A stretch of 64,000 nt of DNA from Hemiscyllium ocellatum. Taxonomy: Eukaryota. The stretch spans positions 89,147,857 to 89,211,856 of the forward strand of contig NC_083407.1 of the NCBI RefSeq assembly GCF_020745735.1, read 5' to 3'. A program made the translations under genes and the position numbers. Within the stretch, counting starts at the first letter, position 1, and each line of letters begins with the position of its first letter. The notes beneath the pieces are model-generated. The model searched no databases and was not told where the DNA came from. It was given only the letters and a program-made list of their open reading frames with translations. Below, piece by piece: positions 1 to 64,000 of this stretch.

Positions 1-299
1 TCATTTACCTTATTTCATATATTGCATTCATTCAGATTCAACAGCTTCACTCCTGTATTTACTATCCCTCTCCTCACTGTCATCCCTGTCTCCAGTTTGA
101 TTGAGGTTAGATTCTTAACCCTTTTGAAACCCTCTAACCTGTTTATGTTCTGGGCTCTTTAATAATGTCTCCTGAGTTCTCTCTTCTTTGCATTTCATTT
201 CATACTTTTCCATGCAACTGAATTCACCCCCACCTGCTGCTTTGTTTCCCATTAGCCATTATACATCTTGGAGTTTTACCATTCTCTTCGCCCCTCATT

Positions 300-1400
300 T
301 TTTAGTTTAAAGCCCTGTTGACAACCCTATTCACCCTTTTCACCAGAACATTGCTCCCAGCACGGTTCAGCCAGAAAATGTCCCAATGGTACAGATCCCA
401 TGAAATGGAACCCCTCTTACCCACACCTCTCCTTCAACCATGTGTTTATTTCCCCTATTCTTACATCCCTAAGCCAATTTGCACCAGGCCAAACCAGGGG
501 AGAATGCCAAATGTCCTTTCCTGAAGGAGATTAGTGAATGAGATACATTTTCACATCAATCATTAATGCTTTCATGTTCACCATTAGCCCTTTAATTGCA
601 GAGGTATTGGGCCACAGAACACCACGCATCTAAATGTCTTGGATAAATTTATTGATTGGTTCAGGTCGTAATCTGGAGATTGTAACCCTTGAGGACCTGT
701 TCTTTAATTTAGTTCCTCGTTCCTGATAATCCCTAAATAGGTCCTCTTTCTTAATCTTGCCAACGATGTTTGTCCTGACGTGGAGCATAACAACTGAATC
801 CTTCCCCCCTCTTTCCAATATCCTTTCCAGCCAGTTAGAGATGTCGCTCACCCTGGCACTTGGCAAGCAGCATTTCATCCTGCTTACAAAAGATACTATC
901 AATCTCTCTAATTGTACAATCCCCTACAACTACCACTTGTCTTTTTGCTCCCCCCATTGACTGACCTCCTGTGTCACAATGCTGTAGTCTGCTGGCTCAT
1001 CCTCCTTACAGCTCTGTTCCTCATGCACACTGGAGCAAGTACCTCATCCCTGTTGGACAAGGTCAAGAGCTGATGCTCCTCTGTTCCTGAATACATGATC
1101 CCTCTACCTGCCTCACCTGCAGACACACCCTGCTGTCCCTGACCACTGACTGACTTTGAGGTTGTTAATCTACCAGTTGTGACTACCTCCTGAAACAGTG
1201 CATCCAGGTAAGTCTTCCCCCTCCCAGATGTGCCCACAGTGTTTGAAGCTCAGACACCAGCTCATCAATTCCAAACCGGAGTTCGTCCAATAACTGACCC
1301 TTGCTGCAGATGTGGCCATTGCAGCTCACAATGAGATCTGCCAGCTCCCACACCATACAGCCTCGGCACATCACTTGCCCAGCCGTCTCTACTTAGTTAA
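300..1400 (-). mobile_element. Decayed CR1-type LINE ORF1 (Cys-rich/coiled-coil N-terminus plus SGNH esterase-like domain)
   Basis: ORF fragments CRGCMVWE...HICSK...LDELRFGIDELVSELQTL and CCLPSARVSDISNWLERIL...VVMLHVRTNIVG resemble CR1 ORF1. Frameshifted and interrupted at about 486-660. Confidence 0.75.
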
Positions 1401-1620
1401 TTAATTTATTAGTCAGTTAATCCTGAATTAGTTGATTAATGTATTAACTAGTTTTGCAGGTTGTTTTCAAATTTAGGACACATTTCTGACAGTCAATCAG
1501 GTCACAGCTCCCCTGTGATATCACTTTTTCAGTTTGCTCCTCTCTGTGTGCTCCTCTTTCCGACTCCACTTTCTGGAATCAAAGCCTCGAAACCCTGAGG
1601 TAGTTAGTTTTATACTTACT

Positions 1621-1725
1621 GTTGAGAGTGTATTGCTGGAAAAGCACAGCAGGTCAGGCGATGCTTTTCCAGCAACACACTCTCAACTTTGATCTCCAGC
1701 ATCTGCAGACCTCACTGTCTCCTAC
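1621..1725. mobile_element. Short inverted-repeat remnant of a Penelope-like terminal repeat
   Basis: gttgagagtgt.ttgctggaaaagca ... tgcttttccagcaacacactctcaac is self-complementary and belongs to the same family as 33824-34073 and 60691-60881. Confidence 0.65.
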
Positions 1726-1789
1726 TTTAAACTCACAGTGCTCTGTGTGCTCCATGTGCTCCTCTCTCTGACTCCTCTCCATGGAAACA

Positions 1790-2930
1790 AGGCTATGTTT
1801 GGCATGCAAGCAGTCCTGTGTTGTATCTTCACCGGGATGCATCTCATTTTTAGTGCTGGTCCTAGCATCCCTCATGCATGCTTCACTGAACCAGAGTTAG
1901 TCCCCCATCTTGATAATAATGACTGAAAGAGGGAAATGCCAAGCCATGACATAACAGATTGTGTGTTTGAATAAAATTCTGCTAGTGCTGATGGTTCACA
2001 GCTCTTCACGGGTTTGAGTTGCTAGATCTGTTCAAAATCCACTCCATTTAGCACAGTGATAGTACCACACAACACAATGGAGATTATGCTCAGTGTAAAG
2101 ATGGGACTTTGTCTAGCACCCATGTCCTTTTGGACTCTACTACCTTGGTCAACAGTGTTGCTACTGAACCCATCACAGAGATGCACCATACAATTCCCCA
2201 TCCAGAGTACTTTGTGCAAACTTTCCACCCTCAGTACATTTTTCAATTGCTGTTCAACACACAGGAGAACTGATTCATCAGCTAAGGTGAGGCAGTAGGT
2301 GATCACCAAGAGGACCATTCCTTCCCATTTTTGATCTGAAGCCATGAGACTTCATTAGATCTGAAGTCAATGTTGAGGACTCCTAGAGTAACGCCCTCCT
2401 GAGTGTGTGCCAGTGTGCTGCCACCTCTGCTGGCTCTGTGCTGGTGGTGGGAGAGGAAATATCCAGGGATGGTAATGATGGTGCCTGGGACATTCTCTGT
2501 AAGCTATGAATCCATGAGTATGACTCTGTCAGGCTATCGCTTGAGTAGTCTGTGAGACAGCCCTTCCACGTTTGGCCGCGATGTTAGTCAGGAGGAGTCT
2601 GCAGAGTGGACAGGGCTGGATTTTCCTTTACTGTTTACATGGCCTTGATCAGAGCTGGGTACATTAACCAGTTCCTTCCCTTTTCTGAGATTTTGTAGCA
2701 GTTTGATAAAAACTGAATGCCTTGTCAGGCCAGTTCAAGCAGCATTTAAGAGTCGACCACATTCCTGTGCATCTGGAATCGAATGAAGGCCACACCAGGG
2801 GAGAATGCCAAATGTCCTTTCCTGGAGGAGATTAGTGATTGAGATACATTTTTACAACAATCATTAATGCTTTCATGTTCACCATTAGCCCTTTAATTCC
2901 AGAGGTTTTGGACCACAGAACACCATGCAG
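1790..2930. mobile_element. Degenerate interspersed repeat (non-LTR retrotransposon-like; family not resolved)
   Basis: The end (2730-2930) matches a module recurring at 4370-4655, 6840-7005 and 45715-45930. No intact ORF. Confidence 0.45.
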
Positions 2931-4039
2931 TTTTGATTGCTTGGATAAATTTATTGAATGGATACAGGGCATCCTTGTGAATAGCATAGCGTTTTATTTG
3001 GTGTCATAACCTTCAGGTATGGAATGCAATCAGTAAGTTATATTTCACAGGGATATTTTTCCATGAGTTACAAATAATGGAACTCAAAAAGAATTATATA
3101 TTCCTATCCCAGGAACAAAGTTTTGTTTTATTCTAGTAAAAGGCAAAAAAACAAGCTCAAGATGGATACTGTACTAATAAGACCTGTAAATTTCAAGGTC
3201 CAAGTTTTTCACACCATCTGGTCCTGAACTGCCAACTGCAAAATGGTCAACTTGCCTGAAGGTGCTAAACAAGAGACCTTCAGGTTTACCACTCAAGTGC
3301 TGATTAGACCAGTCTTCATAAAAGTGTGTATATGGATTCCTAGCCATCAATTCCATTGAAATAATGGATTGTGCTGTCTCGCACACATTACCACTTTATA
3401 GGTTAACTAAAGCATTGAAATAGAGAGCATACAGATTCACAGTGTTAAGAGTGGAGGACACCCAGGGAAGGAGAAATGACCTATGTACACTGGGAGGAAA
3501 GATAGGACCTTGTTTCCTTGCACTCTCTACCTGCGACAACTGGAGCTACTCTGCCCTGAGTCTTCCTCTCAATCCCAGACCAGTCAGTGGAAAATTGAGC
3601 AAGATGTCTATGAGCAAGCATATCCTTTCGTCTGTGAGCTATGTAAGGTGCCCAACACAGTACAGAAGCACACTGCGTAATCTTTTTAGGGAACAACTTC
3701 AGAGAATTTCTGAATTTGGCAATGTGTCCCCAAATGTTGGAAACACAAACCAAATGTTGGGAGTGCTGTGCATGGTATCTTTCACAAAATATAGCACAGT
3801 TCATCCATCTGCAAAGCTGTCTGAATTCAAAATGAATTCCAAATAAAAATATGGTTGCTTGTGTCCTTCCTTAACTTCAATGTTATGGCTCAACTATATG
3901 TCTCCATAATGCCCCTCTTAAGATAAAATAATTGTAACATCAAGGTCAAGAAAACACAATTCCAAATCTGTTATGCTGATAACATATTTATTATGTTTCA
4001 GAATATTACATATGTCAGAATTCTGTTTTCAACAAGGAA

Positions 4040-6005
4040 TTAAAAGTCTCTCATGCGCCTGAAAGATCCAATAGTTGCGTTGTAGCCTCCCCAGTCACTG
4101 TATCTCCTGTATTCACCGGGTCTCATGAAGTACTGTCGCCCTCTGTAACTGGGATGTTCATAGAAGATCCAGTAACCGTCCATCACATGGCAGGAGTGGA
4201 TGTCACGGTAACGGAAACGATCGTAGACAGATGGACAGTCATCCATGAATTCCATCATCTGTCCTCCAAAGTCAGGCCTCTCGTAAATCCTCATTCTGTA
4301 GGAGCCTCCTCGGTACTGCAATAGAGAAAAAACAAATTATTCATTTACTGGATAAGATCATCCCTGGTCAGGCCAGAAATTATTGCCCATTCCCAGTTGT
4401 CCAGAGGGCAGCTAAGAGTCAACCATATTGCTTTGGGACTGAAGTCACGTGTAGGCTGGACCATGGAAGGACAGCAGTTTCCTTCCCTAAAGGATATTAG
4501 TGAGCCAGATGGGTTTTTCTGACAATGGCAATGATTTCATGTACAATATTAGATTCTTAATTCCATTGCAGGATTCAAACCCAGATCTCCGGGAGGTTAG
4601 CTGGTTCTCAACATTAATAGTCTAATGATAATATCACTAGGCCATCAACTCCTCTGAAATGGAACATGTGTAATGTATCTATAAACATATTTGTACCAAG
4701 TGCAGTAAAATTGTATAAAAGAGGATGTGTTTTCTACTTGTAACATTATCAGGGAAACTACTTACAATTTTAATGAAAATTCTCAAGCAAAGGCATTAAA
4801 CAGCTTGTTTTGTATCAAGCTGTTCATGTCTCTTTTTGTATGTTGCAGTATTTGGTGCTTGGCTCCCAGGCGTTTTGTAATCACTGTTTTGATAATATTC
4901 AATATTATCAAACATTGAATAAAAATTACTGTTGATAAAAATAAAACCATGAGCGGAAAAGTTTTTGGAATGAAATTACTGTGCAGCCAGCTTTGGAACT
5001 AGAAATGGATATCCAGTTTGTGAATACTAACTTTGGAAATATGGGAACAAAGAAACAGGAATAGGTTATAGTGCCCTTCAAGCCTCTTCTGGCACTCAAT
5101 GAAGTCATGGCGGACTATGACCTAAAGAGTTGCTTCCAATTAGTATGTCCTGGGAAAGAAGTAGAAGAAAGTCTAGAAAGCATTTTGATACAATGTTTTC
5201 TCATGAGTTGTCCAATAAGTAGGTACAAGTATGAACATTTGGCTCCTGAAAAAATTCAGGTCACATTTCTCTCACCTTTCCAGCATGTGGTTTATCATGA
5301 ATGCTTAGCCACACTATTTATTATTTATTTTGTTAATACGTGTATCAATGAGAGTTTACACAGAGATTGTTTTGACTGGTCCCTGTGTTTTCTTGGAAGA
5401 TGAGTGGAAATCCACCCTGACTCTATCAGTGTATCCCAACAGTTCCATCCATTCTCCATCCAAGTTACAGCTATCAATCAGGCCAGTCCTGAGGAAAATC
5501 ATGCATGTTACAGCAGAGGCAAATTAGTCATGAGCAGACGCAATGCAGGAATGTGGAAATGAGAAACCACGGAACCTTTTGATGGATTAAAGCAATAGGT
5601 GAACAATCCTTTATAAATATTAACCAAGTGACCAGTTCATTTTGTCTATAAGGACATGTTTGACTTACATGTGGGTAGGAGCGACATGACCTGACACAGT
5701 CATTGAATCCCATCCAGCGCTGGTAGTCAGGATACTCTCCCCTGGTCAGAACATACTGGTATCCCATGTAATTGGGTTTCTCATACACCACCCACCAGTC
5801 ACTCTCAACACGGATGGAGTTACAGCGGCTGAAGTAAGGGGACAGGTCGGCACAGTCACTGCTGCACTCATAGTGCCGTCCCTGGAAGTTCCTGTCCTCG
5901 TAAAAGATGATCTGTGGGCAAAGGAAATGAAACAAAATATTTCTGTTTTCCAAATAATTATTAATAAAAGGTGACAACAATGAGGGTTAACCATACCTTT
6001 CCCAT
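4040..6005 (-). CDS. cryg: Gamma-crystallin gene 1, join(5997..6005, 5669..5911, 4040..4315), 175 aa
   Basis: Exon 1 ATG GGA AAG|GTATGG; exon 2 [20 protein letters not shown]...[16 protein letters not shown] (243 bp, cag| and |GTAAGT); exon 3 [23 protein letters not shown]...[10 protein letters not shown] (276 bp). Four Greek-key motifs, phase-0 introns, TATA at 6063-6070, AATAAA at 3987-3992. Confidence 0.96.
4370..4655 (+). repeat. Recurrent ~280-bp interspersed repeat in intron 2 of gene 1
   Basis: ccagagggcag.taagagtcaacca.attgct...ttccttccctaaagga.attagtga.ccagatggg, also seen at about 2740, 6850 and 45715. Confidence 0.65.
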
Positions 6006-6062
6006 TTTGAGCTCACAGTTGGTGTAGCAGTGTCTGCACATGCTATCACTCTGGCTGCTCTG

Positions 6063-6250
6063 TATTTATACGTAGGAGAGGCCATTGCAGAGACTGCCTT
6101 TGTTATTTTAAACAATCTCAAGCACAGATCAGCAAAAAAAAACAAAAATGTGTTACAGATATTTCAATAAAACCGCTTTACTCAAAGCAATAGATTCTAT
6201 TGGCTGTTTTTAGTTTGCTTTCATGTCATTTCAATTGTCCTGTAGAGAAA
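6063..6250 (-). promoter_or_regulatory. Promoter of gene 1: TATAAATA, SOX-like AACAAAG, T-rich half-MARE TGCTGA, distal conserved block
   Basis: TATAAATA at 6063-6070; ctttgtt about 6098-6104; tcagca at 6129-6134; distal block about 6214-6250 shared with paralogues. Confidence 0.7.
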
Positions 6251-7827
6251 AAAAAGAACAAAAGACTGGGGGCCCTCGTTATTCTCAAAGTAAAATACAC
6301 AAACAGCATTGAACTATATACTCTGCTGAGGTTATAACCAGATATTATTGCTTTGTTTATTATTTATTTTGCATACGCCACTTTCACCAAACTTCATATC
6401 AATAGAACTATGTGAATGTTTTTGGGTTACATAATCAGCATACTTTTGTTTGAATATGATCCCTTCACCTCTTTCAGATCTGCTGCTGAATTGACCTTTA
6501 GCACAGTCGAACTGTTCCAATGCCAGCCTCCAACCTTTTGCACTTTATCAACCTCAAGTGCTCGAAACCACATCTTGCCATTCTCTAAATCGCATAGTTT
6601 TTGTTCACCTTTCACCCCTTTTCATCATGATGTGCATTGGCTTCTCATATTGGCAATATCTCGATTTCAAAGTTTTCCTTTTTAATTTTAAATTGTCCCA
6701 TTTCCTTGCCCTTTCCACACTGCAACTCAGATATCCAGAGAGTAAATGTTAAAACTGAAGGCTCGTCTTTAACTATAATCTTTTCCTGACAAAGACATGC
6801 GCTGTATACCACAGAATCTTGGAAACTGGTGTAACTGGAGGCTTTTGGTCCCATTACTGTGGGTCTGGAGTCACATGTAGGCCAAACCAGATAATGATGG
6901 GCAGATTTCCTTTGCTGATGGACATTAATGAACCAGATGAGTTTTTGTTTATAACAACTGGCAGTGGCTACATGATCTCCATTAGCTGGCCAGTAATTCC
7001 AGATCAGAGTATATGTCAATTTTGCTCAGTGAAGGCTCAGTATTATACATCCTATTTCTGCGTTGCTGCTTCAGAATGGCGAACAAGTCATTAGACTAAT
7101 ACATCACAACCTGTTGAGGTGGGTGATTGACAGCTGCTTAAAATACACCTTTTAAAGATACGTGCCCATCAAATCTCTACACCCCCATTTTCTAATAAAA
7201 TGTTATCCTTAAATAGTCAACGTTATCACATGCCAAAGAAACAAATACAGAGTAATAAGTTTACCAGCGTCTAAAATGTATCAACAATTTGATTTGTTGT
7301 TGAAACATTTCCGACTGTGTTCGAGTCGCATAAGGATTTTTCAGTTTTTTCTCATTGTGATACTGTTCAGAATTAGTATTTATTTCCTCACACAATTTGT
7401 TTCTGGATGTAAGCTAACGATTTTGACCGGATTCCAAGACACATCAGTTGGACATTGTATTCAAACTTCCTGTCTTATATTCAGATCAGGTGATATGCCC
7501 ACATGCTGGTCATGGAGGTCTTTCATATCCTTCCCTCAACCACTTTCATCCAGTCATGCATTGTGTATTCCTTGGAATATCCATGAGTGAGCTAGGGCAG
7601 TATTTGTTTGCACATGCCTGCCAAATAATCTTTCCCTATCAGTTCTGTGGTATAACATTTGCAAGTTCAGAATAGCTGGTCCAAACTGTGTTATGTAGCC
7701 CATTGGCTGATTATCTTTGTTGAGTTAAGTAACCTTCTCCCATTATAAGCATAGGGGTTCATTGGTGCTTCTTGTGATCTGCTGTCCTTAGCATTGTCTT
7801 GGGGCTACTCTACTTGCCATTTACCTG

Positions 7828-7959
7828 CATGGTGTCCACAACATAAGATATTTGAGGTGCGTATAGTGAATTTTCATAGTGACACTTATGTGTAGCCATG
7901 GTGTCCACAACATAAGATATTTGAGGTGCGTATAGTGAATTTTCATAGTGACACTTATG
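7828..7959. repeat. Perfect 63-bp direct repeat (7828-7890, 7897-7959) with a 6-bp spacer
   Basis: catggtgtccacaacataag...gacacttatg is read twice. Confidence 0.9.
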
Positions 7960-8119
7960 AGTAATGGATTCTATTCAATGTGCTTGTTATCCTCATCACC
8001 TGATGGAGTCACATAATTGGGGATTTTATGGATCTTGTCTTGATATTGTCTGGGACACTGTCTTGGTTGGTTAGAATACAGCACCTGTCTGGATTTTAGT
8101 TTTGGCTTCCCAAAACATT

Positions 8120-8665
8120 GCACCTGAGCCCTCTTCTGGAGTACTGCATGCAGTTTTGGTCCTCCTGTTATAGGAAGGATGTCATCAAATTGGAGTGTTT
8201 TCAGGAAAGATTCGCTAAGATGTTGCTGAGAATGGAAGGTTTGAATATGAAAATAGACTTGAAAGGCTGGGACTCTATTCACTGGAGCATTGGAGGGTGA
8301 GGGGTGACTGTACAGAAATTTATAACATCATCAAGAGCATCGATGAGGGGAATAGCAAAGACCTGTCCCCTATGATAGGGGAGTTCAAAACTAGGGTACA
8401 TGTTTTTAAGGGGAGAGGAGAAAGATTTAAAAAGGACATGAGGGGCAACTTTTTTACACAGAGTGGTTAGTATGTGGAATGAACTGCCAGAGGAAGTGGT
8501 GGATGCAGGTGCAGTTACAACATTGAAAAGACATTTGAATACGTTCATGAATAGGAAAGGTTTAGAGGGATGTGGGCTGAATGCAAGCTGATGGTTTAGT
8601 TTAGTTTGGAAACATGGTGGGTTTGGGCTAGTTGGACAGAAGGGTCAGTTTCCATTTTGTATAAC
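8120..8665 (+). mobile_element. CR1 LINE 3' end
   Basis: PLLEYCMQFWSSCYRKDVIKLE motif and a CR1 3' UTR shared with many copies in the window. Confidence 0.85.
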
Positions 8666-8864
8666 TATTTAATTTTTTTTGCATTGATGCTTCCAATGTC
8701 CTCTGGTGCCACATTCCTTGCAAACATCATAAAAGCTGAGCATTTTCAGAGTGCATGCTTGAGGCTGCACTACCTGCATTGCCCACGAGGTTTGCCTGCA
8801 TTGGCTACCATGTGAATGGTGGATAAATTATGTATAACCTGTAGGCTCTGTCAAAAGGACTGGG

Positions 8865-9480
8865 TGGCCATGCCATTCCGGTAGCTGTCAAGGTCACAGC
8901 TGTCCAGAATTTTAGTGCCAGGGCTTTCATTTCAAGGAGCAATTGGGGAAGTGTATGGCACCAACTCATCTTCGACACATAAACACATCCAGGATATCAC
9001 TGATATCTTTTTAGCTAGATCTCATCTGTTACTGTCATTCCCTCACAATTAGCAGAGTCAAGCAACATGCGCAATAGGATGGCCCATCACCACTGACTGC
9101 TCCTGGGTTTAGAACACACCTATGTTACTTTAAAAATGCTCTATCATCAAATGGCAGCATTCATCAACAGAAGGGTCTTCCACTCCGTCAATGATTAAAT
9201 TATATTCAATCATAGATGCCAGACCTTGGAGGTCTGTGCAAGATATCCTGGGAGGTGCCATGACTCTTGTCTTCCTGAGAATTGACAAGTTTCTGCCTTC
9301 TTTCAAGATCCTCAAGTTATACAGAGATGCTACTGGAATAGAAGGGCTGCCCTCAGCAAGTATGGCTCATGATGCCTTTATAAGACCCTCAGATTGACAC
9401 AGGACTATAGTGGAACAGATGATAAGCCTGCTTAAAATGAGGTTCAGATGCCTGGACAACTTGTATGTAACCTTGTAGGG
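8865..9480 (+). mobile_element. Decayed PIF/Harbinger (HARBI1-like) transposase
   Basis: 9401-9457 translates RTIVEQMISLLKMRFRCLD; upstream fragments HAIPVAVKVTAV and INRRVFHSVN resemble Harbinger DDE motifs. Stops and frameshifts throughout. Confidence 0.7.
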
Positions 9481-10399
9481 CAACCCAGAAAAGTTGTATC
9501 AGGTTGTTGGGCAGGTGGAGGGGGGAGGGGTCCCTGGATTCAGAGGAAATAGAGAATTGACAGCAATATTCTGAGGGAAAAAATACAGACAAGCATTAGG
9601 ATGTTGACCTGTGTGAGAGAATAGTACTTCCTCAAATGTGAAAAGCCAGTGATATTTCAAATGTGAAAAGCCATTCTGCAACAACAAAAGCTGAGGCAGG
9701 GTCACTTGACGTGAAACATAAACTCTAATTTCTCTCCAAAGGTACTGCCAGATCTGCTGAGTTTTCCAGCAATTTCTGATTTACAGCATCCGCAGCTCTT
9801 TCGGTTTTTAAATAACCTCATTCTAACATGCTTCTAGAATGAATGTGCTGGGCTTGTATTTCCTTGAATTGTTTAGCATTCTGCTGTTAATTTGAGAAGC
9901 AATTCCTGCTAGTGCAGAGGACATGTGATCAAAATTACAGTAGATTTGTTTACCTAGTAACGGGGTCCATCCAATCACATTGAATGTGGGAGAGTCTTTT
10001 CATGCTGAGATTGGAAGAAGAATCGTGGGGTTTGCACTTTGCTGTCCTCACAGTTGTTTTACCAGGTCACTGTTGGACACAGAGGGCCCTGCAGCAATTC
10101 TAAAGCAAATGATTGTGGGAAGAGTCACTGGACCTGAAACATTGACTCTGTTTCTCTCCAAAGATACTGCCAGACCTGCTGAGTTTCTCCAGCTACTTCT
10201 GTTTTTGTTTTAGGTTCCTAGCATCCGCAGTTCTTTGTTTTTTGTTTGTAAGATGTGACAGTCAGAAGTTAGTCTATGAAATGTCTTTGATAGAGTTCCC
10301 ATTCAAGTTGAAATAACACTAAGAATTGGAAAGAATGAAAATCTGCCATTCGAACTATCTTAGATGTCCTATGCCAATATATTCTTCTCAGCTCAATGT

Positions 10400-10616
10400 A
10401 TAGTTCATTCTGCTATAACGGGTGTTTCGTTAACATGAGTTCACGATAACATGATTGATGAATTGGGAACACTGTTTCTAAAGCACAAAGGTTTAAAGCA
10501 TGCATTGCTTATAATGCAATTCTGGACCCATCAGTTTAAATGATGCTGCTATTACATGATTTTCTTATAACACAAGATTGCACGAGAACGGAGCTACCAT
10601 GTTATTGTGAAACTGA
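10400..10616. mobile_element. Probable decayed MITE
   Basis: Imperfect terminal inverted repeats (agttc..tctgctataac / gttattgtgaaactg) and internal ataac/gttat repeats. Confidence 0.4.
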
Positions 10617-10719
10617 TAATATATACATGCATAAATAGAATATCAAATCCGTAGGCAGGCACAAAGTATGATGGCAACTGTATCCTTTAGGCTCAAACTT
10701 CCAGGTGCCATATTTACCC

Positions 10720-11135
10720 AGATAACATTTCACATTTCTCTGCATTGAATTTCATCTGCCAAGTGTCTACCCATTTGGCCAACTTGTCAATGTCCCTCTG
10801 AGGTCACTCAACATCATTCCCACAATGCACTATTCTCCCTAGCATAGCATCATCTGCAAATTTATAGCTCTTTCCCTCAGCACCTAACTCCAAATTGTTT
10901 ATATAAAGCAGCCAAATCAAAGGGTTCTAACACCGATCCCTAGGAAACACCACTTTCAACTCATCTCCAATCTGAGAAAAACCCATCTGTTTGCCATCTT
11001 TTAGGCAACTTCTAAACAATGCTGCCAAAATAAAATCATTCCCAAACATTTTTCATTTACTAGCCAACTGCTATGTGTCATTGTAAAAAATGCTTTCTGA
11101 AAATCCAAATATACAACATCCACAGCACTCATCTC
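10720..11135 (-). mobile_element. Old CR1 reverse-transcriptase fragment
   Basis: AVDVVYLDFQKAF motif in ORF 11001..11240; decayed remnants of the following RT motifs lie downstream on the minus strand. Confidence 0.75.
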
Positions 11136-13347
11136 ATCCTTTGCCTGTGACAGCCAATGTTGCATTTCTTTTACAGAAGGACAATGGCTATTACACATCT
11201 GCCAGGTTTTACAGTTAAAATATAAAAAGAGCTGCAACACATACTAACTCATGCATCATCAGGTCACGGGGCTTCCATCTCAACTGGGAGAACTTACACA
11301 TTTGATTATACCCTTCACAAAAGGGTTACATTGGACAAAAACACAACTACAAATGTTGGCATTGATCAGAGGTCAAGCAGACATAATAAGTAACACTTTA
11401 TTGTCTTCCACCTACTCTAATTCGATAAAGAAACACCATTCATTTGGAAATCTTCACTCTTCAAATTTTCTCAACCAAATTCTTCTTATCAGTCATGGTA
11501 AAACAGACCTTCATGGCGTGAGGGACTAACACTTCAATCTGTGTTCATGAATACAAAGGAAGTGCTTATGTTCCCATGCTAATGTCTCTTAATGCTTCTG
11601 TCCTTCTGCAGGTGAAAAATATAAACAACCAATGTGAACATACACAGACATGTGGATTGGAGGTTGGTGGGTTGGGAATAGAGTGGCTGGTATGCCTTAT
11701 GTAAGGAAGACAAGGTAACAGAGTTGTCAGGAAAGTAAGGTGTCATACCAATGCTGGTGGAGTGTTTGGAAGTGTACACTCCTCAATGGATTCTGCTACT
11801 TATGTGAGGGCTACAACTCATGATGCTACTATCTCTTTTCGTTTTACTTAGCAGTCTCTAGATCCCATTCCCAAACTGTGAGAAGGAAGCAGAAGAATTC
11901 TATCTTCCAATCCCATTTCTAGTGCCACCTCTGAGGAGGATGAGGTAGAACCCTCAGCAGATGCATTCTCAAGGCATTCTTCCTCACTCTCCACCAGCAC
12001 GGAGACATTCATTTCAAAGGTAATCTACTGAGGACAGGTTCACTGTTGTACTCTGGCAAGCACCGCACTGACACAAATCTCAGTGTGAGGACGGGTCTTT
12101 ATCTCCATAATGTTGATGCTGTGATCACTCCTACCAATACCCAAATGAACAGACACATTTGCAACAGGAAGAATGAGGACGAAACAAAATAGGTCTTTCT
12201 CTCATTTAGTTATAAGTTGACTTTAACTAGTCAAAAGTGCAGTTTGGTAGATATGTCCTTCAGGACTCATCCATGCTGTTCCGTACCAGTTCTACTGAGG
12301 CACCCAAATAGAACTCCCCCGCTCAGAATACATTCTGTGCCCTTGCATCCCTCATTTTCTCTTTCAAATATTCCTCAACATGAAGGAATATTGATTCATT
12401 AGTTGAGGATGATGATAGATGATGGCACTGAAAATAAAGAAAGAAGAATTTGCATTTACGTAGCACCTTTCGTAATCTCAGAATATCTCAAGGTTCTCCG
12501 CTTATAATACTGTATGAAATAGTCACAGAAACAGATGGCGGGAGTAGATCACTTTCTCGCAAAACTTGTTGAAATAGGTTTGGTGTGTGATATGTTTTCC
12601 AAAGTGTTTTTGATCTAATGAATTATATTCTCCTGGAGAATTTCTTGTGTGGCTACCACTACCCCATAAGACTAAAGTCATCTGAATATCTCCCCTACCC
12701 AGACCCTGACCATGCAACGTTCTACAACTCCTTTCCAGTCACCTCTCATGCCTCCGCCAATCATATCTTATCCAAATAAATGTCTCCTCATCCCTTGGTG
12801 CTGCAGGTGTTAAATTGCTAATGACCCCACTTTCCATCTTGTCTACTGCCTTAGTTGATGTTGTTGTTGGTTCCCTCTTTTCAGGTACTGTCTGCCTCAG
12901 TGGGGAAAGTGATACAAGTTGGGGACTAGGTGTTGCAAGTTAACACTTTTGCAGGCTGCAGTTGCACTGATAGAACATTGGAACCTGTGAGGCTGAGTGA
13001 GCTGAAACAAAGTAGCCTCAGCAATCTTGGTGCATTACTTAGCAGAGTAAAATCAAAAGATCGGCTGGTTCTAATTAATAGGATGAGCCAGTTTGAACCA
13101 TACAAATCCCTGCAGTAGATAGTCTCCTCAGCTGTTCTGGATGTGTGGTGGCCCACTCATTTTCTGCATTTCTAAATGCTCCTTTTAATGATGATATCAC
13201 TAAGGTTATTGTCGTAAAGCATTCTGCATGAGATCACCAACTGCAAGTACTATTTTGCACAATTATTATGCAAACCCCAAAATTGAACAATATGATGGTG
13301 TAATGGAGAGTATTTTATTAGGATGGCAAATATTTTACAATGACAAG

Positions 13348-14974
13348 CTAGAAATCCCTCATTCGCCTGAAAGATCCAATAGTTGAGCTGTAGCCTCCCC
13401 AGTCACTGTATCTCCTGTATTCACCGGGTCTCATGAAGTACTGTCGCCCTCTATAGTTGGGATGTTCATAGAAGATCCAGTAACCATCCATCACATGGCA
13501 GGAGTGGATGTCACGGTAATGGAAACGATCGTAGACAGATGGACAGTCATCCATGAATTCCATCATCTGTCCTCCAAAGTCAGGCCTCTCGTAAATCCTC
13601 ATTCTGTAGGAGCCTCCTCGGTACTGGAATAGAAATAAGATGTTATTGTAGATATATACTTAATATATACAAAATAGTTAGCCATTGTTCAAATGGACAG
13701 TAGGTATCATTCCCTGAAAAAAAAGGGAGACACAAACACACACAGATCTTGGTTCTCAGGTACTACCTTATACTACTAATCGGGAGGGAGAGTGAGCAGA
13801 CCTCCATGAACTGCTCCAGTTTTCTCAGGGACTGAAAACACACTTGGTATTCATCTGCATTTCACATCGTGCCAACTGTACTAGCCTAATCCCACATATG
13901 GCAGTAAACAGAAAGCAAGACTGATATATAACAAGGCCCATTTGATGACATTAACCATGGGAGCAAAACTGAGGTGACCTATTATTATCAGTTTAATAGG
14001 TTGCTGTGTTTGAAGCTTCTATATAATCTTGTGCAGCTAATCACAAAAGTGCCTGTAAGAGTACATGGAGATTAATATTAGTTGGACACAGACTGAAGTT
14101 TATCAATGTCCATAAAATTCTTTTGCGATTGCTGTCATTTTGTGTTTCTCCAAGTAGGACAATCTGTTCCTTCCTATATAATTTATTAAATAGTTAAAAT
14201 TAGCTGAATTGAGTAAGTAAAATTATATCACTTAACAGATTGTATTCAGTTATCACTTAGTCCAGCTGTAGATTACTTTATTGTTTCAATTTGGATGGAC
14301 TGCCATCATGTGGTACACAAAGCTAAGTTTACACAACTATTGCTTTAAGAAACAAACTGCCTAACTTAATCTCAAGATCAAAGTTACAGAGGCTTTTACT
14401 AGTTATTGGTAGTGACAGAAACATGTGGATTAGTAAATCAGATCAGATGGGTGACAGACAGACAGTCTACTGCCTGCTAACACCATTGGCAGAAGTTAAC
14501 TTCTGGCCTGCGGAAATAGCCAATGATTGTACAGACTTGTTGCTCATGATTTAAAATTTTGAGCATTTTGATCATACCTCAGTGTTAGTTTGGGTCAGAA
14601 ATGCAAACCACCAGAAATGACTCACATATGAGTAACTGCGACATGACCTGACACAGTCATTGAATCCCATCCAGCGCTGGTAGTCAGGATACTCTCCCCT
14701 GGTCAGAACATACTGGTATCCCATGTAATTGGGTTTCTCATACACCACCCACCAGTCACTCTCAACACGGATGGAGTTACAGCGGCTGAAGTAGGAGTGC
14801 AGGTCGGCACAGTCACTGCTGCACTCATAGTGCCGTCCCTGGAAGTTCCTGTCCTCGTAAAAGATGATCTGTGGAAAGAGATAAGTCTTTGTAAATTACT
14901 CATTTCTCAAAATCAGCAATACTTTATAGAAAATTCTGACAACATATAAACAATGTCATTCTTGCCTTTCCCAT
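13348..14974 (-). CDS. cryg: Gamma-crystallin gene 2, join(14966..14974, 14626..14868, 13348..13623), 175 aa; GC-AG intron 1
   Basis: ATG GGA AAG|GCAAGA; exon 2 with [14 protein letters not shown] ending RSYSY|GTGAGT; exon 3 open to TAG; TATA at 15030-15037; AATAAA at 13314-13319. Confidence 0.95.
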
Positions 14975-15029
14975 TATGAGCTCAAAGCTTAGAAACTGAC
15001 TGAGTATTTCAGCTCCTCACACGGCTTGG

Positions 15030-15228
15030 TATTTATATGCTGGGTAGAAATGCCTCTCTGGGCCATACTTTTGTTATTGTAATGAGCACCATAGTTTAAA
15101 ATCAGCACAAAAGCAGAAAAAAACCATGTCATGTTCACGCATTGTAAAGCAAACTATTTTAAGGCACCAATGTAGCATTGAATGTGTTTTGCCTCCATGC
15201 CATTTTAATTGTGTGAAGAAGGCAACAC
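15030..15228 (-). promoter_or_regulatory. Promoter of gene 2: TATA, SOX/MAF-like CTTTTGTGCTGA, distal block
   Basis: TATA at 15030-15037; tcagcacaaaag at 15102-15113; same spacing as paralogues. Confidence 0.7.
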
Positions 15229-15687
15229 GACATTGAACGCCATTATGTTTCAATTACTGTATCTGCACAGAAGTTCTCGAACAGTTGTCACTAGATATTC
15301 AATCAGGTACACTTCCAAAAGGTTGGGGTAGTGACTGAAGTTGACCTTTAAACTGTTCAAAAGACAGATGTATACATCCAGAACAAATTCCTTTATTTAT
15401 AGCACTCTCTGTCATGCCTAATCTGTCATTGCCAGGGTGATTTAATTCTGTATTGTTCTCCACAATCTATTAAAGATTTATCACTGCATGTATCTATTTG
15501 GTTTTGTGCATGTTATTTATTAACAGAAATTACAGCCTATACTCAGTAGCCTACCTTAATTAATGTCCATTGATCTTGCTTCTATTTTGTTGCATTAGGT
15601 TCCAAGTTTCAGTCTAGCTGAGACCATTTTGCAGTTATAAGCAGACCAATCAAAAGACAGATGATGGTGTGATCATACACATTAGAA

Positions 15688-16714
15688 GCCCTGACAGAAT
15701 TTCAAGCCTGGACGGAATTTCACATTGGCCCCAAGGTCCCGTATTTCCCACGGGAGCCTGTGCCCCACAACCTGAGCCGCCTCCGGAATTTTAATTTTGT
15801 CCCTATTAAGGACGTAAAAAGGCGGGCCCTGTATCGACTGCTGCTGCACACTGTCCACCTTTTTTCCTTCATCCACCGTCCGAACATGCCTTGGCGTGCC
15901 CATTTGCCACCAGGCGGTGAGGATCCCCAGTGGAGGGCTCTCTATGCGGAGTCCTCCCCCTTTCTCTTGGGGATCTGGGGTGGAGGGTGCTGCACACAGC
16001 GGTCCCCTGCAACCGCAGATTGCGTTGGTTCACGGACTCCCAGCCCAACTGCTTGTTCTGTGGTGCTGTGGAGTCCGTGGACCATGTGTATATTGGGTGT
16101 GGTCATTTGCACTCCCTTTTTGATTTTCTTAAAAACCTCCTCCTCTGCTTTTGGTTGCACTTCAGTCCCACGCTCCTGATCTACGAGCACCTGGTACGGA
16201 GGAGGGAGTGCAGGTCAGAAGACCTCCTCGTGGGTCTGCTCCTGGGCCTGGCCAAACTGGCCATAAACAGGTCCAGGCAGCGGGCCGTGGAGGTGGTCTT
16301 TAGGGCCGACTGCCTGCCCCTCTTCCGCGGTTACGTTAGAGCCCGGGTCTCCCTGGAGAAGGAGCATGCAGTCTCCACCAACACCCTGGAGTTGTTCAGG
16401 GAGAGGTGGGCGTCGCAGGGAGTGGAGTGCATTATTTCCCCCTCCAACTCTATTTTGATTTAATCCCCGCCCTCCCCTTCACTGTTTGATCACACAGCAT
16501 TGCCCTTTGATGTGAAGGGCACTGCTTGTCACTGGCCTCTCGGGTGTTTCCTTTCTTCCTGGTGGTGGAAAGTGAATAAAGATTTGTGCACCTCGTGTCT
16601 TTCACTGTGTCTTACACTTGCACACACACACAACATGGGTGCTGGGGGATAAAAATAAGCACTACTGCAGTTAGGCGGTAGTGTGAGGGTTTAAAAAAAA
16701 CAACAAAAACAAAG
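15688..16714 (+). mobile_element. 5'-truncated L1/Tx1-clade LINE (ORF2 C-terminal zinc finger, 3' UTR, A-rich tail)
   Basis: CLFCGAVESVDHVYIGC (CX2CX7HX4C, zf-RVT type); AATAAA; A-rich tail at 16693-16713; perfect 15-bp TSD tcatacacattagaa at 15673-15687 and 16715-16729. Confidence 0.88.
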
Positions 16715-16784
16715 TCATACACATTAGAATCCACATACTTTTGGGAGGTAGCTTGATTCTTTTAGTAATAACTAAACAAAAATC

Positions 16785-17005
16785 AAAGTTAAATATCACA
16801 CAATACCAGGTTAAAGTTCAACAGGTTTATTTGGAAGCACTAGCTTTGGGAGCACTGTTCCTTCAGAGCGATACTCCACAGCCACCTGATGAAGGAGCAG
16901 TGCTCAGAAAGCTAGTGCTTCCACATAAACCTGTTCAACTATAATCTAGTGTTGTGTGATTTTTAACTTTGTACATCCCAGTCCAACACCGGCATCTCCA
17001 AATCA
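16785..17005. mobile_element. Penelope-like terminal repeat with inverted arm and a hammerhead-like motif at 16883-16917 (+)
   Basis: cac CTGATGA aggagcagtgctca GAAAGCTA gtg; inverted copy at 16795-16866. Confidence 0.75.
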
Positions 17006-17339
17006 AAAAACAACCTCAGTGCAACATTGATCTGACCCTATTTGGAGAAATAAGTAATGTTACAACGAGAGTCTGAAGCAATGGCAAATATAATACGAGA
17101 AGAAATCATACTCAATGCTAGTTAATGGTCCTCACATCAGTGAACTGTGTTTCTGTAGCGAAAAGGGAACTGATGGCCGTCATTTGTTGGACTGAACCAG
17201 ACACAAGCGGATTGCAAGGTTCAAGCAAAATGCTTCACGTGTTAAAGATCTGAAATTGAATTGCTCAAGAAACTCAGCAGGTCTGGCAACATATGTGGAG
17301 AGAGAAAACAGTTAATGTTTTGAGTGTGGTGTGGCCTCT

Positions 17340-17940
17340 TTGGAACAGATTGCGGAAACTTGGCTACAAAATAATCAGGTTTGGGTATTAAATATTGTAG
17401 TTATCCCATATTTGAAGAAAATAGAGAGGGCAAGTGAGGGAGTTGGAGAAGCTGTGATTATCAAAGATGATTTAATGGTCACAAAAAAAACCAGTTATTT
17501 ACAAGATAAAAATTAGAATGTATATGAATCAAGATAAAAATAATAAAGCATCAATCGCATTTGGTGAAAGATAGGTGATTAAAATAAGATGCACACAACT
17601 TAGGGAAATGAATGAAATAAAATACAATAACAATGTTATAAGATTTCATATAATCTGATGTTAATTAGAGATAAAAGATAGGCACAATGGTGAAGGGATA
17701 ACAGGCAAGGGAATAGAGTTCCTCCAATGTGTCCATAACTCCTTTTTCTACAAATATAAAGAAAAACCCAGCAATGGAAGATTCATTATTGGATTAAAGA
17801 ATGGGCAATGAACTAGAACAGACAGGAGAAGTAGATGATACTTCTCAATAAAATACATGTTCAAAGGAAAACAGAGAATGTCTTAAGATGAAAACCAAGT
17901 CAACAGGTTGGAATAAAAGTGATTTTAAGAGGCTACGTTA
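17340..17940 (+). mobile_element. Old CR1 endonuclease fragment
   Basis: IAETWLQ...WVLNI...GVGEAVIIKD resembles the LINE APE N-terminus; heavily decayed. Confidence 0.5.
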
Positions 17941-19949
17941 AGTTAGTAATGTACCCAACATCTTATTTGCATAATTAGTGAGAAGAAAAGCAGAAAATAT
18001 TGTGAGAAAACTTAGTTGATCTTGAGAAGGTGCTAGTAAGCTGCTTCTTGAATAGCTGGAGATCATCTAGAGATACTGCCAGAAACATTGTTATTCAGAG
18101 ACAGAGGGGAACAGCAACATAGTTCCAAGTCAGGATATTATGTGTCTGTGAGATGAATTTACAGATGATGAGGTTCCCATCTATCATTTTAGATGGCAGC
18201 AGTCTTGAGTGTGAAAGGTGCTGATGTTGGAAGATTGGTGAAATACCACAGTGCATATGGGACACACAGCTGCCATGGTGCTTTAGAGAGAATGGACATT
18301 TAGGTGTTTCTGTGGTGCCAAGCAAGCAGACTGCTTTGTCCTGAATAATGTCAAGCTGCTATGCATGGTTGTAGTCATACTCATTCAGTAATTATTTTAC
18401 AGTATCAGCAGCCCCACAGGCAGAAATTCCCTTTACATTGTAATCACTGTCAAGATAATTTTGATGGACTATATGCCAAGCTTCTGTTATGTTATTAACT
18501 TCCTAAATCCTCTGCCACCATTGAAACCTCAGATTAATGTGAAGAGTGTTCAATTCCATGCACAGTATCTCCCAATTATTAGATAGCACTGCCATTCACT
18601 AGTACACCCAGATCCTTTACAATTACAGTTCTGGTGTTTATTACACTTTCCTGATTTCCAGACATTGTACCTGACCCGACTTGCTTTTGATTTTTTGCAA
18701 GGTCCATCTTGATTTAAGTAGAAAATTTTCATAGTTTTATTTCCATTCAGATTTTTAAATTAATAATATGCAATATGAATGTTAAAGGGAACAGCTCTGA
18801 AACCAGGGCTCTCCTCAACCACTTTTTATTATTGAAGCTATTATATTTTCATGACTCTCTCTCTGTCTCCCTCACAAGCATTATTTCTACCTCAGTTCAT
18901 TCAGTTGTTTGCAAATCAGCATTACTCAGTGGTCACCAAAAGCAAGCAGCTTATCAAAGTCTACATGAACAATAACATCGTAAGTTTCAATAAATCCCTA
19001 AAGACCTCCAGTAAGGATGTGTTTATTTTATGATTGCATCTTCTTTTGTGTCAATTAATGTCTTTGATTAAGGTAGTCTTTTAACAGTTCCTCCAAAACA
19101 AATGTCTAATGTATGATTCTATAATTGATAGCACTTTCCACTAATCTTTTTAAACTTGATGTTAATTTTAATTTCTCTCCATAATGTTGGTACAAATCCT
19201 GATTCTAAAAAATTCCTACTAAAGATGGCGGATTTTCTTGAAGTATGGCTGAAGGCCCTTGGTCTTACCCTGTTCCTGTTCCTTAAATAGTTTATTCAGT
19301 TCGCTTTCAGTAGCAATCTCTAATCTATGCTTTGATTGAACAGTGATAAATGGAAGTGAAAGTAAACAGTGTAACTGCTGCTTTTCAGTTTATATCTGTG
19401 CTTTAATTAATATTGCACGGACACTGATCAGAAGAGACTCAAAATGAAACCGCTGTTTCTTGTCTTCAGTAGTAAAATGTGTCAGAGGTGTGATTACCAC
19501 GTACGTGATCTCACTGAGAATGTGAGATTCGGCAAGTCTTATGATCATCAACTCGTATTTTATCGTATCAGCAACCTTTGAACTATGGCTAGATCAGAAA
19601 TAGTGATACAACAACAAATGAAAGAACAATTTGTAGAATTTAAAAGAGTGTTCAGGGATAGAATCAACTTTGTGGAACTGAAAAGAAATTAATGAAGGAA
19701 GATTCCACAGCTAAATATTTTAATTTTAAAATGCATTATTAAGCGTATACATTATGTGGTCAATTGCTCACATCCTGTTGTGTAAAAGTATGTCTGAATC
19801 AATGGTATGACATTGTTCCTGAAAACATATGAAGATATGTAAATGATGGGCAGGAAAATACCACCTTGGGTCCTCAAACCTGTCCTACAATTGTGATGGA
19901 TGAAGTATCATGAGGGAACAGTTCCTCCCTCCTCACAGACACATCTGGC

Positions 19950-20460
19950 TATCCAGGCTATTGAGGGAGTGCAGCGTAGGTTCATGAGGTCAATTCCTAG
20001 AAAGGCGGGACTACCTTACGCTGAAAGACTAGAGCGACTGGGCTTGTATACCCTTGAGTTTAGAAGACTGAGAGGGGATCTGATTGAGACATATAAGAGT
20101 ATTAAAGGATTGGACAACCCTGGAAGCAGGAAACATGTTTCTACTGATGGGTGAGTGCCGAACCAGAGGACACAGCTTAAAAATATGGGCTAGACCATTT
20201 AGGACAGAGATGAGGAGAAACTTCTTCACCCAGAGAGTGGCAGCTGTGTGGAATGCTCTGCCCCAGAGGGCAGTGTAGGCCCAGTCTCTGGATTCATTTA
20301 AGAAAGAGTTGGATAGAGCTCTCAAGGATAGTGGAATCAAGGGTTATGGAGATAAGGCAGGAACAGGATACTGATTAAGGATGATCAGCCATGATCATAT
20401 TGAATGGTGGTGCAGGCTCGAAGGGCAGAATGGCCTACTCCTGCACCTATTGTCTATGGT
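19950..20460 (+). mobile_element. CR1 LINE 3' end (relatively young)
   Basis: AIEGVQRRFMRSIP...ERLERLGLYTLEFRRLRGDLIETYK and RTRGHSLKI..RPFRTEMRRNFFTQRV. Confidence 0.9.
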
Positions 20461-20624
20461 CTATTGTCATATTGTCTATCACCTCCTCCTCTCTCCAACA
20501 ATCCACTGGAACACCACCATTTATCGTCCACTGTCATTAGAAACTCATGAATTCAAACCTTCTCATATCCTTTAACTTTTCTTTCAGCTTTGAAGTCTTT
20601 TTTCCAAAGAAATGTCAGAATCAT

Positions 20625-21100
20625 AAACAAAAAGTGTGGCGTTGGAAAAACACAGCAGGTCAGGCTGCATCCAAAACCAGGAGAGTCGAGAGTCGACGTT
20701 TTGAGCAAATGCTCTTCATCAGGAATGTTGCGAGGTGGGGTGCTCAAGTAGGCCGAGAGATAAATGGGAGGGATGTGTGACTGGGGAGAAGGTAGTTAGG
20801 AATGTGATAATAGGTGGATGAAGGTGGGGTGTGATGGTGATAGGTCGGAGTGGAGGGTGAAACAGGTAGGTGGGAAGGCAGATGGACAGGTAGGACAGTT
20901 CAACAGGGCGGTGCCAAGTTGGATCAGGATGAGGTGGGGGAAGGGGAGGTAAGGAAACTGGAGAAGACAAAATTAATTTAGTGTGGTTGGACCGTCCCTA
21001 GTGGAAGATGAGGTGTTCTTTCCCCAGGCCCTAGGTGGCTAGGATTTGGCAGTGGAAGAGGCCCAGGCCTTGCATGTCCATCGTGGAGTGGGTGGGGGGA
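20625..21100 (-). mobile_element. Penelope-like element 3' portion with a degenerate hammerhead (20691-20726)
   Basis: Purine-rich body and terminal repeat similar to 33824-34073; minus strand reads CTGATGA agagcatttgctc AAAACGTC. Confidence 0.7.
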
Positions 21101-23269
21101 GTGATAGTGATGTCAGAATCAGAATCAAAGCTGACCTCCATCAATTGCCCTGAGAAAAGGTTATAATCCTGTTAAATTAACTCAATATATGTTCTATGGA
21201 GTTGTGGGAGAAAGTGAAGTTACACTAAATGATGCATAAGCATTCTAGTTAAGGTGTTTTGATTATTCTTCCAGATTTCCCTTAGCTAAAATGATATAAA
21301 AATCTTTTACAATGATTCGTAAAATTACAAGTTGATTTCAATACAGAAGGAAGCCATTTGATTGCCATGTTTGTACAAGACTGAGAGGCACCATTTTTAT
21401 CCCAAACTTCCAACCAAGAGCTCTGAGACAGTGAGTGGAAACTCCTCAGGCACTTACCACTTTGGTGAGAAAGTTGCGAACATTGTTGGAGTTTGTCAGT
21501 GAGGTGGTTGTCAACATCCAGATTAAAGTGTCCCATTTTCCAACCAATTATAGAGCACCAACATGAAAGTCTCATTATTGAGCAGCAAGAGGCCTAATTG
21601 CACACATTATCATGCACTAACATCTCACTATTATTTCAGCTCTCCTCACTTCTAAGCACACTCCCATTCTCCCACCTACAATGCCCGATATAAAATCAGA
21701 ACAGTAACCTGACAAGTTGAACTCCGGCCCTCCATCTTTGGAGATGAGTCCCCAACATCTCGGAGTCTACTCCATGAGTAATGATGGCATGCACCAAGCA
21801 TCTACAGGTATTGGCACCAGAGATGTACCAGCTGCACTACAACCACATGACACATCTTCAGTCCATGTACAATATGATGCTGCACTTCAATGCTGCAATT
21901 TGGAGCACCTCAGTAACTTTCATTGTAATGCTACTGTCAGGATACTGGGACAGGAACACGTATCATGGATTTGACCAAGGTGCATCTCAGGGCTCTTTGC
22001 TCGTTCTCTTAGCTCTCATTAACTTTGCGCTGCCATGGACGCACTGTGCATTTCTGCCTTGTGTTTTTATGCTTTTCCCTCTCAACCACATGTTAAAGGC
22101 TCACAACACTTATACCCTGCCTTACCTCTTACTGCACACAAGACCAGGCAAGTGTCATAACTTTCAGCAGTGAAGAGGTTGGACATGTTGACATACATCA
22201 CCAGACTACATCAGTCTCACATCTGTATCATGTGCCAGGAGTATATGCAGCAAGACCAATATATGTGCATTAACCAAATGGCCGTGTCGCAAAGTCGAAG
22301 TAGAATAGTCTTCCATCAAATCACAGAGATGCCCTTCATCGATAGATTTCCAATGCAATCAGTCAGGGGTGGCGTCCAACATCAGTCTAGGGGCATGGTC
22401 ATGGTCACTTTGCCACTTGGGGCTGGCAGAGGTCAGGTTTCTATCATCAAAAGGGGGCAAGGAGCTCAATGTTGGTCTCTTTACCACCCATCTTGACTTT
22501 CTTTCTGCCTGATTATGAGCCATTTCTCTTGGAATAAGAAAAAGAGAGGGTAAAGAGGAAGACTTTTGGAAATCTGTCAGTTTTGCCAAAAGAGCCGAGG
22601 CAATCTGCAATTAATGTAACCACAGAACTAATGAGGAACAAGAAGCCATCCCTCTCTTAAATCCTGTTCTACCCAGAAACCTTCTCTCTCTCAATGCCTG
22701 TTTTTTCTAGAAACTTTCTCTCTCAAAGCCTGTTCTACTATTGAGGCTACCTACATAAATAACTCCAAATATTCAGCTACAGAAACTATTGCAACTGATA
22801 ATTTTGATTTCAAATATCTAACCTCGTCCCCTCTCACAAAGAGAATCTGCAGCAAGTAATGAACAAATTTGAATTTTAACTTGATAAACATGTTTTATCT
22901 GTAATGACTTTTAATCTTTGCATTTACATTTTATCTAATAAATGTAATATATTTTACTTATTAGCAATGGTTGGATCAGAAACTGACCTTCATTCTCACT
23001 TCAAACTAAAGCTCTGCTGCTCTTTATCTTTTGCATTGGAACATTAAAAAAAAATAAAATAAACTAACGAGCAATACAAATTGGCAGTTGGTGGAGCATG
23101 TTCTTGTGCTGTGATTGTGCCTGGCACCATTGCACCCTAGGAAATCTATCCCAGATCCCAAACCCACCTCAGATACCAATGTTCTACTTCCTGTCACCTC
23201 TGGTGTGCTGCTAATCACCTCAGATCAGTTACCTGTATTTCTAGATACTTCTAGGAGAAAGTAGGACCC

Positions 23270-24220
23270 GATCTTTGGGTGACCATCCTCCAAAGTGGAC
23301 TTTAGGACAGACAATAATGCAAAGTGGCCAAGCAGAGGCTGATGGCCAAGTTCGATACTCATGGGGATGACCTCAATCGTGACCTTGGGTTCATGTCACA
23401 TTAGAGCTGATCCCACTGCACTATACACTCTCTCTCTCACATACACACACAAGCGCACACACACTCTTACTTACTCACACACTCATGCAGATCCTTTCTC
23501 ATACACAAGCTCTCTCTCATACACACACACATACATACCCCACACTTACACCCACACACGCACCCTCTCACAGGCTTATACCCCATCACACTTACACACA
23601 TACTTTACAAAGCTTACACGTATGCAAACACACACTCTCTCACGGGCACTCACACCCACACACACACACACTCACATGCATACACTCACCCTGTCTCTCC
23701 TGCACATGCACACATAAAAGGCTATGGGTTGAATTTGTATCTGCAGAATTATATTTGCAAATATGTTCTATTTTGCTCAAAAAATGCATAACCTAGAGTC
23801 AATCCATGTAATAATCTATAAATCCCACTTTAGAAATAGAACCAGTCTGACTCAAGATTGGGGGAGGGACAAACTTTAACCCTGTCCCTTTAATACATTA
23901 TCTGAGCTGAGATGGCACCTTTTGTTAGAAAAGCTAACATTATTTTGAGGATGTGACTTAAAAGAAGTTCTTGAATTTGCATAATAAAGAACTGAAATGA
24001 GCAATACCATTATAAAAGATGAAAGACATAATCTAGGTTCATCATTTCAGCTGCATGACACTGTAATCTTTTGCTATACATTATGTGTCTTACGATCCTG
24101 CTTCACAGCTACCTGATGAAGGAGCAGCGCTCTGAAAGTTAGTGCTTCCACATAAACCTGTTGGACTACACCAAATGTTTAATTTTGTCTACCCCAATCC
24201 AACACCGGCTCCTCCAAATC
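23270..24220 (+). mobile_element. Penelope-like element 3' portion (GIY-YIG tail, CA-rich tract, terminal repeat with hammerhead-like motif at 24110-24144)
   Basis: Colinear with 44170-45075; tac CTGATGA aggagcagcgctct GAAAGTTA gtg. Confidence 0.8.
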
Positions 24221-24629
24221 ATAGCCTCAACAAGACTTTGAAAATGTTTATCATATTTTCTCTGAATTGTCTTTACTTTAAGAAGAACAATTCTAGCTTC
24301 CCTATCTACCCATGCAATTAAAATCCCACAGCTAAAACTATTCTCCTGAATCATTTCGGCAACATCACTAAAATTAAAAATGCTTCCTCAAGCATTTTAC
24401 CAGTATATAAAGTAATATTCCAGGTTAGACGAAGCAATGCATACACTATCAACCTTTTTATAAACCTTCTGACGAACCTGCCTTTCTTGTCACTTTTTCA
24501 ATCACTACTGACCCCTTCAATAATTTTTGCTCATATGTTTCCAGGTCTAGTAATTCCTGCACTTCCTTTAGAATTGTACATTTTTTCTTTTTTAAATTGA
24601 CTCCAAACATTTTTCCCACCAAAGTCAAT

Positions 24630-25335
24630 CAATTCACCCTTCTCAGGATTGAATATCCACCCATCTCACCTACCTACCCACATCTTCTTAAAGTCTGTAA
24701 CCATTCTCCTCACAACGTAAAATACTTCTGAGTTTGTATGATCTGCAAAGTGTGAAATTATACTGTGCACACCCAAATCTAGTACATTATTATATGTAAA
24801 AAGAAGTTGTCAAAAACATCTGAATGTCCTTAGTGCACAGTTTCAGGCAGTCTGAAAAAATCCTGTGCACTATGACATTCTGTTTCCTTTAACTTTGCCA
24901 ACTTCACATTGATTTTGTCACTTTCTCTTCTTTTTTTCTGTGAGTTTTAGTTTTGCTGCATGTCTAATAAGTGTTATTCAACAATCTCTATTTGGTACTT
25001 CCCATAGACCATTTCAACCACATTCCACTCATCAATCGTCTGAGTAATTTAACCAATAAAGTTCAATCAAGATAGATAAACATCCGTCACCTTTAACCTA
25101 TTAATGCTGCCTTTTTTTTCTATTTATGTATAAGTGCCAAGCGACTGAAAATTGTACTTCAAATAAGCTAAATGTTTTGCTGCCACTAAGGTTAAACAGA
25201 TTATCCTTTAGATGCTGGATTTGCACTTAACCCCATTTTTTGTCAAAAGATGCACCATTTGCAACTCTTCAGTTCTTTGTCACTGTTTCTGGATCTAAGG
25301 AGGATTGGGTGGGTATAGGCAGTACCATCACAAAT
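24630..25335 (-). mobile_element. Very old CR1-like RT fragment
   Basis: Patchy similarity to the CR1 RT at 31200-31960 (for example tctgcaaa and tctggatctaaggaggattgg). Confidence 0.45.
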
Positions 25336-25638
25336 TCTACCCTTAAGTCCCTTGGCATCCTCATTACGATTGTGAGATTCATTCTCATTTTCACCAAGTC
25401 AATATATTAAATTAACAATGACATGGGCAACATTCATTGCTAAATCTGCATATATTTGTTAACTGATAGAAAAGAAGTAAATTAAACAACATGAACCATC
25501 AATACTGAGAATTCCATGAGAGTTGTATTGATCTCCACAGAAATGCTTAAATGAATGAGAATAATATTGTGAAGTTCAGAATGTTTTATTATTTTTGAGA
25601 ATATTCAGCAAACTAAGATCATATTTATCAAGAGCAAT

Positions 25639-27478
25639 CTAGAAGTCTCTCATTCGCCTGAAAGACCCGATAGTTGAGTTGTAGCCTCCCCAGTCACTGT
25701 ATCTCCTGTATTCACCGGGTCTCATGAAGTACTGTCGCCCTCTGTAGTTGGGATGTTCATAGAAGGTCCAGTAACCGTCCATCACATGGCAGGAGTGGAT
25801 GTCACGGTAACGGAAACGATCGTAGACAGATGGACAGTCATCCATGAATTCCATCATCTGTCCTCCAAAGTCAGGCCTCTCATAAATCCTCATTCTGTAG
25901 GAACCTCCTCGGTACTGCAATAGAGAGAAATGAAACATCGTGAAGCAGCTATAATTGTATTCCATTATGAAAAAAAAATTATTGTAAAGTAGTTGCGTTA
26001 TGCTTGTAAAATTGGCAGCCATTTTGATGAAAATCCTCCACCCGAAGCATTAAGCAGTCTTTTTGGCTTCTAAATATGGGCAGGACTATCGTATATGTTC
26101 AACACTTTGTTGGTTTCATGGATGTTCAGCAGTATGGTATCAATTTTAGTCCTCAGATGTAAGAGCTGCAGCATTTTGGATTGAAATTCTACTCAAGACA
26201 ACTGTGAGAAGTGGAAACCAGCATGTGGTATCTGAATACCAATTTGATATTCAGCTGATTATTGACATTTAATGGGAAGACAGTGAAAAGACTCAACCCT
26301 TTGAATCTCTTCCAACATTGCATGAGATCTTGGCTGATCTGTCACCTAAATCCCCGTGTGGTGTGTAGTGAGTTACTCTTGGCTGCACTACTTAGGAGTG
26401 AAGTAAAAGAAAGTCTGGGGCCCTTGTCCATGCAGTATTTTGTGGCAAGTTGCTCAAAATGTCATGTTATTTCTATCTATCAAATGTTTGAAGACCGGAA
26501 CCAGTCAAGTCAGATTTCAAACAGGTTTCCAAACCTTGATTAATTTAAATATTCCGGCAAACTACTTCTTTATTTTAAGAATCGTTTTACTAGGGGCTTA
26601 CTCAGAGATTGTGGTGCTGGAAAAGTAGAGCAGACCAGGCCTAATCCAAGGAGCAGGAGAAGGGCCTATGCCCGAAAATTCAATTCTCCTGCTCCTTGGA
26701 TGCTGCCTGACCTGCTGTGCTTTTCCAGCACCACACTCTCGACTCTGATCTCCAGCATCTGCAGTCCTTACTTTCTCCTAGCTCGGAGATTGTTTTGACT
26801 GGTCCCTGTGTTTTCTATGGAGGATGAATGGAAATCCGCCCATTCCCCGACCAGTGTTTCCAGCAGTTCCATCGATTTCTCACAAAAGTTACAGCGATAA
26901 ATCAGGTCAGTCCTGAGGAATTGCTATTATGAATGATACGGCATTAACAAACAATTGAAACTTACAACTTTCAAATTTGGATGAATGATAAAGAATTTGA
27001 TGAAAGGAAAGTGGGAATGCAAAACAATTGCAATAGCTTTGATTCAATCCATAAAGGATAAAGGAACCAACAATTACAAACATAAGTTGATTGACTTGTT
27101 CATTTTGTCTGGAAAGACAATTAATTTATGACTCACATATGGGTAGGAGCGACATGACCTGACACAGTCATTGAATCCCATCCAGCGCTGGTAGTCAGGA
27201 TACTCTCCCCTGGTCAGAACATACTGGTATCCCATGTAATTGGGTTTCTCATACAGCACCCACCAGTCACTGTCAACACGGATGGAGTTACAGCGGCTGA
27301 AGTAAGGGGACAGGTCGGCACAGTCACTGCTGCACTCATAGTGCCGTCCCTGGAAGTTCCTGTCCTCGTAAAAGATGATCTGTGGAAAGAGATAGATTTG
27401 TGTTATAATCTTGTCAAGCTAGGAGGTATGTAATAAACAATTCCAAACAAATTCTTAAGTTTCTCTTGCCTTTCCCAT
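25639..27478 (-). CDS. cryg: Gamma-crystallin gene 3, join(27470..27478, 27137..27379, 25639..25914), 175 aa; GC-AG intron 1
   Basis: ATG GGA AAG|GCAAGA; exon 2 ...[15 protein letters not shown]...RSYPY|GTGAGT; exon 3 open; TATA at 27536-27543; AATAAA at 25585-25590. Confidence 0.95.
26610..26782. mobile_element. Short Penelope-like inverted terminal repeat in intron 2 of gene 3
   Basis: gtggtgctggaaaag...cttttccagcaccac arms; gggcctatgcccgaaa remnant; interrupts a block shared with intron 2 of gene 1. Confidence 0.7.
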
Positions 27479-27535
27479 TTTGAGCTCTGTTTGCTGAGTA
27501 ACTGATCGAATGTGTCACTGCTACCCACAGCTTAG

Positions 27536-27722
27536 TATTTATAGGCTGGACAAAAATGTCCCCCTGGGCAAGACTTTTGTTATTTTAATGATTGCAACAG
27601 CACAAAAGCCACAAAACTCATGACATATGCACTTACTGTTTGAAAAAAATATTTTAAGGCATTTGTATGTCACCGGTTGCATTCTGCCTCCGTGTGATTT
27701 TAATTGTGTGAAGAAGATAACA
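27536..27722 (-). promoter_or_regulatory. Promoter of gene 3: TATA, CTTTTGTGCTGTT element, distal block
   Basis: TATA at 27536-27543; aacagcacaaaag at 27596-27608. Confidence 0.7.
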
Positions 27723-30445
27723 ATGGGTTACATTCCCAATGCTATATCTGCATAGAAGCTCTCGAACTGTTCCCATTACCTAATTGCCCAGCTCCATTTC
27801 CAAAAGGTCAGTGTCATAACTAAAGCTGACTCCAAATTTGGTTAAGGTGCGGATGCACATTTCTGGAAGTGATTGCTTTACAAAGTGATATACGCAATTG
27901 CTGATTTATAACTGACAGTACATTTAGTTTTCTAATTGTGCTCCATAGACCTTAAGCATTTATCAATGCACATGATTGCATGGTGAAATTACAATGTAAT
28001 GTTGAGGAGTGATGTTTGTTAAAGCTGATTACAGTCCATACCCATTTTCATGTATTAATGAGTATCCTATTGTTATGTATTATCTTTCATTTAGTTTTAA
28101 ATTTCAGTTTTGCTGAAACCAACTGGGTGCAGTAAGCAGAGGGGAAGGGGAGATGGACTCTTTTGTGGTTATGAAAAGAAAATCAAGGAGAAAAGATGCA
28201 TGAATGAATGAGTGAATGAATGATTTTATTGTCACATGTTTTATAGTGAGAAAAACAGTAAAATACAGTGAAAAGCTTTTGCACTGTTACCACGATCTGG
28301 CACCATTTTGAATTGTTTAAGAATAAGGATATAAAAACAAGTCAATGGTTCCTTCTCAACAGGAATGATGGGCTTATGCCCGAAACGTCGAATTTCCTAT
28401 TCCTTGGATGCTGCCTAAACTGCTGTGCTTTAACCAGCAACACATTTTCAGCTCCTTCTCAACAGGAATCCAACGTTGGTTTTGCAGATGTCATGTATTC
28501 AATTCCAGGAGATATTAGGCTCAGAAAGAGAAATTCATATAGAATCATTGAAACCTCTGGTGTGGTTCATGGTCATTCATCTCTTTGTGCCTGCTCAGGT
28601 TTTTGAAAGAATTGTCCAGTCCAGCACGATTCTTTATAATTAATCCAAATTACTGTGGGTGCTGGAAATTTGAAGCAAACACAGAAAATGCTGGATAAAC
28701 TCAAAGTTCTGTAGAGAGCAACACAGCGATAATGTTTTTAGTTGAACCCGACTCTTCTTCAGAACAGAATAGCTTTGGGATATTTTAAAAAGACACTTTG
28801 ACAGGAGCGGAGAAGGGATGAAGGGAAAAATGGTGTGGGGGCCTGATACAAAAAATAATGGGTTTGTTAATGGTGGTGAAAGAGGAAAGGAGGAGTGAAG
28901 TACATCTTCATTAAGGTGTTAAAGGGAGGGAATGGGTCCTCCCTATTGAGAGGAAAGTGGGCAAGACATAATGTTTGTTCTTCATTTTCTTACATTCTCC
29001 ACTTTCTGCTCCCTCCTCCCCACTTCCCCTCCCACCCCCACCCCCACCCCCATATAAACCTGTCTTGTTTGCATCTTGTTTGCATTACATCGAGTAGAAA
29101 GGGCCCAGACTCTCCCTTTTTGGACTCCTCCTCAGTCCTAAATGGCCAGCCTGGTATCCTCAGACTGGTTCTGGATTTCCCGATCATCGGGAGTCTTCTG
29201 TCAATTCCTGTTAGAATTTTGTGAGATTCTCCAAGCTCTCCCTATCATTTGATAAACTCCAGTGTACATAGTCCTAACCAATCTAGTCTCCCTTCATACA
29301 TCAGTCCGGCTATCACAGGAGTCAGTCTGATAAACCTTTGATGCTCTCCCTCCATAGTCAGGACATCCCCAGTTATTCAATACTCCCATACTCATTGCAA
29401 GGGGCTTTTTCTATCTGCCTTAGACTGAACACTCAAAACAGTGCAGTTCAATCCATTAAGGCCTATATACTTAAAACTTCATGTTTTATACATAACCTGT
29501 AGCTACAAATTTGGGTCTTAACTGATGTGGGTCAGACCCCCTTCCCTTCTATCCCATTATCAATATCAGACTTTGAACCAGTTGAGTAATGAGGTTTGTA
29601 TCAGCATTTCTCAAGTATGTTCCTTTATCAAACTGTCTCCATATGAGCAGCAGTTGCATTTTCACTTCTTATTCAACAGAATCTTTGTGTATGCATTTCA
29701 CAAGACCTTTTGTGTTATATTGTGGTCTCATAACCTTGGATATAGTCCTTCTATGAAAGCATCTAATTACTCCAGCTTAAAGTTTGACTTGAAACAGCCA
29801 ACTGTGCAAGCTGCTGTTTCAGCTAACAATCTTCCTCAGCTATTTCATGTCAACTGTGAACCACTTTCAGCCATCTTGTGCTGCCTCAGCCATGGACAGC
29901 CCGATCCGATGATATGGCAGGGAGATAAGGAAAAGGAGAAATCTAAACTCACTGAGTTGTACCAGCAGAAAGCCGGCATGGTTACAATGGGATGAATGTC
30001 CTCCTTGGGTTCTGTAACTATTCAATAAGTTTTTATGATCTGCTACTAAAACCCTTCTGCCTTGTTAACCCCTGGACTTGGCTATCACAATATGATCCTG
30101 GCTGGCCTCCTATTTTGCACCAGCTGGATATCTGAGGTCAGCCAAAAATCTGGGTTTCTCCAGCACTTGCTATATACTTTTCAGATCTCAAGCATCTTCG
30201 ATTCTTTGATTTTATCAAAATTTTCGCACTTCTTTTCATATTCCTCAAAAGCCTCACATTTCCATATCTCTGTAATCTTGCCTTGCCCTACTACCTCCTG
30301 AATATCTCTACTCAGTCAGTTCTGGTCTCTTGAATATTCCAGATTGTGATCATTTTATAAATGGCAGCCATGCCATCAAGCACAAAGGCCTATGTCTGAA
30401 ATTTGCTCTCATAAGTTCTTTCACATCTCTTCATTTAAGCTACTT

Positions 30446-32520
30446 AGAGTCATAGAGATGTACAGCATGGAAACAGACCCTTCGGTCCAACCTGTCCATG
30501 CTGACCCAATCTAGTCCCACCTGCCAGCACCCGGCCGATATCCCTCCAAACCCTTCCTATTCATATACCCATCCAAATGCCTCTTAAATGTTGCAATTGT
30601 ACCAGCCTCCACCACATCCTCTGGCAGCTCATTCCATACATGTACCACCCTCTGCGTGAAAAGGTTGTCCCTTAGGTCTCTTTTATATCTTTCCTCTTTC
30701 ACCCTAAACCTATGCCCTCTAGTTCTGGACTCCCCCACCTCAGGGGGAAAAGACCTTGCCTATTTATCCTATCCATGCCCCTCATAATTTGTAAACTTCT
30801 ATAAGGTCACCCCTCAGCCTCCGCCCTCTGGGGAAAACAGCCCCAGACTGTTCAGCCTCTCCCTGTAGCTCAGATCCTCCAACCCTGGCAACATCCTTGT
30901 AAATCTTTTCTGAACCCTTTCAAATTTCACAACATCTTTCCAATAGGAAGAAGACCAGAATTGCACACAATATTCCAACAGTGGCCTAACCAATGTCCTG
31001 TACAGCATCAACATGACCTCCCAACTCCTGTACTCAATACTCTGACCAATAAAGGAAAAGTACCAAACGCCTTCTTTATTATCCTAGCAACTCTACTTTC
31101 AAGGAGCTATGAACCTGCACTCCAAGGTCTCTTTGTTCAGCAACACTCCCTAGGACCTTATCATTAAGTGTATAAGTCCTGCTAAGATTTGCTTTCCCAA
31201 AATGCAGCGCCTCACATTTATTTGAATTAAACTCCATCTGCCACTTCTCAACCCATTGGTCCATCTGGTCCAGATCCTGTTGTAATCTGAGGTAATCCTC
31301 TTCGCTGTCCACTACACCTTCAATTTTGGTGTTATCTGCAAACTTATTAACTGTACCTCTTATGCTCACATCCAAATCGTTTATGTAAATGATAAAAAGT
31401 AGAGGGCCCAACACCGATCCTTGTGGCACTCCACTGGTCACAGGCCTCCAGTCTGAAAAACAACCCTCCACCACCACCATCTGTCTTCTACCTTTGAGCC
31501 AGTTCTGTATCCAAATGGCTATTCTCCCTGTATTCCATGAGATCTAACCTTGCTAATCAGTCTTCCATGGGGAACCTTGTCAAATGCCTTACTGAAGTCC
31601 ATATATATCACATCTACTACTCTGCCCTCATCAATCTTCTTTGTTACTTCTTCAAAAAACTCAATAAAGTTTGTGAGACATGATTTCCCACGCACAAAGC
31701 CATGTTGACTGTCCCGAATCAGTCCTTGCCTTTCCAAATACATGTACATCCTGTCCCTCAGGATTCACTCCAACAACTTGCCCACCACCGAGGTCAGGCT
31801 CACCAGTCTATAGTTCCCTGGCTTGTCTTTACCACCCCTCTTAAACAGTGGCACCACGTTTGCCAACCTTCAGTCTTCCGGCACCTCACCTGTGACTATC
31901 AATGATACAAATATCTCAGCAAGAGGCCCAGCAGTCACTTCTCTAGCTTCCCACAGAGTTCTCGGGTACACCTGATCAGGTCCTAGGGATTTATCCACTT
32001 TTAACCATTTCAAGACACCCAGCACTTCCTCCTCTGTAATCTGGACATTTTGCAAGTCTTCACCATCTATTTCCCTACATTCTATATCTTTCATATCATT
32101 TTTCACAGTGAACACTGATGCAAAACATTCATTTAGTATCTCCCCCATTTTCTGTGGCTCCACACAAAGGCTGCCTTGCTGATCTTTGAGGGGCCCTATT
32201 CTCTCCCTAGTTACCCTTTTGTCCTTAATATATTTGTAAAAAACCCTTTGGATTCTCCTTAATTCTATCTCATGTCCCTGTTTTCCTCTTAAGTATACTC
32301 CTATTTTCTTTATATTCTAAGGATTCACTCGATCCATCCTGTCTATACTTGACATATGCTTCCTTCTTTTTCTTAACCAAACTCTCAATTTCTTTAGTCA
32401 TCCAGCATTCTCTATACCTATCAGCCTTCCCTTTCACCCTGATAGGAATATACTTTCTCTGGATTCTTGTTATCTCATTTCTGAAGGCTTCCCATTTTCC
32501 AGCCATCCCTTTACCTGTAA
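30446..32520 (-). mobile_element. CR1 (HER1-like) LINE, ORF2 RT through 3' UTR, frameshifted
   Basis: QHGFVRGKSCLTNFIEFFEEVT...[59 protein letters not shown]; tail ctctatgactct. Confidence 0.95.
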
Positions 32521-33285
32521 ACTTCCTAAAATTGACTCCTTTGAGCATCTTTGTGGTCATATGTCCTAAAAACTTTTTATATGATTCGGTGGTCAATATG
32601 TTTAAAAACTCTTACAAGAGATCTTTGGATATTTTCCTTAACTGCAGACCCTACAAAATGGCAGCGTGTTGTTATGGTTGCCCACAGGAGAAATTTTCTA
32701 AAGCCTCATATAATTTTGCTTGAAATGTGCACCTTTGTTTCACATTTCCTGGGAAAAGTGGAAGGTTAAAGAATTAATTACCTTGGTACATTTGCTCCTC
32801 ATTTGTAGTGAAATATAATTTCAGTGTTTGCTTTCTATTGAAGTCACCAATCAAATAATTATTGTCATACTGGTTCACTTAGTATGGTTTAAAGGTCTTT
32901 AAATGCACCAGAGTCCAACTGCAGAGGTGAACCAAAGGCCTCTGAACCAACCAGAGGCCAAATCCAGAGCTTCGTTATAAATTCCTGCACAATGTCTGCC
33001 AAGTCCTTCTCAGGCATTGTGCAGCAGGGAATGGAAGAACCAGAATGTAGTGTTATGAAGGTGTGGGTGTACTGCACCTTTAAGAGAGTTAAAACCCAGT
33101 AGAACTACCTGACAGCACCAAGTGTTCTGAGCAAGAAGCAATGTAACATTTGGTCGAACAGCTAGATTAGGTGGATTGCCTGGAGACGACAAAACAAATC
33201 CAAATTTGACCAGTCATTTTAAATTATACCCCTAAAAAAAAACAAACTCCAATCAAGTTTGAATTGAGTATATTGACAATCCAAG

Positions 33286-33548
33286 TCAATTCCTGACTCA
33301 GGCGACTGACTATGTGGAGTTTGCACATTCTCCCCGTGTATGCGTGGGTTTCCTCCGGGTGCTCCGGTTTCCTCCCACAGTCCAAAAATGTGCAGGTTAG
33401 GTGAATTGGCCATGCTAAATTGCCCGTAGTGTTAGGTAAGGGGTAAATGTAGGGGTATGGGTGGGTTGCGCTTCAGCGGGTCGGTGTAGACTTGTTGGGC
33501 CGAAGGGCCTGTTTCCACACTGTAAGTAATCTAATCTAATCTAATCTA
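33286..33548 (+). mobile_element. HE1/V-SINE, 5'-truncated
   Basis: V-domain gtggagtttgcacattctccccgtg...gggtttcctccgggtgctccggtttcctcccacagtccaaa and (aatct)n tail. Confidence 0.9.
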
Positions 33549-33823
33549 AAAAGCCAAAGACACAATCCAATGCTTTGGGGGTATAAGACAGGGAAAAATT
33601 GAACAGTTCGGGGAGAACTGCCAAAAGACCAATAGATGTAGGCTGCTAGTAAGAACTCTATGAGAGGTACCAGTCTACAGAAGGAGTTTGCAGTGAGAAA
33701 AAATCATCGACACCGACCTAGAGAGTAAATCTACAGAGTAAGATACAACAGCTGGCTGGCTTTGAAATTCAAATTTTTTGGTAAATCTTACTCGATGGTT
33801 TTATCAGACTAGTATTATAGAAG

Positions 33824-34073
33824 CTGAAAATGTGTTGCTGGAAAAGCGCAGCAGGTCAGGCAGCATCCAAGGAACAGGAGATTCGACGTTTCGGGCATAA
33901 GCCCTTCATCAGGAATGAGGAAAGTATGTCCAGCAGGCTAAGATAAAAGGTAGGGAGGAGGGACTTGGGGAAGGGGCGATGGAGATGCAATAGGTGGAAG
34001 GAGGTCAAGGTGAGGGTGATAGGCCGGAGTGGGGTGGGGGCGGAGAGGTCAGGAAGAAGATTGCAGGTTAGGA
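33824..34073 (-). mobile_element. Young Penelope-like terminal fragment with a 13-bp TSD
   Basis: TSD agtattatagaag at 33811-33823 and 34074-34086. Confidence 0.85.
33881..33916 (-). ncRNA. Minimal type-I hammerhead ribozyme motif (Penelope-associated), core intact
   Basis: Minus strand: AUUC CUGAUGA A GGGC UUAU GCCC GAAACGUC GAAU. Stem I AUUC/GAAU, stem II GGGC/GCCC, palindromic ACGU in place of stem III, GUC cleavage triplet. Confidence 0.78.
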
Positions 34074-35134
34074 AGTATTATAGAAGGGAAAGTAAAAGAT
34101 AGGTGAGAGAACGGAGTTTTAAATTGTTGTTAGTTAATTATTCATTGTTATACTTTAGGATATAAAGTTGTTCATTTTTACTTTAATTAGCTCTTGGCCT
34201 CTTGAATTTTCCCAGATGACTGCATGGGATAATTATTTTTCTGTGTTGCTGACTTAAATTAAGCAGGAGGGTTTCCCCCATGTCATAACAATAGCATGTT
34301 CCATTGTTTTTAATTCATTTTGTGAGATGTGGGCATCCTGGCTGGCCAGCATTTATTGCCTGTCTCTAGTTGCCCTTGAGGAGGTGATGAGCTGCCTTCT
34401 TGAATCACTGCAATCCACCTGCTGTGGGTTCAACCACAATGCCATTAAAGAGGAAATTCCAGGCTTTTGACCCACTGCAAACGAAGGAATGGGGATATAT
34501 TTCCAAGTCAGGATGATGGGTGGCTTGGAGGGGAACTTGCAGGTGGTGGTATTCCCATCTATCTGCTACCCTTATCTTTCTGATGGAAGTGGTCATGGGT
34601 TTAGAAGATGCTGTTGGAGACTCTTTGGGGAATTTCTATACTGCATCTTGTAGATAGTACGCACTGCTGTTACTCAGCATCAATGGTGGAGGGAGTGCAG
34701 GTACGCATAAATTTATAGCGTAAACATTGGAAGTTGTTGATCCCATAACCTGCAAAATGCCTCAAGCCTCAAGAAAGTTGGAAATAATCATCATTGAGGC
34801 GGGTTCAGCTTGGATCATGAACAGTTCCTGCTTATTGACTGCAGAAACTCCCAAAAACATCAACAGGCGATGGTACTGGTGGGCCATTCATAATGCTTCC
34901 TACTTGACCCTGGCATTTTCTCCTTTTTCAATTATTGACTTTAATGATGATCATGTCACTGCAATCACTGAGGTAAAGTATTCTCAATGAAACCGCCAGA
35001 TACCAGCACTATTCTTAACTATTTTAATGAGGAGCCAAGAATGAGTGAATTGAAAAGAAGACAGGGTCATAAAGCATATTTTATTATGTTGACAAATAAT
35101 TCAACAAAATAAAGTAATGCATTATTGTTGCAGA

Positions 35135-36460
35135 CTAAAAGTCCCTCATTCGCCTGAAAGATCCAATAGTTGAGCTGTAGCCTCCCCAGTCACTGTATCT
35201 CCTGTATTCACCGGGCCTCATGAAGTACTGTCGCCCTCTGTAGTTGGGATGTTCATAGAAGATCCAGTAACCGTCCATCACATGGCAGGAGTGGATGTCA
35301 CGGTAACGGAAACGATCGTAAACAGACGGACAGTCTTCCATGAATTCCATCATCTGTCCTCCAAAGTCAGGCCTCTCGTAAATTTTCATTCTGTAGGAGC
35401 CTCCTCGGTACTGGAATAGAAAAACATGAGAGATTTGTGATGTAGCTACAAATATATCTACAATTGATGCATGTGTGACTGGTGATATTTCATGCATATA
35501 AACACAAGTATATTGATAGCAGTAGACACCTTAATGTAGTTCTAGTTGCTCTTGTGGGAAGACTTTTTTTCCCAAGTGCCAGCAGCTTTCTCTTTTATGT
35601 AAACTTTTCATTATTTACAGTTAAATGAATGGGAAGAATACAAACATCTCCATCGACAAGTTTTATGACTCAGGTTTTATCCAATTATCCTTGTTACATT
35701 CTGCAATGTCAATATGCTAATTTAACTTTCAGTTCGGAATATCAGAGTTGTTATTTGCAAACGTTTCAATTATATCCCAGATGATCATCAGCTTTGCAAC
35801 AGTACATCAGTATATGATGCAGTACTAACTTCCCAGCTTGCACAAGTGTTGACTGAAGAACTACCTATATAACAAGTATAGTGACAAAGTTTTGGCAGTG
35901 ACAGAAACACAATTAGTGAATTGGTAAATCAAACTGGTTGTGTCACAGTCCACTACATATTACCATCATTTATGAAAATTAAAATCAATCCTGTGAAAAT
36001 AAAGATCACCTTTACATCTCATTCAGACAAACCCAAATGTTGAGTGCATTAATCATTATCTCAGTGTCAGTTTGATCAGAAAGTACAAACCACCAGAAAT
36101 AACTTACGTATGGGTAAGTGCGACATGACCAAATGTTGTCATTGAATCCCATCCAGCGCTGGTAGTCAGGATACTCTCCCCTGGTCAGAACATACTGGTA
36201 TCCCATGTAATTGGGTTTCTCATACACCACCCACCAGTCACTCTCAACACGGATGGAGTTACAGCGGCTGAAGTAAGGGGACAGGTCGGCACAGTCACTG
36301 CTGCACTCATAGTGCCGTCCCTGGAAGCTCCTGTCCTCGTAAAAGATGATCTGTGAGGGAAGAAACAGGTTTGTAAATTCATGATTTCTCAAACTTTGCT
36401 ATTCCTAATAGAAAATTTTAATACAACATATGAACTCAAGATAATCCCTGCCTTTCCCAT
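35135..36460 (-). CDS. cryg: Gamma-crystallin gene 4, join(36452..36460, 36108..36350, 35135..35410), 175 aa; GC-AG intron 1
   Basis: ATG GGA AAG|GCAGGG; exon 2 ...[13 protein letters not shown]|GTAAGT; exon 3 open; TATA at 36516-36523; AATAAA at 35080-35085. Confidence 0.93.
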
Positions 36461-36515
36461 TATGGGTTCAGAGTTGGCTTTGCGACCGAATGTATTACTG
36501 CTTCACAGAGCTTGA

Positions 36516-36716
36516 TATTTATACACTGCGCTGAAATGCCCACTGTGCATTTCTTTAGTTATTCAGACCATTTCAATGAGTTGAAACCACTACAAATGCT
36601 ACATCACACCTGACTTATACAGTAAATGCAAAGAAAACATTCAAAAGGCACTTTAGTATTGTTTTTCAGTGTTTTGCTTCCATTTCAATTTAATTCTTGC
36701 ATAAAAGAAGATAACA
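36516..36716 (-). promoter_or_regulatory. Promoter of gene 4
   Basis: TATAAATA at 36516-36523, at the same distance from the ATG as in paralogues; distal block at 36673-36716. Confidence 0.65.
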
Positions 36717-37629
36717 ATACACTGGAGGCCATTGTGTACCCTATTCTATGCTTCCACTGCAATTCTCAGTGTCATTGCATGTTCAAAAGGATATGTTCCC
36801 AATAGTTCAATATAATTTAATAGGTCCACTCTCAAACTGATTAACACATAGGCAGGCATGTCTGGAGCAGGTTACTTAAATTATTACTCTGTAAGTAAGT
36901 TTGTTTTGATGTGTAACTGTTAATGTACTTTCATTCCAAATTAATCATCTACTAGTGAACTGCACTAATTATATATGGTATTTTATCAACATGTTATTGT
37001 ACACTTTTGGTTCCATACACTAATGAGCATCCTTTTGTTACCTATTATTTTCTCCTTTGCTCTTAATTACACATTAGTTGAAGGGAGATTTGAATAAAAA
37101 ACAAAACAACAAAAAGGCAATGATAGTTTGATGGAAGAAAAATTCAGAATGTACATACGTGGGGACAACAGATTGAATTATTTACTGCTTACAAAAAGGA
37201 AAGAGTGAAGAAAAAGCTTTGGAGTATCTTAATTAAAGAAGTACAGATCAACTAAAATCTGGTACATTAATGCCATGATCACAAATTTGGTTACCAGAAC
37301 TGACACCTTTAGCTCAAAAGGTAAACATAGAATCATTGAATCTGGCAGCACAGAATGTGGTCATTCGTCTCATTATAACTATGCTACACTTTTAAAGAGA
37401 ACTACAAGTGGTTATATTCATCTGCTCTTTTCACACAGCCCTGTAATTTCCTTACCTTTTCATGTGCAATCAAAGGTCCCCCTGCTCCCACATCTGTATC
37501 AGAGTTTATATTTTTCTTTAAAGTTGGGACCTATTACAGAAAGTTCATACATAACCTGGCCTGCATTCTGGCATCCTGCATCAACTCCTGAAAAAGGGTC
37601 AGCATTGGAAATGTTTGCATTGCCAAGCA

Positions 37630-39900
37630 AAACAGGGTGCCACCATTTAAGAAAGGTGGTAAGGAAAGGCCAGTGAAATATAGACTAGTGAGCTTGAGAT
37701 CGATGGTAGGTAAGTTGATGGAAAGGATTCTGAGGGACAGGATTTGCATGTATTTGGATAGGCAAGGATGGATCAAGATAGTTAACACTTCTTTGTGTGT
37801 GGGAAATTGTGGCTCACTAACTTGATTGAGTTTTTTGAAGAAGTGACAAAGAAGATTGTTGAAGACAAAGCAGTGGACAGGTGGTATTCAAGAGGTGGGG
37901 AGGCTGCAGACAGATTTGGAGAATGTTAGGAGCGTGGATAATCAAGTGGCAGATGGAGTACAACGTGGGGAAATACGAAGTCTCGCACTTTGATCAGAAG
38001 AATTGAGGCAGGAATTATTTTCTAAATGAGAAGAAAATTTAAGTCTTAAGTGCAAAGAGGCTTGGGAGTTCTAGTCCAGGATTCTCTCAAGATAAAATTG
38101 CAGGTTGAGTCATTAATTAGGAAAGCAAATGCAATGATGGCATTTATTTTGAGAGGACTTGAATATAAAAGCAGAGATATACTTCTGAACATCTACAAGG
38201 CTCTGCTCAGACCACATTTGGACGATTGTGCTCAGTTTTGGATCCCATACCTCAGGAAGCATGTACGGTCCTGGAGCGTGTTCAGAGGAGGTTCACAAGA
38301 GTGGTCCCAGGAATGAAACACTTAACATATGAGGAATGTTTGAGGACTGTAGATCGATAGTTGAGGAAGTTTAAAAGGATAAGGGGGGAATCTAATTGAA
38401 ACTTACAGAATACTGAATGGCCTGGACAGAGTAGACGTTAGGAAGATGTTTCCATTGGTGTGAGAGACTAGGAGCCAAGGGCATAGCCTTAGAGGAAAGG
38501 GAAGGCCTTATAGAACAGAGATAAGGAGAAATTTCTTCAGCCAGACAATGGTAAATCTATGGAATTCATTGCTGTAGAAGGCTGTGGAGGCCAGGTCATT
38601 GGGTATATTTAAGACTGAGATAGATAGATTTTGAGTATCGAGGGAATCAAGTATTATGGGGAGAAAGCTTGAGAATGGGTTGAGAAACTAATCAGCCATG
38701 ATTGAATGGCAGAGCAGACTCAATGGGCTGAATGACATAATTTCTGCTCCCATGTTTTATGGACATTGTCTATGTGGATTTGCATAAGGCCTTCAAGAAG
38801 ATTCTGCATGGTAGAGTGTTTAGCAAGGATAGATCAAATGGAGTCAGGAGAGTTTGCCATTTGGATACAAAATTGACCTGAAGGTAGGAGACAGAATGCG
38901 GTTGTTGAGATTTGCTTTTTGGACTGGAGGCCTGTCATCAATGGTCAACTGCAAGGTTCAATGCTGGGTCCACTGCTTTTTGTCATGTATATAACTGATT
39001 TGGATGTAAATCTCAGGGATATGGTTAGTAACTTTGCAGCTGACATGACAATTGATGGTATAGTGGACAGCAAAGAAGATAATGTCACAATACAACCATA
39101 ATCAGATTGGCAAATGGGCCAAGGAGTAGCAATTGGAGATTAATTTAGATAAATATGAGGTGCTGCGTTTTAGGATGGCAAATCAGTACAGGACTTACAC
39201 GCTTCATGTTAAGGTCCTGAGGAGTGTTGCTGAACAAAGAGACTTCAGAGTCCAGGTTCATATTTTGTTGAAAGTTGATTTGCAGATGAACAGGATAGTG
39301 AAGAAGGCGTTTGTTACACTTGCCTTTATTGCTCAGTGTATTGAGTAAATGAGTTGGGTGGTTATACTGCGATTGTGCAGGACGTTGGTTAGGCCACATT
39401 TGGAATATGCCATTCAATTCTGGTCTCCCTGCCATAGTAAAGATGTGTGAAACTTGAAAGGGTTCAGAGAAGATTTACAAAGATGTAGCCAGGGTTGGAA
39501 GATTTCAGCGATAAAGAGAGGCTGAATCAACTGGGGCTATATTTCGTGGAGTGTCAGAGGCTGAGGGGCCACCTTATAGAGGTTTATAAAATGATGAGGG
39601 GCTTGGATAGGGTGAACAGTCAAGATTGTTTCCCCAGAATAGAGGAGACCAAAACTAAAGGACATAGTTTAAATTGAAGGGGAAAATTAAAAGGGGACCC
39701 GAGGGGCATTTTTTTCATATAGGCAGTGTGCGTATATGGAATGAACTGCAAGAGGAGATGGTGGAGACTAGTACAATATTTAAAAAGCATCTGGATAGAA
39801 AAATGAATAGGAAAGGTTTAGAGGGATATAAGCCAAATGCTGGCAAATGGGATGAGATTAGTTTAGAATATCTGGTTGGCATGGACAAGTTTAACCTAAG
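37630..39900 (+). mobile_element. CR1 RT fragment (37630-37880 and 38760-39900) split by a second CR1-subfamily 3' end (37880-38760)
   Basis: YRLVSLRSMVGKLMERILRDRI, QGSMLGPLLFVMYITDLD, LLRPHLDDCAQFWIP. The 'gcagtggac' at 37871 resumes as 'ggacattgtctatgtggattt' at 38761. Confidence 0.85.
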
Positions 39901-40335
39901 TGTAGCAGCCTCCTGTATAAAAACAGGGCTCATCTACACAGCTTTCTCTTGGAACCGCTCTTGAAGTCATCTGAAGCTTTCTGAGGAGACCAGCATAGTA
40001 AGAGGCAGAGACCAGCTGGCGAACCATAGAAAGGGAGAGGGCAAAAGCAGCTTCACAGACCCAGAGGTAGGACCATAGAGAAAGCAACTGCATCAATTTA
40101 TAAGAGACTTGGAAAGTATTGTATTCTTAAGAGACCAAATAAGATTGTGGATAATATGTTTAGCATTAAAGATTATTGTAATTATGTTTCTAATAAAGTA
40201 GGAGTGTTTTGATTTGGTATCAGCTTGCGTCATATCGATTTGACCATTTTGGTATTGTAGGTCCACCTGGTCAAATTCAGTCCTAATAATCTGGTCGGAT
40301 TTATCTGTAACTCATTTAAATGGAACCAGACAACA
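39901..40335 (+). mobile_element. Probable solo LTR inserted in a CR1 3' UTR
   Basis: Starts TGTAG and ends CAACA; TATAAAA near 39916; AATAAA near 40192; the CR1 tail resumes at about 40336. Confidence 0.5.
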
Positions 40336-40389
40336 GAAAGGTCTGTTTTCACGGTGTCCATCTCTCTGACTCAAGGACTCTAATAGTTT

Positions 40390-42422
40390 TCAGGAAGTGA
40401 GGAAACAGCTCCCACCCTCTAAGATTTTGGCACAATATGATCCCAAATGAGATCTGGGATTAACATGCAATGCTCTCCCTCGTAGAGCTGAGGGGTTACA
40501 TTAGCTCAGAGATGGCGCAATGGAGAGGGACACTCAATGCATCCAAGACTTTGGCTAATGTGCCCAGATAGTGTAGAAAGGATTGGCAGTCATATTTGGA
40601 GTCAGGAAAAGTTCCAACATTACTTTATGAAAATTTGAAACAATAACAGACATCAAAACCCTGCTAAGTCTACTTAAAGAGGGCAAGGCAGTGCCATCCA
40701 TAGCTTCAGGCAAAATTCATCAGTTGACTCTAAGATTAACTGTGTATAATTACAAGTTAGAACACTGTCTGGGAGGTCAAGTAGCAAACATGGATGCACT
40801 GAACTGCCACCCACTGGCAGATAAAAAACACATGGTACCACCACTGGAGGAGTCCATAATGATGTTAAATTTTCTGGACACGTTTCCAATCACAGCTGAC
40901 AATGTCAGACATTGGACACAGAAAGATCTGCTTCTGACATATTAGAAATAGCTGGTGGTGATGCGAGAATCACTGTATACAAGATAGACAAGATCACTGT
41001 ATATTCTTGTGGAAAGCAAGAGTGATTACCTTGAGCAAAGGTCACCATGAGATACTGGCTGAATACGATACTGGTCATTCAAGGGGTTTCCAAAATGAAG
41101 ATATTGGTGAGAAATTATGCCAGGTGCCAAGATTTGGATACAGACAGAGCCGTGTTGGTGGGGCAGAACCCAGAGTGCCACCACGGACAAAAATTACCAC
41201 CAGCAGCTCTGCCACATTGTTGGGAATGGATGCAGTTAGACGTAAATTATGTTGGTGCATTCATGGATCAACGTTCTTAGTAATTGTGGGTGGCCGCTCA
41301 AAATAGCCGGACATGCATAGTGTTCATGCATAAAACACAGTGACAACAATACAAAAATTGCACACATACTTATTTGCCAACAAGAAATTTGAGAATTTGC
41401 TAAAGTCGAATGGGATTCATCATTTAAGGACAGCTTCATACCATCCATCATCCAATAGTCAGGCCAAAAGAACAAACTTTAAAGGTAGGCTTAAAGAAAC
41501 AGCATACTGCTTCATGAGATACAAAACTGCTCCAGTTTCTATTTGATTATAAGACTACCCCTCATGCAACTACAAGAATAACTTCAATAGAGTTGCTAAT
41601 GGGGAGAAGACTCCACATCAAGTCAAACCTGATCTTCCTGGACCTGGGAGGCAAGGTGAAATGGCAGCAGAAACGCCAATGATGAAAACAAGACTCCACT
41701 AAGTGACAGATAATTTACTTTAGGGGATGAAGATTGGTGTAGGAAACACAAGAATGACCCGGCATGAGTAAGAGATGGTCGACGCGAGATCAGAAGCAGT
41801 TACATGCAAAGTTCAGGTCAGCGCATGGTCCTGAACATAAGTGAACCATATGAAAGCTGCAAACTTGCAAATGGTGCAGGAACAAAGCATGACCAGCTCC
41901 TCGACAGCCTTTCCGACTGTTTTGCAACCCATGGCTTTTCCTTCTTCCTCAGGTGTTGAAGACAGCTCAGAATCTGAGATGGATACGGTGGATATTGCCA
42001 CCTCATCACCTTTGCTGTCTGAAGCAGAGAAATAATTTCTTCTGAGATGCTTGACGAGCTACAGTGCATTACACAGCGTATGTATCAGCAGCAGGGTTGG
42101 AGGAAGCTGACCCACTGGTAAAACACCTCAGGAGAAACTATGAAATTAAGAACTGGCCGATATCCTCAGACTCAGAGGGAGAGGGCTGTAGTGATTGTAA
42201 CAAAGTCAGCCAGGTGACCGTCATTGAATGTGAGTTCCCTGATTGAGGCTGCTAATCTGGTCCAACCAGGGAGCCCTGGCTGACAGATATAAACAGGGGT
42301 ACCAAAGGTTCAGTTCACTCTAAGAGCTGGCTCTGAAGGAGCTGGATCAGTGTCAAGGACTCTCCATGTGTAAACAAAGGGTGATTTGGTGATTGGATAC
42401 CAACCTCTGTGGAGGTATTACA
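40390..42422 (+). mobile_element. Decayed Gypsy LTR retrotransposon 3' half (RNase H, integrase, PPT, LTR 42187-42422)
   Basis: QGVSKMKILVRNYARC...PECH, GIHHLRTASYHPSSNSQAKR; PPT gagggagaggg; LTR TGTA...TACA. Confidence 0.85.
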
Positions 42423-42839
42423 TCTAGAACAGAAACATTGGAGCTGCTAGATCCCATACTTTGCAAAATGCCTTCAGCCTCAAATTGGAAATAATCATTA
42501 TTGAGGCAGGTCCAGCCTGGGTCTTGAACAGTTTCTCTCTTATTGACTGCAGAAACTCCAAAAACATCAGCAGTCGATGGTACTGGTAGGCTATTCACAA
42601 TGCTTCCTACTTGACTGTGGCATTTCCTAATTTTCTAATTGCTAACTTTAAAGTTGATCCTGTCACTGAGACACTGGTAAAATACTCTCCATGAAGCCAC
42701 CAGATACCAGCACTATTTTTAACCAATTGAACGAGGTCCCACTAATTAATGAACTGCAGAAGAAGACTGTGTAGCAGAGAATATGTAATTACGTTGACAA
42801 ATATTTTAACAAAATAACGTCACATGTTACAGACTCAGA

Positions 42840-43835
42840 CTAAAAGTCCCTCATTCGCCTGAAAGACCCGATAGTTGAGCTGTAGCCTCCCCAGTCACTG
42901 TATCTCCTGTATTCACCGGGTCTCAGGAAGTACTGTCGCCCTCCGTAGTTGGGACGTTCATAGAAGATCCAGTAACCGTCCATCACATGGCAGGAGTGGA
43001 TGTCACGGTAACGGAAACGATCGTAGATAGATGTACAGTCATCCATGAATTCTATCATCTGTCCTCCAAAGTCAGGCCTCTCGTAAATCCTCATTCTGTA
43101 GGAGCCTCCTCGGTCCTGGAATGGACAGAAATAAAAGATTTGTGATGCAACTAAAACTATACCTACAATCGATATAGGTGGGACTGGTGTGATATTTCGT
43201 GCATACAGACAGAATTATCAGTAAAAATCTTAATGTATTTCTGGTTGCTCTTGTAGGTAGATTTTTTTTCAAACGGGACCAGCTTTCCCTTTTCTGTAAC
43301 CTTTGCAATATTTACAGTTAACTGAATGGGATGAATACAAATATCCCCATCGATAATTTGTACTGAGTCACATTTTAGACAATTTGACCTCGTAACATTC
43401 TGCATTGTCAATATACAAATATGTCTTTCAGTTCAGAATATCTGATCTGTTATTCGTAAATGTTTCATTTATAACCCAGATGATCATCAGTTTTGCAACA
43501 AGTCAGTATATGCCGCATAACGATCTTCCCAGCTTGCACAACTATTTCGGAACTACCCATAAAACAAGCGATGTTACAAAGTGACAAGGGCAGTTGTTAC
43601 CTTTTGGCAGCAACAAAAATGCAACTTAGTGGATTGGGAATTGAATTTACACGGATGATTGTCCAATACCTATTACCGTTTCAAAGAAAATTGATGTCAA
43701 ACCTGCGAAAGTAAACATCTCCTTTACACCTTATTCAGACAAACCCAAATGTTGAGTGCATTAATCATTATCTCAGTTTGATCAGAAAATATAAACCACC
43801 AGAAATAACTTATGTATGGTAAATGCGACATAACC
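42840..43835 (-). pseudogene. cryg: Truncated gamma-crystallin copy 5: intact exon 3 (42840..43115), intron 2, and about 22 bp of the exon 2 3' end
   Basis: Exon 3 [18 protein letters not shown]...RRMRDF* is open with an AG acceptor. The exon 2 remnant (43814-43835) has a 1-bp deletion and its donor is mutated GT>AT; Penelope sequence follows. No exon 1 or rest of exon 2 was seen. The AATAAA is degraded (about 42785). Confidence 0.9.
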
Positions 43836-45075
43836 TTTAAACAAATCATTGTTTGCAGCAAACTGCCCAGCCTTCAGGACAACATGGACCACAGCTGTGC
43901 AACCACTACCAGATGTGTCAGAGTTTCAACACGGATAAAACCATTACACGTGGGGACACCACACAACGTGTACACAGCTGGCACTCATGTGATTTGGCCA
44001 ACGTTGTCTATCTCATATACTGCAGGCAAGGATGCCCTGAGGCATGGTACATTGATGAGACCAAGCAGATGCTATGACAACGGATGAATGGACATCGCAT
44101 GACAGTCTCCAGATGGGGGTGTTCCCTGCCAGTTAGGGAATACTTCAGCAGTCAGTGACATTCTGCTTTGGGTCTTCAGGTGAACATCCTCTGAGGCGGA
44201 CTTTGGGGCAGGTAACAACACAAAGTGGAGAGCAGAGGCTGATAGCCAAGTTCGGTACCCATGGGGATGGCCTCAACCGGGACCTAGGGTTCATGTCACA
44301 CTACAGGTGACCCCACTACAGATCTGTCTGTCCCTCTCTCTCTTTCACACACGCACACTCTTACACACTCACACATTCACAAGACCTTCTCTCATACACG
44401 CACACCCCACACTGACTCTCACACAAACATCCTCTCACAGGCTTATGCCCCATTACACTCACACACACACTTTATGAAGCTTTCACACACGCAAACACGC
44501 ACTCTCTCACGTGCACTCACACTCACATGTGTACACTCACATGCACACACTCATTCTCTCTCTCTCATGCTTGCACACACACACATATATGTCTATGGGG
44601 TGAATTTGCATTTGCAGAATTATATTTGTAGATGTATTCTATTTTGCTCAAAAAATGAACAATCTGCGGGCAGTCGATACATGTAATATTATGTAAATTC
44701 CACTTTGGGAATAGAATCAGTTTAAGTCAAGACTGGGATACAGATAGTCTCTAACCTCACATCTTTAATGCATTGTCTGAGTTGAGATGTCACATTTTGT
44801 AATAAAACTTTAAATTGTCTTGAGAAGGTGACTTAAAAGAAATCCTGGGATTTAAATATTAATGAACCAAAACCTGCAACCCATTCTAAAAGAAGAAAGA
44901 CTTAACAATCCAGATTTGTTCAATATATTACTGTATGATACTGTAATCTTTTGTTATAAATTCTGTGACTTATGATCTTATACTCCACAACACCTGATGA
45001 AGGAACAGTATTCTGAAAGTTAGTGCTGACAAGTAACCCTGTTGGACTATAATCTGGTGTTGTGTGATTTTTAAC
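43836..45075 (+). mobile_element. Penelope-like element (GIY-YIG endonuclease remnant, CA tract, terminal repeat with hammerhead-like motif at 44991-45025)
   Basis: HSCDLANVVYLIYCRQGCPEAWYIDETKQML*QRMNGHR is a GIY-YIG signature. Confidence 0.88.
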
Positions 45076-45670
45076 TAGGTTTAAGGTGAGAGGGGAAATA
45101 TTTAAAAGGGACCAATGGGGCAATATATCCATGCAGAGGGTGGTGTGTGTATGGAACAGATGAGGAGATGGAGGCTGATACAATAACAACATTTGAAATA
45201 CATTTGGAAGGGTATATGAAAGGGAAGCATTTAGCAGGATGTTGGCCAAATGTTGGCAAATGAGGTTAGAAGAATGTAAATATCTGGTCAGCACAGATGA
45301 GTTGGATCAATGGGTCTGTTTCATTGCTGTACATTCCTATGACTTTATGACTGTAACATCCTATCATCCTGTAAGGAGTTGGCACGAAATGATCACAAGC
45401 AAGATCTGGGATTGACATGCAATGCCTTCCCAGACAACATTAGGATAGCATTATCTTAGTAGCATTTGTGTCCCCATCAAGAAGAAGCCCCAATAATGTA
45501 TAAGTCATAGAGTCATACAGCACAGAAACACACCCTTTAGGCAAACCAGTCCATGCTAACCATAACCCCAAACTCAACTTGTCCCACCTGCCCACACTTG
45601 GCCCATACCCCTCCAAGTATTTCTTAATCATGTACTTATCCAAATATTTTTTCAACATTGTAACTGTAAC
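45075..45670. mobile_element. CR1 3' end (+), short Gypsy RNase H piece (about 45360-45450), CR1 3' end (-)
   Basis: 45360-45440 aligns with 40415-40480 and 56180-56250. Confidence 0.65.
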
Positions 45671-47309
45671 TGTATAGAGGGCTAGGCTAATGCTTATTGC
45701 ACATCGTGCATTACCCAGAGGTCAGTTGAGAAGCAATCGCATTGTTGTGGGTCTGAAGTCTCATATCATCCAGACTAGGTAAGGATGGCAGTTTCTTTCC
45801 CCAAAGGACGTTACTGAACCAGATGGGCTTTTCCCCTGACAACTGACAATGGCTTCATGGTCATCATGAGACTCTTTAATTCCACCTTCTGCCATGGCAG
45901 GATTCAAACCTAAGTCCCCAGATCATTGTTTAAGTCAAATAGTCATTGGATCATAGAGATGTACAGCATGGAAATAAACCCTTCGGTCCAACTCGTCCTT
46001 GCTCAGATATCCTAACCTAATCTAGTCCCATTTACCAGCACTTGGTCCACATCCCTCTAAAACATTCCCATTCATATACCCATCCAGTTACCTTTTAAAT
46101 TTGGTAATTGTACCAGCCTCCACCACTTCCTCTGGCAGCTCATTCTATACATGCACCACCCTCACTGTGAAAATGTTGTTCCTTATGTCGTCCCATTTCC
46201 CCCCTCCGTTGAAGCAAAATGCTCAGAGACTCAGTGTAGTTTTACCTCTTTCATCTTTATTCCAGGCCCTGGAGGGAGAGAGAACAATCTCCCATGTACA
46301 TAGGGACATGAGTTCATGGTCTTCTCTGGAATATCAGTTTTTCAATTAACTATATCGTCATTTTACAGGGAGGAGCATCCAGATAAGACAACATACATAT
46401 TGATTGGGTGATGGTTACAATCAGCGAGCATCAACAGTAGAGATTAAACCATCTGCTGTTACACAATGAATGTTCTTGAAGCTGTTAACTGGCTTCACAT
46501 AATGAATACTTTTCCCCTTGTTAAGTGGTGTTGCATACTGAATGCTTCAGATATTGTTAAATGGCTCTATACAGTGAATGCTTTTTCACCTTGTTAACCC
46601 ATTACCCTTGCCTGCAGCATCCCATTGTTAACTGTAAATTCTTATCTAATCTGAGTCATGCTCAGCTGAATCTCTTGTTTCACAAAACTCAGAACTTAAC
46701 TCTTTCCCTGCCTATGCACATTCTCATTCCCTCCTTTTATCATTTTATGATAACCAATGGCATTACCAGCTTTCATAACACTCTGACAGCCTGTATTTAA
46801 GCAAGTTTTTGACACACATCATACAATGAATATAACAACAAAAATTACCATCTGTTACAATAAATAGAATTTGAAGAATTCTCCCATGTGGAAAAAGGTC
46901 ACTAGTAAAGCTCTTAAATCCACAGTCCTTAGTGCCAACTCCATGCCCTCCAAGTCGCGTGGAAACGAGCCAGTTCTTCAAAATTCTCCTTCAGTAAAGT
47001 CCAACCTGAAAACAAAATCCATTCTGTCCTTGCATACTACTCCATGGAGAATCTGAATTCTTGGATAAGGGCAGTTAAATACAACACAAGACTGACAAGA
47101 CTTCTATCCTTCAAAAGATACTTCAGATGGAGGATACCAGTACATCTGAGTGTGCAGTGCAGCAGCTGCAGCAGCAGGCTAGGTGAAGCCCGCTGTGCTG
47201 TTAAATGTAACAAAGCCAACTGGCTGTTGTGAAGTTTGTGTGATTAGTGAACCTTCATATCCCTTAAATGATCAGAAGACAAGGTTAATCTCAAATGGTT
47301 TGATGTCTA

Positions 47310-47618
47310 TAGATTAGATTAGACTTACAGTGTGGAAACAGGCCCTTCGGCCCAACAAGTCCACACCGACCCGCCGAAGCGCAACCCACCCATACCCCTA
47401 CATTTATCCCTTACCTAACACTACGGGCAATTTAGCTTGGCCAATTCACCTGACCCGCACATCTTTGGACTGTGGGAGGAAACCGGAGCACCCGGAGGAA
47501 ACCCACGCAGACACGGGGAGAACGTGCAAACTCCACACAGTCAGTCGCCTGAGTCGGGAATTGAACCCGGGTCTACAGGCGCTGTGAGGCAGCAGTGCTA
47601 ACCACTGTGCCACCGTGC
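47310..47618 (-). mobile_element. HE1/V-SINE, near full length
   Basis: tRNA-like head (A box TGGCACAGTGG, B box GGTTCAATTCC), V-domain, (aatct)n tail; possible TSD ctatag. Confidence 0.92.
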
Positions 47619-48284
47619 GCTATAGGAAGGCCACTGACAAAAAACATACCTCTTCATTGTTGTTATTTTCTTAACTTTTTGTGTTCATTTGGGGAGCTGA
47701 TTGAATCCATTAGATCAGGTTGTGGAGGGGTGGGTGGTGGTCCGAAGGTGTGCTTTACCATGAATAGAGAAACTCTCGAGAAGATGTTAGCTGCTGAAAG
47801 TATATCTGCGTTTCCTCTCATTCCTTCCTAGCCAAGGTAGTTATCAGTATGAAGACAATCTTACGTTTAACTACACTAATTTGTGTCTGCTATTTCAACA
47901 TCCTTTGAATGCTTGAAGTCTGTTACTCTGTTCATTATTTATTCCATTATCAAGTTTTATACAATCAAGAAACTTCTAAATTGGACTGCCTAAACAAGTT
48001 AGTCAATTATAAACAATAATCAATGGTCCTAAAATCAAATCCTCGGTGCCTCCATCCAGATTACTCAAAAATTATTTTCTTTTAGTAAATTGATACTTGG
48101 CTAATGTGAAAACTATCAGGAAAAGTATTTCAAAAATCTGGAAAACAACAAAATGTTTCCTGTGCTTTAGCAATTGAAGAGGCAGATATTTGTGGGAAAC
48201 AATTGCTGAATATATTAAAATATTTTCTCTAAATGAAACTTCCCAAATAAAACAATCAGAATTACATTGGCAACTGTGGTAGAC

Positions 48285-49250
48285 ATGATTTGGAAATGCC
48301 GGTGTTTAACTGGAGTGAACAAAGTCAAAAATCACAACACCAGGTTATAGTCCAAGAGGTTTATAGAGTCATAGAGATGTACAGCATGGAAACAGACCCT
48401 ACAGTCCAACCTGTCCATGCCGACCCAATCTAGTCCCACCTGCCAGCACCCAGTCCATATCCCTCCAAACCCTTCCTGTTCATATGCTCATCCAAATGCC
48501 TCTTAAATGTTGCAATTGTACCAGCCTCCATCACATCCTCTGGCAGCTCATTCCATACACGTACCACCCTCTACATGAAAAGGTTGCCCCTTAGGTCTCT
48601 TTTATATCTTTCCCCTCTCACCCTAAACCCATGCCCTCTAGTTCTGGACTCCCCGACCCCAGAAAAAGACTTTTGTCTATTTATCCTATCCATGCCCCTC
48701 AAAATTTTGTAGACCTCTATAAGGTCACCCCTCAGCCTCCAATGTTCCAGGGAAAATAGCCCCAGCCTGTTCAGCCTCTCCCTAGAGCTCAAATATTCCA
48801 ACCCTGGCAACATCCTTGTAAATCTTTTCTGAACCCTTTCAAGTTTCACAACATCTTTCCGATAGGAAGGAGACCAGAATTGCACGAAATATTCCATGTC
48901 CTGTACAGCCGCAACATAACCTCCCAACTCCTGTACTCAATACTCTTACCAATAAAGGAAAGCATACCAAACGCCTTCTTCACTATCCTATCTACCTGCG
49001 ACTCCACTTTCAAGGAATTATGAATTTGCACTCCAAGGTCTCTTTGTTCAGCAACACTCCCTAGGACCTTACCATTAAGTGTATAAGTCCTGTTAAGATT
49101 TGCTTTCCCAAAATGCAGCACCTCACATTTATCTGAATTAAACTCCATCTGCCAGATCAATCACCTGATGAAGGAGCAGTGTTCCAAAAGCTAGTGCTTC
49201 CAAGTAAACCTGCTGGACTATAACCTGGTGTCGTGTGATTTTTAACTTTG
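48285..49250. mobile_element. Penelope-like inverted terminal repeat split by a CR1 3' fragment (48365-49155, minus)
   Basis: Arms at 48285-48364 and 49160-49250 (degenerate hammerhead at 49162-49196, GAAA>AAAA); CR1 ORF YFVQFWSPSYRKDVVKLERVQKRFTRMLPG. Confidence 0.85.
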
Positions 49251-49744
49251 GTAGAAATCAACATTCTTTGAATTTGTAATATGAAAAGGGCCAATGAAGT
49301 CTTAACAATAATTAACAGAATTTAAACAGCTCAGCCTCAAGTTCTGACATTCTCTAAAATCCAAATGAAACATCACACTCAAAATGCACTCTCTTTTTCT
49401 GAACACTCTGCATTAAAAACACAGCAGCAAAGATATTTTAACATAATACTCTCCTCTGGCTAAAGAATGACCACTGACCCAGCTCTTCTTTTTTAAACAG
49501 GCATTATATAATTTCAGGACACTCAATCAATTTATTTTAAGGTTACAAGTTTGATAACTTAAAAGGACATAATGATGTAAAATTTTAATGTAAGAACAAA
49601 ATCTGCCCTATTACACAGCCGGAAAAACACATTGAATTGAGATCCTGATTCGAACAAGATAAAACAGTTACTTAAAAGGATTTTCTGAACCAGTATTTTA
49701 ACAAAATAAAATTTTGAAACATCAAACACATCAAGTTTCACCAC

Positions 49745-50335
49745 TTCGGGACTTTAACCCCTTTCTTACTTTATTCCTCATGAAGACTCGAACCCCATTC
49801 AAACACAAAGAACCCAAATGCCACTTAAACACAGAAAACTTAAACCCCAATTAAACACAGAAAACTCAAACCCCAACTAAACACAGAGCGCTTAAACCTC
49901 ACTTAAACACAGAAACCTCAAACCTAGTTTAAACACAGAGAGCTAAAAGATCACTTAAACACAGAAAGCTCAAACCTCAGTGAAGTGCGGAGGATTTGAA
50001 CCTTAAATTAACGCACCCAGTAGACTCAAACCATAGTAACGCGCAGAGGACTGAAACCTGAATCGCACCCACCCAGGGGGCATTAACCCCAGTACCGTGC
50101 AGAGGACTCGAACCTCAATTACACCCACCCCAGGGGATTCAAACCCCAGTACCGCACAGAGGACTTGAACTTCAATCACACCCACCCCAGGGGACTCTAA
50201 CCCAGTACCACACAGAGGATTTGAACCTCAAATACACCCACCCCAGGGGACTCGAACCCCAGTACCGCACAGAGGACTCGAACCTCAATCATACCCCCTC
50301 CCCCAAATGCAACACAGAAGACTCGAACCTCTGCC
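49745..50335 (-). repeat. Tandem repeat array in the LTR-element leader: ~26-bp units, then ~57-bp dimeric units carrying GGTTCGAGTCC hairpins
   Basis: ggactcgaacc is perfect at 50104-50114, 50248-50258 and 50274-50284, with about ten variants from 49749 to 50329. Confidence 0.9.
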
Positions 50336-51379
50336 TGCCAGCGCACTTGAGAAACTGTGTCTCTCTACTGAACTAATTACCATTTGAGTCGTCCATAGAG
50401 GAAGTGCGAGCGAGCAAGGGGACCATCACCAGCACACAGGAATATTGAGAAGGACCAAAGTTTAAAATGTTACCTTGTGGGCTCGTCCATCTCAAGACAT
50501 TGACATTCCGGGTGGCAGCTGACACTGTCCGATTGTAACTATTCGTTTGGATCCAGCCGACTTCGCCAATATTGTTGTCCCATTCCCCCCTCAGATGAAG
50601 CAAAATGTTCAGAGACACAGCGTAGTTTTACCTCTTTCATCTTTATTCCAGGCCTTGGAGGGAGAGAAAATAACCGTCCATTTGCATAAAGACATAGGAT
50701 TGCATTCTTCTCTAGAACAACAGTTTCTCAATGAACTATATAGTCATTTTACAGGGAGGAACATCCACATAAGGCAATACACATTAACTGGGTGATGGTT
50801 GCAATCAGCGAGCATCAACAGTAAAGATTAAGCCATCTGCTGTTACACAATGAATGTTCTTCACTCTGTTAACTGTCTTCACATAATGAATACTTTTCAC
50901 CTTGTTAACTGACGTTGCATACTGAATGCTTCCAATATTGTTAAATGGCTCTACATTGTGAATGCTTTTCCACCTTGTTAACCCATAACCCCTGTCTCCT
51001 GAACCCCATTGTTAACTGTATGTTCTTATCTGATCTGATTCATTCTCAGCTGAACCTCTTGTTTCACAAAACTCAATTCTTTCCCTGCTTGCTTATACCC
51101 TATACGCATTCTCACTTAGATCCCTTTTACGTCTTTCCACTCTCACCCTAAACGTATGCCCTTTAGTTCTAGACTCCCCCATCCCAGGGAAAAGACTTTG
51201 TCTATTTATCCTGTCCATGCCCCTAATGATTTTATAAACCTCTATAAGCCACCCCTTAGCCTCTGACAGTCCAGAGAAGACAGCCCCAATGTATTCAGCT
51301 TCTCTCTATAGCTCAAATCCTCAACCCTGGCAACATCCTTGTAAATCTTTTCTGAACCCTTTCAAGTTTCACAACACCC

Positions 51380-51690
51380 TGGCACAGTGGTTAGCACTGC
51401 TGCCTCACAGCGCCAGAGACCCGGGTTCAATTCCCACCTCAGGCGACTGACTGTGCGGAGTTTGCACATTCTCCCCGTGTCTGCGTGGCTTTCCTTCGGG
51501 TGCTCCGGTTTCCTCCCACAGTCCAAAGATGTACAGGTCAGGTGAATTGGCCATGCTAAATTGCCCATAGTGTAATGTAAAAGGGGTAAATGTAGGGGAA
51601 TGGGTGAGTTGCACTTCGATGGGTCGGTATGGACTTGTTGGGCCGAAGGGCCTGTTTCCACACTGTAAGTAATCTAATCTAATCTAATCT
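51380..51690 (+). mobile_element. HE1/V-SINE nested in CR1
   Basis: tggcacagtggttagcactgctgcctcacagcgcc...gggttcaattccc head, V-domain, (aatct)n tail. Confidence 0.92.
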
Positions 51691-52269
51691 ACTAAAAAAA
51701 TCTTCTGATAGAAAGGAGAGCAGAATTGCACACAATATTCCAAAAGTGGCAAAACCAATATCCTGTACAGCTGCGACATGACCTGCTAACTCCTGTACTC
51801 AATACTCTGACCAATAAAGGAAAGCATACTAAATGCCTTTTTCATTATCCTATCTGCCTGCGACTCTACTTTCAAGGAACTATGAACCTGCACTCCAAGG
51901 TCTCTTTGTTGTGCAACACTCCCCATTAAGTGTATAAGTCCTGTCCTGATTAGCTTTTCCAAAATGCAGCATCTCACATTTATCTAAATTAAACTCCATC
52001 TGCCCCTCGTCAGCCCATTGGCCCATCTGATCAAGTTCCCATTGTCCTCTGCGGTAACTTGCTTCACTGTCCTCTACACCTCCAATTTTGGTATCACCTG
52101 CAAACTACTAACCATACTTCCTTGGTCACATCCAAATCATTTATATAAATGATGAAAAACAGTGGACCCAGCACCAATCCTTGTGGAACACCACTGGTCA
52201 CAGGCCTCAAGTCTGAAAAGTCTCTGGATTAATAGTCTAGCAATAGTTTAGCATTACCTCCCACTCTGG

Positions 52270-53505
52270 ATCAGCAGACACAATATTGGTCTCGTTACTT
52301 AGGAAATGATAGAATTTCTTCAGAAGCAGTTCAGAGATGGTTCATGTATCTGATTCCTGGGATAATGGGTCAATACTCTTATGAGGAAAGGTTGGATAGG
52401 TTGCACCTATATTCATTGCTGTTTAGAAGAGCAAAGATGATATTGTCCAACCATAACTCCTGAGGAGATTTGATGGGGTGAATGTTAAGTGTATGTTTCC
52501 CCTTGTAGGTGCGACTCCAATGAAGAAGCACAGTTTAAAAATAAAGGGGCTTCCACTGAAGACATAGTTGAAGATTTGGTTTTCTTTCAGAGGTCAATAA
52601 TCTGTGGAATTCTCTTCCTTAGGGAGCACAGGAGGCAGAATCATTGAATACTTTTAATGCTCAGTTTACGAGATTCTTGACTGACAAAGGAGTCAAAGCG
52701 TAGATGGGAAGGTAGGCACCGTTCAGTTATAATCTTATCAAATAATGAAGCAAGCTCAAGGGCCAAATCTTCCTCATCCTAATTGATCCGTTCAAAGTTT
52801 GTCGTGTAATGTACCAAAAGTCATAGATGATATGTAGCTGTAAGTGGAAATTTCTGCTGAGAAGGACAAAATAGATGCCCAAGCAATACAGGCAGGTTAA
52901 TGGAATATGTACAAGGTGGCAGATGCAGTTTAATGTGGAGAGGTGTGACGTAATTCACTTTGGTGGTAAGAATAGAAAAGCAGAATAATGTTAAAAAATG
53001 TCAACCTTCTAAATTTTGATGTTCAAAGAGACTGGTGTGTTCTTGGAAAAGCAACATAGAAAGTTAACGTGCACGAGCAGAAATGATTTGGAAGGCAAAT
53101 GGCACATTGACCTTTATTGCAAGAAGGTTGGAAATACAGGAATCAGGAAGTCTTGTTACAACGAGATGGGCAATTTGTAAGAAATACCTGAAATATTGTA
53201 TGCTGTTTTGGTCTCCATATCTAGGGAATGATATACTCCAATGGAAGTGGTACAGTGAAGATTCATTGACTTGGTTGCTAGGATGAAGGAGTTGCACTAT
53301 GATGACAAGCTGAGTAAAGTGGGTCTCAATTCTCTGGACTTTAGAAGAATGGGAGATTATCATTGAACTATTGTAGAATCCCTACGGTGCGGAAACAGGC
53401 CATCCAGCCCACCAAATCCACACCGACCCTCGGAAGAGCACCCCACTCAGATTGACTCCCCCACCCCATCCCTGCAAACCTACACCCCCTACCCCCATAG
53501 GTAAT
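52270..53505 (+). mobile_element. Older CR1 3' fragments
   Basis: KANGTLTFIARRLE...LKYCMLFWSPYL and related 3' UTR pieces. Confidence 0.7.
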
Positions 53506-53509
53506 CCAT

Positions 53510-55325
53510 CCGTATGCATCCAAGACTTCAGCTAATGCAGTGCATAAATACAAACCAATTAGAGAAGGAGGGTTTGGCAGTCATATCTGGAGTCAGTCAC
53601 CAATCCCTTTACAAAATATTTGAAACAATAACAGAAAACAAAACCCTGCACCTCTACTTAATGAGGATAAGGCAGTACCAACCATAGCTTCAGGCCAATT
53701 TCAGCAATGGGCTCTAATACTAAGTGCTTATAATTACAAGTTTAAGAGCAAGGTTTAAGAGGCCACTTAACAAATTTGGATGCACTGAGCCACCTCTCAA
53801 TGACAGATACAAAACACATGGTGCCACCACTGGAAGAGTCCATAATGGTTTTAAATTTTCTGGACACACTAACAGTCACAGCTGACAATGTCAGACTTTG
53901 GACACAGAAAGATCTGCTCCTGATTAAATTGAAATAGCTGGCGGTGATGGGGAAACCAAAGGGCCATCACAAACAGAAGTGATACCTTTTTGGGCCCTGA
54001 GAAACCTGATCACTGCAGAGGAGAGCATATTATTGTGGGGAGCAAGAGTGATTGTCCTGAGTACAGGTCACCATGAGATACTGGCTGAATACCATCCTGG
54101 TCATCCAGGGGTTTCCAAAATAAAGATGTTGGCGAGAAGTTATGTCAGGTGCCAAGATTTGGATACAGACATAGCTGCACTGGTGGGGCGGTGCCCAGAG
54201 TGCCACAAGGGCAAAGTTACAACCAGCAGCTCTCCCACATTCGTGGAAATGGTACGGTAAACCCTGGACTCAGTTACACATTGACTGTGAAGGCCCTTTC
54301 GTGGGCTCAATGTTCTTAGTCATTGTGGAGGACCACTCAAAATAGCTGGGTGTGCATAAAGTTCATACATAAAACACGGTGACGACAATAGAAATAATGC
54401 ACGCATCTTTTTCAATACGTGGACTACTGGAACTGAGATCACAGATAATGGGACATCATTCACCTGCAGGGAATCTGAGTTATCCTAAAGTCGAATTGGA
54501 TTTGTCATATAAGGATATTCGATGGTTCGATGGTCTGGAAGAAAGTGTAGTCCAAACTTTGAAGGTAGGCTTAAAGAACCAGCCTACTGCTTCATTAGGT
54601 ACAAAGCTGTTTCAGGTCCTATTTGATTACCCCTCAAATAAATATTAGGATAGCTCTAGCAGAGTAACTCATGTGGAAAAGACACTGCAACAGGTTAAGT
54701 CTGGTCTTCCTGAACCTGGGGGTGAGGATGAAACAGCATCAGGAAACATCAATGTTGGGTACTCCAGGGGAAAAAGGTTGGTGTAGGAGCCACAAGAATG
54801 GCCCTGCATAGGTAAGAGCATGGTCAATGCAAGGTCAGGAACAGTGACGTAAAACGTTCGGGTCAGTATGAAGGTCCTGAACAAGCACCTGGACCACATG
54901 AAAGCTGCAAACTTGGAAAGTGTGCGGAACCAAAACATGACCGGCTCCTCTACAAACTTTCCAATTGTTCTGAAACCTGTGGGTTTTCCCTCTCCATCTG
55001 GTGTTGAAGACACCTCAGAATCTGAGATGAACACAGTGGATATTACCACCTCAGCACCTTTGCTGTCTGAAGATGAGAATGAATTTCTTCTGAGATGCTC
55101 CAGGTGCAAGAAGTGAGCTACAGTGCATTACAGGGTGTATGTATCACAGGCAGGGTGGGAGGAAGCTGACCTGGTGCTAAAATGTCTCTGGAGAAACTAC
55201 GAAGAAAGAACCAGCTGTATTCTCAGACTCGGAAGTAGTGATCTTAATAAGGTCAACCACGTAGCCATCATCGAATGTGAGTTCCCTGATTGGGGCTGCT
55301 AACCTGGTCCAATCAGAGAGCCCTG
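53510..55325 (+). mobile_element. Second copy of the decayed Gypsy (integrase region plus truncated LTR)
   Basis: HPGHPGVSKIKMLARSYVRC...GRCPECH; colinear with 40540-42277. Confidence 0.85.
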
Positions 55326-55640
55326 ACCACCAGCACTGGATGGGATTCAATGACAACATCAGATCATGTTGCACTTACCAATAGGTAAGTTATTCCCACT
55401 GGTTTATATTTTCTGATCAAACTGGGGTAATGATTCATGCACTCAACTGTTGGGCTTGTCTAAATCAGGTGTCAAAAAGATTTTTATTTTCACAAGATTA
55501 ATTTTAACTTACGTCAATGATGGTGACAGGTAGTGGATTGTCACACCCAGTTGGATTTACCAAGCCACTAAGTTGTGTTTCTGTCTCTGCCACAAGTTAG
55601 TAACTGCCCTTGTCACTTTGTGTAATTATACTTGTTTTTT
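55322..55640 (+). pseudogene. cryg: Inverted gamma-crystallin relic: 3' end of exon 2 plus about 255 bp of intron 2
   Basis: 55322-55384 translates [20 protein letters not shown] followed by GTAAGT. The downstream sequence aligns with the reverse complement of intron 2 of copies 4, 5 and 6 (tggtttatattttctgatcaaactg...gcactcaac...). Confidence 0.88.
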
Positions 55641-56152
55641 GGTACATATGTGCTCAATTCTGGTCTCCCTCCTAACAGAAGGATGTTGTGAAACTTGTAA
55701 GGGTTCAGAAAAGTTTTAAAAGGATGTTGCCAGGGTTGGAGGGTTTGAGCAATAGGGAGAGGCTGAATAGGCTGGGGTCTGTTTTCTTAGAGCGTCGGAG
55801 GCTGAGGGGGGACCTTATAGAGGTTTATAAAATTAATAGAGGAATAGATAGGATAAACAGTCAAGGTCTTTTCCCCAGGAGAGTGGAGTCCAAAACTAGA
55901 GGAAATTGGGTTAAGGTGAGAGGGGAAGATCACAAAAGTACCTAAGGCCAACCTTTTCACACATAGGGTGCCAGAGGAGGTTGTGGAGACTGATGAAACA
56001 TTTAACAGGCATCTGGACGGGTATATGAATATGAAGAGTTTATAGGGATATTGGCCAAATGCTGGCCAATGGCACTAAATTAATGCACAATATCTGATTG
56101 GCAAGGACGAGTTGGGCCAAAGGGTTCGTGCTATACATCTCTCTGACTCTAT
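55640..56152 (+). mobile_element. CR1 3' end
   Basis: KLVRVQKSFKRMLPGLEGLSNRERLNRLG...RLRGDLIEVYK. Confidence 0.88.
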
Positions 56153-56159
56153 TAGTCTA

Positions 56160-58315
56160 ATAGTGAAGTGAAGAAACAGCAATCATCCTCTAAGGTGCTG
56201 GCACACAATGATACCATATGAGTTCTGGTAAGGACATGCGATGCCTCCCTGCACAGCATCAGGGTAGCATAATGCTCAATCACATATGCATTTTGGCTAT
56301 TGCCGAGCGGATATATGCCCAGACAGAGGAGGAAGTTTTGGTGATCACATTTGGAGTCAGGAAGTTCCGCCAATATCTTCACAGATGTAAATTTGTAATA
56401 ATAACCAACAAGAAGCCCATGCTAGATCTACTTAAAGAGGACAAGGCAGTGCTGCCAATAGCTTCAGGCCAAATTCACTGGTAAGCTCTATTACTAACTG
56501 CCAGTAATTACAAGTTGGAGTACCACTGGGAGGCAAAGTAGCTGCCTCCCACTGGCAGATACACCCCTGGTGCTACTGCCACTGGAAGAGTCTGTGATGG
56601 CTTTAAATTTTCTGTACACGTTTCCAATCACAGCTGACAATATCAGACTTTAGACACTGAAAGATCCTTTGCTGACAAATCTGAAATAGTTGGCGATGAT
56701 GGGGGAAACCAAAGGGCAGTCACAATTAGAATTGATATCTTTTTGAATCCTTGAAGACCAGATCACAGTAGAGAACAGTATGTTATTGTGGGGGGACAAC
56801 AGTGATTGTCCCAAGCAACTGTCGCATTGAGATTCTGGCTGAATACCACCAGAGTCATCTAGAAGTTTCCAAACTGAAGTTGCTGGCAAGAAATTATATC
56901 TAGTGGCCAGGATTGGATGCAGACTTTGCTGCATTGGTAGGGTAGTGCCCAAAGTGCCACTAAGGACAAGAAATTACGGCTAACACTCTTCCACATTCAT
57001 GGGAACGGCCAGGTAAATCATAGACTCGAATACAGATCAACTATGCAAGTCCTTTCACAGACTCAATGTTCTTAATCATTGTGGATGGCCACTCAGAATG
57101 GCTGAACATGCATAGAATGCATAACTGCATACATCTTTTGCAATAAACAAACTCTTGGAATTGTGGTCACAGATAATGAGCCATCGTTTACCAGCAGAGA
57201 ATTTAAAGTATTTTATAGAGTCAAATGATATTTGTCATGTAAGGGCAGCTCCACACCATCCACCATGCAATGGTATGGCAGAAAGAGCAGTCCAAACTTT
57301 GAGGGCTGCCTTGAAGAAGCAGCCTACAGCTTCACTCAATACCAAATTGTCCCAGTTCCTATTTGATTATTGGGGCACCCCACTTGCAGCTACAGGGATA
57401 GCTCCAGCAGAGTTGCTAATGGGGAAAAGGCACTGCATCAGGTTAAATCTGATCTCCCTGGGTATGTGAGAGAGAGTGAAACTGTACCAGGAGCACCAAC
57501 GCTGACACAAGACTCCTCTTAGCCAGAGAGACAGTTTAGTTCAAGGTGACAAAGTTTGATGTAGGAACCACAGGAATTGCCTTGTATGGGTGAGAGACAA
57601 GGTTGATGCGAGGTCAGGTCCATTGATATATGACGTTCGGGTCAGTGCAATGGCCCTAAACAAACATGTGGACCACATGAAAGCTGCAAACTCACAAATG
57701 GTGTGGGAGCGCAACATGCGGGCTCCTCAAAGATCTTTCCGATTCTTCTGGAACTCATGGTATAACAAGTGTAGAAGATATTTCAGAATCTAAAATGGAC
57801 ATGATAGATATCATGGCCTTGATACCTTTGTCACCTGAAGACGTGAATGAATTTCTTCCAGGATGTTGCAGGATGTTTCAGGGACAAGAGGCATGGCACT
57901 GTGCATTACAGGCCACAAATATCCAAGGCAGAGCTGGGGGAACCTGACCCGGGGCCAAAATATCCCGGGATCTGCAACAAAAAAGAGAACTAGCCTTTGT
58001 CCTTGGAGTAAGAGGGGAGGGATATAGTGACTGTAATGGGACTGGCCAGGTAAACCCTAGGTCGACTATGCAAGTCCTTTTCCTGGACTCAATCTTGGTC
58101 AGCCAGGTGGCTGCCATTGAATATGAGTTCCCTGATTGAGGCTGCTAATCTGATCCAATCAGGGAGCCCTGGCTGACAGATATAAACAGGATTGTCAGAG
58201 GTTCTGTTGACTCTGAGAGGTGGCTCTGAGGGAGCTGGATCTGTATTAAAGGTTGTCCACATATAAATAAAGGGAGATTTGGCAACAGGATACTACGCTC
58301 TGTGAAGTTATTACA
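56160..58315 (+). mobile_element. Third copy of the decayed Gypsy (RNase H, integrase, PPT, LTR about 58023-58315)
   Basis: YAQTEEEVLVITFGVRKFRQYLHRCKFVIITNKKP, RAAPHHPPCNGMAERAVQTLRAALKK; PPT agaggggaggga; LTR ends TTACA. Confidence 0.88.
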
Positions 58316-58741
58316 TTTAGAGCAGAAACATTGGAAGCTGTAGGATCCCATAAGCTGCAAAATGCCTCAAACCTCAAGAAAGTTGAAAGTAATCATTACT
58401 GAGGCAGGTGCAGCTTTGGCATTGTGCCTTTGCTGTCTCACTGACTGCATACATTTCAAAAAACATCAACAGCGGGTGTAATGGTGGCCCGTGCAATGCG
58501 TTTCCTTCCTGACCATTGCATTTTCTCCTTTACTATTTACTTACTTTAAAGATGATCATGTCACCAAGATCACCGTGATGAAGTGTTCTCCATGAAACCA
58601 CCAGATACCAGCATGCTTTTGAACTATTTTAATGAAGACCCAATAATGAGTGAATTAAACAAGAGTGCAGTGTCATGAAGAGATGTTTTATTATTTTGAC
58701 AATTAATTTAACAAAATATGGTAATGCATTACAGTTGCAGA

Positions 58742-60068
58742 CTAAAAGTCCCTCATTCGCCTGAAAGATCCAATAGTTGAACAGGTTGCTCCCCAGTCAC
58801 TGTATCTCCTGTATTCACTGGGCCTCATGAAGTACTGGCGCCCACTGTAATTGGGATGTTCATAGAAGATCCAGTAACCATCCATCACATGGCAGGAGTG
58901 GATGTCACGGTAACGGAAACGATCGTAGACAGATGGACAGTCATCCATGAATTCCATCATCTGTCCTCCAAAGTCAGGCCTCTCATAAACCCTCATTCTG
59001 TAGGAGCCTCCTCGGTACTGGAATAGAGAGACATGAAAGATTTGTGATGCAGCTACAAAAATATCTACAATCAATAAATGAGGGACTGATGATATTTCAT
59101 GCTTACAGACAGAAGTATACTGTTATCAGTAGAAATCTTAATGTATTTCTGGTTTCTTTTGTAAAGAAACTATTTGTCCAAGTGGGGCCAGCATTCCCTT
59201 TTCTGTCATCTTTTCTGTCATTTACAGTAAGATGAATGGGATGAATGAAAACGTGCCCATTACCAGGTTTATTGTGCTATATTTAAACCAATTTGGCCTT
59301 GGTACTTTCTGCAATGTCAATATCAATATGCCAATTAGACTTTCAGTTCTGAGTATCTGATGTGTTATGAGTAAATGTTTCAATTGGATCCCAGCACCAA
59401 GTTGTAGTTAAATGATGCAGAACTAACTTCCCAGTTTGCACAACTATTGACTGAAGGATTACCCATACAACAAGTGCGGTTACAATTTGACAAAGGTAGT
59501 TACTAATTTTTGACAACAACAGAAACACAATTTAGTGGATTGCTAAATCAAACGGGTCTGTAACTGTTCATTACCTGTGACCGTTGAAGAAAAATAAAAT
59601 CAACCCTGTGAAATGAAGATCGCATTTACACCTTACTTAGACAAATATGGAGTGCGTTAATCATTATCTCAGTGTCAGTTTGATCAGAAAATACACACCA
59701 TCAGAAATAACTTACATATGGGTAAGTGCGACATGACCAGATATTGTCATTGAATCCCATCCAGCGCTGGTAGTCAGAATACTCTCCCCTGGTCAGAACA
59801 TACTGGTATCCCATGTAATTGGGTCTCTCATAGAGCACCCACCAGTCACTCTCAACACGGATGGAGTTACAGCGGCTGAAGTAAGGGGACAGGTCGGCAC
59901 AGTCACTGCTGCACTCATAGTGCCGTCCCTGGAAGTTCCTGTCCTCGTAAAAGATGATCTGTGAGGGAAGAAACAGGTTTGTAAATTCATAATTTCTCAC
60001 ATTTAGCCATTCCTAATGGAAACTTTTAATACAATATGTGAACCCCTAATAATTCTTGCCTTTCCCAT
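58742..60068 (-). CDS. cryg: Gamma-crystallin gene 6, join(60060..60068, 59716..59958, 58742..59017), 175 aa; GC-AG intron 1
   Basis: ATG GGA AAG|GCAAGA; exon 2 ...[24 protein letters not shown]|GTAAGT; exon 3 open ([17 protein letters not shown]); TATA at 60124-60131; AATAAA at 58687-58692. Confidence 0.93.
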
Positions 60069-60123
60069 TTTGAATTCGCAATTGGCTTCGTAACCAAATG
60101 TGTTACTGTTTGACAGAGCTTGG

Positions 60124-60328
60124 TATTTATACGCTGGGCTGAAATGCCCACTGTGCATTTTCTTTTGTTATTCAAATAACTATAATGATTTGACAGCGCC
60201 ACAAAAAAAACTGCATCACACATGACTTATACAGTAAATGCAAAGAAAACATTGAAAGGCCACTTCGTGTATTGTTGATAGTGTTTTGCTTCCATTTCAT
60301 TTTAATTGTTGTGTGAAAGAAGATAACA
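60124..60328 (-). promoter_or_regulatory. Promoter of gene 6
   Basis: TATAAATA at 60124-60131; cttttgtt about 60162-60169; distal block at 60285-60328. Confidence 0.65.
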
Positions 60329-60690
60329 GTACATTGCAGCCTATTATGTTCCCTATGCAATGCTTTCACTGGAATTTGCAGTGTCATTCAAAAGGATGTG
60401 GTTCCCATAGTTCAATGTAGTTGCCCAAAAAAAAGTCAGCTCCTAAACTGATTAACACCTAGATATGCATGTAAGGAGGAAGTTGCTTAAATTATGACTC
60501 CAAAAGTAAGTTTGTACTGATGTATTACTGTTCTGTGTATTAATTCTAAATTATTCATCCAAGTTCAGAGATCTTTCACTCATCACATTTATTTGCGAAC
60601 AATGCTATTTATAGCTCTGATGATGTATTAAGTTGTGTTATTGTGCACTTTTGGTTCCATGAACTAAAATGCACATCCTTTTTTTCCCCT

Positions 60691-60881
60691 GTAGGTCAGA
60701 CAGCATCCATGGAACAGGAGATTCGACGTTTCGGGCATAAGCCCTCCTTCAGGATTCCTGAAGAAGGGCTTATGCCCAAAACGTCGAATCTCCTGTTCCT
60801 TGGATGCTGCCTGACCTGCTGCGCTTTTCCAGCAACATATTTTGAGCTCTGATCTCCAGCATCTGCAGTCCTCACTTTCTC
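60691..60881. mobile_element. Penelope-like terminal repeat forming a 125-bp palindrome (60693-60817)
   Basis: 62-bp arms around t60755 with 4 mismatches; flanked by catcctttttt..ccc direct repeats. Confidence 0.85.
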
Positions 60882-60934
60882 CATCCTTTTTTCCCTACTA
60901 TTTTTCCCGTCTAAATGACACATTAACTAATATG

Positions 60935-61885
60935 AGATGCCCAAAGTTTTTCGTCATTTATATAAATGGTTTGAATGTGAACATATGAGATATGGTTTGT
61001 AAGTTTGCAGATGATACTGAAATTGGTGACATAGTGGACAGCGAAGAAGGTTCCCTCAGAGTACAATGATGATCTGATGGACAAATGGGCTGAGGAGTGG
61101 CAGATGAAGTTTAGATTAGACTTAGATTAGACTTACAGTGTGGAAACAGGCGCTTCGGCCCAACAAGTCCACACCGACCCACTGAAGCGCAACCCACCCA
61201 TACCCCTTACCTAATACTACGGTCAATTTAGCATGGCCAATTCACCTGACCTGCACATCTTTGGATTGTGGGAGGAAACTGGAGCACCCAGAGGAAACCC
61301 ACGCAGACACGGGGAGAACGTGCAAACTCCACACAGTCAGTCGCCTGAGTCGGGAATTGAACCCGGGTCTCAGGCGCTGTGAGGCAGCAGTGCTAACCAC
61401 TGTGCCACCGTGCCGCCCATTGCCACCGTGCCGCCCATTGCCACCGTGCCGCCCATTGCCACCGTGCCGCCCATAATTTAATTTAGATCAATGAGAGGTG
61501 GTGCATTTTGGAAAAGCAAATCAGGACAGGACTTATACACTTAATGGTAAGGTCCTGGGGAGTGCTGCCGAACAAAGAGACCTTGGAGTGCAGGTTCATA
61601 GTTTTTTAAAAATAGAGTTACAGGTAGACAGGGTAGTGAAGAAGGCATTTGTACACGGGCCTTTACTCTTCAGTGCATTGAGTATAGGCTTTGGAAGGTC
61701 ATGTTACAGCTGTACAGAACATTGGTCAGGCCACTATTGGAATACTGCATTCAATTCTGTGTGTCCCTGCTACAAGAATGATCTTGTGAAACTTGAAAGA
61801 GTTCAGAAAAGATTTACATGGTGTTGCCAGGGTTGGAGGCATTGAGCTTCAGCGAGAGGCTGAATAAACTGGAGCTGTTTTCAGC
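60935..61885 (+). mobile_element. CR1 RT 3' fragment with nested SINE
   Basis: KFADDTEIG and HFGKANQDRTYTLNGKVLGSAAEQRDLGVQVH. Confidence 0.88.
61112..61474 (-). mobile_element. HE1/V-SINE with its 5' 18 bp present in four tandem copies
   Basis: tgccaccgtgccgcccat x4 at 61403-61474; body and tail as in other copies. Confidence 0.92.
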
Positions 61886-61899
61886 AACTAGAAGAAAGG

Positions 61900-62730
61900 G
61901 AGGACTGCAGACCCACTGATTCCCACAACTGAAATGACTACACCTCCTCCCATCCACCTCCCACAAAAATGCAATCCCTGACTTCCAATTCCTCTGCCTT
62001 TGTCGTATCTGCTCCCAGGAGGTGCAATTCCACTCCAGGACATCCCAGGTGCCCTCCTATTTCAAGGACCACAATTTCCCCTCCCACTTTATCAACAATG
62101 CTCTCCAGCATATCTCCTCCACTTCCCATACCTCCACCTTCGAACCCTGCCTCTCCAACTGCAACAAGGATAGAACCCCCATTCCTCACCTTCAACCCCA
62201 CTAATCTCTAGATAAAGTGCATCATCCTCCATAATTTCTACCACCTACAGTCAGACCCCTACACTAGAGATGTGTTTCCCTCCATATCCCAATCTGTGTT
62301 CTGCAGAGACCATTCCCTTGTTAGGTCCACCCCCTCCCCCACCTACCCACTCTCCACTCCTGGAACCTTCCTCCGCCACCGTAAAAGGTGTAAAACCTGC
62401 ATCCACATCTCACCCTCAGCTCCGTCCGAGGCCCCAAAGGATCTTTTTATATCCAGCAGAGATTCACCTGCACATCCACCCATCTTATCTACTGCGTCTG
62501 TTGCTTTCAAAGTGGTGTCCCCTGCTTTGGGGAGACAAGACACCAATTCATGGAACAATTCAGAGAACATCTCTGGGATACAGGTACCAAACAACCCCAC
62601 CGCCCTGTGGCCGACCACTTCGACTTCCCCTCCCACTCAGCCAAGGGCATGCAATTCCTGTGCACCCTCCACCATCAAATGTAAGCCGCCTGACGAATGA
62701 GAGAAGAATGCCTCATCTTCCACTGAGGGA
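61900..62730 (+). mobile_element. Decayed Penelope-like RT-thumb / GIY-YIG region
   Basis: C-rich coding remnant with PGTFLRHRKRCKTCIHI and YFKDHNFPSHFINNAL; frameshifted. Confidence 0.65.
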
Positions 62731-64000
62731 CAGCATTACAGCTGTACTGAGAGACGGTATTCCCAGAAATACATCCAGGGAAGTTATTTGAGTTGAACTG
62801 AGAAATAAGAAAGGGATGATCACCTTACTGGAATTGTATTATAGATCCCATAATTGCCAGAAGGAAATTGAGAAACAAATTTGTAAGGATGTCTCAGTTA
62901 TCTGTAAGAAAAATAGAATGGTTATAGGAGGGGATTTTAGCTTTCCAAACATAGACTGGGGTTGCCATAGCGTTAAGGGTTTATGGAGTCATGGAGTCGT
63001 AAAGATGTACAGTATGGAAACAGACCCTTCAGTCCAACTCGTCCATGCCAACCGATATCCCTACCCAATCTAGTCCCACCTGCCAGCACCCAGCCCATAT
63101 TCCTCCAAACCCTTCCCATTCATATACCCATCCAGATGCCTTTCAAATATTGCAAATTGGACAAGAACTTGTGAAGTGGATACAGGAAAATGTTTTGATT
63201 CAATATGTGAATGTACCTACCAGAGAAGATGCAAAACCTTATTTCTTGGGAAATAAGATAGGGCAGATAACTGAGGTATCAGTGGGAGAGCATTTTGGGG
63301 CCAGCGCCCATAATTCTCTCAGTTTTAAAATAGTCTTGGAAAAGGATAGACCAGCTCTAAAAGTTGAAGTTCTAAATTGGAGGAAGGCTAATTTTGATGG
63401 CATTAAGCAAGAACTTTCAAAGGCTGATTGGGGGCAGATGTACACAGGTAAAGGCTGAAAAATAGGAAGCCTTTTGAAATGAGATAATGAGAATCCCAGA
63501 GAAAGTATATTCCTGTTAGGGTGAAAGAATAGGCTGATTGGTATAGGGAATGTTGGATAACTAAAGAAATTGAGGGTTTAGTTAAGAAAAAGAAGGAAAC
63601 ATATGTCAGGTATAAACAAGATAGATCGAATGAATCCTTAGAAGAATATAAAGGCAGTAGGAACAAGCTTAAGAAAGAAATTATGAGGGCAAAAAAGGGG
63701 ACATGGGATAGCTTTGTCAAATAGAGTTAAGGAGAATCCAAAGGGTTCTTACAAATACATTAAGGACCAAAGGGTAACTAGGGAGAGAAGAGGGCCCCTC
63801 AAAGATCAGCAAGGCGGCCTTTGTGTTGAACTGCAGGAGATGGGGGCAATACTAAAAGAGTATTTTACGTCAATGTTCACTGTGGAAAAGGACATATAAG
63901 ATATAGAATGTAAGAAAATAGATGGTGACATCTTGAAAAATGTCCTTATTACAATGGAGGAAGTGCTGGATGTCTTGAAACAAACAAAAGTGGATAAATC
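62730..64000 (+). mobile_element. CR1 ORF2 endonuclease/linker region running off the window, with an inverted CR1 tail at about 62985-63155
   Basis: ITLLELYYRSHN...VIGGDFSFPNIDW, QYVNVPTRE, EHFGASAHN, LNWRKANFDGI; matches the reverse complement of 31990-32520. Confidence 0.9.

Follow-up and report, generated by a model that had tools for sequence, protein, structure and literature searches.

The 64-kb stretch of shark DNA analysed here (the window) holds an LTR element whose 5' leader contains a tandem array of short hairpins resembling the T-arm of tRNAs, and the question that it raises is what such an array is for. An earlier note on this DNA had proposed that it could be a string of tRNA mimics acting in packaging, in primer interaction or in RNA modification, or else a TFIIIC-binding, insulator-like array dropped into a cluster of crystallin genes. 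The layout of the array, its history in the family, its counterpart in a second retroviral lineage and its predicted folding are considered in turn.

The array is composed of 21 units that run on the minus strand from 50331 to 49747, the first of them 220 nt after the primer-binding site (PBS), confirming a tandem array in the leader of an LTR element at the distance that had been noted. Two hairpins, GAGG-TTCGAGT-CCTC (A units) and GGGG-TTCGAGT-CCCC (B units), alternate as described; their stems have 4 bp, one short of the canonical number, with T.T at the fifth position, and the compensatory A-U/G-C difference between them corresponds to one true double change from A to B. Three perfect copies of GGTTCGAGTCC (at 50284, 50258 and 50114) were counted exactly, and the variant units number 18 rather than about ten. 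The proposed repeat of about 57 nt with two hairpins holds for one segment, since Tandem Repeats Finder resolves two segments, a 56-nt dimer at 49990-50296 (5.4 copies, 56-57 nt each) and a 26-nt monomer at 49782-49976 (7.5 copies), whose stems are weaker than those of the dimer segment. Four Watson-Crick pairs are retained in about 6 of the 21 units and GTTCNANNC in 7 (two units being cut out of register in both counts), and GGTTCGANNCC is perfect in three. When a relaxed pattern for the core was searched in the window, its 12 matches all fell within the array, compared with 1.14 expected from 100 shuffles, among which the largest count was 4. Over the array region ARAGORN found no tRNA gene and Rfam matched no family, and the exact array patterns gave no match in viral and metagenome contigs. 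Exons of gamma-crystallin type, which we assign by motifs in their translations, lie on both flanks of the element as the earlier note had stated; they belong to at least six genes in tandem with near-identical exons.

Features of the window copy and its surroundings (positions in the window)
Feature	Position	Strand	Remarks
TSD TAAG	51115-51118 and 46182-46185		flanks both LTRs
5' LTR	50573..51114	-	TG...CA; polyA signal near 50645; 36-nt U3 repeats at 50843-50982
PBS	50551..50568	-	16 of 18 letters as in the exact PBS of other copies
Predicted major splice donor	50468..50479	-	GT at 50473-50472
Array, part 1	49978..50331	-	first unit, then alternating A (26-nt) and B (30-31-nt) units; 15-nt quasi-palindromic core in each
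Array, part 2	49747..49978	-	26-nt C units with G.U-rich weak stems; two terminal units
AT-rich interior	49244..49740, resumes 48286-47860	-	found family-wide
Later insertions, high-copy LINE-like fragments	48287..49243	.	missing from other copies; presumably CR1/HER1
Integrase remnant	47710..47860	-	internally deleted; 78-84% identical to the sister-lineage piece
Captured spliced RBPMS2 cDNA	46899..47705	-	joined host exons and 3' UTR; internal deletion, stop codons
SINE splitting the RBPMS2 cDNA	47310-47612		
Polypurine tract	46727..46738	-	
3' LTR	46186..46726	-	85.8% identity to the 5' LTR; K2P 0.13
Gamma-crystallin-type genes	4043-5986, 13351-14895, 25642-27418, 35138-36398, 42843-43214, 58745-60012	-	
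Another repeat, two decayed copies	39446-42278 and 53653-55906	+	80-85% identical; we take it to resemble a Gypsy-type pol region

The element measures about 4.9 kb and has paired TG...CA LTRs, a tRNA-Ser PBS, a polypurine tract and a 4-bp target-site duplication (TSD). The exact PBS found in other copies is complementary to the host tRNA-Ser(AGA) plus CCA. These copies have the same order of LTR, PBS, leader, array, interior and LTR at about 78-80% identity, with an interior that lacks a long frame (Pfam searches of the derivative interior in 24 frames returned no family), and the TSD matches in four or three of its four letters in 13 of the 14 copies read at both ends. The divergence between paired LTRs (median K2P 0.143, range 0.072-0.177 in 18 copies) indicates that the family is old. 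Contigs of two other organisms cover the LTR and the array in all 30 bins, and the ERV family, at the family level only, is therefore shared with them. An exact tRNA-Ser PBS was also found at one locus (G000:C193:531454, minus strand) in an element without the LTR and the array of this family.

In some copies that share the LTR, PBS and leader, the sequence runs on into decayed gag-pol (30 matches in one search). The reverse transcriptase of these relatives is closest to that of MLV/XMRV among solved structures (E 2e-20), and one of them (L185) contains a zf-CCHC domain with a single knuckle, RNase H, the rve integrase core and MLVIN_C. Because relatives sharing LTR and leader carry MLV-type gag-pol, the family is one of class-I endogenous retroviruses (ERVs), an assignment made from reverse transcriptase and domain matches that stops short of the genus (gamma or epsilon). 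An origin from Gypsy/Metaviridae is ruled out by the MLV-like reverse transcriptase and MLVIN_C. Pfam gave no env match in the decayed frames of the relatives, where one stretch looks env-like by eye; a protein search with the reverse transcriptase piece found no match, which is weak evidence, and neither did a PDB search using one frameshifted pol frame. A helper was sought in 40 sampled loci of the at least 150 with Gag_p30 in the genome, none of which was similar to the array family; their PBS candidates, among the matches listed, are presumably of Pro or Lys type. Near the contig ends of C1, C3, C5 and C8, an LTR-less gag fragment of the array family lies in near-identical contexts (L193-L200), and these fragments are likely segmental duplicates. 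The copy in the window, which derives from a decayed class-I ERV and is non-autonomous, is a dead insertion with no sign of present function.

In the relatives that retain gag-pol, the array begins downstream of the predicted splice donor and stops within about 40 nt of the predicted start of gag. The donor GT is retained in 46 of 61 distinct copies, and the array itself persists in both defective derivatives, including the one without gag and pol. Tandem duplications of 93-95 nt or 54 nt also stand just after the predicted PBS in other ERV lineages (L130, L132, L134, L136 and L141), and leader duplication is therefore recurrent.

The interior of the derivative contains a second trait of interest, a piece of the host gene RBPMS2 that was first spotted by eye in the translations and then confirmed. 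Host exons spread over 74 kb (G000:C181, 20.48-20.56 Mb) lie joined and intronless in the elements, which means that a spliced RBPMS2 mRNA was captured; one of the exons is identical to a Chiloscyllium protein. The piece encoding the N-terminus matched at every one of the 150 places scored, out of 441 candidates (both lineages pooled), and the cDNA occurs at no fewer than 150 sites, in two lineages with different LTRs and PBS (L223-L260). The second lineage emerged with an RBPMS2 exon absent from the array family as a probe, which detected 35 further places besides the host gene; the eight that were examined belong to this sister lineage, in which pieces of deleted gag and pol are followed by a larger part of the RBPMS2 coding region. 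The array family has the same integrase remnant together with a further internal deletion. The cDNA apparently passed from one ERV lineage to the other, and the integrase-RBPMS2 cassette was likely moved by recombination between co-packaged RNAs, in a direction that we infer. Differences from the host gene are nearly even across codon positions 1 to 3 (11%, 13% and 17% in nine sister copies; 9 of 19 shared differences fall at positions 1-2), and one stop codon is common to 20 of the 29 readable array-family copies (34 examined), for which reasons the cargo is regarded as a passenger free of coding selection. RBPMS2 has a role in the oocyte. Transcripts or small RNAs from the RBPMS2 parts of the elements might conceivably influence the host gene.

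The sister lineage also permits a comparison of the leaders. No blastn match to the array family was found in its LTR or leader at 1e-5; when aligned, the leaders are 50% identical and the gag pieces mostly 38-49%, and the stretch around the splice donor is the best-conserved part of the leader. Downstream of the same donor, the sister leaders typically contain three units (for example, GAGG-TTAGAGT-CCTC in L232). In the 28 sister leaders 14 motif hairpins were counted, where shuffled sequences gave 0.97; the corresponding figures for 40 other ERV loci are 11 and 7.5, without a single instance of the array-family core. Between the two lineages the commonest letter differs at one core position out of 15, compared with 93 of the 209 columns of the leader (Fisher p 0.003, from 25 and 11 copies with noisy anchors, the core identity within the family being 0.61, and with the unit picked by resemblance), although the same mean identity as that of the core is reached in 36 of 195 leader windows. 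The spacers are unrelated, with an identity of 0.14 over the 11 letters past the core. This 15-nt core kept beside unrelated spacers in a diverged lineage suggests that it is likely selected. The only changed letter stands at loop position 3, where sister loops have C in 3 of 26, 1 of 21 and 0 of 19 cases (4 of 66, with flank-only anchors) and otherwise A or U. This is the very letter fixed by both the B box and the TRUB1 motif, which undercuts the B-box reading and that of a strict tRNA mimic or TRUB1 substrate. Conservation across copies, which the earlier note had named as a check on loop and stems, thus stands for the core as a whole and fails for the B-box letter and for covariation.

Taken as an RNA element, the array is likely tied to packaging, because it lies between a conserved donor and gag; in MLV the Psi site is placed between the splice site and the start of gag (PMC7599994). 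The cassette common to the two lineages indicates that they recombined, which suggests co-packaging. We give an even chance to the possibility that the array is a dimerisation or packaging element of a class-I ERV, quasi-palindromic and amplified by slippage. Each core is predicted to have three possible partners, namely itself, in a hairpin of 4 bp with a 7-nt loop, an adjacent unit, or its counterpart in a second genome. A switch between these pairings would present G-rich loops, together with the UCUG overlapping the A-unit stem, to Gag-NC with its single zinc knuckle. A comparable behaviour is described for MLV, in which pseudopalindromes undergo register shifts and NC binds UCUG (PMC7599994). 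The original units, perhaps three, would have multiplied via copying errors in reverse transcription and later by unequal chromosomal crossover. TCTG follows 91 of 111 A units; it does not follow the cores of the sister lineage, whose loop is non-palindromic. What remains of the idea of a leader element acting in packaging is therefore a family-wide RNA element, likely tied to that process, without strict mimicry of a tRNA T-arm.

The predicted energies are -4.6 and -6.7 kcal/mol for the isolated hairpins and -19.7 and -23.9 for the two-copy self-duplexes, and in the predicted folds the units tend to pair with neighbouring ones, the local stem having in its context a mean pairing probability of 0.29 (median 0.06) and exceeding 0.5 in 8 of 29 intact units from 19 copies. 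The stability of the array shows no excess over shuffles (z -0.65 in the window, mean z -0.29 over 49 family copies); in the sister lineage it is slightly above them (mean z -1.33, 23 copies), and its fold has a double change at 2 of 13 predicted pairs. The strongest z, -5.9, comes from a single fragment (L095). Nor does the loop form duplexes especially well, since 148 and 191 of 420 permutations are equally stable. A kissing-loop reading of the UCGA loop was rejected, as this loop is not special among its permutations and is missing in the sister lineage. Because the copies are decayed, these tests are weak either way.

Array length varies from 2 to 54 units in the family, with a median of 13 (49 readable array ends among 61 distinct copies); some copies have only two or three units or have lost most of the array, and at one locus (L050, G000:C1:4686875-4695433) the leader array has grown to a satellite of about 8.5 kb with 241 motif matches, with no family LTR in 10 kb of upstream sequence. 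Measured against the window unit, identity is 87-97% at core positions outside CpG and only 61-70% at the loop CpG, so that the decay of the core in the family is ordinary, CpG-led and neutral. Fully paired units are no more frequent than when the arms are shuffled among units for A (128 of 189 versus 127.7) and B (81 of 147 versus 77.6), which gives no covariation, and show a weak excess for C (96 of 151 versus 89.5, reached in 56 of 2000 shuffles). The common variants other than A-to-B are compatible with drift by C>T and A>G on a strand rich in G and U, by which G.U pairing is kept without selection. At loop position 3, B-type loops have A in 17 of 78 and G in one, and this A suggests an inherited variant.

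Similar cores were observed elsewhere in the genome. Satellites of several kb with B-box-like cores are present on C125 (L093/L175, G000:C125:18.01-18.03 Mb) and at L101 (G000:C188:32.77 Mb), with units of 24 and 41 nt and without the LTR of the array family. A second repeat family (L085-L092) consists of a 25-nt minisatellite with a GGTTCGAGTCC-like core but no 4-bp stem, in arrays of up to several kb (e.g., G000:C1:111.17 Mb, C5:26.15 Mb and C7:14.96 Mb) that probably have the opposite transcriptional sense to the ERV array; they adjoin a common stretch of about 190 bp, which we take to resemble a reversed L2-type LINE tail.

The variable length, the large satellite at L050, the CpG-led decay, the lack of a folding signal, the preservation of G.U pairs by drift alone and the occurrence of the core in unrelated minisatellites would all be expected of a functionless minisatellite, one that template slippage and unequal crossover built up from a short seed in the leader, the likeness of its cores reflecting common descent and recombination between units. 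This alternative is possible, although on the whole rather unlikely, as it has to face a core retained with different spacers where the leader is only 50% identical, a fixed position between donor and gag, and an array kept in both defective derivatives.

Less probable again, and doubtful in our view, is a polymerised mimic of the T-loop, with a U1.A5 closing pair and a free position 3, that would be recognised by Gag or by tRNA-modifying enzymes. Loop positions 1, 2, 4 and 5 are constant across the lineages and position 3 is C, A or U, and constant positions with a variable position 3 are a property of T-loops (PMC4810234); this pattern fails to single out the T-loop, because position 6 and the letters of the stem show the same constancy. 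Intact units fit GUUCNANNC with four pairs, and TRUB1-type modification rises with the number of pairs and tolerates some flexibility at +1 (PMC5340967). This TRUB1 core, with a 7-nt loop and a paired stem, is present in 86 of 189 A and 71 of 147 B units, but in 11 of 151 C units, and the low probability of the local stem, four pairs instead of five and the loss of the tRNA-invariant C in the sister lineage also speak against mimicry. The precedent is box B of BMV, an isolated mimic of the T-psi-C loop in the RNA3 recruitment element, for which m5U and pseudouridine have been demonstrated (PMC13191261, PMC5869524). Box B and the array have in common a B-box-like loop in a viral RNA that may single out the genome for a compartment of replication or assembly; the shark array is, unlike box B, degenerate and retroviral, and does not conserve the invariant C. 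Strict mimicry of a T-arm or of a TRUB1 substrate, as first proposed, finds no support in view of that lost C, the lack of covariation between A and B arms and the hairpin probability of 0.29. A variant in which polymerised T-loop hairpins would themselves be the packaging signal, as a retroviral parallel to box B, seems a little more improbable still; in it, T-loops of adjacent units or of two genomes would interdigitate, linking the genomes or holding the elbow of the primer tRNA-Ser, and the common core would have enabled the co-packaging of the two lineages and the transfer of the oocyte RBPMS2 mRNA between them.

In Pol III promoters the A box lies 30-60 nt upstream of the B box. That the array is a set of TFIIIC B boxes acting as DNA, as an insulator or Pol III element in the gamma-crystallin cluster, is highly improbable and unsupported: for all its three perfect GGTTCGANNCC copies, the fit of the PBS (50557-50568, minus strand) to the A-box pattern and the similar core in another repeat family, the B-box C is kept in 4 of 66 sister loops, A or U taking its place, and is replaced by A in 17 of the family's 78 B-type loops, the CpG of the B boxes decays in all copies, the sole A-box match in the element is the PBS, more than 220 nt upstream and probably a coincidence (12 A boxes counted versus 11.8 by chance), paired B boxes number 85 genome-wide versus 71 in a reversed control, and the window copy is one among many scattered ones, broken by later insertions.

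Several known systems invite comparison, the first of them for the cargo. Acutely transforming viruses and VL30-like elements are gene-transducing defective retroviruses, with LTR-mediated retroposition. The shark element resembles transducing retroviruses and VL30-like elements in that a spliced host cDNA replaces gag-pol between the LTRs and is mobilised by a helper, and differs from transducing retroviruses in that its RBPMS2 cargo has been amplified in the germline to at least 150 sites, in two ERV lineages, with a passenger-like decay; as a germline example of retroviral gene transduction, this capture may matter as much as the array. Tandem repeats in the leaders of the Drosophila elements gypsy, ZAM and Idefix (Metaviridae) are reportedly sites of DNA-protein interaction. 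The shark array is also made of tandem motifs in the 5' leader of an LTR element, but no function at the DNA level is supported for it. Among the class-I (gamma/epsilon-like) ERVs of cartilaginous fish, CmiERV lineages II and III share with the array family a shark host, old age, an MLV-like reverse transcriptase and the integrase C-terminal domain; the array family differs by its Ser PBS and by the leader array, none being described for CmiERV in the available part of that source (PMC4422223).

Little is known about the packaging signals of class-I retroviruses in fish and sharks, a subject on which a single general review was found, and the literature yielded no earlier description of the array or of an ERV carrying RBPMS2; Dfam and Repbase lay outside the search, and a prior annotation of the array family as a repeat family is quite possible. 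A short core that has reached about 50 copies at most and persists in two lineages is a candidate for a minimal packaging element. In MLV, the SL-C and SL-D loops are GACG tetraloops, unlike the shark array, known here from its sequence, in which one core with a 7-nt loop is repeated 2 to 54 times. The likeness to the core encapsidation signal of MLV, as set out in the cited accounts, lies in the position between donor and gag and in the use of tandem short stem-loops, in DIS-1 and DIS-2, which are, like the cores of the array, near-palindromes capable of forming intermolecular duplexes, and in a class-I reverse transcriptase and a single-knuckle NC that MLV has in common with the helper of the array, where UCUG overlaps the A-unit stem (PMC7599994, PMC12789967).
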